From Paragordius varius (taxonomy: Eukaryota > Animalia > Nematomorpha), in contig OZ176055.1 in assembly GCA_964247055.1 (NCBI GenBank), positions 6,510,001-6,574,000 on the forward strand: a DNA stretch of 64,000 nt, written 5' to 3'. Shown here piece by piece: positions 1 to 64,000 of the stretch. The notes below the pieces were generated by a model. The model was not told the origin of the DNA and made no database searches. It saw only the letters and a list, made by a program, of their open reading frames with translations. Every line of letters starts with the position of its first letter. Position 1 is the stretch's first letter. The translations under genes were made by a program, and so were the position numbers.

Positions 1-6
1 ATATAC

Positions 7-38
<32 letters not shown>

Positions 39-934
39 TGTTAGAGAAATGTATCAGCTAATGCGTTTGATTGGGTTGACTATAAAAAAATTCCAAAAAA
101 TGGTAATTTACTTATGAATTTATTTATAGGTAAATCTTAAAACGTAATCCCGACTTTTTTGAGTCATCATGTAAACGTTATAAAATTGTGAATAACACTT
201 ATTCTACTTCGATGATGCTGATGCAATCACTTCAGAATTTTAATTAAAGGTTGGTTCGTTTTTTAAAATCAAGGTATTCTAAAAAAACAACTTTAAGATA
301 AATTTTAAAACCAATGAGTTTTTAAACAAAATTCTGATGTGAAAGAAATGTTCAGCACAATCGATTATGTATAAAAAATGATTTTCTAATATGTTAAGGT
401 ATTTTATATCGTTTCAATCATGCCTAATAGTATGAAGTACGCTTTAAAACTTTTGCTACAAATTAAATTTTTAAACAAGATATCCATTTTTTCGGAATAT
501 TGATATTTAAATTTCGCATATATATAAATTTTGCACAATCTCTTGCAAATAACATTAGAAGACTTATGTCAAGCAAGAAAACTTGATTCGGACGTGATAA
601 AAAATCATATGATCAAGTAAAACTTTTAGATATAGCAAGTGTGGTGGAGGGCACTTGACAGATATTAAATTATTTTGGAAACTATTTACATATATTATAG
701 GCATGAAATTAATGATATAAATAGTTTTTTGGATAAATTTTGGCTAATTAACCTATTCAAATTGGGTGGATATAAAAGAGATAATTAGAAAAAATCTGCT
801 AATATTTAAGAACAACGCATATAAAAATATGCTATATATATCAATTCCGTGAACCCGAAGAATTGAGTTTCGAAAATTTCTTAAACAATCAAATATTAAT
901 GTAAAATTTTAAATCTCCGTTAAATAAGCGCTTT

Positions 935-1345
935 AACTAATGTAAGATATTTATTTCATCGTAAATTCATCTCGAATGTAATGTTATAATCAATTAAAAA
1001 TAATAATATGATATATTGCATAAACATCTTCTCATTATATTTGCAAATGAACTCCAAACAAAATGAGTAGGAAGACTCCATAATAAATAAGATATGTGCT
1101 AGTGAGTTTGAAAAACTTCAATAAATGCATATTGTATTAATTGTTTATCTTTTTGTGCTTTATTTGATAAATTTGGCTGAAAATGATCAAAATTATTTCC
1201 GTAACATTTGATTTGGGTGGCAAAATGTTACATTCATAAGCAAAAGACTTGAGTTAAGTGTTTTTTATCACCGATTTTTAAGTGTACACTTGCTGCATTA
1301 AGCAAACTTGCGTAACTTGCCACGCTCTTACAGGTCAAATAACTT
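935..1345 (+). repeat. Unclassified dispersed repeat; inverted copy at ~48245-48720
   Basis: aagtgtacacttgctgc, ttttatcaccgat, aaaatgatcaaaat and tttgcaaatgaactcc all recur as reverse complements at 48250-48700. Confidence 0.75.
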
Positions 1346-1733
1346 TTTTATCACCCATAGTTCATGATATATTTTAGGGATATTTTTTGAAAAGAAGCAT
1401 TTAGCTTTCATTAAAAAAATTTTTTAATTAATAATATGCGCAAACGCCATTTTTTGATAGGGAGAAGTTGCCAGAAAAGTATAAATAACTTTCTAATCAC
1501 TTGTAATGGCCAAAATTAAAAATATATCAAAATTCTCAACACATTTATCCATAATATATATTTTATCAGGATATTTTTGAACATGATCTGAAAACGCTAC
1601 ATTTATTCTGAAGTATGGCAGAAAAGGTATAGAGTAGTTTAAGAGACTATAATATAATTCTTTCTATGTAGTTCGATGATGCTGAACATCACTTTAATTT
1701 GATCAAAAAACTTGCTCATCATATAGAAGCTAA

Positions 1734-1958
1734 CACTTTGAATCGAATTGGGGTATCTAAATACCCCAATTTATTTAATTTAATATTTTTTGAAACTACT
1801 GAAAAAACAGTCATTTGAATTTATGCTTCTATCCTGAAAAAAATTAAATATTAAGTTAAATCATCTAAATAAAATTTAGTTTCGACAAAAAACTTCCATA
1901 TCAAACTACTTTGACACCATTTTTTTTTACAACATTTGCAAAATATTTTGTTTTAATA
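1734..1958 (+). repeat. Tandem partial duplicate of the 5' ~225 bp of the piggyBac-like MITE
   Basis: cactttgaatcgaattggggtatctaaatacccc...tttatgcttctatcctga...tcaaactact is repeated directly at 1963-2190. Confidence 0.7.
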
Positions 1959-1962
1959 TTAA

Positions 1963-2527
1963 CACTTCGATTCAAATTGGGGTATCTAAATACCCCAGAC
2001 TAAATTTAAATTAATTAAAAAACTACTGAAGGAAACGGTCCCAATTTAAATTTATGCTTCTATCCTGATAAATATTATATAAATATGCCAAAACATCTTG
2101 ATAAAATTTTGTTGAAAAAAAAAGCTCCATCTCAAACTACTTCGACGCCATTTTTATTTTACAAAATTTTTGCAAAATATCTTTTTTATTTAATTTTAAG
2201 GGTAAAACTAAAGCTAATTTTTTATATAAATTACATCTAACATTGATAGAAATAGAAAAAGCGGTTAGTTTGTATAATTTTTCAATTTTACAATTTGACA
2301 CATGTCACGTTGACGAAATTAGTTTTAGCTTAAAATAAGTAATATCAAGTATTTTTGAATAAAATTTTTTATATATTTCGGTTTATTATTGTTAGATAAG
2401 TGCAAAACTTTGCCATGGTTTCGATTCCTTCTATATTTCTTAAAGAATTTAATTTTAAACAGGCCTGGGGTATCCAACTACCCCAATTTAAATCGAAGGA
2501 CTAAAATGAGTGTGTTGTATCCAAGTG
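1963..2527 (+). mobile_element. piggyBac-like MITE, copy 1 (565 bp)
   Basis: TTAA on both sides (1959-1962, 2528-2531); termini CACTT...AAGTG; 20-bp inner inverted repeat at 1965-1984 and 2479-2498 (1 mismatch), placed asymmetrically. Near-identical copy at 38574-39123. Confidence 0.7.
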
Positions 2528-2559
2528 TTAAAGCTAAAATAAAAGCGATTCTTTATTTA

Positions 2560-3320
2560 AATTTCATTAACGATAAAAACAGAAAAAGTGGTGTATTTTG
2601 GATTATTAACACTGCTCAACAAGGTTTTGCACCACCCCATTATTTTTGCACTTTCTGATACCTAATGGCATGGAAAGGCCAAAACGAAAAAGAAAATTGA
2701 GGCCACCAATAGGATTATTCCGAAATTTAATTTTTAAATTTGTATTTAATTTGAAAATAACAATCATTCCTCGTGTACATATGTTTAAATATTCAAACCA
2801 ACAAGTCGATACAAGTAATATTCCATGCATGAATAAAATTCTAGGCATTAAATAAGATACTATACAAGCTAAGAGCCAAAGTATTAAAAATCTAAAAGGG
2901 GCTTATGTATAGTGTGATAGATCCGGGCGGCTGCACAAGCTCTGCATATCCCCCAAGCGATCCAATTATGCCAGATATGGCAAAGATAACAATAACTAAT
3001 CGTAAAGCCCGATAAGAGAGACTTGCAAGCAAAATCCAGGCAAATTGACATATTAGGGTTAGGGTTAGGGTTAGGAATGGTCTAATCCCATAATAGTAAA
3101 TTCTACTAAAAGTGGCTACACAACATCCATCTGAAATTAAAAATATAAAACAATCAATAATTTTAAAAAATAAAGTATATCCACTAGGTATAAATAAAGG
3201 ATTTTTTGTAAGAATTAACTCAAGAAAAAAGCCTAATAAATACTCGAAAGGACGAAAACTAACAAAAAAATATAGCCTATCTAAATGCCGAAGGTTTAAA
3301 CCATAGAATGCCTTTTTAGT
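2560..3320 (-). pseudogene. Decayed SLC16/monocarboxylate-transporter-like (MFS) pseudogene
   Basis: Minus-strand pieces YYYGIRPF...WILLASLSYRALRLVIVIFAISGIIGSLGGYAELVQP, then a frame change to RFLILWLLACIVSYLMP, then ILLVASIFFFVLAFP*VSESAKIMG. These resemble MCT motifs (KYGSRP, GMILASF, GVIGGLG, NLQPA, FLILGGLLLNCCVAGALMRP). Stops and frameshifts are present and the KRR..A.G segment is missing. Confidence 0.4.
3053..3075 (+). repeat. Interstitial telomere-like (TTAGGG)3TTAGG
   Basis: Read directly from the sequence. Confidence 0.85.
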
Positions 3321-3488
3321 ATTTTTTTAAATTTTTTATACGTATTAAAAATTCACTTGACAGAAAAAGACTAAATTTTGACGTTTAAGTCCGTACTATT
3401 TTTTTCTCTCTGATATTTAAATAACATATTTATATTCAAAAGATAGAGTTTAAAACGCTTTATTAAATGATATTAAGTTTATAATATA

Positions 3489-4210
3489 CTAGCGTGAATC
3501 TCGTGCTGCTACGCAGCCCGAGGAAGTCCTTCGGACTTCTGGGGGGGGGGTTCGAAGTTTGGATTTGAATGGGTATAACGTTTTTCCTGTAGATCACAAA
3601 GCCAGCATTTTCCATTTTTATAAATATATAGATTACCAAAAATAATGTTTTAATATCCATATATCTTTTAACATGCTATACATATGATAGATACTCCTTA
3701 CTCAGCATCTATCATTAAAGAAACGCTTGACTAAAATTTTTGCCTTTTAACAGGCAATACGAAAAATCTTTCTCGAATTTTTACAGTCTCATACCGTGGG
3801 CAAAAAAATACAATCAAAAAAATATTTTTGTGGACTTTGTTTTTTTTGAAAAAAATGGCATTTTACGGGGGGAGCGGGTAAAAAGAGGGCCTAAATCAAA
3901 AAAGTGACTCGGCTATGTTCGGCGCAATCGAAAATAAGTAAATAAAAATCATATTTGAAATTGAATGGTCCAACACGTTCTCCGGAAAATTGTCTCAAAA
4001 ACACGATTTTGTGGACTTCTGTTTTCAAAAAAAACCCGTTTTTCATACGGGGTGGGCCCGAACTGGGGGCCTCTTTCAAAAAAAGGGCGAAGCTATTGTC
4101 GGGACATTTATTAATGATTATATTTTTCGATATTTGGATTTGATTGGGTCTACCGGTTTTCCTGTACCAGATCACAAAGCCAGCATTTTCCATTTTTATA
4201 AATATATAGA
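3489..4210 (-). mobile_element. Non-autonomous Helitron (722 bp)
   Basis: Minus strand starts A|TCTATATATTTATAAAAATGG (4210) and ends with the GC hairpin ctcgggctgcgtagcagcacgag, then CTAG|T (3489). No TSD. Related copies at 48783 and 62660. Confidence 0.85.
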
Positions 4211-4572
4211 TTAACATTTTATTATAAAGTTATATTTAATTTTCTCTCGATTTTCTCTTGTTTTTGAAAAATTAAAAAACCTATAATATTTCAAAATTCT
4301 GATTGGCGGGATCAAAAATTTTTTCACATTCGGTTTTAAAACACTGAAATTAGTCATAATTTAATGAGTGGTGGTGCTTAAAAATGTCTAAATTTGTCGA
4401 CTAGTGAATGCACACATGTCATATTGATAAAATCTTTCCCTTTGAGTTATACATTAAAATAAATAATATCAAGTATAAATGAAATTTTTTATATTTCATT
4501 AAGGTTTTTTAATTTTTGCCGTGGTTTTAATTTCTTCATTTTTAAAGTATTTAATTTTAAAAAGGCCTGAAG

Positions 4573-6603
4573 CATTGGTAATCACCAAAAAAATTTGACG
4601 GGCTAAATAAAATATATTTTTTTTCGAGGGCCATGAACCTTATAATGGCAAATATTCCATAGCTATTTGACAAATATGCACATATTACTCTAAATCAGCA
4701 CGAATTATTTTGCGTATCGCATGATCCAAATAAAAATCGTTTTGCACCATTTAGTTTTAAATTAAAATATTTTGATATTAACCAATAACAAGCCAATCTT
4801 AATACGTCGTCCATATGATCATCGGTTAAGCGATTTCTGTATGTATTCATGGCATACTTCATTTTTAAATATGCCGTCTCACACGTGTAAGTGGAGGGAA
4901 AAACAGTTAGGATAACTGAACACATTTTTTTATATTTTCATATTTATTTGGCACATCTTACCAAAACTCTACATATCTTTCTACTCTACGATTCTCCTTG
5001 AATATAGCCTCCAAAATGGAATCATTTTTGAAATCTAACGAATTCCTTAATGATATGCGCCTGATCAAAACCGAAATGCTCAAATCGCTTAATATTGGAT
5101 CCATATGCCATGGATTTTAAATGAGTTTTAAGCAATTTTTAATATTTTTTAAATTCAAATCTGAATTTCATCTTATATAAATGATAGATGATTGTCTATT
5201 ATTAAATTAATCTCCGCGGTAAATTCTATATTTTCTTCATTAATCGTTTTAAGTGTTGGAAAATATGGGAGTGTTTTATTTATAAAATCTGGATTATATA
5301 TTATTAATTTTTCTTTAAAAGCAATATTTGATTAGCAAATTGGGTTATTATTTTGCTCCTTTAAAGACTTGTATTAAAAATACTAAGTTTGTAAGTAATG
5401 TCAAGCTTAATAAAATCCACCATTTGTCACTATTAATTTCCTCGTCAATTCTGTTATTTTTATGATAATAGAATTTCATAACTTAAAACAAAAAATCTAT
5501 TAAATACTTTGCAAGGCTTAGCCACCTCATACCGGTGTACAAATAATATCATCAAACTCACTGTGGACATCTTTCAGAAGGTTTTTGAATATACGGGATT
5601 TAAATTCTCTGCCACGGATGTGGTTACTCATACCACAAATGTTTTGATTACTGAATTGAGTGATTCATCTTTTACACGCGAGACCAAGTTTTGCTGATGA
5701 ATGAGGTAGCGAAAGGATAAAATATTTTTTATATTTGTTTTTAAAAGAGGAATAAATCCTTTGTTTATTCTAATCATAGAGGGCAGCCAACTGTGCAGAT
5801 CACCAATTTTATAATCCATTATTATCGAAAAAAGTGCTAATTATTTCGAAAAAACTTTCTTTCGTGGTATTATTCATTGGTAAAAATTTTAAAAATTCCT
5901 CGTTGATTATGTTGTCGTTGCAAAATCTCACGAATAGCTCATATTGTGGTGTTGAATTAATATCAGTCCTAGAAATAGCATTAAATATTTGCAGTTTTTA
6001 AGAGTTAATATTGTAATGTTTAAAATATATTTAGACATATCTTGAATGCGACGAGCACATGTTTCAATCAGAAAGGCGAAATTTTTTAATTTGCCTCATG
6101 ATTTGATTTTATGGAAATTATCAACAAAAAAAGTGCAACCATTTATAAGATATTCTTTTATTAGTTGGGAATCAGTAAACGTCATATTTTCCTAAAATAT
6201 AGCAAATTTGATACGAAGCTAATGTTAAAGCTGGGAACTATGGACATAATAGATTCCTAGAATTCCTTAATCTTTTTATATTTTTCGTTTCTTTCCTCGT
6301 GATTTTCAGGTAATTTATGAAAATGGATTGTAAAATGTGTTTCAATATATTATAATTATGTTGTCTTTAATAGAAAGGAAAATAGAATACAGAAACATGT
6401 GCCAAAATTTCGAAATCATTTTAATGTAAGCAAATTTTTCTACATTCAAATTGGGTAAAAAATAAAATCTACGAAATTTCATTCATGTGTATCTTAAAAA
6501 TTCATCAATAAAAAATAATATAAGTATCACTATGGTAATAGCGCAATTTTAGAGCACTCTAAGGGCCGCATGCGGCCCGCGGGCCGCGGTTTGAGTATCA
6601 CTG
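4573..6603 (-). mobile_element. Decayed hAT (Buster/GTF2IRD2-like) DNA transposon
   Basis: Terminus CAGTGATACTCAAACCGCGGCCCGCGGGCCGCATGCGGCCC (minus, 6603). 8-bp TSD gcctgaag (4565-4572) / gcctaaag (6604-6611), nnnTAnnn type. Transposase remnants PSMIRINKGFIPLLK...LIHQQNL (5628-5819) and FPSTYTCETAYLKMKYAMNTYRNRLTDDHM, a hAT dimerisation domain (4770-4925). Confidence 0.85.
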
Positions 6604-6987
6604 GCCTAAAGTATCCCACGACCCCAATTAGAAATAAATGTGTAATTAAATGTTTATATATATATATTGCAAAATAAACAGAACAAACTATTTAGATTTG
6701 AAGACTAATAAACATAATCAAAAAATTGCTTTGTCTTTTAAAGGTAGTTTATCATATTTTAGTAATATTTTTGGATAAAGCTTTTTGCTTCTACCAAAAA
6801 TATATATTTTACATGTGCTAAATTTCCCTTTTGAAATGTTGTTACATAATATTGGCAATAACTTAGATGGTATATACCAAAAAAGCACTATAATAATCAT
6901 ACATTTCTTGACAACTATATGTTTCACTAAAATATATGAGCCCTTCAATTTTGTGTATTTATTTAAGACATATCAATAACTTTTAGC

Positions 6988-7551
6988 ATGTCGGCGGGTT
7001 ATGATTTTCATCACCGGGAACGTGTTGCTCAAAATTACAAAGATAGGTTTAATTAATTATAATTAATTAGTGTTATAACTAAGCGTAAGTTAAAAATTTT
7101 ACTTATCCTTCAAAGTTTATCTTGGACTCTTCTTGTTTTAAAATGTATCGAATCAATATTTGATCGATTCCATGTTCAGTTGCCACCTACACTTGAACTT
7201 TATTTTAATCAAATACCCGAAGCCGCAAATTGGGAATTGATGCTCTTAATATCCATAATTCCAATATTATTCGGTTACGCCTCATTATCTCATAATAATA
7301 AACGTTTCCTCTATGTCTATATATTTGGAATAATATTTTTTTCCTTACTACCATTATCAGCTGCATTTTTCATAGATGTTCCAAATTTAAAATTGTATTT
7401 AACCCATAAAGTTGGTGCAAAATTTTATAATTATCCTCTCATATTAATAAAATATTTATATTTGTTTTTTAACTTGCAATTTGATTTATTATCAATATTT
7501 TATTCATACACACTTTCTACCTATTGGACAAATACTAAAAAATATAAATAA
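6988..7551 (+). CDS. JAGN1: Jagunal homolog (ER membrane protein), 179 aa; join(6988..7046,7071..7551)
   Basis: MSAGYDFHHRERVAQNYKD|SVITKRKLK matches the jagunal DFxHRERVAxHY motif. WE...SIIPILFG...NN segment, four hydrophobic segments and a C-terminal dilysine KKYK. One 24-nt GT-AG intron is required; spliced length 540 nt. Confidence 0.9.
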
Positions 7552-7693
7552 TAATTTTTATTGATATTATACATTATATTTATAAAACATGACAAATATT
7601 GTGATATTACGCAAAACAGAGGGCCTACCTTTGTTTTTTCCAGGTAGATATACCTGCAAACGAATAACATATGATATTGAAAATATTGATTTT

Positions 7694-10600
7694 ATGCTAA
7701 AGTTTTGGTTGGTGATTTTATTGCGCTTCATTACCTGGATTAGGTCTGAAAATGGCGAAAGAAATTATTATGTATTTTTTTCTAATAATTTTAGGCATTT
7801 ATTAAGGAAGTTGGTAAACACCTGCCAGAAAATTTAACTTTCTTGAAGTTTGTGTATAATATTTACCGTTTTAGTGATGATTTAATCTTTTGCTTGCAAA
7901 ATGTTAGCGGGTATGTTATACATCAAGAAGTATGTGTAATAGAAAATCAATTGAGGCCCCCAAACTTGGATATTCCGTCCAAAAATGTAAAATAAATAAA
8001 ATTTAATAGAGCATACAGGTTTTTAATGCCAACATTCTCCGGCTTGCAGATTATGCGTGCAAAGTTCTATTTTTTATCAATGTTATAGATTAAAAATAAT
8101 TTAACAGCATGCAATTTTTTAGCCAATTTATGTGTGCTTTATCATTTTACTGATTCCAATATACTTTGCAAAATATATCACGAAATCGAAGCTGTGCATA
8201 CGGCTAGGTATTTATAATATATAATTATTTTTAGTGCGAATCGGAGCATTTTAATGCCTTCTTTGCAATACAACCAACAAATTTCACTGTTAAAAAATTA
8301 TGTAAGCAGATTATTGTGTTTAATACTATTATTTTTTCTCTTTCTTCCTAGTTATATTAAGGTTATATCCTAGAGCTCAATTTCGTTAATAAACTAGAGT
8401 TTTGAAAGTTATTTTAGTTAAAATTTAATTATAAAACATGGTTTCATGTATTAAAGTTATATTTTTCACAGTTTTGTGACTTCAAAAGTCTAAAATTGGT
8501 ACAGCTCCAGAACAGGATTGAAACGAACAGCTGTTAAAATCAAAATATATCAAGTTTTTGCTGGTAAATGTAGCCTAAAAGCTTTTAAAGTTAATTATTT
8601 ACATTTTCTATCCACCTTAGGCTTTTATTGCTAGCGATTTTGAAAAAAATATAGAAAAAATAGCGGCGAAAAAGTTCGAGATGAGGATTTTTTTACATTT
8701 TTTAAAATTTTTTTGGATGCGCCTAAATGGTTAACGAAATTATATTTTTAAATACCACTTGATACAATAAATACTTTTTAAGATATTCAAATTTCAAATC
8801 GCTTTAGGATTTAAAAATACCCCAAAAGGCAATGGAGTTTTAATATAATTTTTTTTAATATTTTTTATGGTATATTTTTAAAATTAAAAATATTATTTTG
8901 TTAGTTTATTGTTTTAATTTGATAAAAATGCTTTTATTCTTTACAGAACTTGTAGAATTGAGATACTACAACCGATTATAACAAACAACCCATTTTCAAA
9001 TCAATGAAATTAAAGAATTGCTTCTTTTAATGTACTATTAACATTAACCATAATACGATTTTCGTTGAAAAAGAAAAAGTAGCAGCGGAAAAGTTTGGAA
9101 TGATAATTTTATAAAAATTGAATCATGCGCCTCAAGGCTAATGAATGCTATGGCTTAATAATTGAAATATAAAATCGCCCCGAGTTACAAAATACCCCAT
9201 GATTTTAACAGTTACTTGTGTTTTATACCCATATAAATCGAAGTTGTTGGATGAGTCTTTTATTACATTATGCCAAACATTTTGAAAACAAACCACCCCT
9301 TTTTAGGGATGTTCTTATTGTTTTAATAAAACATAAAAAGCAAAACTCCTCTATAACTTTAATACTTTTGAAACCATGTACGTCCATAATAAGCTTATTT
9401 AAAAGCCATTTCTTCTACTATTTCATTTGGATACTTCAGAATTTTTTGAAACAATAATACCTTAATAAAAGATTTTATTAATGTTTGGAAATTGGTTAAA
9501 TGAACATATTTTTTCGTTTAGGACCTCAATAATGCCAGGATTATGGTGACAGCTTTTGACATTCATGGGAGAAATTTGGGGGATTTTGAGATAACTTCCA
9601 TACTTTTGTGCCCCTTACCCAACGCATATTTGGCCAATTCCATTTTGAAAATGCATAAATTTTCCACAATCAAAGTATGATTAATTGTGTAATCGTATTA
9701 ATAATTTCACTAAATATAAACGTAGTATTTATAATCCATATATATTTATATAAAGTGTGCAATTCAACCATCAACTATATGGGATGCTCAATTATCTGAT
9801 ATCATATTTTTTGAGCCATGTAATTATTTCTATTTGCATGTTTTTACAAATTTTAACATTTGTGGATTTGTTGATTAAAATATGTATATTAAAAGTATTT
9901 ATTGTGCTATTTTTGTATCTTTGTGTATGATGCTGAAAATTGAATTTTAAAAGTTGTTATATTAAATTTTTTAAGTAAATATTACATATTTATGAAAGTT
10001 GGCTATTTTTTATGAATGTTTAAGTCTTTTATTTATATAGTTAGGTCATTTTACTCATGGAGAATTAAATTTATTAATATATATAGATATATATCTATAT
10101 GTAATATCTGTTATTCCCGATTTCCATATCTCCGATAATCCGCTTTATATTTTTTACAATCAATCAATCAATTTCAGATTTGGTGATCAATGGTAATAAA
10201 AATGCGTTGAATAAAATTCCCATACCTATTTACATAACCAGTCCAATGGGAAAGTATTTAGACAATGTTGCGGACACCAATTCAGTAGTTTTGGGTGAAA
10301 CATTGTCATCTCCAAATCAAATGTTACCTTCAGCACTTGCTACTGATAAAAGCAATATACGAAAACGTTTTACGTCAAGTATGATAAAAATGAGATTATA
10401 TGAAGAATATTTTTTTTTAAAAAAATTATCGTTAAACTTTAGGTCACAGCTTGCGGAGTTTTATCGTTCAATGGTTTAGGCTTAAGTTGTATATTTTATG
10501 GTTTCATAAAATTTCACCATTAAAATGGTACACCGGCGGTTTCGGTATCCCATTTTTTTCAAATGATTTATTTTGGTATTTGTTTGTCACAATAATTGAA

Positions 10601-11281
10601 AAAATTGCAATTGCTATTATTATTTAAAATTTCAATATATATACTGTCCAAATTTAAATATTAAACGGGGAACATTAAATTATTGGTATTATCTAATTTT
10701 AAATTAATTTTATATATATATACCACTTGTACGGTTTTTTGCACCTTATATAAAAAACAATCATTTATTTATTAGATGATATGTCCACAGCATTTACTAA
10801 CATACCTTTTTACCGACGGTTTTTCTTGTATGAAAATATCGCTTCACCAGTTAGCATTACAAAAGGTAGTGTATGTACACTTCTATAATAATTGAATGAA
10901 TTTTTTAATCATAATTACAACTTATTTTGTAGGAGATTCAAATAGTTCACTTTTTGCAAACTCAATCAATAATAATGAATCACGGCAAAGGGTCATTCCA
11001 TTTTATGTTCAGTATGTTAGTCGGATCGATATTCTGTAATATTTAGAATTAATAACTTAAAAATATATTTTTCATTTAATATATTTTTGACTTAATATTC
11101 GAGTGTTATAATTTAAGTATTATTATCCACATACAATAATTTTAAGAATTAATCAACGAGAAACGCCAAATATTTTGTTTATGATTGAATATGACATGCT
11201 CCAATATCGAAATTTTTTCACATCCTCTGGCACGCTTAAAGAAAATCAAAATGCAGTTAAAGTATAAATTTTTAACGAAAA

Positions 11282-11335
<54 letters not shown>

Positions 11336-14300
11336 GTTATCTGCCTATATTGGCCCCGATAGTGGGAATTATATGTCATTATACGCATCACTTTTTTTAA
11401 ATAAAATTCTACTTAATTTCAAATTTCATTAAACATTTAGAATTAATAATAATATTTTAATTGTAAGCATAAAATTAACTCGGCCGAAATTGTTAATAAA
11501 AAAGAAAATAAGACAAGATGAATGTTAGAGAGTTTTCATATAAATAAAGAACATAAAATGATAAAAAACGCGAAATTATCAATTTAAATGGTATCACCAA
11601 TTTATCTTAAGTTTTTATGGTCATTTTTCGAATTATATTTTTATTTTTTTATTTCATTTTTACATTCGACAATTACTTGTAGTAATCGAAAATTTATGTT
11701 TTAAAGAAATCCAATTATTGCTGAATTTAAAGATAATTTTTGTTTTGTATAATCCATAAGACAACTAGTAAGTTTGTGGGAAGATGGTGTTCTAAACTCT
11801 AATGACTAAAACTTTAAAAATAGGACCTTATCCAAAAATCAAGAAATTTTAAGGGAGATCAGCATGAACTAATTAGTTAGTAAGAGGTGTCCATCAAAGC
11901 TCGTTAGAGGGGGTTTCAGGGGTATTCACTGTATATGTTAATTGGAAATCGGACATTTAGCATTAATCATTTTATTAAAATCTATATTTAACAGCAAATA
12001 TATATATGATTACACATATTAAATAATTTTAAAAAAATCCGTGATATGACAGTAAGTTAACGAAAAATAAACATAAAGTAGAAAATTAACTGAAATAATA
12101 TTTTTTCCTGATACTACCATTTAACATGGATTAAGTTTAGTAGTTCAATGTGTATTTTTATTTACTATACACGAACGATTAAACTATTTCAAACAAAAAT
12201 ATTATTTAACAAATATTTTTTTATAATTAATTTTGTGTTGTGACAGACATCCTTAAACATTGATCATGTTTCTAACGCTTTCACCCGCATGATAAATCGA
12301 TCAGCAATCACATTAATTGCCATTATGGCTTGTGCAGTTTGTTTACCATTTGCTTTCCTACGTGTTTGGACTTGGTCTCGTCGTAATACTCATTCTACGA
12401 CAAATTATCATCATCAAACATTTATGGGGCCTGGAACTACAATACCTGTCGGCGGTGATTTAACTCTTCAAAAATCATGTATATCAACTTTTACCAATAT
12501 TGACTTGGAGTGGTTAGTACGATTAATGTTACGGTTTGTTGGTCCGTTTGCCCTGCTTTTGTTTGCCGTGGTTTGGCTTTATTCTATCATCATAGCTCTC
12601 ATGTATAGGGTAAGTTATTGATTTTAATGTCATAAAATATACCATTTAAAATTCAAATTCACCCTTGAACAATTTTAATTCACCCTCAACAATTCAAATT
12701 CACCCTAAAATATTATCTGTTTACGGGCAAATATAACTCATCATTAACATGAAATATATTTTTACGACATTGTTTATTATTTTTTCTGCATTATATTAAT
12801 TTTAAACAGAATTTCATATTTAAAAATATTGTAAAATAAAGGTAATTTTTAATCTAAAATACCTAATTTATTTTAGGGTGAATTTGAATTGTTCGAGGGT
12901 GAATTTGAATTGTTCAAGGTGAATTTGATCGATCAGGGGTTAATTCGAACTAAATGGTATATATTGGCTTGTTGGAATTACATGTATAGTTAAAATAAAG
13001 TTAGATAACATATATTAATATAATAGGTATTATACAGGGATTTTCCAATCAGACACCGTAATTCGAGTTACAGTTGCTTAACTTGTTGTCTCTAGTTCCG
13101 GTTCCAGATATTTTTTAGGGAAAACCATTTCCAAACTTTTTTGAAATCATTTTTTGCCGACAAAGTTCCAAAATACCTGTTAATTACAAATGCGGTTTCT
13201 GTATTAACGACATTTCATAGATAAAACTAATTTAGCGCATAATTATTTACTCACAATTATTATTTAAATATTGAATTCATTGCAAAATATTTTTTACAAG
13301 ATTGTTTTATGAATCGTCTATCTCTATATAAATAAAAAAACTTTCTTTTTTAGGCAAACCTTAGTAATATGCTCTATCCCCTTCCATCACGTTGGCAAGA
13401 ACGCATATTTTATTTGCTTATCATAGTGGCCCTAGCCTTTTTATTCATACACCTCTTGTATCATCTATCGCGTCAAACAAATTATCAGCTCTATTTTATT
13501 GATTGGGAATATGCTATAATTAATACTAATGCCGATGAGCTTGAACAAAATTCTACTACATCTAATTGGAAGGCAAATGAAAACATTAATCAACAAGAAA
13601 AAGGTGAAAACTCTGCCCAAAAGATACCACCCCCCATGGAGAATTTGAATGAGAGCACACCGCAACAAGTAGATGAATCTATAAAGTTGCACAGGAGCAA
13701 AAAATCACACGATCACAAAGTTAAACGGTATATATTATTTGATTTACTTCTCTAGAATAAAATATTGATTTACTCATGTTTTATATGGTATTATTTTTTG
13801 ATCTACTTTAATTGCTTTTTACCAAAATATATTCTCAGTGTTTGAAATCAATTTTTCAGGATGAAGTTTGACATTTTTCAAAGTGTTATGAGCAGAATCT
13901 TTATATTAATATGATATCCTTTTATCTCTAAAAAATGTATAAATTATTTTTGATCTTTCTTTCCCCTTAAAATTCACCATAAACTTGAATGACTTTAGCA
14001 CCAAAAATAAAAGTCGAAAAGACACGCCAGAATCACAAGAACAACCGAATGCGCACTTTGAACCTGGTCATTTAGCGATTGTTAATTCAGCTAGTAATAA
14101 AAATCAATTTTATCAATCCAATCTTGGAACTATGAATGTTGATGAACCATTTAATCCGACGATGTCAAATAAATTTTTACCTCAACACCAACAACAAGCT
14201 TTTCAGCATACACCTTCTCAATACCCCTTCAATAATTTTTCTCCATCATTTAACGCGAATAGTAATACGGGATTTTTGTCAAATTTATTGTCACGATTCA

Positions 14301-17300
14301 ATGTTCAGCCTTCTTCTTCGTATGACAATCGCAGCAAACATATCCCATCTTCTAATTTTCCATATCGAGGAGAATGCAACCCTACACCATATTACACGCA
14401 AAATGTTAATTTTAACAATAATAATACGGGTAATTTGAAAGAATATGCGGATAATATAAAATTTTCTCCTGAGAATTATGGACACCTAAATCAAAATACC
14501 AACAATTCCAATCCTTATGACGCAGGAGATTCAAGGAAGATGAGAAAAACTAAAACGTCTGAACGCGAAAATAGAAATGTGTATCAGGTTAGCTATTATA
14601 TGATTATATTTAAGTATAATGCATTTTAACATTTAATTCCTTTATTAATGCATTTTAATATGCAACTTAAAAATAGATTTGATTATCATGCCCCCTTTTC
14701 CGAAATAAGATTTTACTTTTTAAGATACAACCATTAAAAGATTACCCCCTTACAAATTATAGTATTTTGAAATTTTTACACAATTCATCAATTAGAATAA
14801 TATAACCGTAGATGTGAAATAGTAAAGGGAAGATTAAATTATAAACTTATTTAAAGTTATAACACGTTACAAATATTATTATTAAGGAAATAGGTATAAA
14901 AATTTTAAACTAACAAAAGAAATTTTTATCCAAATTTAATGCAGTGGTTCCCAAAAGGGGGCGTAGAAAAATCTAAGGGGGGAGGCGCGAAAAATTTGGA
15001 GAATTTAATTATAAAATATCACTAGAAACAAAATGTAGTTTAATAAGATTTTAGGTGTAATTTATCATTATTGGTCCCCGATATGCAGAAAATATTTCAG
15101 CTATCGCAGATACAAGGATCTCATCGATTATGATTTTTATAATATTATAATAAGTTTACATTTTTATGAGGGGGGGGGGGGGGGGGGGGGGGCAAAAATG
15201 TATTTTAAATTTGGGGAAGCGTGAACAAAAAAAGGTTGGGAACCACTGGTATAATGTATAATTGATTTAAACTATAACAGAATCACCCTAGGACAAAATC
15301 GACCCCACAATACGCAAACCAAGGATTTATGGAGAGCACTGATGATGATGATAATGTTTTAATTAACGATCCAGCACCTTATAATGGTGCATCAAAACCA
15401 GAAAAAAGCTCTGATAACAAAGAAAAATCCATTGCGGAAACACGTAAAACAAAGCACCATAAGAAAGGTTAATGCATAAAGTTATATTAAAATTTTTTCT
15501 CGTTTATCTGGCAAAAACAATTTGATTCTACATGAGCTAAGCCAATTATCAATATAAGAATAGTTTGATTAAGGATACTGAATTATAATGATAGACCTTT
15601 TGTAACTCTTTCTATGTTCCTCATGTTAAAAATTACTTAAGGTGGCAAAATGGGTCATTACAATAAAATTTTAATCTATTTTGAGGGTGCTTAAAAATTT
15701 TTTATTCGCCATGTATTTGTTTCAAATATCTCTTCCAACAATTAACAGATCATTTGCGAAAAAGAACTCGGCGGCACAAAAATATTAATGATGAGGAAGG
15801 ATCCACAACTCAATCATCTCAACCAAATCCACAATCCAATCCATCGCAATTCATTTATTGCAATAATGCAAGTCGCATTTTGTATAGCATTCATGCTTGG
15901 TGTCGATTACAAACGTATAGGGAAATACCTAACCGAACAATTTTGTTTTTAGGACTCTTTATATTATATGTAAGCCTTTTACCTCGTATCGGAATGTTTT
16001 AAAATGTTTAAGATATACAAGATTAGATGTTCATATATTTTATTAAAATATATTAGAGTTATAATGATGCGGATGATGAAAATATGAGGGAGATATGTTT
16101 TTCACAGTGTTTTATAAATTTTAAATATAATATGTTTAAAACATCCGTTTTATTTTAATAAATATTACGCATTTTTCACAAAAGATGTATAAAATGGTTA
16201 ACATATAAAAAAGCTTTACAAATGGTCGTTCGACTGGTTCATTTATTATTTTTTTAAAAATAATATAATGTTTTCAAAAGTTTTAAAAAATTGTTTTTTA
16301 ACATGATAACGGCGAGACCCTTAAGTATCTTTACACATTTATTCCACATCAAAATTTATTCTATAGTTTTTGGACAATAATCCGAAAGATCATTGCTATA
16401 CTGGAAATAACCCGGCTGGAATTGAAATTACAGCTCACGGTTCTGTGCGTTTAAGATGTATGCCTCAAAGTGGCATCCTACGTTTTGCTATTATTGCAAG
16501 TGTTTATGCATTACTTGCCCTTGTGTTTTGGATTGGACGAAAGCTTTTGCTTTATTTGGTAAATGAAATAATTTTCTAGATGCTTATTAAAACGGAACAT
16601 GAAATTTTTTGGTGATTGGTAGTTTTGTGTTAGTATTATAGATTATTCAGCCTATATCTAATTTTGAAATGTTTTTTACTAAATAATATATTTTGGATTT
16701 TCGCTTAAGAGCATGTAGTTTTTTTTCTATTTTATAAAATATTAATGGGGTCTATTATATATATATATATATATATATATATTAATATACATATTTAGTA
16801 CAACTCCGTTAAAATTCTGAACAAAAATGATTACAAATTGGGCGCCTTAAACAACTTTCTTGATACGTGCAAAACGCTAAATATATCCATATTCATATTG
16901 AAAGAAAGGAATTATGCAATCTATTATCACGCACAAAATACGTTTGGTCGAGCCGATGTCAGTTATGAGGAATACCTTTATCGAATTAGATATAAGAAAG
17001 TACGATGATTACGACACTACATTTTTAGTTTATATGAAAAGGTCCTCTAAATATGTAAAAGAGCAAAAGTTTTTTTTGCATAAAGAGCCGCAATTTAAAA
17101 AGTAAAAATCAAATGATTTTGTTTTATTTTTTTATATAGTTAATAAAAGTAGGATTGTTAAAAACGGGCATTATATAGGCTGCATACGAAAATTTTTGCA
17201 GTAAAAAATGGTTGACTTTTTCTTTTTACATTACGGTTTATTAAACTTTGACTGTTACTTTACATTATATTACGCCGTCTTATATATTTGTATTTTACTA

Positions 17301-19825
17301 TCTAAATAATTAATTTAAGTATCACCAGGTTATGAGTATATGCATTCATATGACCGTGGCTATGATTATTAAAATAATCAATCGTAAAATTTAACGCCCG
17401 ATTTGATTTATTATAAACAATGGTGTTAATAAATTTTATGTACAAATAACGTAAAGTTTTTAAATATTACCAAATTTGGCTTGATTGTTATAAATATGAT
17501 TGAATAATATTAAAAGCAATTTGAACAGTGTACTTCATTTTGTTTCGTGAACGAATAACATAATTTTTTTCTTAAGATGATGACTGCATATAAGCTTGAA
17601 TGACTACATATCTAAAAAGCAATCAGGCCCGTTATTATTTATAACCCTAGGTATCACTATTAAAATAGGTTTTTTAAATAAATAAATTTATATAGCAATA
17701 AACATTTTTATTACACAAGGAAATGATGGCACAACTTAAAATGGTTCGTGATTCCGCCCTTGCAGTTTTAGCTCCTCTCCCCAACTTAGATACGCAGTTG
17801 GATGAAGCCACAACCTATTACAAAGCTATGACAGGTCTCGGCGATCCAAACATAATGTCCATAAGTCCGTCAAAAGCAAGTGGTGTGCAATCAAACATGG
17901 GTGAAGGTATAAAATACAATTATTTTTAACTGTTTTGGATTAAAAGTTTGTTTTCATCGTGATTATATTTGCTTGATTTGCGGATAATTTGATACAAGGT
18001 TGATAAATGTTAGCAAAAATTATAAAACAAGTATTATTCTCCCCTACTTTTCTCTAAAAAATTTGTAAAATTTTATACCAAAATATAAAAGATAAAATGT
18101 TTCGGAATTCTTTGAAATCTAGGTTTTGATTATAAAATTGATTTAGGAAACCCATTTGGTTTCAACAATATTTTTCAATTATTCCATTTTGTTAAAAAAC
18201 TTTTTCGGTTGGGAACCTTGCTTTTGATGATACATTATGATTACTTATTTGTCCTGCATTTAGTTATTATAAATTTTGATAATATTTGGTCAGAGATTTG
18301 AAAATTTTATACTAATTTTACTTAAATAACTAGAAACAGGAGCAAACATAAGTCCCAACAATCAAATGATCCCTTATATGTCATTGGAGATTGGTAAATG
18401 TTACGAAATTTCACTTAGTTTGCCGGCTTGTACTGTAATTAATCAAGCGCTCTTTGCCATTCAACAGGTATATATTATGGTTAAATCGAATTAACTTGGT
18501 ACTTTTTATTAAAAACTTATCGTTTAATTTTAATTGTCCTATTTTTTGTAATAATTCCAACAAATATTAAATATTCTTTTTAAAATAATTCCAATTATTT
18601 CGGATTTTAGCCTTTGATTACCCAATTCTTGTCATTTACTGTCCCTGGTAAGTTGTATGTCTCCCGTAACTCTGTCAATGTGTTGTCTGTTTATTTCGCA
18701 CACATATTATTAATATAATCACTGCTTCTTATATTTTTAATTTCAAAGTGTCTCCTTTTGCATATTGGTTCATCCTAGTGTCATATAATAATCATAAAAT
18801 TGAAATTATGCACAAACGTAAAAACAAAAATTCATATTGTTTTAAAAAGACAACCATATCTTTTTAGCCTTGATTTTTTAATTATAATCGTTTTGTGTTG
18901 CAAAATTTGAATGTCGTTTATATATTTGCGACTTGTATTCATGTAATTTGTGTAGCGCGAAAAAGGAATTCTTTAAATAGTAAATAAAATTGTTTTTTTA
19001 GTGCATACTTTTTGTGTGAATAATATCAATTTTTACTGTATATTCCTGCATATTGAAAGGGTTAAATTTTGTGTAAAATTAAAAAAAGGTTTACAAGACG
19101 ATAATGCCATGTTTGAAAAACGGTTAATGGCTTGGCAGTACACGAACAGTTTAATGGTTGAGTTTTTGAGCGGACGTCTGGCTCCCTACATGTCCTATCA
19201 AATTGTTAATAAAACTTGGTTAGAGCGGATTTTATCATTTGAATCTTTGCAGCCATTAGATGTCTCATATATTTATCCACGTAAGCTTTTTTTGATAAAG
19301 TTAATTTGAAAAAGTTTTGGTCTAAACAATTTTGTAATTCTTTACATTTTCATAAAATATTTTAGTTTTTTATCTTTGGATGAGCATTTAAGTGCTGGAA
19401 ATAATAATTTAGGCTTTTCTTTCGGGCAAAAAAACGTAGTTGAATCTTTTAAATAAAAACACATTGTAAAAATTTAAAAAACCTACTCTATTATATGGCA
19501 AACTTACCCCTATTTAACTAGTTTTATTTTTAATAAATTTATATTTTTGGTAGAATCGGAAAATAATGGTGTAATGAAAAGACTTTTATTATGGGACCAT
19601 CAAATATACTTGTTTGTGCTTGAGTTGTTGATCGTAATATGCATCGATTATGCTACGCTTGGTTTTACACATCATTGGTTTAATGCTCTCTTACCTGGCG
19701 TTTGGATTGCATGTATTTTTGATTGGGTAAACTAGATTTTTATTGCGATATTTGCAATCATATATAATATATTAGCGTTTAATTATCGATTTTTCAACCT
19801 TAATTTTAAACTTTTTGGGTGAATC

Positions 19826-19863
<38 letters not shown>

Positions 19864-19990
19864 ATGAACTATTTAATATGTGTATAATTGTTTGAAAATT
19901 TTAAAATTTTAGTTGATTTGCAAACTGTTGTATTTGGCAAGCAAACGGAACATTTGTGCCAAAACTATGGTGGATTTTAATCTTATTTAA
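7694..19990 (+). CDS. TMEM67: Meckelin (ciliary transition-zone protein), multi-exon
   Basis: Exons with consistent phases: 7694-7771, 7795-7847, 7875-7986, 8010-8063, 8089-8207 (NNLTACNFLANLCV), 8235-8301, ~9523-9675 (TAFDIHG...LLCP), ~10776-10865 (YRRFFLYE), ~12247-12609, 13354-13727 (LP..QER..QT...YFIDWE), 13999-14587, 15281-15467, 15749-15969 (AWCRLQTYREI), 16367-16558 (ILRFAI), 16799-16999 (NFLDTCKTLNISIFIL...YYH), ~19090-19280 (KTWLERIL), ~19550-19727, 19913-19990 (KRNICAKTMVDFNLI*). Some internal exons are unresolved. Confidence 0.9.
11287..11332. repeat. (AT)n microsatellite, representative; others at ~9-32, 16755, 19829, 20015, 24560, 41028, 53704, 61092, 62628
   Basis: Read directly from the sequence. 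Confidence 0.95.
12640..12959. mobile_element. TACC...GGTA MITE family (foldback-like, 21-bp subterminal repeats), in a TMEM67 intron
   Basis: TIR taccattt...aaatggta, arrays of aattcaaattcaccc(ttgaac) at both ends, TA on both flanks. Confidence 0.8.
14942..15248. mobile_element. hAT-Buster MITE (307 bp) in a TMEM67 intron
   Basis: Perfect TIR cagtggttcccaa / ttgggaaccactg. Flanks atttaatg / gtataatg (nnnTAnnn, 2 mismatches). Internal G23 run. Confidence 0.85.
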
Positions 19991-20783
19991 TTTTAATTGT
20001 TTCAATATAGCTAATTTATATATATATATATATATATATATACCACCCGTTTTAATTATTCAGCTGTTTTTTTTCACATTTTAAATAACAATAAATATTA
20101 TTTACAATATCTTTAATTCATTTAACCATTTTACTGTACTTTTGTGAGTTTTGAGAAAGCTTTAACACAGGTGTAAATAGGTCTCCTGCAAAACGCTTAA
20201 AATATTCCTATATTAAATTTTATGTTTTTTATTACATTTTAAACCCAAATTATAAGTCTGAAACCAATTCGATTGATTCATGTTTATTGCCAATAATAAA
20301 CTTGTATAATTAGACAAAATAGCCAACAATACCGTTATAAGAGGCTCATTTACGAATTAGTAAATTGGTAAGATCTTTCTAAGATTGGCCGGTTCTGTCT
20401 GTAAAACCAATCAAAGCACAATATCAATCTTAAAATCAAGTTAAAACAAAAAATTATGAATTAAATTATTTGCAATCATGCAAATAACATTATAAATGAC
20501 TAATATGTAAATAAATAAAATATTATTTACAATTTTTTTCAAATTAAATATATAACGTAATATATAATCATGAATTTTGATGATTATTTTTATAAGCGGT
20601 AAACTATATTCGTTTACGGTCAAACCTAACCCTGTATTCATGCAGATTCTTTTGAGGACACCTATAATAATAATTAATTTCTTAAATTTATTTTGTAATA
20701 TTCAACTTTTTACTTATAAATATTTACATGTAAAATAAAAATATGATATATTTTTTTCAAGTACATTCACATAATATGCATAA

Positions 20784-23700
20784 TTAAATCCAATCCATAA
20801 AAGTTTTTTTGTGTTTTGTTTGAACTTTCGGGTTTATTGTTTTTACCGAGTCATCTGCTGCATTCATTTGGCTCTCGTTTGATGAATTGAGGTCCAACGC
20901 TTTAGCCAAGGGGTCAAAACGAATTTCTGATTCAGATTTGCAAATTTTACTAAAATATTATTAATATTATTATTATTTTAAGTAATTTATTTATTGAACC
21001 ATTATAAAATGGGAAAAATAGTATTTATTAATTAAAGGCATTATGTAAATATTTGAAAGCGACATATATATATATATATATAAATATAAATAGTTTTATA
21101 CAGTTTGAGGATAAATAACCCCGGTTAAATCACAAAAAAACCAAATTATTGGCACACACTATAAATAAATAAATATAAAATTTACCCATCTGACAGACGG
21201 ACTATATAGGATAAAATATATTTTGTATTATCGAAAAAAACGGAATTTAATAATGTAAAAGGCAAGCAAGGATCGAAATCAAATACCTCAAAATATTAGA
21301 TTTAACCTTGGAAAATTTTGAAGTCTCATCAAGCCTTTTTGTGTCATCAGATGTTAGAGTATTGTTATTATTGCTGTTATTATTATTTGTATTTTCTTCT
21401 ACTTTTAAGGTTTTTTCCATATTTTGATTTTCATTTTTTGCTTGTTGGGAAGTTTCCAGAATAAATGGAGAAATAGTATTTGAAGAATTATTTAGGAGAT
21501 CGTTCGAAGAAGACGACGATGAGGTGGATGATGAACTTGTGTTATGATCTGAAAATCAAAATCAAAATTTTTTTTGTGATTTTGTTTTAATTTAGATATA
21601 TATAAGGATAGGGAAAGCATTATTTTAATGATATATAAAGAGGTGTAATATTCTATAAAGAGTGAGGTGAGTTATACTATTGTTTGGTTAAGGCGTTTTT
21701 TTGTCAAAAAATAAAAAAATTATTGTTAGAAATTTAGTTGGTATAAAACAAAGTTATTTTATGATAAATAAATAATAATTATTTTTTGTCATTTTAATTA
21801 TGATTAGTCATTTTAATTTTTTATCCATTGAAAACGATACTATTAAAAATGGTAAATTCTGGATATACAGTATGCATATTGATGGTTGCTTATTTCAAAT
21901 TATAGTAGATTTGCAACACATGAGTGTATGGAAAAAAGAAAGGAAATAATTGTTTATTCAATATTTTGTTGTTTTTTTCCATACACTATTGTGAATCGCC
22001 CTACTATTGTGTGAAATAAGCACCATTAAAATGCATACTGTAATTTAGAAAATAATACTAGAACTAAATTATTATCGAAAAAAGATTTTTGTTATAATAT
22101 AGCCGATTTTTGGAAAAACATGATATGGTTTATGTAGAAAAGGTAATTTTATTTTAGTTTGTTTGAAATTAGTATTGGATGTAAATGTAACAAAATTCTA
22201 CTCTTTCTCTAAGGGGTCAAACCGCATAAAAAGGTTCATGCTAAAAATAAAATTAGTTATTTTATAATTATATAACCGTTAACATCAGCCGGGCTCAGTG
22301 GTATAGCATTTTCAGACGTTGATAAGATTGATGATTTAGGTATTTGATTATCAGCTGATCTGATAACGACATTGCTTTTGTTATCGAAAGATGGGGTAGA
22401 GCTATTTGCACTTTGTAAGACGGAAAAAGATGCAGGGATATTACCTGTAGACATCCCTAAAAGTAATATTTTATGGGTATTTTTACAAAAATAAGTGCAT
22501 AATTAATATGTATACAGGATATTTAATTAAGAGGTAATGACCATCACCCATAACTAAGTATTTATCACAAAAAATGTTTCCTAAAATCATGAATTTATCA
22601 AATGCTTACAATCATTTGAAGTTTTATTAGTTTTATGTCTATTGATAAACATATGAATATTGTGACAAGTTATGCTCATAAGCCGTCAGAGTTACAGTTA
22701 ACCGGTTATCAATATTATATATTGCAAAAAAAGAAAAGAATTATGGTTTGTTGTAAATATTTCACTCTATATAATTAAAAAGGAGAATAAAATAAACTAA
22801 CCTAAACTATTTTTTCGTTGTCTCAATTTTTCCAAGTCCTCTTTGACACGCGTTTCACGGCGTTCAAGGTGCATTACAGACCTCGGGCAATAATCCAGTT
22901 GGGCATAATAGGGATTGTTTTCTTCACATTCAATCTTTTTGCGTAACTTACTTTCCTTTTGTCGCAAACTGGATTCTTTGTGAGCAATGGAACTATATAC
23001 ATATATACATATGATTATGAGACGAAATAAAATTATAAAGACAAAACGTAAAAACTAAAGTACAATTTTTAAGACAACCACATTTTAAAATTCCTATTAT
23101 TTACAATATCACTCATAAGTTTGGGTTGCAAAATGGGAAATAGAGATGTTTGTTCTTGTAAACATACACATTTATATATAATTAAATAGTTTATACATGA
23201 TAACATAATGTTATGTTATGTATGGTTATCTTTTCTTAAAACATTTGTTTAGTTTTACATTTTGTCTGTAGTTAGATTATTTTTAATAAAATCATTTATT
23301 GATGGCCAAATATTTTACATTCTATCTTGTTCAACTTGGCTGGCTAATGATACATTTTGAGAATTTTCAGATGATGGTTCTAGTAACAATGTTTTATCAT
23401 CAGAATCCTTGGATGGTATATTGGTGACTGTAAATTGTTTTTCTAATCTGCGCCCCTATATTTTTAATAAAAATAAAAACGCATAAAATTACAGACTTAA
23501 AAATATAAAATTTCATTCATTATATTTTTTCGATAAAACTTAAAACGAGTATAACTATAGGAGGAAAAGCATGTAAATTTTGTCATCCAATATATCATAT
23601 TTTTCCTCCTTTTTAAAGATAAATGAAAACGCATAATAAAATTTTAGAGAAAAAAAAGTATGTTAAATTTACCATCGAATCCATTATAATTTTTTCCCTG

Positions 23701-26700
23701 CATTTATGATAAAAATAAAACGCATAAAAATTACAAAAATATAAAATATCTATCATACTTTTTTTTCAGACAATTGTGGCAGGGGTACACTCATTCTAGG
23801 TTTATGTTGTTGCCTTTTCAAAGAATTTTGAAGTATGTTATGAACCGATTTTAGCGGTTCACTTATCCCAACTATTCGGGTGCCAACGTTAGGTTTATTT
23901 TTAATGGCTTCTGACGATGTTTTAGTGTCTGGTTCACGGGTAGATAGTTCTATCATCATATTATCGTTGGCATTCTGTAAAGAATCCGTAATTGAGGGAA
24001 CTGGAGCTATAACATTGCTTGGAGCTGGTATTATGGGTGAATTGGGATTAGATTGTTGATCTTCGGAAAGGTCAGGCCTATGTTCATATTCCAGTAATGG
24101 ATAACTCTCAGATTGACTTAAAGATGTGATATCGAGGGATTCCATTTTATTTAACCTGTAAGCCAATAGATACATAAAAAAAGAATTATCAATGGTTTAA
24201 ATATTTTTTTCCTGTTGATGACATTTTAGCCTTTTTACACATAAACCGATGATTCAAAAATTATTAATATTTTTTCAACTATAAAAATAATTTAATTGAA
24301 TACAAAGGTAACGATAAAATTGTTTTCATAAATCCTATAATGTTAACTTGATCACTGTAAGTCTTTTATAAAATTATCGTTAATCAATAAAAAAATAAAT
24401 TACTATCCAAAGGAATAAAGGATTATCATAAAATTTTTTACATGTTAGATTAAACTATATCACATACGAAAACTAACTTAAGGCAACAAAACAGTAATTC
24501 CTACTTTCGTCCAAAATAAAAACGGTCAAACAAATATAATTTCCACCAATTATCATTGTTATATATATATATATATATATATATAAATATTTCATTTTTT
24601 TATCTTTATATAATCAATAATAGCCATCCACAAAATTACCAGAAGTAACTAAAAATATGGCAAGTTTTTAAATAAATTATATATATATATATCATATGGC
24701 AAAGATCTTTGTTTAAAAATAAATAAGTTAACTTGGATGCTTTGGGATTATTAAAGGGTGCATCAACCGATTGTGAAGTAATAGATGATTTAAAGTCTGG
24801 ACTTTCAGAGGATAAATCAAAAGGTGTTGATTGAGGAGTTTTAACATTTTTAGCAAAGGATATTGAAGGTCTTCGTGATGCGACAGTCGAAGTGTTAATA
24901 TTAACATTAAGATTACTATTTTCGCCCATGCTAACCTTGGTAAGTTCTGTCAAAAACTCAAGATGTTGTTCATTATCGATTGGTGTTTTCTGATCAAGCT
25001 TTGTGGTCGTCGTAGATGTAATATTTGGTATAATAGCAGTCGCATTAGATGATGAAATAGTAGATGATGGTAATGTTAAGTTTGGACTTAGTTCCATGTC
25101 TATTTTAATAGAATAACATATATTTTTCATGGTGAAATATTACATAGTGTATTACACCCATTTACAGCTCAAATTCACCCTAAAATAAATTATAGGTTTT
25201 TATAAAAATTACCCGCAATATTATATGTTTTTTAAAAATCAAACTTTATTTATAATTAATTTAATACTGAATAAATAATAGACTCTCCTAAAAATAAATA
25301 ATTTATATTATTGATGGGTTATAATAGCCCGAAACATATAATTAATTTTTAGAGAGTATTCAAATTGTTCGAGCGTGATTTGGAATGTTAACGGGTTAAT
25401 TTGAAGTGTAAATGGTATACAAACAATTTTTTTGTTTTTAAAATAGTATTGGCTAAATTCAAGATTTAAGAAATATGAGAGGATGTTTTTGGTTTTACAA
25501 TCCTAACTTTTTCATTACCTTTGGAAGTATATGGCTCATAATCGATTTCATTCATTTTTTCGTTTTCTTCGAATTTGGCTATGGCTGCACTCAAGATTTC
25601 ATGTTCTTGTTCAACCTATAAAAGTTTTTTTTGTAAAATTAATATAATTCCGGTGTATACAAGTGAATTTAAATATACCATTTACAGTTCAAATTCACCC
25701 TTGAACAGTTCAAATTCACCCTTGAACAATTCAAATTCACATTCGAACAATTCAAATTCACCCTAAAAATAAAATATGTGTTTTCGAACTAATATAACTC
25801 ATTATTAATATAAAATATATCTTTATAGCATAGATCATTATTTTATCAGTATTATTTTAATTTAAAACAAAATTTTATTTTTTAAAAATATATTAAAATA
25901 TAGGTAATTTTTAATCTTAAAAAACATGTTATTTGTTTGAAGGTGAATATGAATTGTTCAAGGGTGAATTTGAATTTAAGGGTGAATTTGAACTGTAAAT
26001 GGTATAATACAAGACGTTTGTTTTAAGGAGGTTAGGATAAAATAATTTTTTCTGATTTTATAAACTGCTCGTTATAAACTCGATGGATGAATATATTTTT
26101 TATAAAAAAATATAAATGCAGATAAAATTACGCATATATAGTGACATATGTAACATACCTCTTTTTCCAAATGTGACATCGAATTTTTAACCAATAAATT
26201 TTGATATTGCAATGGGTGCATAGATCCTGTTTCAAACGGCTAAAAATAATATGTGCAATAAATATACGGACAAAACGCAAAAAAATAAGCACCGCTGCAC
26301 TTTTTAAACTTGATTTTTATAAATATACTCCATGTTTAAATTGCAAAGTGTAAAACAGAAATTAAAAAAGTATGACCTTTTTAATAAAATATTTGTTTTT
26401 ATGGTTTGTCATATATATATAATTTCAATTTTAACTGTAAATCAAAATTACCTGAGATATAGGTCCTGGCGCTAACAAATATAAAAAAATATTTTTATAA
26501 ATAATTTTGAAAAAAAATTAAATTATTCATAAAAAAAAGTTACTTTTATTCCTATCATCAGTCATCAGTGTATTTGCTGATATAAGGCGTAGATATTTGA
26601 CAAAATTCATGAAAACATACCAATCACCAAACGACATCTTTAAAAGCTAAAAAATATAGGTAAAAATGTGGCTATAATTAATGTATCATAAACTGTAATA

Positions 26701-29700
26701 AAATTAGTATTTATAAAATAGTTTTTATTTGTTATAGGTATAAAATAATAAAATATTTTTACAGATTAATGGAATCAATTTTTTAATGCATATCGATTTT
26801 ACGGATTTTTATTATGCTTTCTGACAAGATTCGGACAAATAAATAAGATATTTTCGTATTTATTTCGGATTTGAATTTGTGATCATATATTTTTAAATGT
26901 GGTACAAAAACATAATTTAAAATTCATATTCTACCTCTTGTAATTCTTTCAAGTCACATGATAAGAGGACAAAACCATTAACATTATTTTCGCGTAACAA
27001 TCGTTTATACTGTTTTATAGTTTCAATTCGATTGCTATTATCACCATCCGGGGTCTGAGTTGTTTGAAAGTTGGGTATTTGTTCCATTAATTCACATATA
27101 TCTTGCGTGGTTAATTTAAATGGTTGTTGCGTAATTTTTAAACGCTATTCCGGTAAATATTCATAGGGAACATTGATTAAATAGATAAATGTAAAAAAAT
27201 ATTTTTTTATAAGAATAAATGATTATGATTGTGAAATATTGTACCAATTTACATCTTTATATGCTTTATTTTGCAAAGTAAAGGATAGTTAGTTGGTTGT
27301 TTTCATAAAAAATATTTAGATAATACTATTTAACTTAGGTTTTATCTTTATAATTTTTTATATTTTTGGTTAACGATTCTGACGAATGATTTTTAAAAAT
27401 GTTTGGTTACTACTCTTTTCTTTGGTAAAAACTCTAATTTCATGTCAGTTCTATTTATATAAATTTACAAGTAGTCTAATGTTAAATGTTATATACAAAG
27501 CTAAAGGAAAAATATACAATAAAAATTTAAATTATACGGTAAAACATATAAAAGATTCTAAAAGACAAACATACTTTTATAATCTTGATTTTTTAAATAT
27601 AACTCATTGTTTTAAATTACAAAGTATAAAATAGTAAATTGGTAAAACAATCGATTCTATATTTAGTTATCATAGTTAAATAGTTTATATGGGAAAAATT
27701 AAGGTAAAAACTATGGTTGTTTTTTCAAAAATTATTTTATTATTTCACGTTTTGTCCGTATTATAATTTCAAATTTTACTTTAAAAAAACTAAATAGGTA
27801 TAGTATACTTAAATAACTAGATTCCGAGTTCAAAATCTTTAAAATATCGATTAATATTAATATTAATTAGAAATTAATATACTTCAAAAAAGGTTGATAT
27901 TAAAGCCATTTCATTGTTGGGTGACACATTGTTTGTCGTACGACTCTCCATTGTTCCACGATTAGTTATTCCCTTTTATACGATAATATAGATTTAAATG
28001 AAATATGTTAGTTATTTAATGTTTCAATTTTTATTTAGTTTAAAATTTTTATTTATTATCAATAACGCATTTTTCCTTGTGTTTTAAAATAAAATATGGA
28101 TTATATTTTGCAAGTAAATATATATATTAATTTGCACCAAATATAATACTCTATCTCGAATTCTAAACATTATTCTTTTATCCATATGTAATGTAATTGA
28201 AAAAAGTATTATTATTAATAAAAACTTTACGGTTATAATAAACCTGCCATCTATTATTCAGTATGAATGGGTGATGGGGACCCATTTCAAACGCATGAAT
28301 AGATTTGGAGATGTGTGTAAGGGGACTTAAGTTACCATTAATATTATTATTATTATTCGTTCCATTATTTTGTAAATTATTTTGCATTTTTAACAGGGCT
28401 TTTGTCGTAGGCGATAATTTTTCGTCTTCATGAGATGTAACAAAGGGATGAGACAATGAAACATTATTATGATCAACATCAAACTTATTATCAATCACAA
28501 CATTATTTCTATTTAATAAATTAGTTCCAATATTGTAAACAGTGGATGGGTATGAGCACACATTATACGGATTATCCAGGGGTGAGCCTGAATTTTTGAA
28601 CTTCAACAAATCACCAATGTGTTCTAGAAAAATTAATAAAGTGTTTTAATTTATCAATATTTTATCATTAAAAAGATATGTTGTCAAAGGTCTATTATAA
28701 ATTATCTAAATATTAATATCCGCAAATCTATAAAGAAGTATATAAAGTTATAATAGTAAAATTGAAGTTATATCGACAAAACCTGAAAATAAAAGGACAA
28801 ATATTTTTTTAACCCAAAGACTACCATATTTTATAACCATGATTTTATTAAAATACCTTATCTGGCTCATATAAGAAAGAGACTAATTGGTAACACTGAC
28901 AACTATATATTTTACAATTTAATTATATAGTTTATGGAGAAAAAATATATAGGGTAGTAAAAGTGTGGTTGTTTTTTAAACAAAAATATTGTCTTTTCAT
29001 TTTTAAGTTTTGTTTTTATATTTTCAACGATTTATGTTGTGTAAAAAAATTAGCATAAAGTTTTAATTTTGCACCAATAATTTTCGCGTATTAGTGAAAT
29101 GTCCAATAATATATACACCATCATATATAATTCTTAATATTTTTATTCATAAAACCTATTAAGAAATAGTTAAAAAAATAAAAAAATATATTTAATTCAG
29201 AATTGCAGATTCATGCATACCTCTTATGACTTTCTTAATGTATGGATCCAAATTAACGCTAAATGGTAAAAACAATTTCATATCAGCCACAGTCAATTTT
29301 ATTGATGATCCGGACAGCATATATAATAGTTTTAAATCATTCTTATCATATTCCAAAAATGGCTCAATTTCTCGGGATGTTGGTATGTACGGAGATACAC
29401 TATAATATATGTATATAAGTATATTTATAAAATAAAATATTGGTACGGATTTATAAATATCATCCAAAGTATCTATGAATATAATTTATAAAAACTGTTA
29501 AATAGCGATAATTGAGCTATAAATATATATATATTATATCGATTATCAATAACATTTTTGCATTAATAAAAGATATCCAATATCTCTGGAAAGGAACCAC
29601 TTAATTTGGCTAAAATTTATTTTTTTTAGTTTGACATTTTAAAAAGTTAATATTTACATGTCATAAATTTGCTTTAACGTAATTTGAGAGTCAAGCAATG

Positions 29701-32700
29701 CCTCATTTTCCTCGTAATACAATATGATCCAAGATGATCGATAAGGCCATTGTTCAATCATATTGATCCATGTGGCCAAACGGACCCATTGAAAATCAAT
29801 ACTAAATGCTTTCATCAATCTCCCTATATATAAATTATAAAAAAATTAGCATTTTTAAACATTTTTTCTAAATTTTAAATATGTCAAAATTTTTATAGAT
29901 TAAAACCTTAAAATTTGGCTCATATTGATTTTATATACCATTTACAGTTTGAATTTATTTTAAAATAAATTATGTGTATTTTTTAAGATTAAAATTACCT
30001 TTATTTTATAAAATTTCTAAAATATAAAATTCTGTTTGAATTTATAATAATGCTGAGAAAATATTAATAAACCATGTCGTGAAAATATATTTCATATTGA
30101 TGAGTTATATTAGCCCGAAAACACATAATTTATTTTTAGGGAGAATTTGGTTTGTTCAAGGGTGAATTTGAACTGTTCAAAGGTGATTTTGATCCATTTT
30201 CGCAACATCAAATAATATAAAACTTCCAGTATAATACTACCACAAAAATCCAAAAAGTGTAATATTTTAAAGAAACGTTTAATAAAAAAACCATTCACAA
30301 GTATGATCAAACCTGAAACGTAAACAATGTTAGTTAATCGCCTCAAACTGCGTGGATTTATGTCACTGAAATAATGGTCATTATTGAAAATTTTTCGTAC
30401 ATCCAAACTATCTGGCATAATAATATTTGGATTATTATTAGTATTAAGATTCGCCAAAGCAGGATTAAAACTTGTATTGATAAGGGCAGAATTTACATTA
30501 TTATTAGCCATGCCAATCGCTTTAAGACTTATGGTACTTGTGTTGGTTGGGAGTGTTACATTACTTTGCGTGGCGGAACTCGTAAAAAAGTTGACAATCC
30601 TATATTATATAAAAAAATGGTATATTTAATGATAATTAAAAACTAAATTAATCTTTTTGATTCATCATAAATACGTTGTTAATAAGGTAGAATATAACAC
30701 AAAATTTATTAAAATCTCAAATTTTGAACATAAAAATCGTAAGGAGTAATCTTAAAAAATAAACTTATAAGTTATTCAAACGGTAAACTAAAATTTGATT
30801 TCTTTAAATAATTCCAGATGATGCATATGTGCAAAAATTTGAGGTTTTTTTAAATTTTGTTACTTTTGTTCACGTCGCATTTAAGAATTTTGATTGGTAT
30901 TACCTGATTTAAAAGTTAAAGAAAACTAATATGTTTTTCTCATTTGGTTTATAGTTTTAAGGTATTTTTAATAGCCAAAATAATACTTGTATAAAACACT
31001 TGCATATTAAATATAAATTCCCAAAAAATAATTAAACATAATTATCATATTAAACTTTTTGCCAATATTTAAGTATCATTTTGTAAACCTTTAAACGACC
31101 TAATAATAAAATGCATAAAGAAAGAAAATTAAAAAACCTATTAGATGTGGATAGGGGTTGCAAAGCCTGCTGATTTTCACCATGGTGACTAGCAATACTT
31201 TCAGTAAAACTGGCTCTATATGAATTAAACAAGATTAAAAAATTATATGATCTAAATTAAACCGTAAATTAGCAACAAACATAAATATATATATAAAAAA
31301 GGTTTAAGTAGTAAAAATGGTTAAAATAATTTTATGCAATGTAAAACTAACCTTGGTATGGATGGATTATTGCTAGATCTTTTAGTCCCAAAGATGCCAG
31401 ATGGCTGCTTGATTTTGATGCTAGTATTACTCAATCCCATATTCGAAGAATATATTAAATGTTGACTTGGGCTATATTTCTGGAATGGGTAAAAGGGGGT
31501 AAAATAGATATTTGGAAATAATATTTTCAAGGTTTTGTGTAAAAAATTAAATTAATACAGTCAAACGCCGGATTCGTTTTTTTGTCAAAAAGATTCTTTT
31601 AATACTCGTTTTTTATAAATAATTTATAATAATTGTAAAGTAAAATTTACAATGTACGAATCTATTGATTAATAATGAACCATAATAATAAGATTGATAT
31701 CAGAGAAAATAAATAAAATATATACTTTTGCCATATTTTTGTATTTAAGCTCAGGGTTAGCAATCTTATTTGCACAAAATTGTAAAAGCCCTTGCCTTTG
31801 GAGAAAAATGGGCAAATTAACCGCATTTCGTAAGTATTCGTATCCCTTGATGGATGATTTGTAAAAAGCACTACTAAGATTACTCTCAATAGCACGTACA
31901 ATTATATGAGGATCTAAAAATCATTTTTTATATGTAGTAAGACCTCTTTTCTAAAATTTTGACAAAAATATTTTATGAATGTTTGAATTAAGGAATATCA
32001 CAAATTATCGTTGTTAGGCATAAAAATGATTAAACATTTTTTATGTGCTTATAAAAACGCATCAAACGTTCTCTATTACAAATAATATATATCAAAAATA
32101 ACTAATATATTAAAAGAGCGAGTTTGAATTTATGGTAAAAATTTTTGATTTGAAAGTTTAGTACCAAAAAGTCATTTTTCACAAACAAAGAGGTAAAAAT
32201 GGGTCGACTAATATTTATCAAAATATACCGTACAAAAAATGATTTACTGTAAATAGGAAAAAATCAAAACCTATAGCTAAAATAGTTATAAAGGGTGAAT
32301 TTGGGTTTGCGGTATTATCGGAAAAGAGTGTTTTAACAGCCTCCAAAACTTGTAAAATCTTTTCTTGTTCACAAGAATCCAGGCCATCTATAATAACAAC
32401 TAATCTAGTTTGACGAACACTGAATGCATCAATCGTTTCAACTAAATCAACCAAATGTTTGACCTTCCGAAAAAAATATATAGTTATAAAAATTTATGGA
32501 TTAAAAGATAACAAGGCGTAAAATATGTAAAAAAAGCTATAGGTGCAGACAAACAGCCGTAATTAAAAAGAAAGTCAACCATATTTTTTGATTCAAAAAT
32601 TTATGCTATTTAGCCTATAATAAATTTTATAGTATATCAATATGGAATAAGGTTAAGAAACCCTCATTATATTTACCAGTGTAGAATGACCCCTGTATTA

Positions 32701-35700
32701 GTTATATAGAAAATAATAATAATATAAATATATGAATGATTTTTTAGTTTTGAAATAATATTATCACGGCCTTTTACCATTTTACGCCTTAAATTATAAA
32801 AATAAAATGTTACTAAATAAATAAAATTTTATTATCATTACCTCAACTTTCATTTTTTGCATGAAACCCTCAGATTTTTGGGCATCAATGTTATCAGCGG
32901 CCTTTAAGACACGGTGAGCTTGAGACTGAAAAGTAAATTGGAATAGGCGTTTCCACACAAATAAATTCACTAAATTAAAGGAGATATTATTTGATTTAAT
33001 TTGAAAGCGAAACGTAATATTTCTCAAAGTTTTGCCAATAATTTTACCGTTGAAGAAATGTAATTCATTGTTATACAAATTAATAAGTAGCATTTTTTTG
33101 GTTTAAAAGAATATCTTAACTTCCACAATATACATATTTTTTCATAATAAATTTCCAAAAAAATCAGGATAAAAACTTTTTGTGCGCATATTTATGATAA
33201 AATTACAATCCATATAAATGAAATGTAAAAACCTAGTATGGCTAAAACTATGATGCTACTTAGCGTTAATAGAATCTTAAAATTTTGTGATTTGAGAAAT
33301 GTGGTGAGATCAGTAAATGAGGCTAAATCATCCTTTGCAATTCGCAATAACAATGCAGCCAAGGCTATGAAACAGGATAGGACTCCTATGGTCACCAAAT
33401 ATTTCGGGATGAAAAAGCAAGTTTTTGTCCGTGTTTTGTCATTAACTATCATCAAACATGAAAATTTAAATTTGATTGATGATCCGAAAAAAATATAGGT
33501 ATCAATGTAAAACTTTATAAAAATAGCTTACTACAATAATTTTGTAAGGTAAAAGTCAGAAAAATTGGTTAATCTTACCAAAAAAGTTTATAAATATTTC
33601 CTTGTTAAATTTATTGATGATTGATAAAAAATTTAATAGGGTCCAAAAATGTTAGAAAAAATACGTTTTGGGTGGAAAACACGGAAAAACCGAACAGTTA
33701 AAACTCCAAATTCTCTTTCAGCAGCTTCACACAACGTAGCCATCATACCAGCCAAAGATTTTTCGCCTCCCATTATAGTCAGTTTAGCATAATCCGTAAA
33801 TAAAAACCTTTAAAGTTTATAAAAATTGTATTAAAATTCATTTGTAAGATTATATTTATAATATAATGAATTTATCATTCGGTATTATGAAAAAAAACAT
33901 TCATTACAAATATACTTTAAAAACTACAAATATATTTATTCTTTCTAAATTTGAAAATTCCATAATTTTTAATTACAATCAAATATCATAAAAACACACT
34001 TTTTGAGTTATATTTTTTCCGTTGATATTAATAAATATTGGCTAAAATTGTAAAGTTTTATAAAAACACGCCCCTCCCCATATAAAAAAATATTCAATTA
34101 TCATAAAAGCTTAATACCTAACACCAATGGGTAAGCTATCATTCCTGGTATGTGATCGAGGATTACAGTAGATTATTTGAAAGAATAACTTTAATTTATC
34201 CATCCGTTCACCCAAGGCTTCGTTTAACTCCATCATACGAACCCATCCAAAATGATGAGCCAGCAATAAAATAACTGATATGATATATTTTGAAAAAAGA
34301 GAATATATATAAGTATAAACTAGGGTTGAAGTAACCTAAAAAACCGACCTGACCGCTAAAATAATAATTCATAAGCGGTCATAAAGGCTATAACATATAC
34401 TGTAACTACAGTTATGTATAAAAATAAAATTTTACAATTTTGTTTCAATCAAATTTTAACCATAAATTCTTTTTATCCTATGTCACTTGGTACAATAGAA
34501 TAATTTTTCTAGTTTTCGACAGTGGTCACACTCAGGAAAATGAATGCATTCATAATCGATCTAACTTAACTTTTAACTTAATTATAAAACATAAACATTA
34601 TATATAGAGATAATTTAATTTTATATATAATAAATTAATTAACGTGTATATACTATGGAAAAACAATAAATAACATATACTATAAAAGAGATAGGTGATA
34701 GCCAACAAACCCACAAACACAATAAGCCCATATTCCCACGTAAAAAGTATACCAATAAACAAAGCTGGGCAAAAACAGAATAAAAACGTTATTGCATTAT
34801 TGAAGCGGGTAAGTTTAAAGGATGGTGGTAACATGTGATCCGTAAACGATTTCATTTCATCTATTGGTAATTATTATAATAGTGAAAAATAAAGACAAAA
34901 CATAGAAACTAATATATTTTTTTTATAGAAACAGCTATATATTCTTTAAACCCTATTTTTAAAATTCCAAATGATTTGTGAAATATATAGTTGGGCGTTA
35001 CCATTATTTCTATCCTTTTGCAACCCAAAACGATATGTTAGATTCAAAAAATTTAGCCTTAAAAAATTATGGCTATCTTTTTAAAAAAAAATATTTGTCT
35101 TTTAATTTTTACGTTTATCTTAATATTTTAATTTTTACTGTGCTATTGTCTAAAAACAAAACATCAGCTGTTTTATTTTAGTTAAAAAAACCTTGAAGCT
35201 TTTTGATAAGAAATGATTTTCCGCTCCCCCATTTAGCGTACAGGCCAACAGTTAAAGGTAATCCAAGCATAGGATCACACAAAACATCCGAAAGAGCACT
35301 GCTATACAAATCATAACCCAACATGTTTTCCGTGTAATCCAACGTTTTCAAGTGTTCTATTATTGTTGATATGAAAAATTTGTAAAAAATAGGTAAATAT
35401 AAATAATTATAAATTTGGAATATAACTTACAGGTAAAATTAAATTTAAGATTATTCGCTTCAATAATAATTTATGTACGTTAGAAAGCGAATTTTCGTTT
35501 ACAAAAACAATTTTTATGTATTTAGGCATTATAATGATAAAAATAATACAATCACAGATTTTTAAGATCAAAAACTATAAAAAAAATGTGGAAATCATAT
35601 ACGAGCCCCAAACAGATAAGGTAAAAATGGGTGAGGTGATTGGGCATCAATGTTATACGGAGTTTGACCACTGTGATTTGGTATGTACAAAATTTTGCTG

Positions 35701-38700
35701 TTTTTTGGATTTCTAAGCAATAGTTCCGTTAAATGACGACTCCGCATACGGACAGATATGTGTAAGGCAGTATCACCTTTCTGAAAAATAAACATAAAAA
35801 TGGAAGAGATATAAGGGTTATGTTTCAAACGCATTTAAAACCTTAAAAATTAGTTTAGATATAAAAAAAGTTGATTATATGATTTAAATACTACCCCTGC
35901 AATATAAAACAATTATAATAAGTAAAACCTTTCTTAACAAATACGAATAGAACGACAATCAATCACAATAATATTAAAATCAAACCTATTTTAAATTATT
36001 TCATTTTACATTTCGACAAAGTTTAAACTATTTCGGACGAAATTTATATAAATATAATTGAAACATAAAAAATAGTTTAGCATAATAAATTAACCGTATT
36101 AAGTAGAATAACTAAAGGCTAAAAAATTAAGTAAAAACTTTATCAGGTTTAGAAACGTTGGCACCAGCATCGATTAACATTTGAACGGCCAAGGCGTTAC
36201 GGTTATGTATGGCTCTATGCAAAGGGGCTTCCCCATCCTAAAAATTATTATAATGTTAAACCAAAATTTAGTTTTTGGACATGAATTTTAACTATTTATG
36301 TAAATTCGATTAATAATTTGTTTATATAAAATCAAATATATTAATGAAAATGTAATAGATTGGATATACAATAATCGTTAAATTAAATATATTTAAGGAT
36401 GTAACATTTTATAATTTAATTGATAAAAGATTTAGCCGTAACATTTATTAGCAAATTTTACTTCATTTACGCGTTATTGATATAATCTAACCAAAATTAT
36501 ATTATTAAACCATTATTTTAATGAATCATGGTTTAAAAAACAAAAAATGTCATAAATACATCATTAATGAGTTCGGTATCACACTTATGTTTTAGTAGCA
36601 TCAATATAATATCGTTAAGATTTTTATCGACGGCCCAATATAGTGCAGTTTTTCCATTATGTCCCTGTATGAAAAATATTTAAGTTAAACAAATATATAA
36701 TGTTGATTATTAACAATTTATTTTAATTTTTTTTATCGTTGCAAAACTAATACTAACACTATGATTGACATTAAATGTTTTAAAAATTTCATTAAAATTA
36801 GATTTTCTTTACCGCAATTCTTTTCCAAATTTGTCCATTATTTTTCACGATATCAGCAAACAAAACATAAAAAAACAAGTAAATTTCCGGGGAATATATG
36901 AAACATAAAACTATCAATAAACGATTATAGAGTGTTTTGCACATTCTAATATTAACAAAACCACAAAAAACTAAATTACCTGTGCATCCGTGCCTACATT
37001 ATGATCTAACAAAGCTTTAACGATAGCGCCATGACCATTTTTTGTGGCTAAAATAAGGCAAGTATCATTGAATAGATTAGTTAGAGACGGGGAGGCTCCT
37101 TTATCCAACAAATAAGTCACGATTTCAAGTGAACCATTCTGACAAGCCAAGGCTAGAGCTGTCATACCATCCTATGTAATATATTCAAAAAAAACTTTTC
37201 TAGGCCAAAATTAACCACTCGACAATTATAAAACAACTTTTGTAATTTAATTTAATCTTTTAATTGTATAATTATATTGGAGGCAACTGAAAAAAATACT
37301 TTTTGTAATAAAATTATTCCAAAATTATTAAATATGCAATAATAATAATAATATTCAATGAATCGAAGGTTTTTATGTAAACTATATAATATAAACATAG
37401 AAAAACTAAAACACTAATAAATAGGTTTAGATTAAACTCTTATTATATTATGGAAATCTTTAGTATTCTTTCAAACCGAATTGCTAAAACCCCTTGATAA
37501 AAAGCTATCTCACAAAAAGTTGGAAAGTTTACATTACACTATTTGAGTTTACCGTAAAACAACATCGTTAATTTATAATTTATGCATTTTCATCCATCTA
37601 TAATTAAATTCGAACAATTTGAATCATTACCTTATCTTTATGATTGAAAAGTGTAGTGTTTCTTTCCCGGTCACACAATAGCTTAACCAACTTTAGGTTA
37701 TTTGATCTGACAGCGGCTATCAAAGGAGTCCATCCGTTCATTCCCACTGTGTCAATATGCGCTCCGGCTTGTACCAGCAATTGGGCACAATCTACGAAAC
37801 CTTTGCGACAAGCCCATAATAGTGCACTCGAATTAAACTAGTGTATATAGGGTGCACATGCAAAATGGAAAAAAATGTCTAAATTAATGCTTGTATGAAA
37901 ATGAAAGTCTCTCTCATTGATTAGATAGTGTAAACAATATTTTTATAATCATGCATTTAAATCTAATTAAACTGTCACTTTCCATCAATATAGTCATTAA
38001 TATTTTTGAATAAATCACACTTTAAATGATTATATTACCATGTGTATCAATAATATAATATTTTAAATTTTTATGCGCACAAAAAATATCATCATACCTT
38101 ATCTACGACTTGTGCTTTGGATCCGTGTCGCAATAAACTTTCAACAATAGGCGTATAACCCCTTCCGGCGGCCCAAATAAGTGGTGTCATTCCATGCTAA
38201 AAATTAATTAAGTTTGACAAACATATCCGTAAAACGAAACAAAATCAATCCTTTTGTATGCAAAATTAATAATGAGGAGTTAATATCTCTGATCACTTTT
38301 TGGTCGGATAAAAAATGCAAAAGAAACATGTTTGTGGGAATAGATTATGCAGAAAAAATAAATAACACGATATCGATAGAGAATGGATTTATCCAAAGAA
38401 CCTTTACATTTTATTCAAAGTTAGTTCGCAAAAAAATCAGTTTTAGACCTGTTTATGCAAACTTAAAGAATATTACGCAAAAAGGATCATAAAATTCAAT
38501 GGATGTCGGCTTACAGAAATAGTCAAGGCAAAAAGAGGTTTTATCTTATTTCAAACCAAAATTATATTCTTAAAACTTCGATTCAAATTGGGGTATCTAA
38601 ATACCCCAGACTAAATTTATTTAATATTTTTAGAAAACTACTGAAGGAAACGGTCGCAATTTAAATTTATGCTTCTATCCTAATAAAAATTATATAAATA

Positions 38701-40182
38701 TGCCAAAATATCTAAATAAAATTTTGTTTTAAAAAAAAATTACATGTCAAACTAGGTCGACGCCATTTTTATTTTACACAATTTTTGCAAAATATCGTAT
38801 TCATTTAATTTTAATGGTAAAATTAAAGCCAATATCTCACATTGATAGAAATAGAAGAAGCGGTTTATTTTATATTTTTTTATTTTACCATTTCACACAT
38901 GTCGCGTTGACGAAATTTTTACCCTTCAGTTTTAGCTTAAAATAATTAATATCCAATATTTTTTTTAATATAATTCGGATTTTTAATGTTATATAAGTGC
39001 AATATTTTGCCATGGTTTCAATTCCTTTCATGTTTTATAAAGATTTGATTTTAAACAGGCCTGTGGTATCCAACTACCCCAATTTGAATCGAAGGACTTA
39101 AATGAGTGTGTTGTATCCAGGTGTTAATAGATAAAAAATACCTCTTCCCTAATTTTGGTATCGGCATGGTGTTGAAGTAAAACTTCAACGACATTTGGTT
39201 TGTTTTTATAACAGGCCCACATGAGAGCACTCCAACCACCCTTGATATAATATTAAAATTTATATATTTGATAAATTTTCATTATTAAAACAAATTTTGC
39301 ACATATATTTTAGATTATGGAATAAAAATTGTCAAGGCTAAGTTACTAAAAAATAAAAATTAATTTTACAAAAATCAAATATTTAATAATATGGTTAAAA
39401 TATAAATTAAAAAACATATTTTTATATGAAAAATTCCCACAAGAATTATAATTATTTAACTGTTTATAACTTATATAAAATCGAATCTTATTTCAAGAAT
39501 TATTAAAAATAACCCAATATTAAAAGAATTTTAACAAAAATGACATATGATTGGGTAAAGCGATTGATGGATAAAAATAGTTTTATTTATAAATAAAAGC
39601 ATAGAATAAACTTGATTTGTAATCAATTAGTATTGGCCTGATATCAAATAATTCAATTGTATTAAAGCTTGAATGATATAAATATGAAAAAAACAAGATT
39701 AAAAAACGGTAAAATTCAAATTTAAAACCAAAATACCATATCTCTATGATCAACATGAGCCCCATTATTTAACAAAATTTCACAATTTTTCGCATTCCCT
39801 TCTTTGGCTGCGACCATCAAAGGCGACCATTGATCATTGTCCACTATATAAATTGGAAATATTATATATTTTTTAGATAAAAAAAATCCAAAAATTAAAA
39901 ATAGTATTTTAAAATTCAAAAACTTTGAACGTATAACAGAAATGGTTATAAAAAATAAATGATACATGCATTCGGATCTGAACCAGCATTTATTAAATCA
40001 GTCAGAATTTCACTTGTCGAACCAGCAGCAAAATGTAAAAATGTTTGGCCCGCATTATCTAATGACTGATTAATGTATGGCTCTAATTCTGGCAAAATGG
40101 TCTTGAATTGACTGTTTTTCTTCTCATCGATATAGCTTAGAGCTGTCTTTATAGTCGCTAAAGCAATTGGAGTTACTTTCAT
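20784..40182 (-). CDS. KIDINS220: Kinase D-interacting substrate of 220 kDa/ARMS (ankyrin repeats, KAP P-loop NTPase, 4 TM, SAM-like); 3' end tentative
   Basis: Exons 40182-39966, 39843-39737, 39240-39142 ([12 protein letters not shown]), 38196-38098 (LIWAAGRG), 37837-37631, 37171-36980, 36664-36560 ([10 protein letters not shown]), 36237-36139, 35780-35603 (GDTALHI...LLLRNPK), 35356-35192 ([13 protein letters not shown]...[11 protein letters not shown]), 34860-34681, 34274-34118, 33807-33665 (RFLFTDY). Later exons encode [56 protein letters not shown] and the SAM-like NVNG...MSFGDW. C-terminal low-complexity exons reach ~20784. Confidence 0.95.
21868..22040. mobile_element. Tc1/mariner-type MITE (173 bp)
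   Basis: TA|cagtatgcat..gatggttgcttatttca ... tgaaataagcaccatt..atgcatactg|TA. Second copy at 61452-61629. Confidence 0.8.
25155..25417. mobile_element. TACC...GGTA MITE, degenerate copy
   Basis: ccatttacagctcaaattcaccc ... gtgtaaatggta. Confidence 0.7.
25676..26004. mobile_element. TACC...GGTA MITE, best-preserved copy (329 bp)
   Basis: taccatttacagttcaaattcaccc / gggtgaatttgaactgtaaatggta perfect 25-bp TIR; four 21-bp left repeats; TA flanks. Confidence 0.85.
29936..30197. mobile_element. TACC...GGTA MITE, degenerate copy
   Basis: taccatttacagtttgaatt ... gttcaagggtgaatttgaactgttcaaaggtga. Confidence 0.65.
38574..39123 (+). mobile_element. piggyBac-like MITE, copy 2, in KIDINS220 intron 3
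   Basis: TTAA at 38570-38573 and 39124-39127; perfect 20-bp inner inverted repeat cttcgattcaaattggggta / taccccaatttgaatcgaag; colinear with 1963-2527. Confidence 0.75.
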
Positions 40183-40222
40183 ATGACTTTAGACGCATAC
40201 CTTTTTAAAGCTGATACGGCAT

Positions 40223-40411
40223 ATGTTTCAAAGATTTTTCCAACTTTTGATCCACAACCACGATTTAATTGAAAAACTCTCAAATACCGCTTTTATCCGA
40301 AGATCAGCTCAATTATCCGTTTATGCCTTTTTAAGATTGAAGCATTTGGGAGAAAATCAATACAAATCTTTGCTCGAAAATTTTCAAAACCTGATTGATC
40401 CAAAGTTTTAA
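40223..40411 (+). CDS. NCBP2AS2: NCBP2AS2-like microprotein, 62 aa, single exon
   Basis: MFQRFFQLLIHNHDLIEKLSNTAFIRRSAQLSVYAFLR matches the family motif L.R.L...L...QL(V/I)E(R/K)LS.S..IRRAAQLT..A. Confidence 0.8.
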   Translation: MFQRFFQLLIHNHDLIEKLSNTAFIRRSAQLSVYAFLRLKHLGENQYKSLLENFQNLIDPKF

Positions 40412-40438
40412 GACGCTTAATTTTGTTAGATATAAGAA

Positions 40439-41024
40439 ATGAACCGATTAGTTTATGTGGCTGGAGGTAGTGGATTTATTGGCAAACACTTATGCAATAA
40501 GCTTATTGAACTTGGTTATGAACCATGTTTAATAACTCGCACAAAACAGGACTTACATAAATACATTTTATGGAATGACTTAGAAAAATTAAAAGACTGC
40601 CATGCTGTTATTGGCCTACAAGGTCAAAATATAATGGGTATATTTATTAACAATTAATTTTAGATTTATCGCGACGATGGAATAAGGAGTTTGAAAAAGA
40701 TTTATATGATAGCCGCATAAACACAACTAAAAAATTGGTAAAAGCAATACAAAATATTAAAACAAACATCTTTATATCATCGTCTGCGATAGGAATATAC
40801 GAACCAGAAGTATCCAAAACATATGATGAATCCTACAAATCTGATGTTAATTATAGTTCCCTTTCTGACTTCAAAGGCAAAGAAATTTTATCTTTAGCTA
40901 AAATGTGTCACGATTGGGAAGATGCGGCCATTACTAACAACGTAAATTCTACAATATTGATATTGAATTTTTTTCAATTATCCATTTCTATATATACCGT
41001 CAACCGGTTTTTTGATTGGTTTAA

Positions 41025-41066
<42 letters not shown>

Positions 41067-43172
41067 TTTTTGATATAGTCAAGAAACAAAATAATTTTTT
41101 GAGATAACTTATGACCAACGGTTGCCGCAAAAATTTTATTTGTTGACAACCTAGTTTTTGAAATATTGAAAGAAAATTGAAATCGGGCAAAAAGTTTATT
41201 AAAGTTAATAAAGGATAATTTAAAAAATAATGATAAAACTCGAGATATTATGGTTTTTTATCATTTTAGGGGATATTTTATATATATAAATAAAAGCATA
41301 TAGTTGTTTGTATAGAATCTCAGAACATATTTAAAAGATAAAAAAATAACTATATTAAAAAAAATTAATTATTTACTAGCTAAACTCACTATTAAAACCT
41401 TAATATATATTTTATTCACTAAAAACTTGTATATCAAAATAAAACTAAAAAATACTTTTTATTTTCTCATTTTTATGCTCGGTTTATGACGGTATAGAAA
41501 GATTTACTGTTTTATTTTGGAATTTCAGAGGATCGAAAATCATAAATATATAAATTAATACTAAATAAAATTCAAAAGTGGTGGAAAATCAACCAAATAT
41601 CCGTACATATCCCAGTATAAATATTAATTTGTGTTAAAACAAACTTTTTACGGGTTGTAATGATTTTTGGTTGATATTCCACTACTTTTAAATCCTATTT
41701 TGCCTAAATGATATAGTTTATAATTCTTAATATAAGCTTTCAAAATAAAACTATTATTTAACCAAAATATTTTTCCTTTTACGACAGTTATAATGTTTTC
41801 TATTTATTTTATTAGAACAAAAATACTACAATCATACGGACTGGTAATTAATTATTATTATTTTTACAGTACTTTTAAATTAATTAATGAAATTTGCGTA
41901 GATTTTACCAAAATTGTTTTACACTATTTCAGGTATAGTACTTGGACCAGACGGAGGTGTCATTAAAAGCATGATTTTACCCTTCAAATTTGGTTTGGGT
42001 AATAAAGCTTTGGGATCAGGTCAACAATGGTTTTCTTGGATCCATATTGATGATTGGGTTGGTATCGTTATAAAATGTATTGAGGATGCAAAAAGTAAAC
42101 ATTTTGAATGTTATCTCAAACATATATTCGTATTTAATTCATTTTGTGAAAGCAATAATTTCCTTTATATGAGAAAATGTACTTATCGTTATAAATGAAA
42201 TATATACCATTAAATATATAAGATTAAATATATAAGATAAGGTTGCATGTTAAATCAATTAATATTGTTAATCTTTTACAGATAATTTGTTCGAATTGCG
42301 TTATCTTTACAATTTTGGTATTCATTTTGTATTTATGTTATCACTTAGAAATATTTTCGCAGTATTATTGCTCCCGCTTTTTAATTAAATTGAAATATTT
42401 ATACAGTAAAATTATTTTTAATAATACGGTGTATAAATTCAGTCATTCACGGTCAATTGATAGTAGTCAATTAAATTTATAGGTGTAAATATACAATCAT
42501 ATAAAACCAGTTTTAAAAAATAATTAATAAATATTAACACAAAGATAATAATATTACGAATTACATGTATTATGAAATAGCCACACTATCGATTATTTTT
42601 AAGCGCGGTAACACTCATAATTTTTAATACATTCATAACCTTTTAGATTGCCAAAAAAATTATAAAGATGAAGATAAAAAAAATTATTGTTTCATAGTTG
42701 TTTGACACATTTACTGATATTTATACTCCAAATAAGTAAATCAAGAATTTTATAAATAATTCAGGGCCATTTACACTTTTAGGGTCGTAATTTTATCTTT
42801 TGTTTCAAACCCTTTATTTTCAATAAACAACACATAATATATGTTATAGATTCAATGTCTCAACAACAGGAACCAACAATTCACGAATCATACCAAACCA
42901 ATGCAGGCAAACACAGAATTTATAATGCAGTCTCACCTCATGCCTGTAGGAATGTGGAATTTCATTCGGCCTTTGCAAAAGCATTACATAGACCTCTCTT
43001 TCTTCCAGCCATGCCTCAAACCGTACTAAGCCTGATAATGGGACCTACCCGAGCCCAACTCTTATGTTTGGGTCAACATGTGGTCCCTAACGAAACCCTA
43101 AACAAATTACATTATGTGTATCAATTTCCTGACATAGAAGAAGCTTGCTTTGATATTGTGTCCAAATTATAA
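40439..43172 (+). CDS. SDR39U1: Epimerase family protein SDR39U1, 329 aa; join(40439..40637,40664..40941,41816..41843,41933..42094,42850..43172)
   Basis: GGSGFIG Rossmann motif, RRWNKEF...SRINTT, ISSSAIGIY, YDES, GIVLGPDGG, PFKFGLG..LGSGQQWFSWIHIDD, LLCLGQHVVP, YQFPDIEEA. Spliced length 990 nt, all GT-AG. Confidence 0.95.
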
Positions 43173-43411
43173 GAATAAATTATGTATTACAGTGTGAATA
43201 ACTCAACATTGGTTGTTTTTATAATATTGCCAGATGCTATGTAGAGCAATTGTGGGAGAAGCAAGAAAAAAAATAATTTTTAACCAAAAACATTATTCTT
43301 TGCTGTATATGCTCTCTGACAATAATTAAAAAAACTCTAATATATATTTAATCATACATTAAATTATATGGTATGAGCGAACAAAAATAAAGAAAATATA
43401 TAGCAGATATA

Positions 43412-44121
43412 TTATGGTTTTTTGCAGTTTTCATCACATTCAGCGGCGGTAACATACAGATTCAATCTATGTTTGCAACCATTATAATTGAATTTTTTGC
43501 ATGTGTATGTTTCAGGAGAAAAATAATAAGTCGATGATTGACCATGTTCTAAAAAATGATAAAAATCAAATCTGAAGTGTTATAAAATATCTTTGATATT
43601 AAATAATGTTTTAATTAATTTCTTTTAAAAGATTTCATTTGTTATGATCCTGAGCTTAATTTCTTATTTGTCATTTAAGATAAAATATCATCATTTAAAT
43701 TGCTTGAAAAATTTGGTTATTTTTTGTTTAATTCAATCTAAATGTTTCTAGTAATTTAAGATGTAATTTGTGTGTCGTAGACCTATTTTCCTTATATACA
43801 GTTTTGTTGATTTTACGATTAATAAATGAAACATCAAAAACTATTTTATTTTTTATTATTCAGAAAAACTTACCGCCACTGTAGGAATTGGATTGACCAC
43901 AATCATTTAAACATTGTGTTAAGCTATGAAAAATATTTGAAGTACTAGAACAAGGGTATCTTTGGGAAAATTCTATGCACCGGTCATGAATTGGATTGTA
44001 TGACGCTTGTCTCAATATGCATAACGTTTTAGGAATAGCTAAACACTATTATTTTGAAAAGATTACCAATTAATTGGAATAAAATGGTAGGTAGGAATAT
44101 AATTAATATATTAAAATTCAT
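43412..44121 (-). CDS. Small secreted protein with two atypical Kunitz/BPTI-like domains, 118 aa; join(44121..44067,44038..43874,43548..43412)
   Basis: Signal-peptide-like MNFNILIIFLPTILFQLIA, then YNPIHDRC-x8-C-x12-C-x3-C and YYFSPETYTC-x7-C-x12-C-x3-C Kunitz spacings. Phase-1 GT-AG introns (28 nt and 325 nt) give an open 357-nt CDS. Missed by the ORF track. Confidence 0.8.
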
Positions 44122-44399
44122 TGCACAAAATAAAAAAATGGTTTTATATTATAACTTAAGGACACTAAATCCATATGTGGATAGAGATATGCAGTTTATT
44201 TAGGCCAATAATGGTTTTTGTTTGATATAAAAAAACATTGCAGAATAGATATCAAAGAATATGAGACTCGGATTAACCTTATTTTTCAATGTATACTAAA
44301 TAAAAAAAGTTCCTATATGTTTGCATCAATTGTGTAGATATAATTCTGTTAAATACATTTTTTATACCATTATGCTTTGTGGATTATTAACCTCTTAAC

Positions 44400-45018
44400 A
44401 TTTAGGATTCAAATAAGTTATATTAAATCGCGGCCCTAAAAGCACTTTTAATAACTCGAATTAAAATTATTTTTTTGATTGATTATTATTATTAATTTAA
44501 AAATTTTAAATGTGATAGTTGTATTTAAAAAAATTCCGTTTAAATAACTATTCATTTATATTTTTCTAAAAATTTCCGGCTTTGCAACTTATGCTTGTTT
44601 TTCATCATATTCATGTTAAATAATATATCGATCTATTTAGAGAATAAATATTTAAGGAAAATCACAAATAAGGGTATATCTTATTATGAATTTCTAAATG
44701 ATCTGCCAAAAAATAATATATAAAATGCAATGAAGCGAACCCTATGCCGGCTCAACTTAGCCGGCGTATTTAAAAATGAAAGTTTTAAGACCTAATGACG
44801 TTAGATTAGCCTGTTATGTTATCGTCAAAAATTCTTGGTTATAAGTCTTTTGTAGATTATGTTAATTATATTATTAGTATATAACCCGCAAATTTTGGTG
44901 TGATATCACAAGTATTGGAATATGAAGCTATGCATGGTGGTATTATATTTTGGCTCTGGCCCTTGAAACATATAAATCATTTTATTCGGCCTGTCAAATT
45001 TTTTTGGTGAGTACCAGT
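44400..45018 (+). mobile_element. Degenerate internally deleted derivative of the 4573-6603 hAT element
   Basis: ggcctgtcaaatttttttggtgagtaccag (44986-45017) is the reverse complement of 4573-4603; cgcggccctaaaagc (44432) resembles the other subterminus. Confidence 0.55.
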
Positions 45019-45568
45019 AATTTAAACGAATAATGTATAAAAGAATGTTTAGAATAATGTTTTAGTTTAGTTTACACAATAACATTAAGATATTTTATCT
45101 CTGAATACAATCATGTTTACACTGTAGATGCAAATCGGCGTCATGAACTACCCCATCTTCTAACAATTGATGCTTTTCAAAAGTTGGCCAAATATATATT
45201 AATATAACTATTTCATCAAATATTACATAATGCAAAGAAAAATGATTTTTTCTAAAAATTGAAAAAAAATGGTACCAAATTAATTTGATAATGATATTTT
45301 TCAAAGCTAAAATTTAATAAACTTATTATTGCCTTTATTAAGATAAAACATAAGTTTAAATTGAGTCAACCCGTTTTGTTAGTTTTTAATAATTTCTTTT
45401 AAAGCGCATAACTAGTTACCGTAGTTTGCATGATGTTAAGATACGAAGCTTTATTATTGTAATTAAAATCAATTTATTTCTAATTATATTAAATAAACAA
45501 TATATGCCAGGCATTAAATTTGATATATTGTTTATGTTCATACGCTAATGAACAGACTTTCAGTGACA

Positions 45569-45815
45569 TACCAATTACAGTTCAAATTCACCCTTTAACA
45601 ATTCAAATTCACCCTAAAATAAATTAAGTGTTTTTCGACATTAAAAATTACCTTATTTTTTAATATTTTTAAAATATAAAATTCTGGTTAAAAATAAATC
45701 CTGAAAAAATAATAATGTTGTAAAAATATATTTCATATTAATGATGATTAGAGAAACATAATTTTTTTAGGGTAAATTTGAATTGTTTAAGGGTGAATTT
45801 AATTTGTAAATGGTA
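45569..45815. mobile_element. TACC...GGTA MITE copy
   Basis: taccaattacagttcaaattcaccc ... gggtgaatttaatttgtaaatggta. Confidence 0.8.
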
Positions 45816-45905
45816 TATTTCAAATAAAAAGAACAGACAGATTGTTCTTTTTTAATACACTAAATGGTTTGTTTGACAGCAACCCGAAATGTCTTTTTTT
45901 TTTAA

Positions 45906-47773
45906 TTAATTTTGAAATTCGGACAATATAGTTGTAAGCCCTTTAGCTAATTCTGAGGCATTCAAAAGCACATCTTTATTTTGTGATTGATTGATGCACA
46001 TTTTCAATAACGTTAAGAATTTTTCCATATATATCATATTATTGACCATTGTATAAGGATTTGCTAATGATAGCGATATGACCGTTTTCCATGCCCTAAC
46101 AAATGTTAGCCATATACAGTCCTGTAAATCTATCGATATATTTGGATTTTTAATCGCTGTGTTTTTTGAGAATACTAATTCTAAAATTTCTATAGAAAAT
46201 TTTGAGAAGGTTTGAATAGCTGTGTCAAAATTCATGGCGTTTTGAGCTATGATAAGTACCTGAACTAAATATTCAACTAGCAAATTTAAATTATATGATT
46301 CAAGTATTTGAGTTAGTTTTTGTCTCTTATCCAACATTTTATAAACGGATTCCGCAAAATTAATTATCCAGGGGTAAAAATAGAAATTTAATATATTAGG
46401 ATTAAGTGTTGCAGTTATATTATTCTGCAAATTATTTCTGGAATTAGGGAGAAGCGGTTCCGGTTCTTTAAGTTTTAAATCAGTCATATTATTAGTTATT
46501 GAAGGAGAGTCGAATTTTCGTGTTAAGCATTGAAACAATAAATAGAGAATTTCCTTTTTTTGTTTCAAATTATATATGATTGGGGTAGTAGCAAAATACG
46601 AATCAGCTAATATGGGTAAAAAATAATTTTCAAATTTTTGAACAGTTTTGATTAAAAGATCAAACCGTAGTCGATAAAATTTTTCATTGTTATCTTCATC
46701 GTCGACACTGATTTCGAATGCAAAATCAAAAACACTCTTTTTATGTTCCACATAATCCAAAGGATCCAAATTTATAATAATAGACAGTATGGATAAAAGT
46801 TCATGAACTGATTTATTTGCCAAATTAATTTTTGGTTTCATGTCTAGTAAATTTACATTTTCAGTGCCTCCATGAATGGCATGAAAAAATTCGGTTAAAG
46901 TTGGTAAACTTTTGATCTCTTTAACAGTAATTAATTGGCATGAAGTGGTGTTTGATGATTTTATAATTGTAAAGGGTGTCATTGGTTTACTTCTATCCTT
47001 TTCACCTTCGAGAATATAATATTTCAATCTCAAAATAAAATTACTAAATTGTTGATATACTTGTGGATATTGTTCTTCCAAAATTTTATCAAACGATACA
47101 TCGGTAAGGGAATTAACATTTGAAAATTTGAGCATTATCATACCAAATATGCGATTATTTTCCCCTGGATCTTCTAAATGCTCTATAGTCGCAAACAATA
47201 ACTTTTCTTTGTTAATTCGTTCGCTAATTGGCGATATATTTGATGCTGATACTATAAGTTTTGTTAGATGACTATGTTGTTCCTTATGCAATTTGTGAAA
47301 CTTTGACCAGTTTTCTCTAATGGAAGTAAGGACTTCGGAAATACCTTCATCATTTACGCGCATCAAATATATCCACCAATTAAAGTATGATGAATCATGA
47401 CTAAAACCTGTAAATGTATTTATAACAAATGTCTCTTGGGCAATTTTATGGGGAAAAAGCTTGATTGAATAGTCAGATCCCATGGAAAATATTACGGACA
47501 AAATAGATCTCCTTCTTAACGATGATATATTAGACAAATAATCGGTCCAAACATGCAATACTCTCGCATCATTTATGTTATGGTAAAGAATTTTAATTAT
47601 TTTTTCATTAAAATTAAATAAATGAAAAAATTCGCCATAATCTATCTTCATATCATTTTTAATAATCCACATAAGCTGGTAAAAAACATTCGGTAGCAGG
47701 ATCTCATTGCGAAAACTCTTTGCTTGCAAACAGCATTGCAACTTTTTTAATGTCGTCTTAGGATTAAAGCTAA
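45906..47773 (-). CDS. Large (~1.87 kb) coding exon for an alpha-helical solenoid protein, tentatively NUP188-like
   Basis: 649 stop-free codons in very AT-rich DNA. The ORF-track start (47855) lies inside a MITE, so the exon probably begins at an acceptor near 47773. Weak recalled similarity to NUP188 (LPNVFYQLM, NDARVLHVWTDYLS, FVRAWKTVISL). Product uncertain. Confidence 0.55.
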
Positions 47774-47840
47774 CTAAATCAATAATAAACATGGGTTTTA
47801 AAAGATGTGGTGAAATAACATGTGTAAAACAACCGATTAA

Positions 47841-48240
47841 CACTTGGATATACACACATTCATTTCAGTCCTCCGATTCAAATTGGGATTTTCAGACCTC
47901 AGTCTTGTTTAAAATTATATATTTCAATATGGAATAAATTGGAACCAGGTCAAAGGTTTGCGTTTAGATAGCATTAAAACACCGAAAAATGAAAAAAATA
48001 TACTCAAAAATACTTAATATTATTTATTTAGACGTAAAACCTGAAGGTAAAGATTAGGTGTGTGCATTCGTTAAATAGCAAAAAATGCAAAACAACCACT
48101 TTTTCTTGATTTAAAAAAATAGCCATAATTTTGGTAAAATTAAAAAACACGATATTTTGCAAAAATGTTGCAAAATGAAAGTGTTGAATGAAAGTATTTT
48201 TAAAACTCAATTTAATTTAGATATTTTGGGTTGGATGATA
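47841..48240 (-). mobile_element. piggyBac-like MITE, diverged inverted copy, truncated
   Basis: TTAA (47837-47840) then cacttggatatacacac...cctccgattcaaattggg, the reverse complement of the 3' end of copies 1 and 2. Confidence 0.65.
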
Positions 48241-48782
48241 TAAAAGTCGCACTTGACTTGTAAGCCAAGCGTGGCAAGTTGAGCAAGTTTACTTAAGGCA
48301 GCAAGTGTACACTTGAAGATCGGTGATAAAAAAACACTTAAGTCTTTTGCTTATGAATGTAACATTTTTTGCCACCCAATTCGAATTTTACAGAAATTAT
48401 TTTGATCATTTTCAGCCAAAATTTATGAAATAATGCACAAAAAGATAAACAATTAATACAATATGCATTCATTGACGGTTCTTAAACTCATTGGTACGTA
48501 TCTATTTATTTTTATAGAATTTTCTAAATATTGAGCCTGGTAATAATTTTTAGTTTGATGAAACCATTCTTATAACACTTTCCATTTCTTTATCACACTG
48601 GAGTCCATTTGCAAACATAATGGGAAGATGTTTATACAATATAACATAATTTATTTTAATTGATTATAAACATTACATTCTAAATAAATTTATGATGAAA
48701 TAATTTTTTTACATTGGTTAATAGTGAAGTAACCTTTTGCTTTTAATAAATGAAGATTTAAAATTTTACTAGATTAATATTT

Positions 48783-49590
48783 CTAGCGTAAATCCTTCGT
48801 ACTTTGGGGGGGGGGGGGGGCTATTTGAAATAAGGGACAATAAAATAATAAACATATGTGGATTATTTCGAAACATTATTTAAATATGATTTTATAGGAA
48901 TTTTAAAACGGTGCATTAATATTAATATATTGTTTACCTGGGGGAAAAATAAATTAAAATTATTTTTGTGGACTTTGTTTTTTGAAAAAAGTGGCGTTTT
49001 ACGGGGGAGCGGGTAAAAAGAGGGCCTAAATCAAAAAAGCGAGACGACTACGGGCGCAATCGAAAATTAAACAAAAATTATATTTGAAAATTTAATGGTC
49101 AACACGTTCTCCGGAAAATTGTCTCAAAGTCACGATTGTGGACTTCTGTTTTCAAAAAAAAAACCGTTTTCTACACGGGGTGGGCCCGAACTGGGGGCCT
49201 ATTTCAAAAAAAGGGCGAACTATTGTCGGGGCATTCATTAATGATCATATTTTTTCGAAGTTTGGATTTGAATTGGTCTACCGGTTTTCCGGTACCAGAT
49301 CACAAAGTTACATGAGCAATCAGTTTTTAGCGGGTAGCTCCTTACCCAGCAACTATCATCTAAGAAACGCTTGACTAAAATTTTTGCCTTTTAACAGGGA
49401 ATACGTGGAATCCATATTGAATTTTTACGATACCTAGGGCGAAAAAAAAAATTATTTTTGTGAACTTTGTTTTTTAAAAAAAATGGCATTTTATGGGGGG
49501 AGCGGGTAAAAAGAGGGCCTAAATCAAAAAAGCGAGACGACTATGTTCGGTGCAATCAAAAATAAGTAAACGAAAATCATATTTTATGGG
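48783..49590 (-). mobile_element. Helitron-family copy with about two internal units; 3' hairpin deleted
   Basis: ctagcgtaaatc terminus; the ggggagcgggtaaaaagagggcctaaatc unit occurs at ~49003 and ~49496. Confidence 0.8.
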
Positions 49591-50026
49591 CGTATTTTGC
49601 ATATGGATTTCCAAATTTTTCGCGGGCCGCACAAAGATAGTCGGGAGGCCGCGTTGGTCGACCAAATGATAAATATTATAAAATTAGGGTAAAATTTATG
49701 TTTATCTAATATGAAGTGTTAAATGACATTGAGATAAAAGTGGTATATTTTTATAAATTAATTATTTCATCCGTAACTATAGATTTTTTAAGTTAGCCGC
49801 AGATAATGCGAATCATCAATAAAATAAAAAACATTATCTTAAAAACATCTCAAATTCCAAAAATACAACTTTTAAAGAATAAGTCATTAATGATTGTGTA
49901 TGGAATATAATTGGAAAAACTGTCATTCAAATTGTGTTTTTATAAAAAATAATATCCTAATATTACGCTGATAATGGTTAAAAGTTAGTTTTATATCATG
50001 TTTTGATATTTATCAAAAATAAAACC

Positions 50027-50172
50027 GTTTTTATTGACTGGGAAAACGTTTTTATTGATTGGGAAAACGTTTTTATTGATTGGGAAACGTTTCGATTGAC
50101 TGGGAAAATGTTTCGATTGACTGGGAAAACGTTTCGATTGATGGGGAAAATGTTTCGATTGACTGGGAAAAC
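50027..50172. repeat. 21-bp minisatellite, 7 units
   Basis: gtttttattgactgggaaaac-type x3, then gtttcgattgactgggaaaac-type x4; no spacers. Confidence 0.9.
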
Positions 50173-51594
50173 GTTTAGTTAAAATAAGCAATAGCTTTAA
50201 TTAAATTATATATTATCAAGATTAAATTATTATTATTATAATGTTGCCTAAACTTAGCGGTTTCGAAAAAAAAGAAAATTATATCGCACAAAAATTAAGA
50301 GAAAGGTTTGGTAATAAAATTTTCATAATATTAATTGTCACGATACCAATTCCACTTTCCCAACACCGGCGGCCCAATATTTTCAGATAATTATAATCCG
50401 ACAACAACACCTTTAGATACTAATAATTTAACATCAATTTTGCCCAACAATAGGGCCGCAATAATTTTAGATAATAATAATTCAACAACATCTCTCCCTA
50501 ACAAATGCGCCTCGATATTTTTCGACAATACCCATACATTAGAGGACTTTGATGATAATTATAATAATACGATAAAGAAATAAATGTTATATATATAATA
50601 TGCTATATTTATGTCTAGGGATGCGGTTTTCATGAAAATTTATATTTAACTTTTGTGACATTTTTTATGTTATTAGTACCTAAGGATGGCCACTCTTTTT
50701 CGGACGCAAGCCATTTTCCCTTAAAAAAATTTTAGTCGGGCCACGCATCCGAATGCAGTTTACATCCCTTACATTTAATTAAGTCGACTTTTCGCGGCAG
50801 AAATTAATTTATTTTTTAACTGATACATTCAGGCCATTATTTTCAAAGGGAGGGATTGAATGTGCATGATTTTTTAGCGCGTTTTTATTTATGATGTGCA
50901 ACATTTCGTCCCCCTCACGGTTAAAATTTAGTATTTTTTAAAATGCAAGGAGTTGAGTGGATGGGGCGCCCTCACTGAGTGATGCACTCGGCCCCAGAAA
51001 TGCAAGCTACCCTCTGGTCATATCTCAAGGCTTATGCGAGGAGGGATTTGGTTGCATTTAAGACCTCACTTTCTAATATGAGTGGTTCATATATGGGTAA
51101 TGAAAGATTGCATAACGTTCAGGTCACTATAGATATCTGTAATATGTATTGTCTTTTTCAGTAATTTCTATCCCAATGGAATCATGTATTGGGCCATAAA
51201 TATATTTTCTAATTGCAATAGTATGTTTGACTGAAATAAAAATTGATTATACTTTAATATTTTTATTTTCAATCTCATGCGTTTATATCAATTTTTGGTT
51301 GTTTATAACTCTTCATTTAATTTATCTAAACCTCCTTTGATTAGGAATATTTTTGTTCGGTTTATTTATGCAATAAGGGCATCTATGAAAAGTTAGTCAC
51401 TTTTTTCTTTGGTTTCTAAATTAGATATTTATGCGAAATAGTGTCAATTTTTGTTTTTAGGTAATTTCAGCAATCATTAATATTCATTTACACATATTAC
51501 TGATGTAAAGCGGTTACTTAGTTCAATTGAAAAAGGTTCAGGCATTTTGGAATTTTCATAGTTATTATTGATGTATATTTTTGTTGTTGTTAAT

Positions 51595-52300
51595 TTTTAG
51601 TTTAATTTTGGTATGCAGGAGGTTATGATCCGAGCCGCGATCAACACTGGGGATGTTTTGACATTTGTGAACAAATTTTTCCATATTTTGATCAAAAATA
51701 TAATCAATTTGATTTCCTGTCTTTTAATCTGAGCTAATCCAGGTATATGTATTTTTGTTTGACATAAATAAATTGTTGTTGATACCAAAATTTATCATAA
51801 TTTCTCCGTTGGCGTTAAGCTCGCTCAATCTTTAACACTGCAAACCCTTGTTATTGAGGAAATCCCAAAATAATCAGAAAGTATTTTTCTGACTTAGGAT
51901 GTTAATAATTGTAGATAGGTAAATTTTAAAGTAGCTTCGTCTATGTACTTGTGGGGGCGTAAGCTTGGATGATAGTGAAATCGATTGGTTTTGTAGGGAT
52001 GCGGATTGATATGATATGATCGTCCGGTTTACATAAATCCGCGTTATTTGCTTTCTTGTGAATTAACAAATCTACGCCCTGAATGGTAAAGAACAAAATC
52101 ATTATATTCATAATTACCGTGATCCTTCCAATGGGTATCGCTAAGTCCTAGTATTGAGATGTTCCTAATTATCATAGAAATTGTTAAAAGATTGAGCTTT
52201 TTATTATTTAAACCACGGACATATAGCGTAGCTATATTGGTATAATTAGTTTTGCTAGATTTAGTAGGCTGTTTCATGGAATAATATTGCAAGGTTAATC
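51595..52300 (-). mobile_element. Decayed RTE-clade LINE, AP-endonuclease region
   Basis: IATLYVRGL...RNISILGLSDTHWK...LYHSG, then ELNANGEIMINF..NNNLF and frameshifted NQIDYI...GSDHNL motifs. Confidence 0.75.
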
Positions 52301-53164
52301 AATGGGATTTATGAAAAGCAGGAGATTTATGGATTAAAGAGGCTGTGATGTGGTTAAATATTTAGGAATATTCAAATTTAGTAATGGATGTTATATCATT
52401 TATTTAAATATATGGTGATTAGAGAGCTAATCAGCTATTCAGCCCATATAATTTTTAACGAGTTTAGACCGGACTCAGAACCACATACCGGCACTCGGTT
52501 ACGATTCTAATTGTCCTGGAATCAGCACGGTTGTTCCGGCATCATGTCCAAAATTTTAAATTATAATATCTATTTAAATTTGATTATATTGTAACATATT
52601 TTCTGGCTTATCAAAATGAAATGGCCATAAAAATTTTAAAATTAATTGTATATATTATTTTTCGAAATAATTGATCATATGATAACATTTCTTCTCGTAT
52701 TCCATTGAAATAGAATTACCATGTTCCTAATTGGTATCGAATGCTAGGGGTCATGTTAGGCGAAGATATTGGTAAAACTAAAAAAGTCCTTTGCGCTTAG
52801 TTTTGCAAAGGTGGCCGAGACCTATGATCTTTAGTGCCAGGTAATTTAGAAAAGATTTTTTTTTACCTTTAATAATTGAAGAAAGTCTTTAATTCAGATT
52901 GTAGCTGCTTAACACTTTACTATTAATATACCCAACAAAATAAATAATAAGCTTTTTCAGAAATTAAAAGATTTTAAAAACAAATAATCTCATATTATAA
53001 ACACCTTCATAAAATATAGTTTATTTACGTACAACCCACTCAGATAAATTAATTTCTATTCACATTGCCCGAAATCAAGGGTATAATATAATATAAATTG
53101 TCAAAAGTAGCTCAAATTTATTTTCTTTTTTTTGTACTTTTTAATATTTATAAGTTTGAACTGG

Positions 53165-53610
53165 AAAACAGTCGATGTAGTGGCAGTTTCTATCGGCTGA
53201 GTAGGATGTATCTTTTTGATTAAATTATTGTCGGGTTCATCCTTTTTATTTTGAAAAAAAAACGAAATGGATTGAATTTTTAAAATATTGTTATCATTTT
53301 TGGCATTTACAACTTTCAACTGTGAAGCAGTCGATAGAGTGACGGTCTCTATCGACTGAGAGGTGAATAAATTATCTTTTGTAACAGGATTAGTGTCAGG
53401 TTCATTTTTTTATTGTGAAAAAAATCAAACGGATTAAATCTTTTTATATAGCTACCGTGTTGTTTTATGCTATTCATTTTTTTAAACAGAGAATAGATAC
53501 CGCCACTCTATCGATTGAGAGGTTGATGAATTATCTTTTATCCCCGAATTATTATAAGGTTCATCCTTTTTATTGTGAAAAAAAACTAATGGATTGAATT
53601 TTTTCATCAA
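53165..53610. repeat. Degenerate ~160-bp tandem repeat, about 3 units
   Basis: ctatcg.ctgag...ggttcat.ctttt.att.tgaaaaaaa...ggatt.aat recurs with anchors at ~53234, ~53399 and ~53558. Confidence 0.75.
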
Positions 53611-53695
53611 AACCACCATGATACTCTTAAACAATATTATATCAGAATATATGTGTTTCTGGTTCATTTTGTACCTTTCCGATTTAATACAAATA

Positions 53696-53744
<49 letters not shown>

Positions 53745-53820
53745 AAGATTATTACCTAAACCATATTTTACAAGGCACATACTTGATCTTTATTTGTTAG
53801 GTTTACATTTAAATTTGGAC

Positions 53821-56800
53821 ATGGATTTTTTGGACAAATGTTTTTTTTGTAATTCGAATTACAAATATACTTGCCCAAGCTGCAAAGCCAATTATTGTAG
53901 TTTGGCATGTTTTAAATCTCCTGAACATGGAAATTGTTCTGAAACATTTTATAAAGCTTGTGTAATGAAGGAGATGAATCTAAATCCTGACGAGTATAAT
54001 TATGCTTTTTATATTAGTTCAAATGATAATAAAGTTGCTTTTGACTATTTAAAATCGTGTAAAAATGAGTTAAAAGCTGAAACTACTTATAATTCCGACT
54101 TTAGTGAAGAACTCCAAGCTGAAATTGGTGAAGGTTTTATATCATATTTTAATTTTAGATAATGACGAAGACGATTTACATTATAGGATGAAGAATGTAA
54201 ATTTAGGTAGTCATTTAAATTTATTTGAGATAATTTCGAGGAAGTTTGGAATAATTTGACAGAGGATGAGCGTGCCATGTTTGAAAAAAGTTTAAAAAGT
54301 GTGGACAAAAATTGGATTTCTGAAATCATCCCTCTTTGGACCCCGTGGTGGACCAAATTAGTTAAATAATTTTTATTATATTTTATCTAATAAACCACCT
54401 ATATGGATTTTAAATATACTCCCTAAAAAATTTTCAATAATATTGATAGTTTTTTTAAATTATCACTCTTTAAATTAATATATATGAGAATTTCAATCAT
54501 ATATCAATATTTTACAGATATCGCAAAAAGTCCTTTTGGATTCCCAATCAACACAAACACTAATCAAGGATTATGGGATACCGCCAATTTTATCCCTTTC
54601 TCGTTTGCCCGATATATCCAATATTAAAGTTGAGATTTTTAAATTATTTTAGACATCTCCAAATTTAATATATAATGTGATCAATACATGCCTGGCCTAT
54701 GCTTATGTTACACGACTGTTTAATGGAGATTATATGGAATATGCTTTACAAACACTAGAGGTTTGTTAATTAAATATATTTTTAATTTTTTTATCTTAAC
54801 ATATAAAAATTATATTGTTATGTACAAATCAAACAATGGATGGTTAATACTATTTCTTTGAAAATATTCACCATTTTACTAAATAAGCTTTTCTGATATG
54901 GAATTATAATTGGTTTGGGTAATTATAGTCGTTATAAATCTTTTTTGGTACTTAAGCCGTATATCACATTGTCAATAAAAGCTCTTACACTATATTTTGA
55001 AATATTCAATTTATATTATTAGATATCTATGAAATTAAATATATGAATTTTTTGTCTTGATGTACAAATATTTATTGTATATTAAATTGGATATTTTGAC
55101 ATTTTGGTATTTTCTTCTTGTTGGATCTACGATAAAATGTTGAAAAATTGATCTTCATATCTCAAACAATTAAATACATGCATGGATTTATTACCAATTT
55201 TTTGAAATTTATGAGTGCTGCTTGTAACACTGCCCTTTATTTCTCGGTTAACTGTTGGTATTATTAGGAATGCTATTTAATTTTTTATTATAAGTGGTCT
55301 CCCTGTACTGTTAATCGAATAGACGACGGTATTAACAAAAACTATTTTTTTTCCAAGCCTCTACCATTTTACATGGATTGTTATTCATTTTGATTTTCAT
55401 TTTTTTTATAATAAAAAAAGTTTTTTTATAGATTATGAATGAACTTTGTTCGTTTATGAGGGAGGAGTCATTTACATATACATCAGTTTCACAAGCCATG
55501 TATGGTACTTTGATGAAATTGTTGGAGGTAAAATTGTGTACATATTATGATATGTTATGTTAAAATTCGATTAGGTTTTTTAATTTAAGTCATATGATAA
55601 TATAATTTTTTTTTCGATTAATTTGTTGTTAAAAAGAGTTAAAATAACTTGGTTTATATATTGTTGTTTTTACGCGTAAAACTTATGTCGTTAAATTTTG
55701 CATGACTATAATAATCAAAAAAATAATAGTTACTTAAAAAATTTTAACGTTTCTTTTATATTCTAATATATGAAGATTTGAGATAAATTTTGGATGTTCC
55801 ATCTAAATAAATAAATTAATGAATCTGCCTAATATTCTAGATTGAATATCATTCAAAAATAATTCCAATTTACATTTTATTAGGTTGAGGAACGAGATAA
55901 TAGTATAAAAGAAACTTTCAGATCACAAGACAAGAAAACTTGTCCATTAACATCATCATCCAAAGTTATTGAGGTAAATGAAAAAGTTGTTCAAAATCAA
56001 TTTTTATTGTCAAATTCTGTATCTTGCATAAAAAATGATGACAATAAAACTCCCTGTCTAGACTCACATTTTATTCGTAATTTTACGGATACATTAATAC
56101 CAGACCTGATTGCGTTGCTAGAAGGCCCGAGCGATGTACCATATCCCCGTACAAAAAACATTGTTTCCAGTAAAATTTTATTGATTGATTAGTTTAAATC
56201 GTATATTTATATAGAAGTTTTTAATTAAACGTTTTCGGTGAAAAATTGTAAGTCACATTTCGAAATTTTAAGTCGTTTTACTTTTTTGAATAGCTATTAA
56301 GTCTTGACTATCTTTACGCGGCGTTTTTTGTGATTGTAAGAACTTCACTTAGTAATTTATACTAAAGGGTTAAATTATAGAGCAGTTTTTGCTACTTGGG
56401 AGATATGATATCAGCCGGTGGCGGAATAGAACACGCAACTTAACATCGCATATCACAAATGTGGAAAAAATACCATTCGTTAAATTAATAATAATTAATA
56501 AATTCGTCAAACTACAAACTAAATGTGCCATATACACTACAGCCATCCGTCCCGTCCTCACATATAGATCCGAATCCTTGCCGATGTCAAAAACAAATGA
56601 ATCCAAACTCATAAACGCTGAATCCAAATTATTGAAAACAATATTATTCGCACACAATCCTTCTAAATTCAATTATACCGAATCCATAAACCCGTACCAT
56701 ATACTCAATCTCAACCCCATCAACAACGTCGAAAAATCCGGTTACAATGGGCTGGACATGTTGAAAGACGGCAAGATACTCTCACATTCTTAAAGCTATG

Positions 56801-57675
56801 AAAAATTACTCGGTTGAACTACCAGTGAAATCCGGCCGACCCCATACCACATGGCTCAATCAACACAATAACTAAAGACCTCGAATCGCTTAATTTAAAT
56901 TTAGAATTAGCCAAATCAAGAGAAGAGTGGAAAAAACGGGTGTACCGTCATTAAATGGCGAATCCCCATACAAATGAATGATGAATGAATGATGATTTAA
57001 TTAAAATTAACCAAAAACAGATCCAATACTGCTATTGTTATGTTTTTGGATTTCATTTTTATTATTGCCGAAAACAAAAGATTAAATATTAGATTTTTTT
57101 TAAATCATTTTACCTTGAACTAAATTAAATTAGTCATCTCTAAAAATATTAAAATATAGATAAGTCTGTGCGCTTGACATTTTCCAATATTTTTATTAGT
57201 TTAAAAATCACAATATCAAAATAGTATAATTCTAATTTAATACATATTATAAATATACTTTAACATTATTCTTATTTTAGATAAACCATCAATTCATAGG
57301 CCCATATATATTCAGGCCCTTTTTTCTGAATTGATAATGGTATATAAAAAGGCGCGCCATTCATTAGACTCCAACGAAGCTGAAAATAATGGTAAAAAAA
57401 TGATCAATGTTTTAGATAAATTTGTTGAATTTAACAAGGAAGAAATTAACATATTTACAACACCTCGTAGTAAACAATCACCATCGTCCCTTGCAATCAA
57501 AAAGGATATTAAAAAATTAGAATTTTATTTATCATACGTAACAAAGTATGATTCATATCATGGTAAAATCTCAACGCTTGTTAAAGAAATCCACACCGTT
57601 AGAAGTATTATAATATTTATAATTTAGATTCACTGTCTCAAAAATCGAATGATCATGAAGTTCTCCAATCCCTGA
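53821..57675 (+). CDS. ZNHIT2: Zinc finger HIT domain-containing protein 2, ~478 aa; join(53821..54133,54159..54206,54230..54360,54518..54628,54653..54760,55432..55527,55884..56148,57281..57597,57628..57675)
   Basis: CxxC...YTCPSCKANYCSLACFK..H..CSETFY HIT finger; VWNNLTEDERAMF, LWTPWW, SPNLIYNVIN..LAYAYVTRLFNGD, LLEGP, KKLEFYLSY. Spliced length 1437 nt, in frame. Confidence 0.88.
56389..56995 (+). mobile_element. RTE LINE 3' fragment in a ZNHIT2 intron
   Basis: KCAIYTTAIRPVLTYRSES...ESKL...ESKLLKTI (RTE post-RT domain), ending in a (GAAT/GAT)n microsatellite tail at 56974-56995. Confidence 0.8.
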
Positions 57676-57763
57676 TACAAAATAATTTATATTTATTAAA
57701 ACCTTAATAAATGTCATATGTTTACATTATGTTATCTGTTTCCATATGTTAAAATTAATTTAA

Positions 57764-57891
57764 ATGCTGGAAACAGAGGGGGATACTGCATTACCTGATA
57801 TTAGCGATTTATCTCAAGATGAACAAAATATTATTAAAACTGTTATTCAAAGGCAAAAAATAGAGGAATTAAAGGAATTCAGATATCGAAA
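57764..57891 (+). CDS. First coding exon of a RIM/UNC-10-like (Rab3-effector) protein
   Basis: MLETEGDTALPDISDLSQDEQNIIKTVIQRQKIEELKE resembles the RIM N-terminal helix PDLSHLTEEERNII..V..RQK.EE.KE. Donor at 57892. Downstream exons not identified. Confidence 0.6.
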
Positions 57892-59330
57892 GTTATTTTT
57901 ATAACACTATGTCTTAATAGCCATTCTAAATTTTTTGTTTTTTTTAAAATTCATAAATTCTTTGACTCCTTGAGATAAAAAGAATCCATTAAAAGTATAT
58001 TGGAAATTATTTTAAGTTTATTAAATTGACATTAATAATATATTTTAATATCTATTTGCCACTCTAAATATAAATTAGTGCACTTGTTATAAATTGTAAA
58101 ACAGGTTTAAACTTTTCATACGATTACTTAGTATTTTTATATTCCCATCACATTATGTATGATCTTTTTACAATAGATATTAATCATAATGTTATTAAAT
58201 GATCGCATTTACGTAAGCAAGCTTTATATTTAACTTTTTTATTTTTCCATCATAGCTCCTTTTTCCTTTCTAAAAAATCAATAGTTTATTGGTCCTCCGT
58301 CGTACTTCTACTTTTATTCCTATTAGAATTTCTATGTCATTATACATTTTATCTGGTAAACTACTAAAGAATTTTTGAATAATTTCTTTAGTATTATTTT
58401 AGCCAACTATGTTTATAAAAATTAAGAAATTCATAAAACTGCAATATATAAGGGATTATGATGGTCAAGTGTGTCATATATTTTTAAGCAAAATTATGCT
58501 TTTGATGTTTGATTTTTAAAGGCCTTTCAAAATATCAGAAATATTTGATATGGAAATGTAGTTTTGAGTATTGGAGTTAATTTTTAAAGATTGTATTAAA
58601 ATAACTCAATAATATTATTAGGCTTAGTTAAACGTTTTTTTGCGATTACATTTTAACTATAAAGTTTCGAGAATGCTTAATTTTATCCTAATATAATTAT
58701 TATATTTGTAAAAATAAATGAAAATTAATAAAAATTATGTTAATACATGTCGCATTTTTTTATACCGAAAGTAGTAAGTAAAACATCTAACTTTTTAATA
58801 AGTCTATTTGTTGCGAAGAATTATGGCTATACAACACTTGCAATATTAAAGAAATCATGAAAGGAATATAAATTTTTATTTTTTCATCGTCTCGTTAGCT
58901 TAATTGGTATTAAATGGTATGGTAATTCTTAGAAGTCCCATTGCTACTGACAAAATTTGTTCATTATCTGCTATATTATAATTTTATATTGTTTTCGGAA
59001 GTTGAAATATACTGGTTTATGTTTATTATGCTTTTATTACAATTCTTAAATCATAACCTAGATATCATAATATATCTAATAGCCCATATTTTGTGCCCGC
59101 ACATTTTTTTTAAAAAATATGAGATTTTTTAATTATTTCAAATGATAGATTCCTTCCCACTAAATATTAAAGTCAACAAAACCATGTTCCACGCGGTAAG
59201 TCTTTTTTCTATAAATTTAAAATTTTCTTTCAAATTTATGGACTATTCATGAAAATTCGTCGCAAATATTTATGTTATATTTAAACATTTGTATGTTAAA
59301 TGGGTTAGGTACATTTTTAACAACTTAATA

Positions 59331-59453
59331 TACCATTTTTCAGTCAAAAGCAACATTTTTTTAACCAAACGCTACATTTTCCACTAAACAGAACTAAAAA
59401 TGTTGTTGTAAAATGTTGCCTATGGTTGTAAAAAAATTCACTGAAAAATGGTA
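59331..59453. mobile_element. Short MITE with TACCATTT termini (123 bp)
   Basis: Perfect 14-bp TIR taccatttttcagt / actgaaaaatggta; TA on both flanks. Confidence 0.75.
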
Positions 59454-59949
59454 TATTTTACAATAAAACAGTTATATCATTTTTATCGTCACATAATATC
59501 GCTAAAACATTTATTTACATAGTTATTAAGATATGCGTACTATTCCAATTTTACCCATAAATCGAGTAAATTTAAACTGAATACATCTATTAACTAATCT
59601 CTATATCTATTGTTGGTATAACCTAATGATCGCTAGCTAATTAAACATATCCGCAAAATTCTGTAAAAATAATTTGAGGCTTAAACCTTGATTTGTTAGG
59701 AAATGTTATATGTTAAGGTGCTCGGCCGGGTATTATAGATTTTTTAGAAATAATCATTAGAAAGATTGATCAACAAAAATATTGGATAACAAATAATTTT
59801 AAAAATACTGTTTATATCAATTATGACAATCTGTAATATGGTGAATTTTAATACAAAGAAATATGTTATGTTAATTATATTTTTTTAATACTACATATTT
59901 ATGTATAAAATATTTCTGCAGCGTACGAGAAATTTCAATTAAAAAATTT

Positions 59950-60660
59950 ATCGAAAATAGGTTAAATTGATGTTGTTAAACATTTCTAAATTAATCTTTC
60001 CAAATTTTGGCAATGGACTGGCAAAAAATGTTCAAATAAATAGTAGTTTTTAAGAAATTACATTTTAGAGGAGTTAAGTGTTGGAATCATAAAATAAAGC
60101 GCAGATGATATGTTTAATGTTAATAAAATTATAATTATCCCATAGACTGGGACGACATAGTTTAAGGTGTGTATTAATATCATTAGCGATTTCATTTTAA
60201 ATCCTTCTATTGTTTTATACAGTATTTTCCTTTAACAAAAAGCTAACACTTTGATTATCTATTCACATATATTTTTTAATAGTCCAAATTTTACTGCCGT
60301 TATCATAGTTTGAAACATTAAGCATTTTTAATTTAGGTTTATAAGATGTATTTTCGGTGAAATCTACAATTTATTCTAAAGTGCCAGATTTCGTTTGGCT
60401 ATTGCTATTTGCTCTTTGATGTATTGCGAAATGGTTTATGACTTCCTTTTAAAGCTTTACCGATACATACATATACAGTATTCACATTTAATGCTGGGTT
60501 ATTATTCACATGATAGTGTTTATTTGTAAAACAGTAGCGTGTGTTATAAAACAAATTCTGTCCATAATTATATAAACGAAGTAATGAAAGGTAGGACAAA
60601 AACTGTTTAATCCCAACATGACCAACTATAATGTGAATTAACCGGCATAATATCCATATT
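59950..60660 (-). mobile_element. Highly decayed DDE integrase-like remnant (Ginger/Gypsy type)
   Basis: Frame-hopping fragments IHIIVGHVGIKQ, DNGSK and SQSMG, in the order expected for the integrase zinc-binding and core domains. Confidence 0.3.
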
Positions 60661-60712
60661 GTATTTATTTACCGCATAGCTATCATTTTTAGCGGAAGAA
60701 ATGCAATAACGA

Positions 60713-60949
60713 GAGAGTTATTATTGACCATTTGGGGTTTTAATTGGCTAAAAGGCGCTTTAGTTAACATGTTTGTTGGTATGTACTTATTTCTAACATG
60801 CTATTTATTTTATTGCTAACTGGCGCCGCTATATTTTTTTTCATTACAACAATGAAGCAGATATAAAAAATTTAATATCTTTTTACAGACATGTAAATTA
60901 AATCCCCTTTTAGCCAATTAAAAACCGAAATGGACAATAATAATTCTCA
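60713..60949. mobile_element. MITE with ~43-bp TIR (GAG...CTC termini), unclassified
   Basis: gagagttattattgaccatttggggttttaattggctaaaagg versus the reverse complement of ccttttagccaattaaaaaccgaaatggacaataataattctc. No clear TSD. Confidence 0.65.
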
Positions 60950-61020
60950 TTACTGTATTGTTTGGTTTCTTGATTTTTTTAGATTTAATATAAGCCATCA
61001 TTTTTCATAAATGTCTAGGG

Positions 61021-61316
61021 CAGTGATTTCCAATAAAGACGACTTCGTAAGCCACATTTTTTAGTCAAAAAATCTGGCGGGCCGCATTTGAAATATATAT
61101 ATATATATATGGGCATTCATAAATAATTTATTAGATTTTAAACATCAGACTTTGCAAACACAATAAAACAAAATTTTCTTTTTAACGATTGGATAGATTT
61201 ATTTAGAAAAATTATTTGTATATTAATTTTACTTTTATGATATTTTTGCAAAATTGGATTCTAAAACTTTTGCGGGCCGCACATAAAGTCTTGGAGGCCA
61301 TGTGTCGGACACCCTG
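61021..61316. mobile_element. hAT-Buster MITE, degenerate (296 bp)
   Basis: cagtgatttccaa ... tcggacaccctg; subterminal gcgggccgca motifs; flanks gtctaggg / atttaggg (nnnTAnnn). Confidence 0.65.
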
Positions 61317-61451
61317 ATTTAGGGAAACCCAAGTCGATATTATACAGTATCATTGGTGCAAAGAGTAGTGACAAAGTGTGACTTTTTATTTTTAAAAATA
61401 TAATCTTTTTTTGCTATCCAAAAAAATTGGTAACAAAATATGATGGTTTTA

Positions 61452-61629
61452 CAGTAGGCATTTTTATGGTTGCTTATTTCACACTGTGGTTAAGCGATTT
61501 AACATAGTTGTGTATAGAAAAAGAGGGGAAAAAATTGTTTATTTAACATTTTGATGTTTTTTTCATATACTACTGTGTTGCAAATCGCCAAACTATATTG
61601 TGAAATAGGCATCATTAAAAAGCATACTG
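61452..61629. mobile_element. Tc1/mariner-type MITE, copy 2
   Basis: TA|cagtaggca...gcatactg|TA; colinear with 21868-22040. Confidence 0.75.
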
Positions 61630-62623
61630 TAATATGATAAATTAGATGAGATTGTATATTTTTTGTTTTTTCTCTGGATGGTGATCGGAATAATTTCGGA
61701 ATATTCGCATTTTTTATCGCTCCGCAATTTAATTAAATAATAGTCTATTATCCGTCACTGTTTATAAGTATGCTGTGTTGTCGCCACCTTGAATTTGTCA
61801 GATGTCCAGCCATAGGGTGTAATAATTGACAATGTTGAATTAATAAGGCTACATACTTACTTAAAAGCTTTCAATAGTATATTGTATTAAAGTTGGCATA
61901 ATTCCATGAAAAAGTTTAGCATAAAAGTATACATGGAGGTCCATAATTATTGATTAGAAATGATGTGTCTGCATTTTTAAGCAGACGATTAGGGTGCTCA
62001 CAAAAAATATATTTTTATTTTTTGCAATTTTTTTGCAAGATTGAATGTATGATTGAATCATTAGACATATATTTCCAATTGACAAAGCTTTTCACAATAA
62101 TTAACTTATAATTTTGTGATTAAGAATTTTAGGATGAGATTCTAACGATATGTGACATTTTATAATATTTACAAATTTATTTCTTAGTTATTTAAATTCT
62201 TACTCAATGTATAAAAATTTTAAGCTCCATTTTAAATGTACATTTTTTAAAAAAAAACTTAACACTGCATTTATTATAAGAAATTTCATTTAATTATATT
62301 ATTTTTTGTTTATGTAATTATAATTTAATTAGTCCCATGTTATTCAACATAAAAAGTCTAATCAATCAATAAATAATCTGTTTTGCATGATTAATAAGAT
62401 AATGAGAAAGAGGCAATAATATTGAGTATCCTTATTATTAATATTATATATTAGCTAAATCAATATTTCAAAAAAATGATTATTAAATTATCTACAATAA
62501 TGATCTATGGAGCCATATTTTTAACGATTTAATTTTGAGAGTTTTGTCAATTAAACCATTAATTAGTATTATTACAATATTTTAATTTATAGTATATAAC
62601 ATTGAAGTTTCATAACTTATTTT

Positions 62624-62659
<36 letters not shown>

Positions 62660-62660
<1 letters not shown>

Positions 62661-64000
62661 TAGCGTAAATCTCGTGCTGCGCAGCCCGAGGAAGTCCTTC
62701 GGACTTCTGGGGGGCTATTGGAAAAATGGGACAATAAAATGATCCACTTCGAAACATTATTTAATAGATGATTTTATAGGAATTTTAAAACGGAGCATTC
62801 ATACTAATATATAGTTTAATTGGGGGCAAAATAGATTTAAAAAATTATTTTTGTGGACTTTTTTTAAAAATGCCATTTTACGGGGGGAGCGGGTAAAAAG
62901 AGGGCCTAAATCAAAAAAGCGAGACGACTATGTTCGGCGCAATCGGAAATAAGTAAACAAAAATCATATTTGAAATTGAATGGACCAACACGTTCTCCAG
63001 AAAATTGCAAATTTTTGTGGACTTCTGTTTTAAAAAAAACCGTTTTTCACACGGGGTGGGCCCGAACTGGGGGCCTATTTTAAATAAAAGGCGAAGCTAT
63101 TGTCGGGGCATTCATTAATGATTTTATTTTTTCGATGTTAGTATTTGAATGGGTCTACCGGTTTTCCGGTACCAGATCACAAAGCCAGCATTTTCCATTT
63201 TTATAAATATATAGATTACCATAAATAATGTTTTATTATCCATATATTTTTAACATCCTATGCATATGATAGATACTCCTTACTCAGCAGCTATCATCAA
63301 AGAAACGCTTGACTAGAATTTTTGCCTTTTAACATGGTATACGAAAAATCCTTATTGAATTTTTACAGTCTCATACCTAGGGCGAAAAATAGATTTAGAA
63401 AATTATTTTGTTTTTTGAAAAAAATGGCATTTTACGGGGGTAGCGGGTAAAAAGAGGGCCTAAATCAAAAAAGCGAGACGACTATGTTCAGCGCAATCGA
63501 AAATAAGTAAACAAAAATCATATTTGAAAATGAATGGTCCAACACGTTCTCCGGAAAATTGACTTAACCCATTTTTCACACGGGGTAGGCCCGAACTGGG
63601 GACCTAATTCCAAAAAAGGGCGAAGCTATTGTCAGGACATTTATTAAATATTTTTTCGATGTTTGTATTTGATTGGGTCCACCGGTTTTCCGGAAAAAGA
63701 TCACAAAGTTACATGAATCAGTTTTTAGCGGGTAGCTCCTTACCCAGCAGCTATCATCAAAGAAACGCTTGACTAAAATTTTTGCCTTTTAACAGGGAAT
63801 ACGTGGAATCCATATAGAATTTTTACGGTCTCATACCTAGGGCGAAAATAGATTTAAAAATATTTTTTTGTATACTTTGTTTTTTGAAAAAAATGGCATT
63901 TTACGGGGGGAGCGGGTAAAAAGAGGGCCTAAATCAAAAAAGCGAGACGACTATGTTTAGCGCAATCGAAAATAAGTAAACAAAAATCATATTTGAAATT
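62660..64000 (-). mobile_element. Helitron with a head-to-tail tandem array of ~470-550 bp units, running off the window
   Basis: 3' hairpin plus CTAG|T abuts an (AT)n tract at 62660. Unit anchors at 62881, 63435 and 63904. An internal 5'-terminus motif sits at 63215. Confidence 0.85.

Follow-up and report, generated by a model that had tools for sequence, protein, structure and literature searches.

The TMEM67 (meckelin) gene of the horsehair worm Paragordius varius probably carries five spliceosomal introns of the ordinary U2-type, GT-AG kind, reduced to a length of 23-27 nt and clustered in the first 541 nt of an intact meckelin coding region. The gene lies at 7694-19990 in the window, the 64,000-nt stretch of contig OZ176055.1 that was analysed, and all coordinates below are positions in this window, with the features on the plus strand. 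The five segments follow one another in a row at 7772-8234, all within 541 nt of the proposed ATG. Their coordinates, lengths, GT starts and AG ends are as the preliminary description had given them. Its claim that such tiny introns coexist with far longer ones also holds, since this one gene has five of 23-27 nt and at least 13 of 70-1,220 nt.

TMEM67 runs from the proposed ATG to a TAA stop, and three of its exons match the Pfam Meckelin profile. By tblastn and spliced alignment it is collinear from 7876 to 19987 with the TMEM67 of Gordionus, a gordiid hairworm and the nearest relative by this gene. In Gordionus montsenyensis the orthologue is LOC135929393. The TAA at 19988-19990 falls at the C-terminus that the two proteins have in common. 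Judged from its exons, which stay collinear through to this stop, the gene is intact. The Gordionus cluster was the only relative returned by an exhaustive profile search and a word-indexed search of the databases, and a PDB search with the 39-residue exon gave chance-level matches only. No part of the window looked like human DNA.

The state of the gene bears on the idea that TMEM67 is a decaying pseudogene in a cilia-less lineage, whose 5' stops and frame shifts are lesions flanked by GT and AG by chance. Such decay would fit the part of PMC12094185 that cites Cunha et al. 2023, where Nematomorpha are reported to be without most ciliary genes, and no match to the B9-C2 domain or to IFT57 was found in the genome. 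It is nevertheless very improbable. Downstream, the frame stays open for more than 1,000 codons, which are collinear with Gordionus as far as the shared C-terminus and stop, and Gordionus itself retains the full-length gene. Each supposed lesion is AT-rich, 23-27 nt long and closed by a TAG, and JAGN1 and SDR39U1, neither of them a ciliary gene, show identical features.

Exon 1 (7694-7771) begins with the ATG and encodes a hydrophobic N-terminus that resembles a signal peptide (MLKFWLVILLRFITWI...); its frame is open to 7771. We infer the start codon at 7694, which is 143 nt downstream of the end of JAGN1. An ATG at 7589 was judged less likely as the start because it is only 38 nt past the JAGN1 stop. 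Exon 2 (7795-7847) is an open frame that cannot be aligned to Gordionus. The frame of 7795 has no ATG from 7795 to 7986, so some upstream exon must join it. The frame open to 7771 meets it only after the removal of 23 nt, micro-intron 1 (7772-7794, GTATTTTTTTCTAATAATTTTAG; GTATTT...TTTTAG), which is needed because it links the sole upstream ATG-bearing frame with exon 2. By this reading-frame and start-codon logic, micro-intron 1 is plausible to probable; an alternative acceptor at 7806 would make it 35 nt. Micro-intron 2 (7848-7874, 27 nt, GTTTGTGTATAATATTTACCGTTTTAG; GTTTGT...TTTTAG) was described earlier as optional, and its length is indeed a multiple of three with no in-frame stop. The Gordionus alignment does not separate its splicing from its retention. 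It fits the TTTTAG acceptor consensus and, though dispensable for the frame, is probably spliced. In the Gordionus spliced alignment, introns 1 and 2 and exons 1 and 2 are without homology support.

Introns 3, 4 and 5 are the best supported of the five, as judged by homology, and their removal restores a conserved uninterrupted protein. Exon 3 (7875-7986) reads DDLIFC...ENQ...SKN and aligns to NNLSRC...ENQ...SKS of Gordionus. Micro-intron 3 (7987-8009, 23 nt, GTAAAATAAATAAAATTTAATAG; GTAAAA...AATAG) has a TAA in the read-through frame. In micro-intron 4 (8064-8088, 25 nt, GTTCTATTTTTTATCAATGTTATAG; GTTCTA...TATAG), the terminal TAG is a stop in that frame. Spliced alignment of the Gordionus orthologue on the raw DNA fixes the donor at 7987 and picks 8064-8088 exactly. 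The latter is the sole GT-AG solution that links the frame of the exon between introns 3 and 4 with the NLTAC frame. Exon 5 (8089-8207) holds the conserved NLTAC..LANLCV block, which matches Pfam Meckelin positions 75-109 (25.9 bits). Micro-intron 5 (8208-8234, 27 nt, GTATTTATAATATATAATTATTTTTAG; GTATTT...TTTTAG) contains an in-frame TAA and has a single possible donor; a Meckelin profile match at positions 74-134 passes through it, crossing one TAA. In exon 6 (8235-8301) the frame and the profile match run on to position 134, and the exon ends at a GTAAGC donor at 8302.

Introns 3 and 5 each have two possible acceptors. Intron 3 is 23 nt, or 32 nt if it ends at 8018, and intron 5 is 27 nt, or 39 nt if it ends at 8246; the first AG had been taken in both. 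The earlier statement that all but 7848-7874 are needed for the frame is borne out, as each of these four shifts the frame or holds an in-frame stop. Keeping any of these four in the message would shift the frame or end translation early, so that unspliced RNA would be non-productive.

Removal of introns 3 and 4 exposes a micro-exon of 54 nt (8010-8063, SIQVFNANILRLADYACK), whose frame differs from both neighbours. Its peptide LRLADYACK matches LKAADSECR of Gordionus, flush before KNN(L/I)TAC, and an anchored null reached this match in 10 of 48,277 cases (p about 2e-4). The L..A...C block is also found at the equivalent place in human meckelin (7fh1_A). This test rests on one relative plus human because the searched databases hold a single close orthologue. 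In an improbable alternative, the region is spliced otherwise: a single 102-nt intron (7987-8088) skips the micro-exon, the first two segments are not introns, the true first exon and start lie elsewhere, and only one or two introns under 30 nt are left. The segment 7987-8088 is a frame-preserving, stop-free GT-AG solution, and it is what the alignment returns when introns below 35 nt are forbidden. The score against Gordionus is then 113, versus 144 with the micro-exon, so that skipping it costs 31 alignment units. Skipping would also take out a block whose cysteine is conserved between human and hairworm. The lack of homology for exons 1 and 2 is compatible with a start elsewhere; against this, the ATG-less frame of 7795 needs an upstream exon, and the end of JAGN1 lies just 143 nt before the proposed ATG. 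Even with the micro-exon skipped, intron 5 stays at 27 or 39 nt.

Segments of the same kind as the five in TMEM67 are found in neighbouring genes. Of the roughly 12 tiny introns that the preliminary description counted in the window, those of JAGN1 and SDR39U1 are verified by profile continuity and serve as clean, independent controls, and two in ZNHIT2 (54134-54158 and 54629-54652) are plausible. The JAGN1 intron (7047-7070) is a 24-nt GT-AG segment with two in-frame TAA codons. Pfam Jagunal positions 12-28 fall on its 5' exon and 32-186 on its 3' exon, and three junction residues fill positions 29-31. The JAGN1 exon, used as a database query, gave no match. The SDR39U1 intron (40638-40663) is a frame-shifting GT-AG segment of 26 nt. 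The match to TIGR01777 covers positions 1-70 up to 40636 and resumes with positions 71-148 from 40669, in a different frame. In 200 kb elsewhere on the contig, candidates for tiny introns lie beside cullin-like, macro-domain, PP4R3-like and RILP-like genes, with no profile spanning their junctions.

These comparators also weigh on the extremely unlikely reading in which nothing is spliced. TAA and TAG would then be read as sense, or the ribosome would shift or bypass, and the frame common to the DNA before intron 3 and after intron 4 would be read through. Intron 3, the micro-exon and intron 4 do total 102 nt, which is divisible by three, and the only stops in that frame are TAA and TAG. However, TAA is a true stop here. 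It ends JAGN1 at position 186 of a 187-position profile, and TMEM67 where its C-terminus coincides with that of Gordionus. None of the stop-bearing segments appears in the profile alignments, a pattern unlike that of a ciliate-type code with reassigned stop codons; the profile coordinates pass over the 24-nt and 26-nt segments without a gap. Moreover, the SDR39U1 intron and introns 1, 3 and 4 of TMEM67 shift the frame, and when aligned with the orthologue, the read-through peptide of 7996-8085 reaches a score of 12, where the micro-exon reaches 23.

The DNA is AT-rich (27% GC), and a bare GT..AG pair is not rare at such a composition. What is above chance is the extended splice signal together with homology, not the bare GT..AG. 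The signals were counted in seven tiny introns (five in TMEM67, one each in JAGN1 and SDR39U1) or in a wider set of nine. All seven finish with TAG, whereas 30% of the AG dinucleotides in 264 kb are preceded by T (p = 2e-4); four of the seven finish with TTTTAG, versus a background of 3.2% (p = 3e-5). In the nine-intron set the counts are 9/9 and 6/9. The GC content of the seven is 7-26%, versus 30-44% in the flanking 40 bases. An A stands at position +13 in 7/9, a post hoc observation on a small sample with an uncorrected p of 0.017, and yUnAy-like branch candidates are present in this likewise small sample. Retention would nearly always give a premature stop (8/9). An ab initio scan for GT..AG pairs bridging two open frames found no excess over control dinucleotides at 20-30 nt, in 64 kb or in 264 kb; such a scan is noisy in AT-rich DNA and blind to introns beside short exons, and it neither supports nor refutes the size class.

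The assignment to the major class of introns draws on both the introns and the machinery. The U12-type (minor) signals, an ATATCC/GTATCC donor and a TCCTTAAC branch site, are absent from all five introns. The genes for the U1 and U2 snRNAs are present and full-length, the former at 124 bits with a canonical 5' ACUUACCUG and the latter at 178 bits with a canonical GUAGUA.

Beyond the cluster the gene changes character. The first long intron (8302-9521; GTAAGC...GTTTAG) begins 67 nt past the last tiny one, spans 1,220 nt and has phase 0 at either end; the exon that follows it, from 9522, corresponds in the alignment to residues 213-262 of Gordionus. At least 13 later TMEM67 introns were placed, all of 70-1,220 nt, with no tiny one among them. 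Donors differ as well. Position +3 is T in 5/9 tiny introns, which start with GTT, versus 0/13 longer ones (p = 0.005), and a GTAAG donor is seen in 0/9 tiny introns versus 5/13 longer ones. Two intron classes, as previously proposed, can thus be told apart by size and donor sequence, and we infer that the spliceosome removes both.

The tiny introns would be processed as follows. The major spliceosome may take each of them as a unit, by intron definition. The donor used would be minimal, GU followed by A or U, and the branch adenosine would lie about 13 nt from the 5' end, with CTAAT, TCAAT, TTAAC and TATAAT as candidates. A distance of about 13 nt from 5' splice site to branch is far under what human or yeast spliceosomes tolerate. 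The acceptor would be a short, nematode-like (U)UUUAG, of which the first AG is presumably taken. The same pre-mRNA would then hold the introns of 70-1,220 nt with their stronger GTA/GTAAG donors.

Animal introns below 30 bp are described in myxobolid Myxozoa and Dicyema only, and in both groups introns have shrunk throughout the genome (Hadjez et al. 2026, PMC13644364). The comparison with dicyemids as the shortest animal introns was therefore incomplete, as those of myxobolids are shorter still (PMC13644364). In Dicyema japonicum and the myxobolids, the GT-AG introns have median lengths of 22-27 bp, little more than 'GTa' is left of the donor, and U2 is canonical (PMC13644364). Weakly conserved A residues keep a distance that follows the 5' end, not the AG (PMC13644364). 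The introns described here are alike in their length of 23-27 nt, their GTW donor, the A at +13 in 7/9 (post hoc) and canonical U1 and U2. In contrast, the whole intron population is short in those animals, whereas TMEM67 has 13 placed introns of 70-1,220 nt against five tiny ones at the 5' end only. The acceptor there is a bare AG and here a strong (T)TTTAG. The phylum also differs, the nearest relative here being a gordiid hairworm.

On the joint occurrence of tiny and long introns the comparison in the preliminary description was likewise incomplete, as flukes already show 5' microintron clusters together with kilobase introns, at a peak of 37 nt (PMC6530080). In Opisthorchis felineus and other flukes, intron lengths are bimodal, and genes with microintrons contain kilobase introns too (Ershov et al. 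2019, PMC6530080). Their microintrons form adjacent clusters, favour the 5' end of the gene, have lost the polypyrimidine tract and readily escape annotation programs whose minimum intron length is set high (PMC6530080). TMEM67 resembles these genes in its five adjoining microintrons near the 5' end and long introns downstream. However, the fluke peaks are at 37 bp and 90 bp, in contrast to 23-27 nt. Fluke microintrons have splice sites nearer consensus than other introns, whereas the donors here are weaker (GTT in 5/9). Flukes are lophotrochozoans, whereas Paragordius is an ecdysozoan.

From the sequence evidence, horsehair worms may well form a third animal lineage, independent of the other two, whose spliceosomal introns can be shorter than 30 nt, in what would be a new layout: tiny introns confined to clusters at the 5' end of genes, weakened GTT/GTA donors, a strong TTTTAG acceptor, and pre-mRNAs shared with kilobase introns. 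If so, intron size would be set by transcript position and not by genome-wide compaction. The lower size limit of the animal spliceosome would be within reach of a bilaterian with otherwise normal-length introns, and would then depend on the single intron and where it lies, rather than on a streamlined genome. As a corollary, gene-prediction and alignment programs set to a minimum intron of 20-40 nt would disrupt many hairworm genes at the 5' end. Pipelines unable to call such introns would shorten or lose genes, which bears on the published claims of massive gene loss in Nematomorpha; such breaks could make the reported 'rampant loss' of conserved genes in this phylum look greater, and its low BUSCO scores lower, than they are. 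TMEM67 would also be a natural test substrate, with its 54-nt exon between introns of 23 and 25 nt and a 1.2-kb intron 67 nt further on. In genes of this type one could study how 5' splice site, branch and acceptor are all recognised in a span of 23 nt.

More distant systems share single features. Nematodes, the sister phylum, have short introns that lack a long pyrimidine tract or a strong branch consensus and carry a T-run directly before the AG. In C. elegans the mode is about 47 nt, and U2AF binds the UUUUCAG acceptor directly; the introns here differ in being 23-27 nt long and in ending in TTTTAG, not TTTTCAG. Among ciliates, Paramecium has introns of about 25 nt and Stentor of 15-16 nt; ciliates have tiny introns only, and these two genera use a different genetic code. 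The size is the same here, and retention likewise leads nearly always to a premature stop (8/9); unlike in Paramecium and Stentor, TAA is a stop and long introns coexist. The tiny introns of Stentor are mentioned in PMC13644364. Human short introns are spliced via SPF45/RBM17 in place of the U2AF heterodimer (Fukumura et al. 2021, PMC8363638). They provide a precedent for one spliceosome that uses a different 3' splice-site factor on truncated pyrimidine tracts, at lengths of about 50-60 nt, as against the 23-27 nt found here.

Two genes neighboring TMEM67 show, within what homology can reveal, that this genome contains introns of 24-26 nt. In JAGN1, Pfam Jagunal positions 12-186 form one match that runs through two TAA stops. 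When the exons were searched separately, the 5' exon covered positions 12-28 and the 3' exon positions 32-186, and three junction residues fill positions 29-31. Since the profile is continuous across the junction, the 24 nt at 7047-7070 are absent from the protein. In SDR39U1, TIGR01777 positions 1-70 end at 40636 and positions 71-148 begin at 40669 in a different frame; this step from 70 to 71 indicates that 40638-40663 (26 nt) is removed. Both genes had been named as carriers of tiny introns in the preliminary description. The reading frame of JAGN1 closes on a TAA where the match reaches position 186 of 187 in the profile, which shows that TAA acts as a stop codon in this genome. Of the tiny introns also proposed for ZNHIT2, two candidates were seen, 54134-54158 (25 nt) and 54629-54652 (24 nt), both ending in TTTTAG, with open frames on either side as the whole of their support. 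The zf-HIT domain of ZNHIT2 lies in exon 53818-54132.

A six-frame search of the assembly (110.6 Mb, 44 contigs) with the Meckelin profile found the TMEM67 locus as its single locus. Exons match Pfam Meckelin at 8089-8207 (profile positions 75-109), 13369-13755 (429-498), and 16799-17005 (592-633). With exons searched singly as queries, the sole database relative was TMEM67 of the hairworm Gordionus sp. m RMFG-2023 (CAK9303264.1, XP_065322019.1), whose best exon is 70% identical; orthologue comparisons rest on this one close orthologue. Pieces of the Gordionus protein are collinear in tblastn from 7876 to 19987, and the TAA terminator stands at the C-terminus common to both. GC content per 2 kb is 23-31% across the window, and that of the Gordionus genome is 26.9% (10.1101/2023.06.26.546503).

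The five segments described at the start of TMEM67, 7772-7794, 7848-7874, 7987-8009, 8064-8088, and 8208-8234 (introns 1-5; 23, 27, 23, 25, and 27 nt), begin with GT and end with AG. The accompanying argument that four of them are needed for the frame is correct, given proper placement of the start. ATG 7752 is out of frame, and the frame ending at 7771 opens at ATG 7694 or ATG 7589; the peptide from ATG 7694 (MLKFWLVILLRFITWI...) is signal-peptide-like. Introns 1, 3, and 4 are needed because each shifts the frame and intron 5 because of an in-frame TAA, while intron 2, a stop-free multiple of three, is optional. The six-frame Meckelin match (positions 74-134) continues through intron 5, crossing one TAA. 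Among nine tiny introns (these five, those of JAGN1 and SDR39U1, and the two ZNHIT2 candidates), retention would give a premature stop in eight.

All GT-AG pairs that keep the frames open were enumerated for each intron. Intron 4 has one solution, and for intron 5 a single donor can pair with either of two acceptors, for a length of 27 or 39 nt. For intron 3, donor 7987 can join acceptor 8009 or acceptor 8018, and a 35-nt variant at 7977-8011 also fits. The length of intron 1 is either 23 or 35 nt, provided that exon 1 is as proposed. The acceptor originally chosen is the first AG in every case.

A protein-to-DNA aligner with intron states, written for the purpose, was given the Gordionus protein and the raw DNA with no joined model. 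When introns of at least 15 nt were permitted, it chose 8064-8088 exactly and paired donor 7987 with acceptor 8018 (score 144). When introns below 35 nt were barred, it placed a single 102-nt intron at 7987-8088 instead (score 113). The gain of 31 units is due to the 54-nt micro-exon 8010-8063 (SIQVFNANILRLADYACK). Its end, LRLADYACK, abuts IKNNLTAC, just as LKAADSECR abuts YKNNITAC in Gordionus. This end-anchored ungapped match was equalled by 10 of 48,277 stop-free 18-mers from 264 kb; unanchored, p is ~0.01. HMMER aligns the Gordionus stretch with human meckelin 7fh1_A (LQSSAAACWVYANLTSC), and the L..A...C block is therefore old. Upstream of 7876, TMEM67 gave no alignment to Gordionus, so introns 1 and 2 rest on frames, on the fact that the frame spanning 7795-7986 contains no ATG, and on the fit to the splice consensus. 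From motif frequencies, a GT...TTTTAG pair of 21-29 nt is estimated to arise by chance in that 192-nt stretch with a probability of ~0.05-0.1.

All five tiny introns of TMEM67 fall in the first 541 nt from the ATG, and they do coexist with much longer ones in the same gene. The later introns that can be placed are 8302-9521 (1,220 nt), 9675-9755 (81), 9820-10177 (358), 10866-10935 (70), 11036-11146 (111), 11262-12246 (985), 12610-13353 (744), 15970-16366 (397), 16559-16798 (240), 18468-18610 (143), 18648-19088 (441), 19281-19553 (273), and 19727-19912 (186). The middle of the gene is of low complexity, and junctions there (13.7-15.8 kb and 17.0-18.3 kb) are uncertain. The second ZNHIT2 candidate lies ~800 nt past the start, so tiny introns are not all within 550 nt of an ATG. 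Ab initio scans for tiny introns had no power. Long (TA)n microsatellites occur in longer introns of TMEM67 (11330-11370) and SDR39U1 (41025-41065).

The tiny introns of TMEM67, JAGN1, and SDR39U1 end in TAG in 7/7 cases vs. 30% of background AGs (p = 2e-4), and in TTTTAG in 4/7 vs. 3.2% (p = 3e-5); with the two unverified ZNHIT2 candidates, the counts become 9/9 and 6/9. Their GC content is 7-26%, whereas that of the flanks is 30-44%. T occupies donor position +3 in five of the nine tiny introns but never in the 13 longer ones of TMEM67 (Fisher p = 0.005), whereas GTAAG donors occur in 0/9 and 5/13, respectively. An A at +13 from the 5' end is found in 7/9 (p = 0.017, uncorrected and post hoc).

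Judging from these sequences, the tiny segments are most likely removed by the major spliceosome via intron definition. The donor would be a minimal GU(A/U), the branch A would lie ~13 nt into the intron, and the acceptor would be a short U-run plus AG, akin to the nematode acceptor UUUUCAG. The genome carries both U1 and U2 in full length, with ACUUACCUG in U1 and GUAGUA in U2. U1 has 17 matches (124 down to 31 bits), mostly within one 70-kb cluster, and U2 has 46 (178 down to 38 bits); the copies lie in G000:C6:565000-634000 and G000:C3:257000-528000 (contigs C6 and C3 of the assembly, G000). These copies may be variant snRNAs or pseudogenes. A precedent for a factor swap at short introns is the human SPF45 route (PMC8363638).

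According to Hadjez et al. 2026 (PMC13644364), animal introns below 30 bp are confined to myxobolid Myxozoa and Dicyema; the main text of that paper does not mention hairworms. In both groups, A residues track the 5' end and not the AG (PMC13644364), which the A at +13 recalls. Fluke microintrons peak at 37 bp and are clustered and 5'-biased in genes, beside 3-kb introns (Ershov et al. 2019, PMC6530080). TMEM67 combines the fluke layout with dicyemid/myxozoan size in an ecdysozoan. The word "intron" is absent from two hairworm genome preprints (10.1101/2024.06.11.598342, 10.1101/2023.06.26.546503); a remark in Cunha et al. 2023 is possible. The Gordionus montsenyensis genome, whose BUSCO completeness is only 71.6%, owes its annotation to STAR and BRAKER (10.1101/2023.06.26.546503). 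If it also has 21-27 nt introns, the default minimum intron lengths of programs of this kind would break its gene models, a problem that Ershov et al. raised for flukes (PMC6530080).

The proposed ATG 7694 lies 143 nt downstream of the JAGN1 stop (7549-7551) on the same strand. Upstream of it lies a strong pyrimidine tract followed by CAG (tttgttttttccag), ending at ~7643, which may serve as a trans-splice site or as the acceptor of an intron in the 5'-UTR. An upstream reading frame of 9 codons begins at 7671.

Meckelin is a ciliary transition-zone protein, and its gene is intact here and in Gordionus. A passage in PMC12094185, citing Cunha et al. 2023, reports most ciliary genes as absent from Nematomorpha. 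Neither a B9-C2 domain (PF07162) nor IFT57 (PF10498) turned up in six-frame profile searches of the genome, though both results are weak negatives. Meckelin may be retained for a non-ciliary role. After its FIDWE motif, TMEM67 carries a long N/Q/P/K/H-rich low-complexity insert (13640-15840); a counterpart is present in Gordionus around residues 600-860, and human meckelin, aligned as 7fh1_A, lacks one at the matching place.

Follow-up and report, generated by a model that had tools for sequence, protein, structure and literature searches.

A 62-codon open reading frame (ORF) between a KIDINS220-like gene and SDR39U1 in Paragordius varius is, on sequence comparison, a genuine, conserved protein-coding gene, and its mRNA may run on into SDR39U1 to form one bicistronic transcript read by leaky scanning, a reading that we rate at about an even chance. 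The three starts involved are tightly packed (Table 1). The KIDINS220-like ATG, which reads as 'cat' at 40180-40182 on the minus strand, and the plus-strand microprotein ATG at 40223 diverge with 40 nt in between (40183-40222), and the microprotein ORF, which closes with a TAA at 40411, is followed after a spacer of 27 nt (40412-40438) by the SDR39U1 ATG at 40439. This arrangement had been claimed in the first-pass annotation, and all of its coordinates proved exact when re-read from the sequence; its three gene calls are likewise upheld by domain and profile matches, with the NCBP2AS2-like label on indirect evidence. Given the 40-nt gap and the 27-nt spacer, promoters and 5' UTRs necessarily overlap adjacent coding sequence, as it had also stated. 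The window (the whole 64-kb stretch of DNA analysed) has a GC content of 27% and contains micro-introns, and Rfam and tRNA scans over its full length gave zero matches.

Table 1. Coordinates of features at the KIDINS220-like/microprotein/SDR39U1 locus, numbered from the first letter of the window.
Feature	Position	Strand	Basis or remarks
KIDINS220-like KAP-family P-loop NTPase exon	32221..32454	-	Pfam PF07693 (KAP_NTPase), E 1.7e-10
KIDINS220-like exon 1, with start codon	39966..40182	-	approximate end at GTATCA donor
Divergent gap	40183..40222	none	CATATG palindromes flanking (40180, 40220); TTTTTAAAG central; no GT
62-codon NCBP2AS2/Mrx7-like microprotein gene	40223..40411	+	phmmer match and atlas cluster
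Sole intervening ATG, out of frame	40323..40334	+	3-codon mini-ORF ATG CCT TTT TAA
Candidate 25-nt micro-intron (GTTTTA...TTGTTAG)	40405..40429	+	sequence only
27-nt spacer	40412..40438	+	acceptor-like ttaattttgttag at 40417-40429; in-frame TAA at 40433-40435; no poly(A) signal
SDR39U1 exon 1	40439..40637	+	Rossmann GGSGFIG; PF01370; TIGR01777 positions 1-70; PDB 4B4O residues 3-65
SDR39U1 micro-intron, 26 nt (GTATAT...TTTTAG)	40638..40663	+	joins 67 and 135 open codons
SDR39U1 exon 2	40664..40941 (end approximate)	+	TIGR01777 94-149; GTAAAT donor at 40942
SDR39U1 exon 3	41933..42094	+	TIGR01777 162-215, E 1.2e-16; acceptor tttcag ending at 41932
SDR39U1 last exon (DUF1731)	42870..43172, stop 43170-43172	+	PF08338; TIGR01777 215-291; PDB 4B4O, E 2.9e-10
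AATAAA poly(A) signal	43174..43179	+	1 nt past the SDR39U1 stop; first exonic/3' AATAAA after both cistrons

The coding status of the microprotein ORF rests on a significant arthropod match, an alignment running from M1, and reciprocal and shuffle controls. A phmmer search of 1.84e9 proteins returned one significant relative only, an 85-aa millipede protein that carries no family name (E 3.9e-5), with 49% identity over 49 aa and with the N-termini aligned from M1 on; 27 columns, spanning M1 to residue 59, are invariant between the ORF and the millipede proteins. In the reciprocal test the ORF was the sole match among 4,609 ORFs of the genome, where the gene is single copy, and it scored 39.7 bits against a maximum of 6 bits in 1,000 shuffles. 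Neither the ORF nor its millipede relative retrieved anything but itself in word-index searches, and exact look-ups of these two and of DPH3 in protein and contig collections gave no contig and no cluster.

The encoded protein is probably an orthologue of the mitochondrial protein NCBP2AS2, a name reached via atlas clusters and not by alignment to a named family member. In a protein-language atlas both the ORF (0.89, 188 shared features) and its millipede relative (0.91, 199 shared features) fall in the cluster 'protein NCBP2AS2', and both also map to a fungal cluster made up in part of Mrx7. A Pfam search of the 62 aa gave zero matches, with PF10906 absent even at E up to 10. The AF2 model consists of two helices of low confidence (pLDDT 63), too uncertain for a fold search. 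The protein is small and predicted to be helical, encoded without need of an intron, with a conserved N-terminal core that we take to resemble the N-terminus of vertebrate NCBP2AS2. Vertebrate NCBP2AS2 (NCBP2-AS2) is a mitochondrial microprotein whose localisation has been reported (10.1101/2025.01.25.634884); like the present ORF, it is a small helical protein whose gene stands head-to-head with a neighbour across a bidirectional start region. The vertebrate protein is longer, at ~95-99 aa versus 62 aa, its head-to-head partner is NCBP2 whereas here it is KIDINS220, and the start of SDR39U1 27 nt after the microprotein gene sets the present locus further apart. The gene is unannotated and of a kind that standard gene callers would overlook, and it would extend the poorly characterised NCBP2AS2 lineage beyond vertebrates and arthropods.

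Both neighbours can be identified from their domains. On the minus strand, the ORF at 39946-40182, whose translation begins MKVTPIALA..., and the ORF at 39722-39967 both give ankyrin matches. The KAP-family NTPase exon follows on the same strand, and N-terminal ankyrin repeats followed by a KAP NTPase constitute the architecture of KIDINS220. Two codons ahead of the KIDINS220-like ATG, the frame is closed by a stop. On the plus strand, four exon ORFs match TIGR01777 (yfcH family) colinearly (1-70, 94-149, 162-215 and 215-291), combining an N-terminal Rossmann GxxGxxG motif with a C-terminal DUF1731 as expected of SDR39U1, and PDB 4B4O (SDR39U1) is the top match of the last exon. The exons were searched singly, and their summed TIGR01777 score of 173 bits lies below the whole-protein cut-off of 207. 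The reading frame runs on across the 26-nt micro-intron into the exon matching TIGR01777 94-149. Profile positions 150-161 were not found among the SDR39U1 exon ORFs, and the length and stop count of the joined provisional exons indicate that the boundaries between exons 2 and 3 are not yet correct; a micro-exon may be missing from the model there, and phase and boundaries at this junction are provisional. The ATG at 40439 is the true SDR39U1 start, since TIGR01777 position 1 and 4B4O residue 3 both align with residue 5, and an in-frame TAA stands just upstream at 40433-40435. A word-index search with SDR39U1 exon 1 likewise recovered the query alone, and searches with this exon and with the microprotein ORF gave no usable relatives in a second species for comparing adjacency.

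The idea of a common microprotein-SDR39U1 transcript, raised in the first-pass annotation, gains support from the lack of an intervening AATAAA, the scarcity of ATGs, the contexts of the two starts and the recurrence of tight gene pairs. No plus-strand AATAAA occurs between 39960 and 41206, where only an AATACA at 40359 was seen, and the first one from the microprotein ORF onward, at 41207, lies within an SDR39U1 intron. The 213 nt that separate the two starts contain just one ATG, versus 5.3 expected from the genome's coding exons (p = 0.03). The microprotein ATG stands in a weak context, cggcatATGt, with C at -3 and T at +4, whereas SDR39U1 has G at -3 (taagaaATGa). A short inter-ORF distance, a weak ORF1 context, a stronger ORF2 context and few ATGs are the sequence features associated with leaky scanning. 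When tight pairs are pooled, the comparison pairs being preselected and not randomly sampled, nine ATGs were counted in five upstream cistrons versus ~22 expected (p = 2e-4), and the base at -3 was a pyrimidine at 4/4 upstream starts and a purine at 5/5 downstream starts (Fisher p = 0.008). On the other side, a crude genome-wide set of start codons, which probably includes ATGs that are not starts, revealed no preference for purines at -3, and the KIDINS220 ATG also has C there. From the identities of the genes, their spacing, signals, start contexts and recurrence, all of which can be read directly, we infer a shared transcript and its mode of translation.

Expression in this model would begin in a divergent start region common to KIDINS220 and the microprotein, which is so compact that the microprotein 5' leader would be at most ~37 nt. 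The microprotein mRNA would then run on through SDR39U1 and end at the AATAAA at 43174. Ribosomes recognising the poorly placed AUG at 40223 (short leader, C at -3, T at +4) would make the microprotein, while those scanning past it would meet almost no other AUG over 213 nt before reaching the SDR39U1 AUG with its G at -3; reinitiation past the upstream stop may also contribute to SDR39U1 translation. A TATA-like element in the 40-nt gap was set aside as a canonical promoter element for either gene, since it lies too near the two ATGs.

Instead, the two genes could have separate, overlapping transcripts as a mere result of crowding in a compact genome, an explanation that we consider unlikely but the strongest of the competitors. 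SDR39U1 transcription would start in or just after the microprotein ORF, while polyadenylation of the microprotein mRNA would rely on a non-canonical signal in SDR39U1 exon 1 or intron 1. Downstream there are indeed variant signals, ATTAAA at position 40588 and AATATA at 40628, the AT-rich ORF and the 27-nt spacer could accommodate an initiator, and the 40-nt divergent gap indicates that extremely compact start regions are tolerated. However, both verified 3' ends, those of SDR39U1 and DPH3, use canonical AATAAA. Crowding also leaves unexplained the scarcity of ATGs, the succession of a weak and then a strong start context, and the gene pairs elsewhere that are spaced by 0-3 nt and cannot hold independent promoters outside coding sequence. 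The 27-nt spacer exceeds the 0-3 nt of those pairs, so that an internal promoter or acceptor is physically possible in it.

Those pairs also bear on the rank of the locus. In the same genome COX17 and DPH3 are separated by 1 nt, an ANAPC16-like gene and RCL1 by 2 nt, and an NDUFAF8-like gene and UTP6 by 3 nt, while PFDN1 and TMEM199 overlap in TAATG (all re-verified). At such distances neither a promoter nor an acceptor would fit between the genes. As at the present locus, the upstream gene of each pair is small, often mitochondrial, and directly adjoins the start of a larger same-strand housekeeping gene, with a weak upstream start context, a purine at -3 downstream and few ATGs. The present spacer of 27 nt departs from their 0-3 nt as long as the candidate 25-nt micro-intron is retained. 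The description of this locus as the strongest operon-like signal in the window is not supported, as it is one of a genome-wide class and looser than the others.

The first-pass annotation had proposed that a dicistronic transcript is resolved by spliced-leader (SL) trans-splicing. Nematomorpha is the sister phylum of the nematodes, which use SL operons. An SL joined at the acceptor ending at 40429 would cap the SDR39U1 mRNA and leave it a genomic leader of 9 nt, and the microprotein might also gain one at 40211, which would dissolve the difficulty of fitting promoters into 40 nt. The locus resembles nematode SL2-type operons in its close same-strand genes and in the acceptor-like site just before the downstream ATG, but those operons have a spacer of ~100 nt with a U-rich element versus 27 nt here, no SL gene was found, no AAUAAA precedes the present acceptor, and the sister pairs in this genome are spaced by 0-3 nt. 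The acceptor-like sequence itself is indeed present (ttaattttgttag, ending 9 nt ahead of the SDR39U1 ATG), yet it is weak evidence, since a motif of at least 8 of 11 pyrimidines plus YAG arises in ~9% of random 27-nt windows of this sequence. The poly(A) signal that should precede the acceptor, an AATAAA for the 3' end of the upstream cistron, is absent, and the sister pairs have no acceptor between their cistrons. Nematode SL1 with its donor does not occur in the genome at <= 3 mismatches, an RF00198 search of the genome was negative, and the dispersed 5S genes have no linked SL-like element in the flanks inspected; these searches were keyed to nematode SL1, RF00198 and 5S linkage, so that an SL of novel sequence would escape them. 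A literature search on dicyemids, Nematomorpha and spliced leaders yielded nothing usable and linked no Nematomorpha paper to trans-splicing. Trans-splicing is therefore not borne out, and we regard it as improbable.

The same acceptor enters two further readings. In a variant of the shared-transcript model, and not an alternative to it, the 25-nt candidate micro-intron would be removed from the bicistronic mRNA, so that the microprotein would terminate as ...DPKYKK, its TGA sharing bases with the SDR39U1 ATG (aaATGa), and SDR39U1 would be translated by termination-reinitiation together with leaky scanning. The candidate, a GT...TAG segment with a TTAAT branch-like motif, fits the genome's 21-27 nt class, whose members occur at transcript 5' ends (the 26-nt SDR39U1 intron 1, for example), and with it removed this pair would match the others, which overlap or are spaced by 0-3 nt. 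GTT donors are in use, as the NDUFAF8-like protein regains its CX9C spacing only when a GTTAAT...TAG intron is spliced out. However, 28% of acceptor-like sites have a chance GT 21-27 nt upstream, a T at donor +3 is unusual among the micro-introns read here, the millipede relative is uninformative on the C-terminus, and the idea was conceived after viewing the sequence. Splicing of this segment seems rather doubtful. Two other apparent GTT-donor examples were dropped, one in RCL1, where the RTC profile indicates a long intron, and one at window position 10458, which has no family support. Searching 308 kb for micro-introns de novo, from the continuity of ORFs, gave too much noise to train a splice model.

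The second reading, the other option of the first-pass annotation, places the microprotein ORF within a 5'-UTR intron of SDR39U1, with an upstream non-coding exon spliced to the acceptor at 40429. The in-frame TAA after this site implies that any spliced-on sequence would be untranslated. The missing GT in the 40-nt gap counts against the proposal, as it would push the donor exon into an antisense position within KIDINS220 exon 1. The microprotein would still require a transcript of its own extending into SDR39U1, and nothing else speaks for this arrangement, which appears very improbable.

A single mRNA read by leaky scanning, the reading favoured here, has experimentally demonstrated counterparts in the bicistronic sloth1/sloth2 mRNA of Drosophila (PMC9681215) and in green-algal bicistronic loci with leaky-scanning signatures (PMC11291117). 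In both, a small ORF1, often encoding a small mitochondrial protein, lies a few to tens of nt before a same-strand ORF2, with a weak ORF1 and a stronger ORF2 context, few ATGs before ORF2 and a short leader, as at the present locus. Transcript and translation mode were established by experiment in those systems, whereas here they are deduced from sequence, and NCBP2AS2-like plus SDR39U1 is an undescribed pair. The bicistronic layout itself has been described before, in flies and green algae, and the present locus would be a further animal instance; a literature search found no published bicistronic loci of this sort for Nematomorpha. Taken singly, the locus is nothing unusual in this genome, and its value is that of a single data point toward a genome-wide description. 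A bolder proposal, to which we give only a small probability, is that small mitochondrial proteins (NCBP2AS2-like, COX17, COX19, NDUFAF8, SMIM12) are systematically the upstream cistrons of two-gene nematomorph mRNAs, with the 25-nt micro-intron spliced here to give ATGA. If true, this would amount to a lineage-wide, splicing-tuned programme of polycistronic expression in an animal. Alternatively, and with the same small probability, the tight pairs could provide the first evidence of SL-type operons in Nematomorpha. SDR39U1, too, is regarded in vertebrates as a mitochondrial enzyme, one that binds NADP(H) and whose function is unknown (PMC12919160), and for this reason the pairing, if bicistronic, could hint at the co-expression of two mitochondrial proteins.

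All coordinates of the first-pass annotation for the interval where the KIDINS220-like gene, the NCBP2AS2-like microprotein and SDR39U1 meet were exact when re-read from the sequence, which is AT-rich across the window (~27% GC) and comes from an assembly of 110 Mb in 44 contigs. Its three gene calls were also supported by domain, profile and homologue searches, the NCBP2AS2 label by atlas placement. The first two exon ORFs of the KIDINS220-like gene (minus strand) match ankyrin repeats and are followed by a KAP-family P-loop NTPase exon, which is the KIDINS220 architecture, and its ATG is fixed by an in-frame stop two codons upstream. For SDR39U1, profile searches with the exons singly rather than as a joined model placed TIGR01777 colinearly over four exon ORFs (profile positions 1-70, 94-149, 162-215 and 215-291) and DUF1731 in the last exon; that exon's top match among solved structures is PDB 4B4O, 'epimerase family protein SDR39U1'. 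Since profile position 1 coincides with residue 5 and the ATG is preceded by an in-frame TAA, this ATG is the true start, and sequence spliced onto 40430 would be untranslated. As modelled, exons 2 and 3 do not join in phase across the intron 40942-41932, and no exon covers TIGR01777 positions 150-161; a micro-exon may therefore have gone unnoticed and could lie in this ~1 kb intron, which also holds a (TA)n microsatellite (~41028-41066).

Features of the three-gene interval (window coordinates) and tight pairs, each a small upstream gene abutting a larger same-strand gene, at other loci of the genome
Feature	Position	Strand	Remark
KAP-family P-loop NTPase exon, KIDINS220-like	32221-32454	minus	further downstream in gene
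KIDINS220-like start codon	40180-40182	minus	protein begins MKVTPIALA...
Divergent gap	40183-40222		40 nt between start codons
Microprotein ORF	40223-40411	plus	62 codons
Candidate micro-intron	40405-40429	plus	GT...TAG, 25 nt, in size class of the genome's micro-introns
Spacer, microprotein to SDR39U1	40412-40438		27 nt
Acceptor-like ttaattttgttag	40417-40429		within 27-nt spacer
In-frame TAA ahead of SDR39U1 ATG	40433-40435	plus	
SDR39U1 start	40439	plus	
Micro-intron after SDR39U1 exon 1	40638-40663	plus	26 nt
COX17-DPH3	L004		spacer 1 nt (TAA-A-ATG)
PFDN1-TMEM199	L016		TAATG overlap
ANAPC16-like-RCL1	L014		spacer 2 nt
NDUFAF8-like-UTP6	L011		spacer 3 nt

The 62-aa ORF is single-copy in the genome and found no family in Pfam and no match in a word-index search. 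With the cut-off at E 1e-3, exhaustive phmmer against 1.84 billion representatives found exactly one protein, a hypothetical protein of 85 aa from the millipede Chamberlinius hualienensis (E 3.9e-5). The two are 49% identical over 49 residues, and their alignment, in which 27 columns are invariant, begins with the initiator methionine. Reciprocally, when 4,609 stop-to-stop ORFs (308 kb of the genome) were searched with the millipede protein, only this ORF matched (39 bits), and 1,000 shuffled versions of the ORF score at most 6 bits. Composition therefore does not account for the similarity, and the ORF is a coding gene under conservation. In a protein-language atlas the ORF (0.89) and the millipede protein (0.91) each lie beside the chordate cluster 'protein NCBP2AS2' and beside a fungal cluster of which part is Mrx7; this supports the NCBP2AS2 label, although such placement is not an alignment. 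The N-terminus of vertebrate NCBP2AS2 presumably resembles that of the ORF, which serves as a lead only. The AlphaFold model has two helices at low confidence. NCBP2-AS2 has been reported as a mitochondrial microprotein (10.1101/2025.01.25.634884).

On the plus strand there is no AATAAA from before the microprotein ORF until 41207, inside an SDR39U1 intron, while canonical signals serve SDR39U1 (AATAAA 1 nt past its stop codon) and, elsewhere in the genome, DPH3, so the microprotein message almost certainly runs on into SDR39U1. A shared transcript is likely, at about an even chance in its own right, to which a micro-intron variant adds; separate overlapping transcripts are a serious, if distinctly less probable, rival. 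The four comparison pairs (table), which were re-verified from sequence, have spacers too small for a promoter or acceptor, and shared transcripts are therefore inferred as the rule for this class. In the variant, splicing of the candidate micro-intron would end the microprotein in ...DPKYKK, with a TGA overlapping the SDR39U1 ATG (aaATGa), an arrangement like that of the other tight pairs, which abut or overlap. Donors of the GTT type are used in this genome: the NDUFAF8-like gene regains its CX9C spacing only when a GTTAAT...TAG intron is removed. However, a suitably placed GT is found by chance at 28% of acceptor-like sites, and micro-intron model building for this genome proved too noisy. 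That twin-CX9C gene (L011:1179-1409, G000:C3 ~10.1838 Mb) has two micro-introns with GTT donors (GTTAAT and GTTTAT) and a last exon of ~4 residues before the stop abutting the UTP6 start.

Resolution of the shared transcript by spliced-leader (SL) trans-splicing is unlikely. The acceptor-like motif is weak evidence, being equalled or bettered in ~9% of random 27-nt windows here. Nematode SL1 plus donor had no genome-wide match at up to 3 mismatches (a novel SL would escape), nor had RF00198; the flanks of dispersed 5S genes share no linked element, and a literature search on trans-splicing in Nematomorpha found nothing. Thus, of the trans-spliced dicistronic message first proposed, the shared transcript holds as likely and the trans-splicing does not. 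The 5S rRNA genes (at least 19) are scattered over several chromosomes rather than tandem, with a loose mixed-orientation cluster at G000:C4:290000-316000.

The other early proposal, nesting of the microprotein in an SDR39U1 5'-UTR intron, is very unlikely: the divergent gap contains no GT, so the donor would have to lie antisense inside KIDINS220 exon 1, and nothing supports one there. Out-of-frame ATGs at 40183 (plus) and at 40222 and ~40198 (minus) argue that both divergent genes start transcription inside the gap, with very short leaders. Its central TTTTTAAAG is too near either ATG for a canonical TATA element. As initially suggested, it follows that the promoters and the coding sequence next to them must overlap. 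CATATG palindromes (40180-40185 and 40220-40225) hold both divergent start codons, each thereby mirrored on the opposite strand, and the short out-of-frame ORFs opened by the mirror ATGs constrain where transcription can start. PFDN1-TMEM199 is head-to-head with a DEAD-box (eIF4A-like) gene across 238 nt (L016:2340-2577), much roomier than the 40 nt here.

Between the microprotein and SDR39U1 starts there is a single ATG (40323, out of frame, 3-codon mini-ORF) against 5.3 expected (p = 0.03) at the 24.7 per kb of eleven confident coding exons of the genome; five upstream cistrons pooled have 9 against ~22 (p = 2e-4). Position -3 holds C, T, C and T ahead of four upstream ATGs and G, A, A, A and A ahead of five downstream ones (Fisher p = 0.008). 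However, these pairs are not a random sample, C at -3 is also found at the KIDINS220 ATG, and no purine preference at this position emerged from a crude baseline taken genome-wide. Such features permit leaky scanning by experiment in green algae (PMC11291117) and Drosophila sloth1/2 (PMC9681215), which the microprotein-SDR39U1 pair resembles in ATG scarcity, start contexts and short leader. Bicistronic mRNAs whose upstream cistron is small are a known kind of layout; the pair itself is new, and its layout recurs in this genome.

The longest open frame in the window (649 codons, 45906-47855 minus) matches no Pfam family with E at or below 0.01; it could be either a mobile-element ORF or one exon of a gene that went unrecognised. 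A 19-nt GTTATAATTTTTATTTCAG segment in long open frames common to three other loci (L018, L019 and L035) probably represents a dispersed repeat or the gene of a mobile element. At a further locus (L034:7190-9340, minus), three identical copies of a 25-nt GT...AG candidate, each flanked by open frame, are spaced 1,058 nt apart, indicating a tandemly repeated coding unit.
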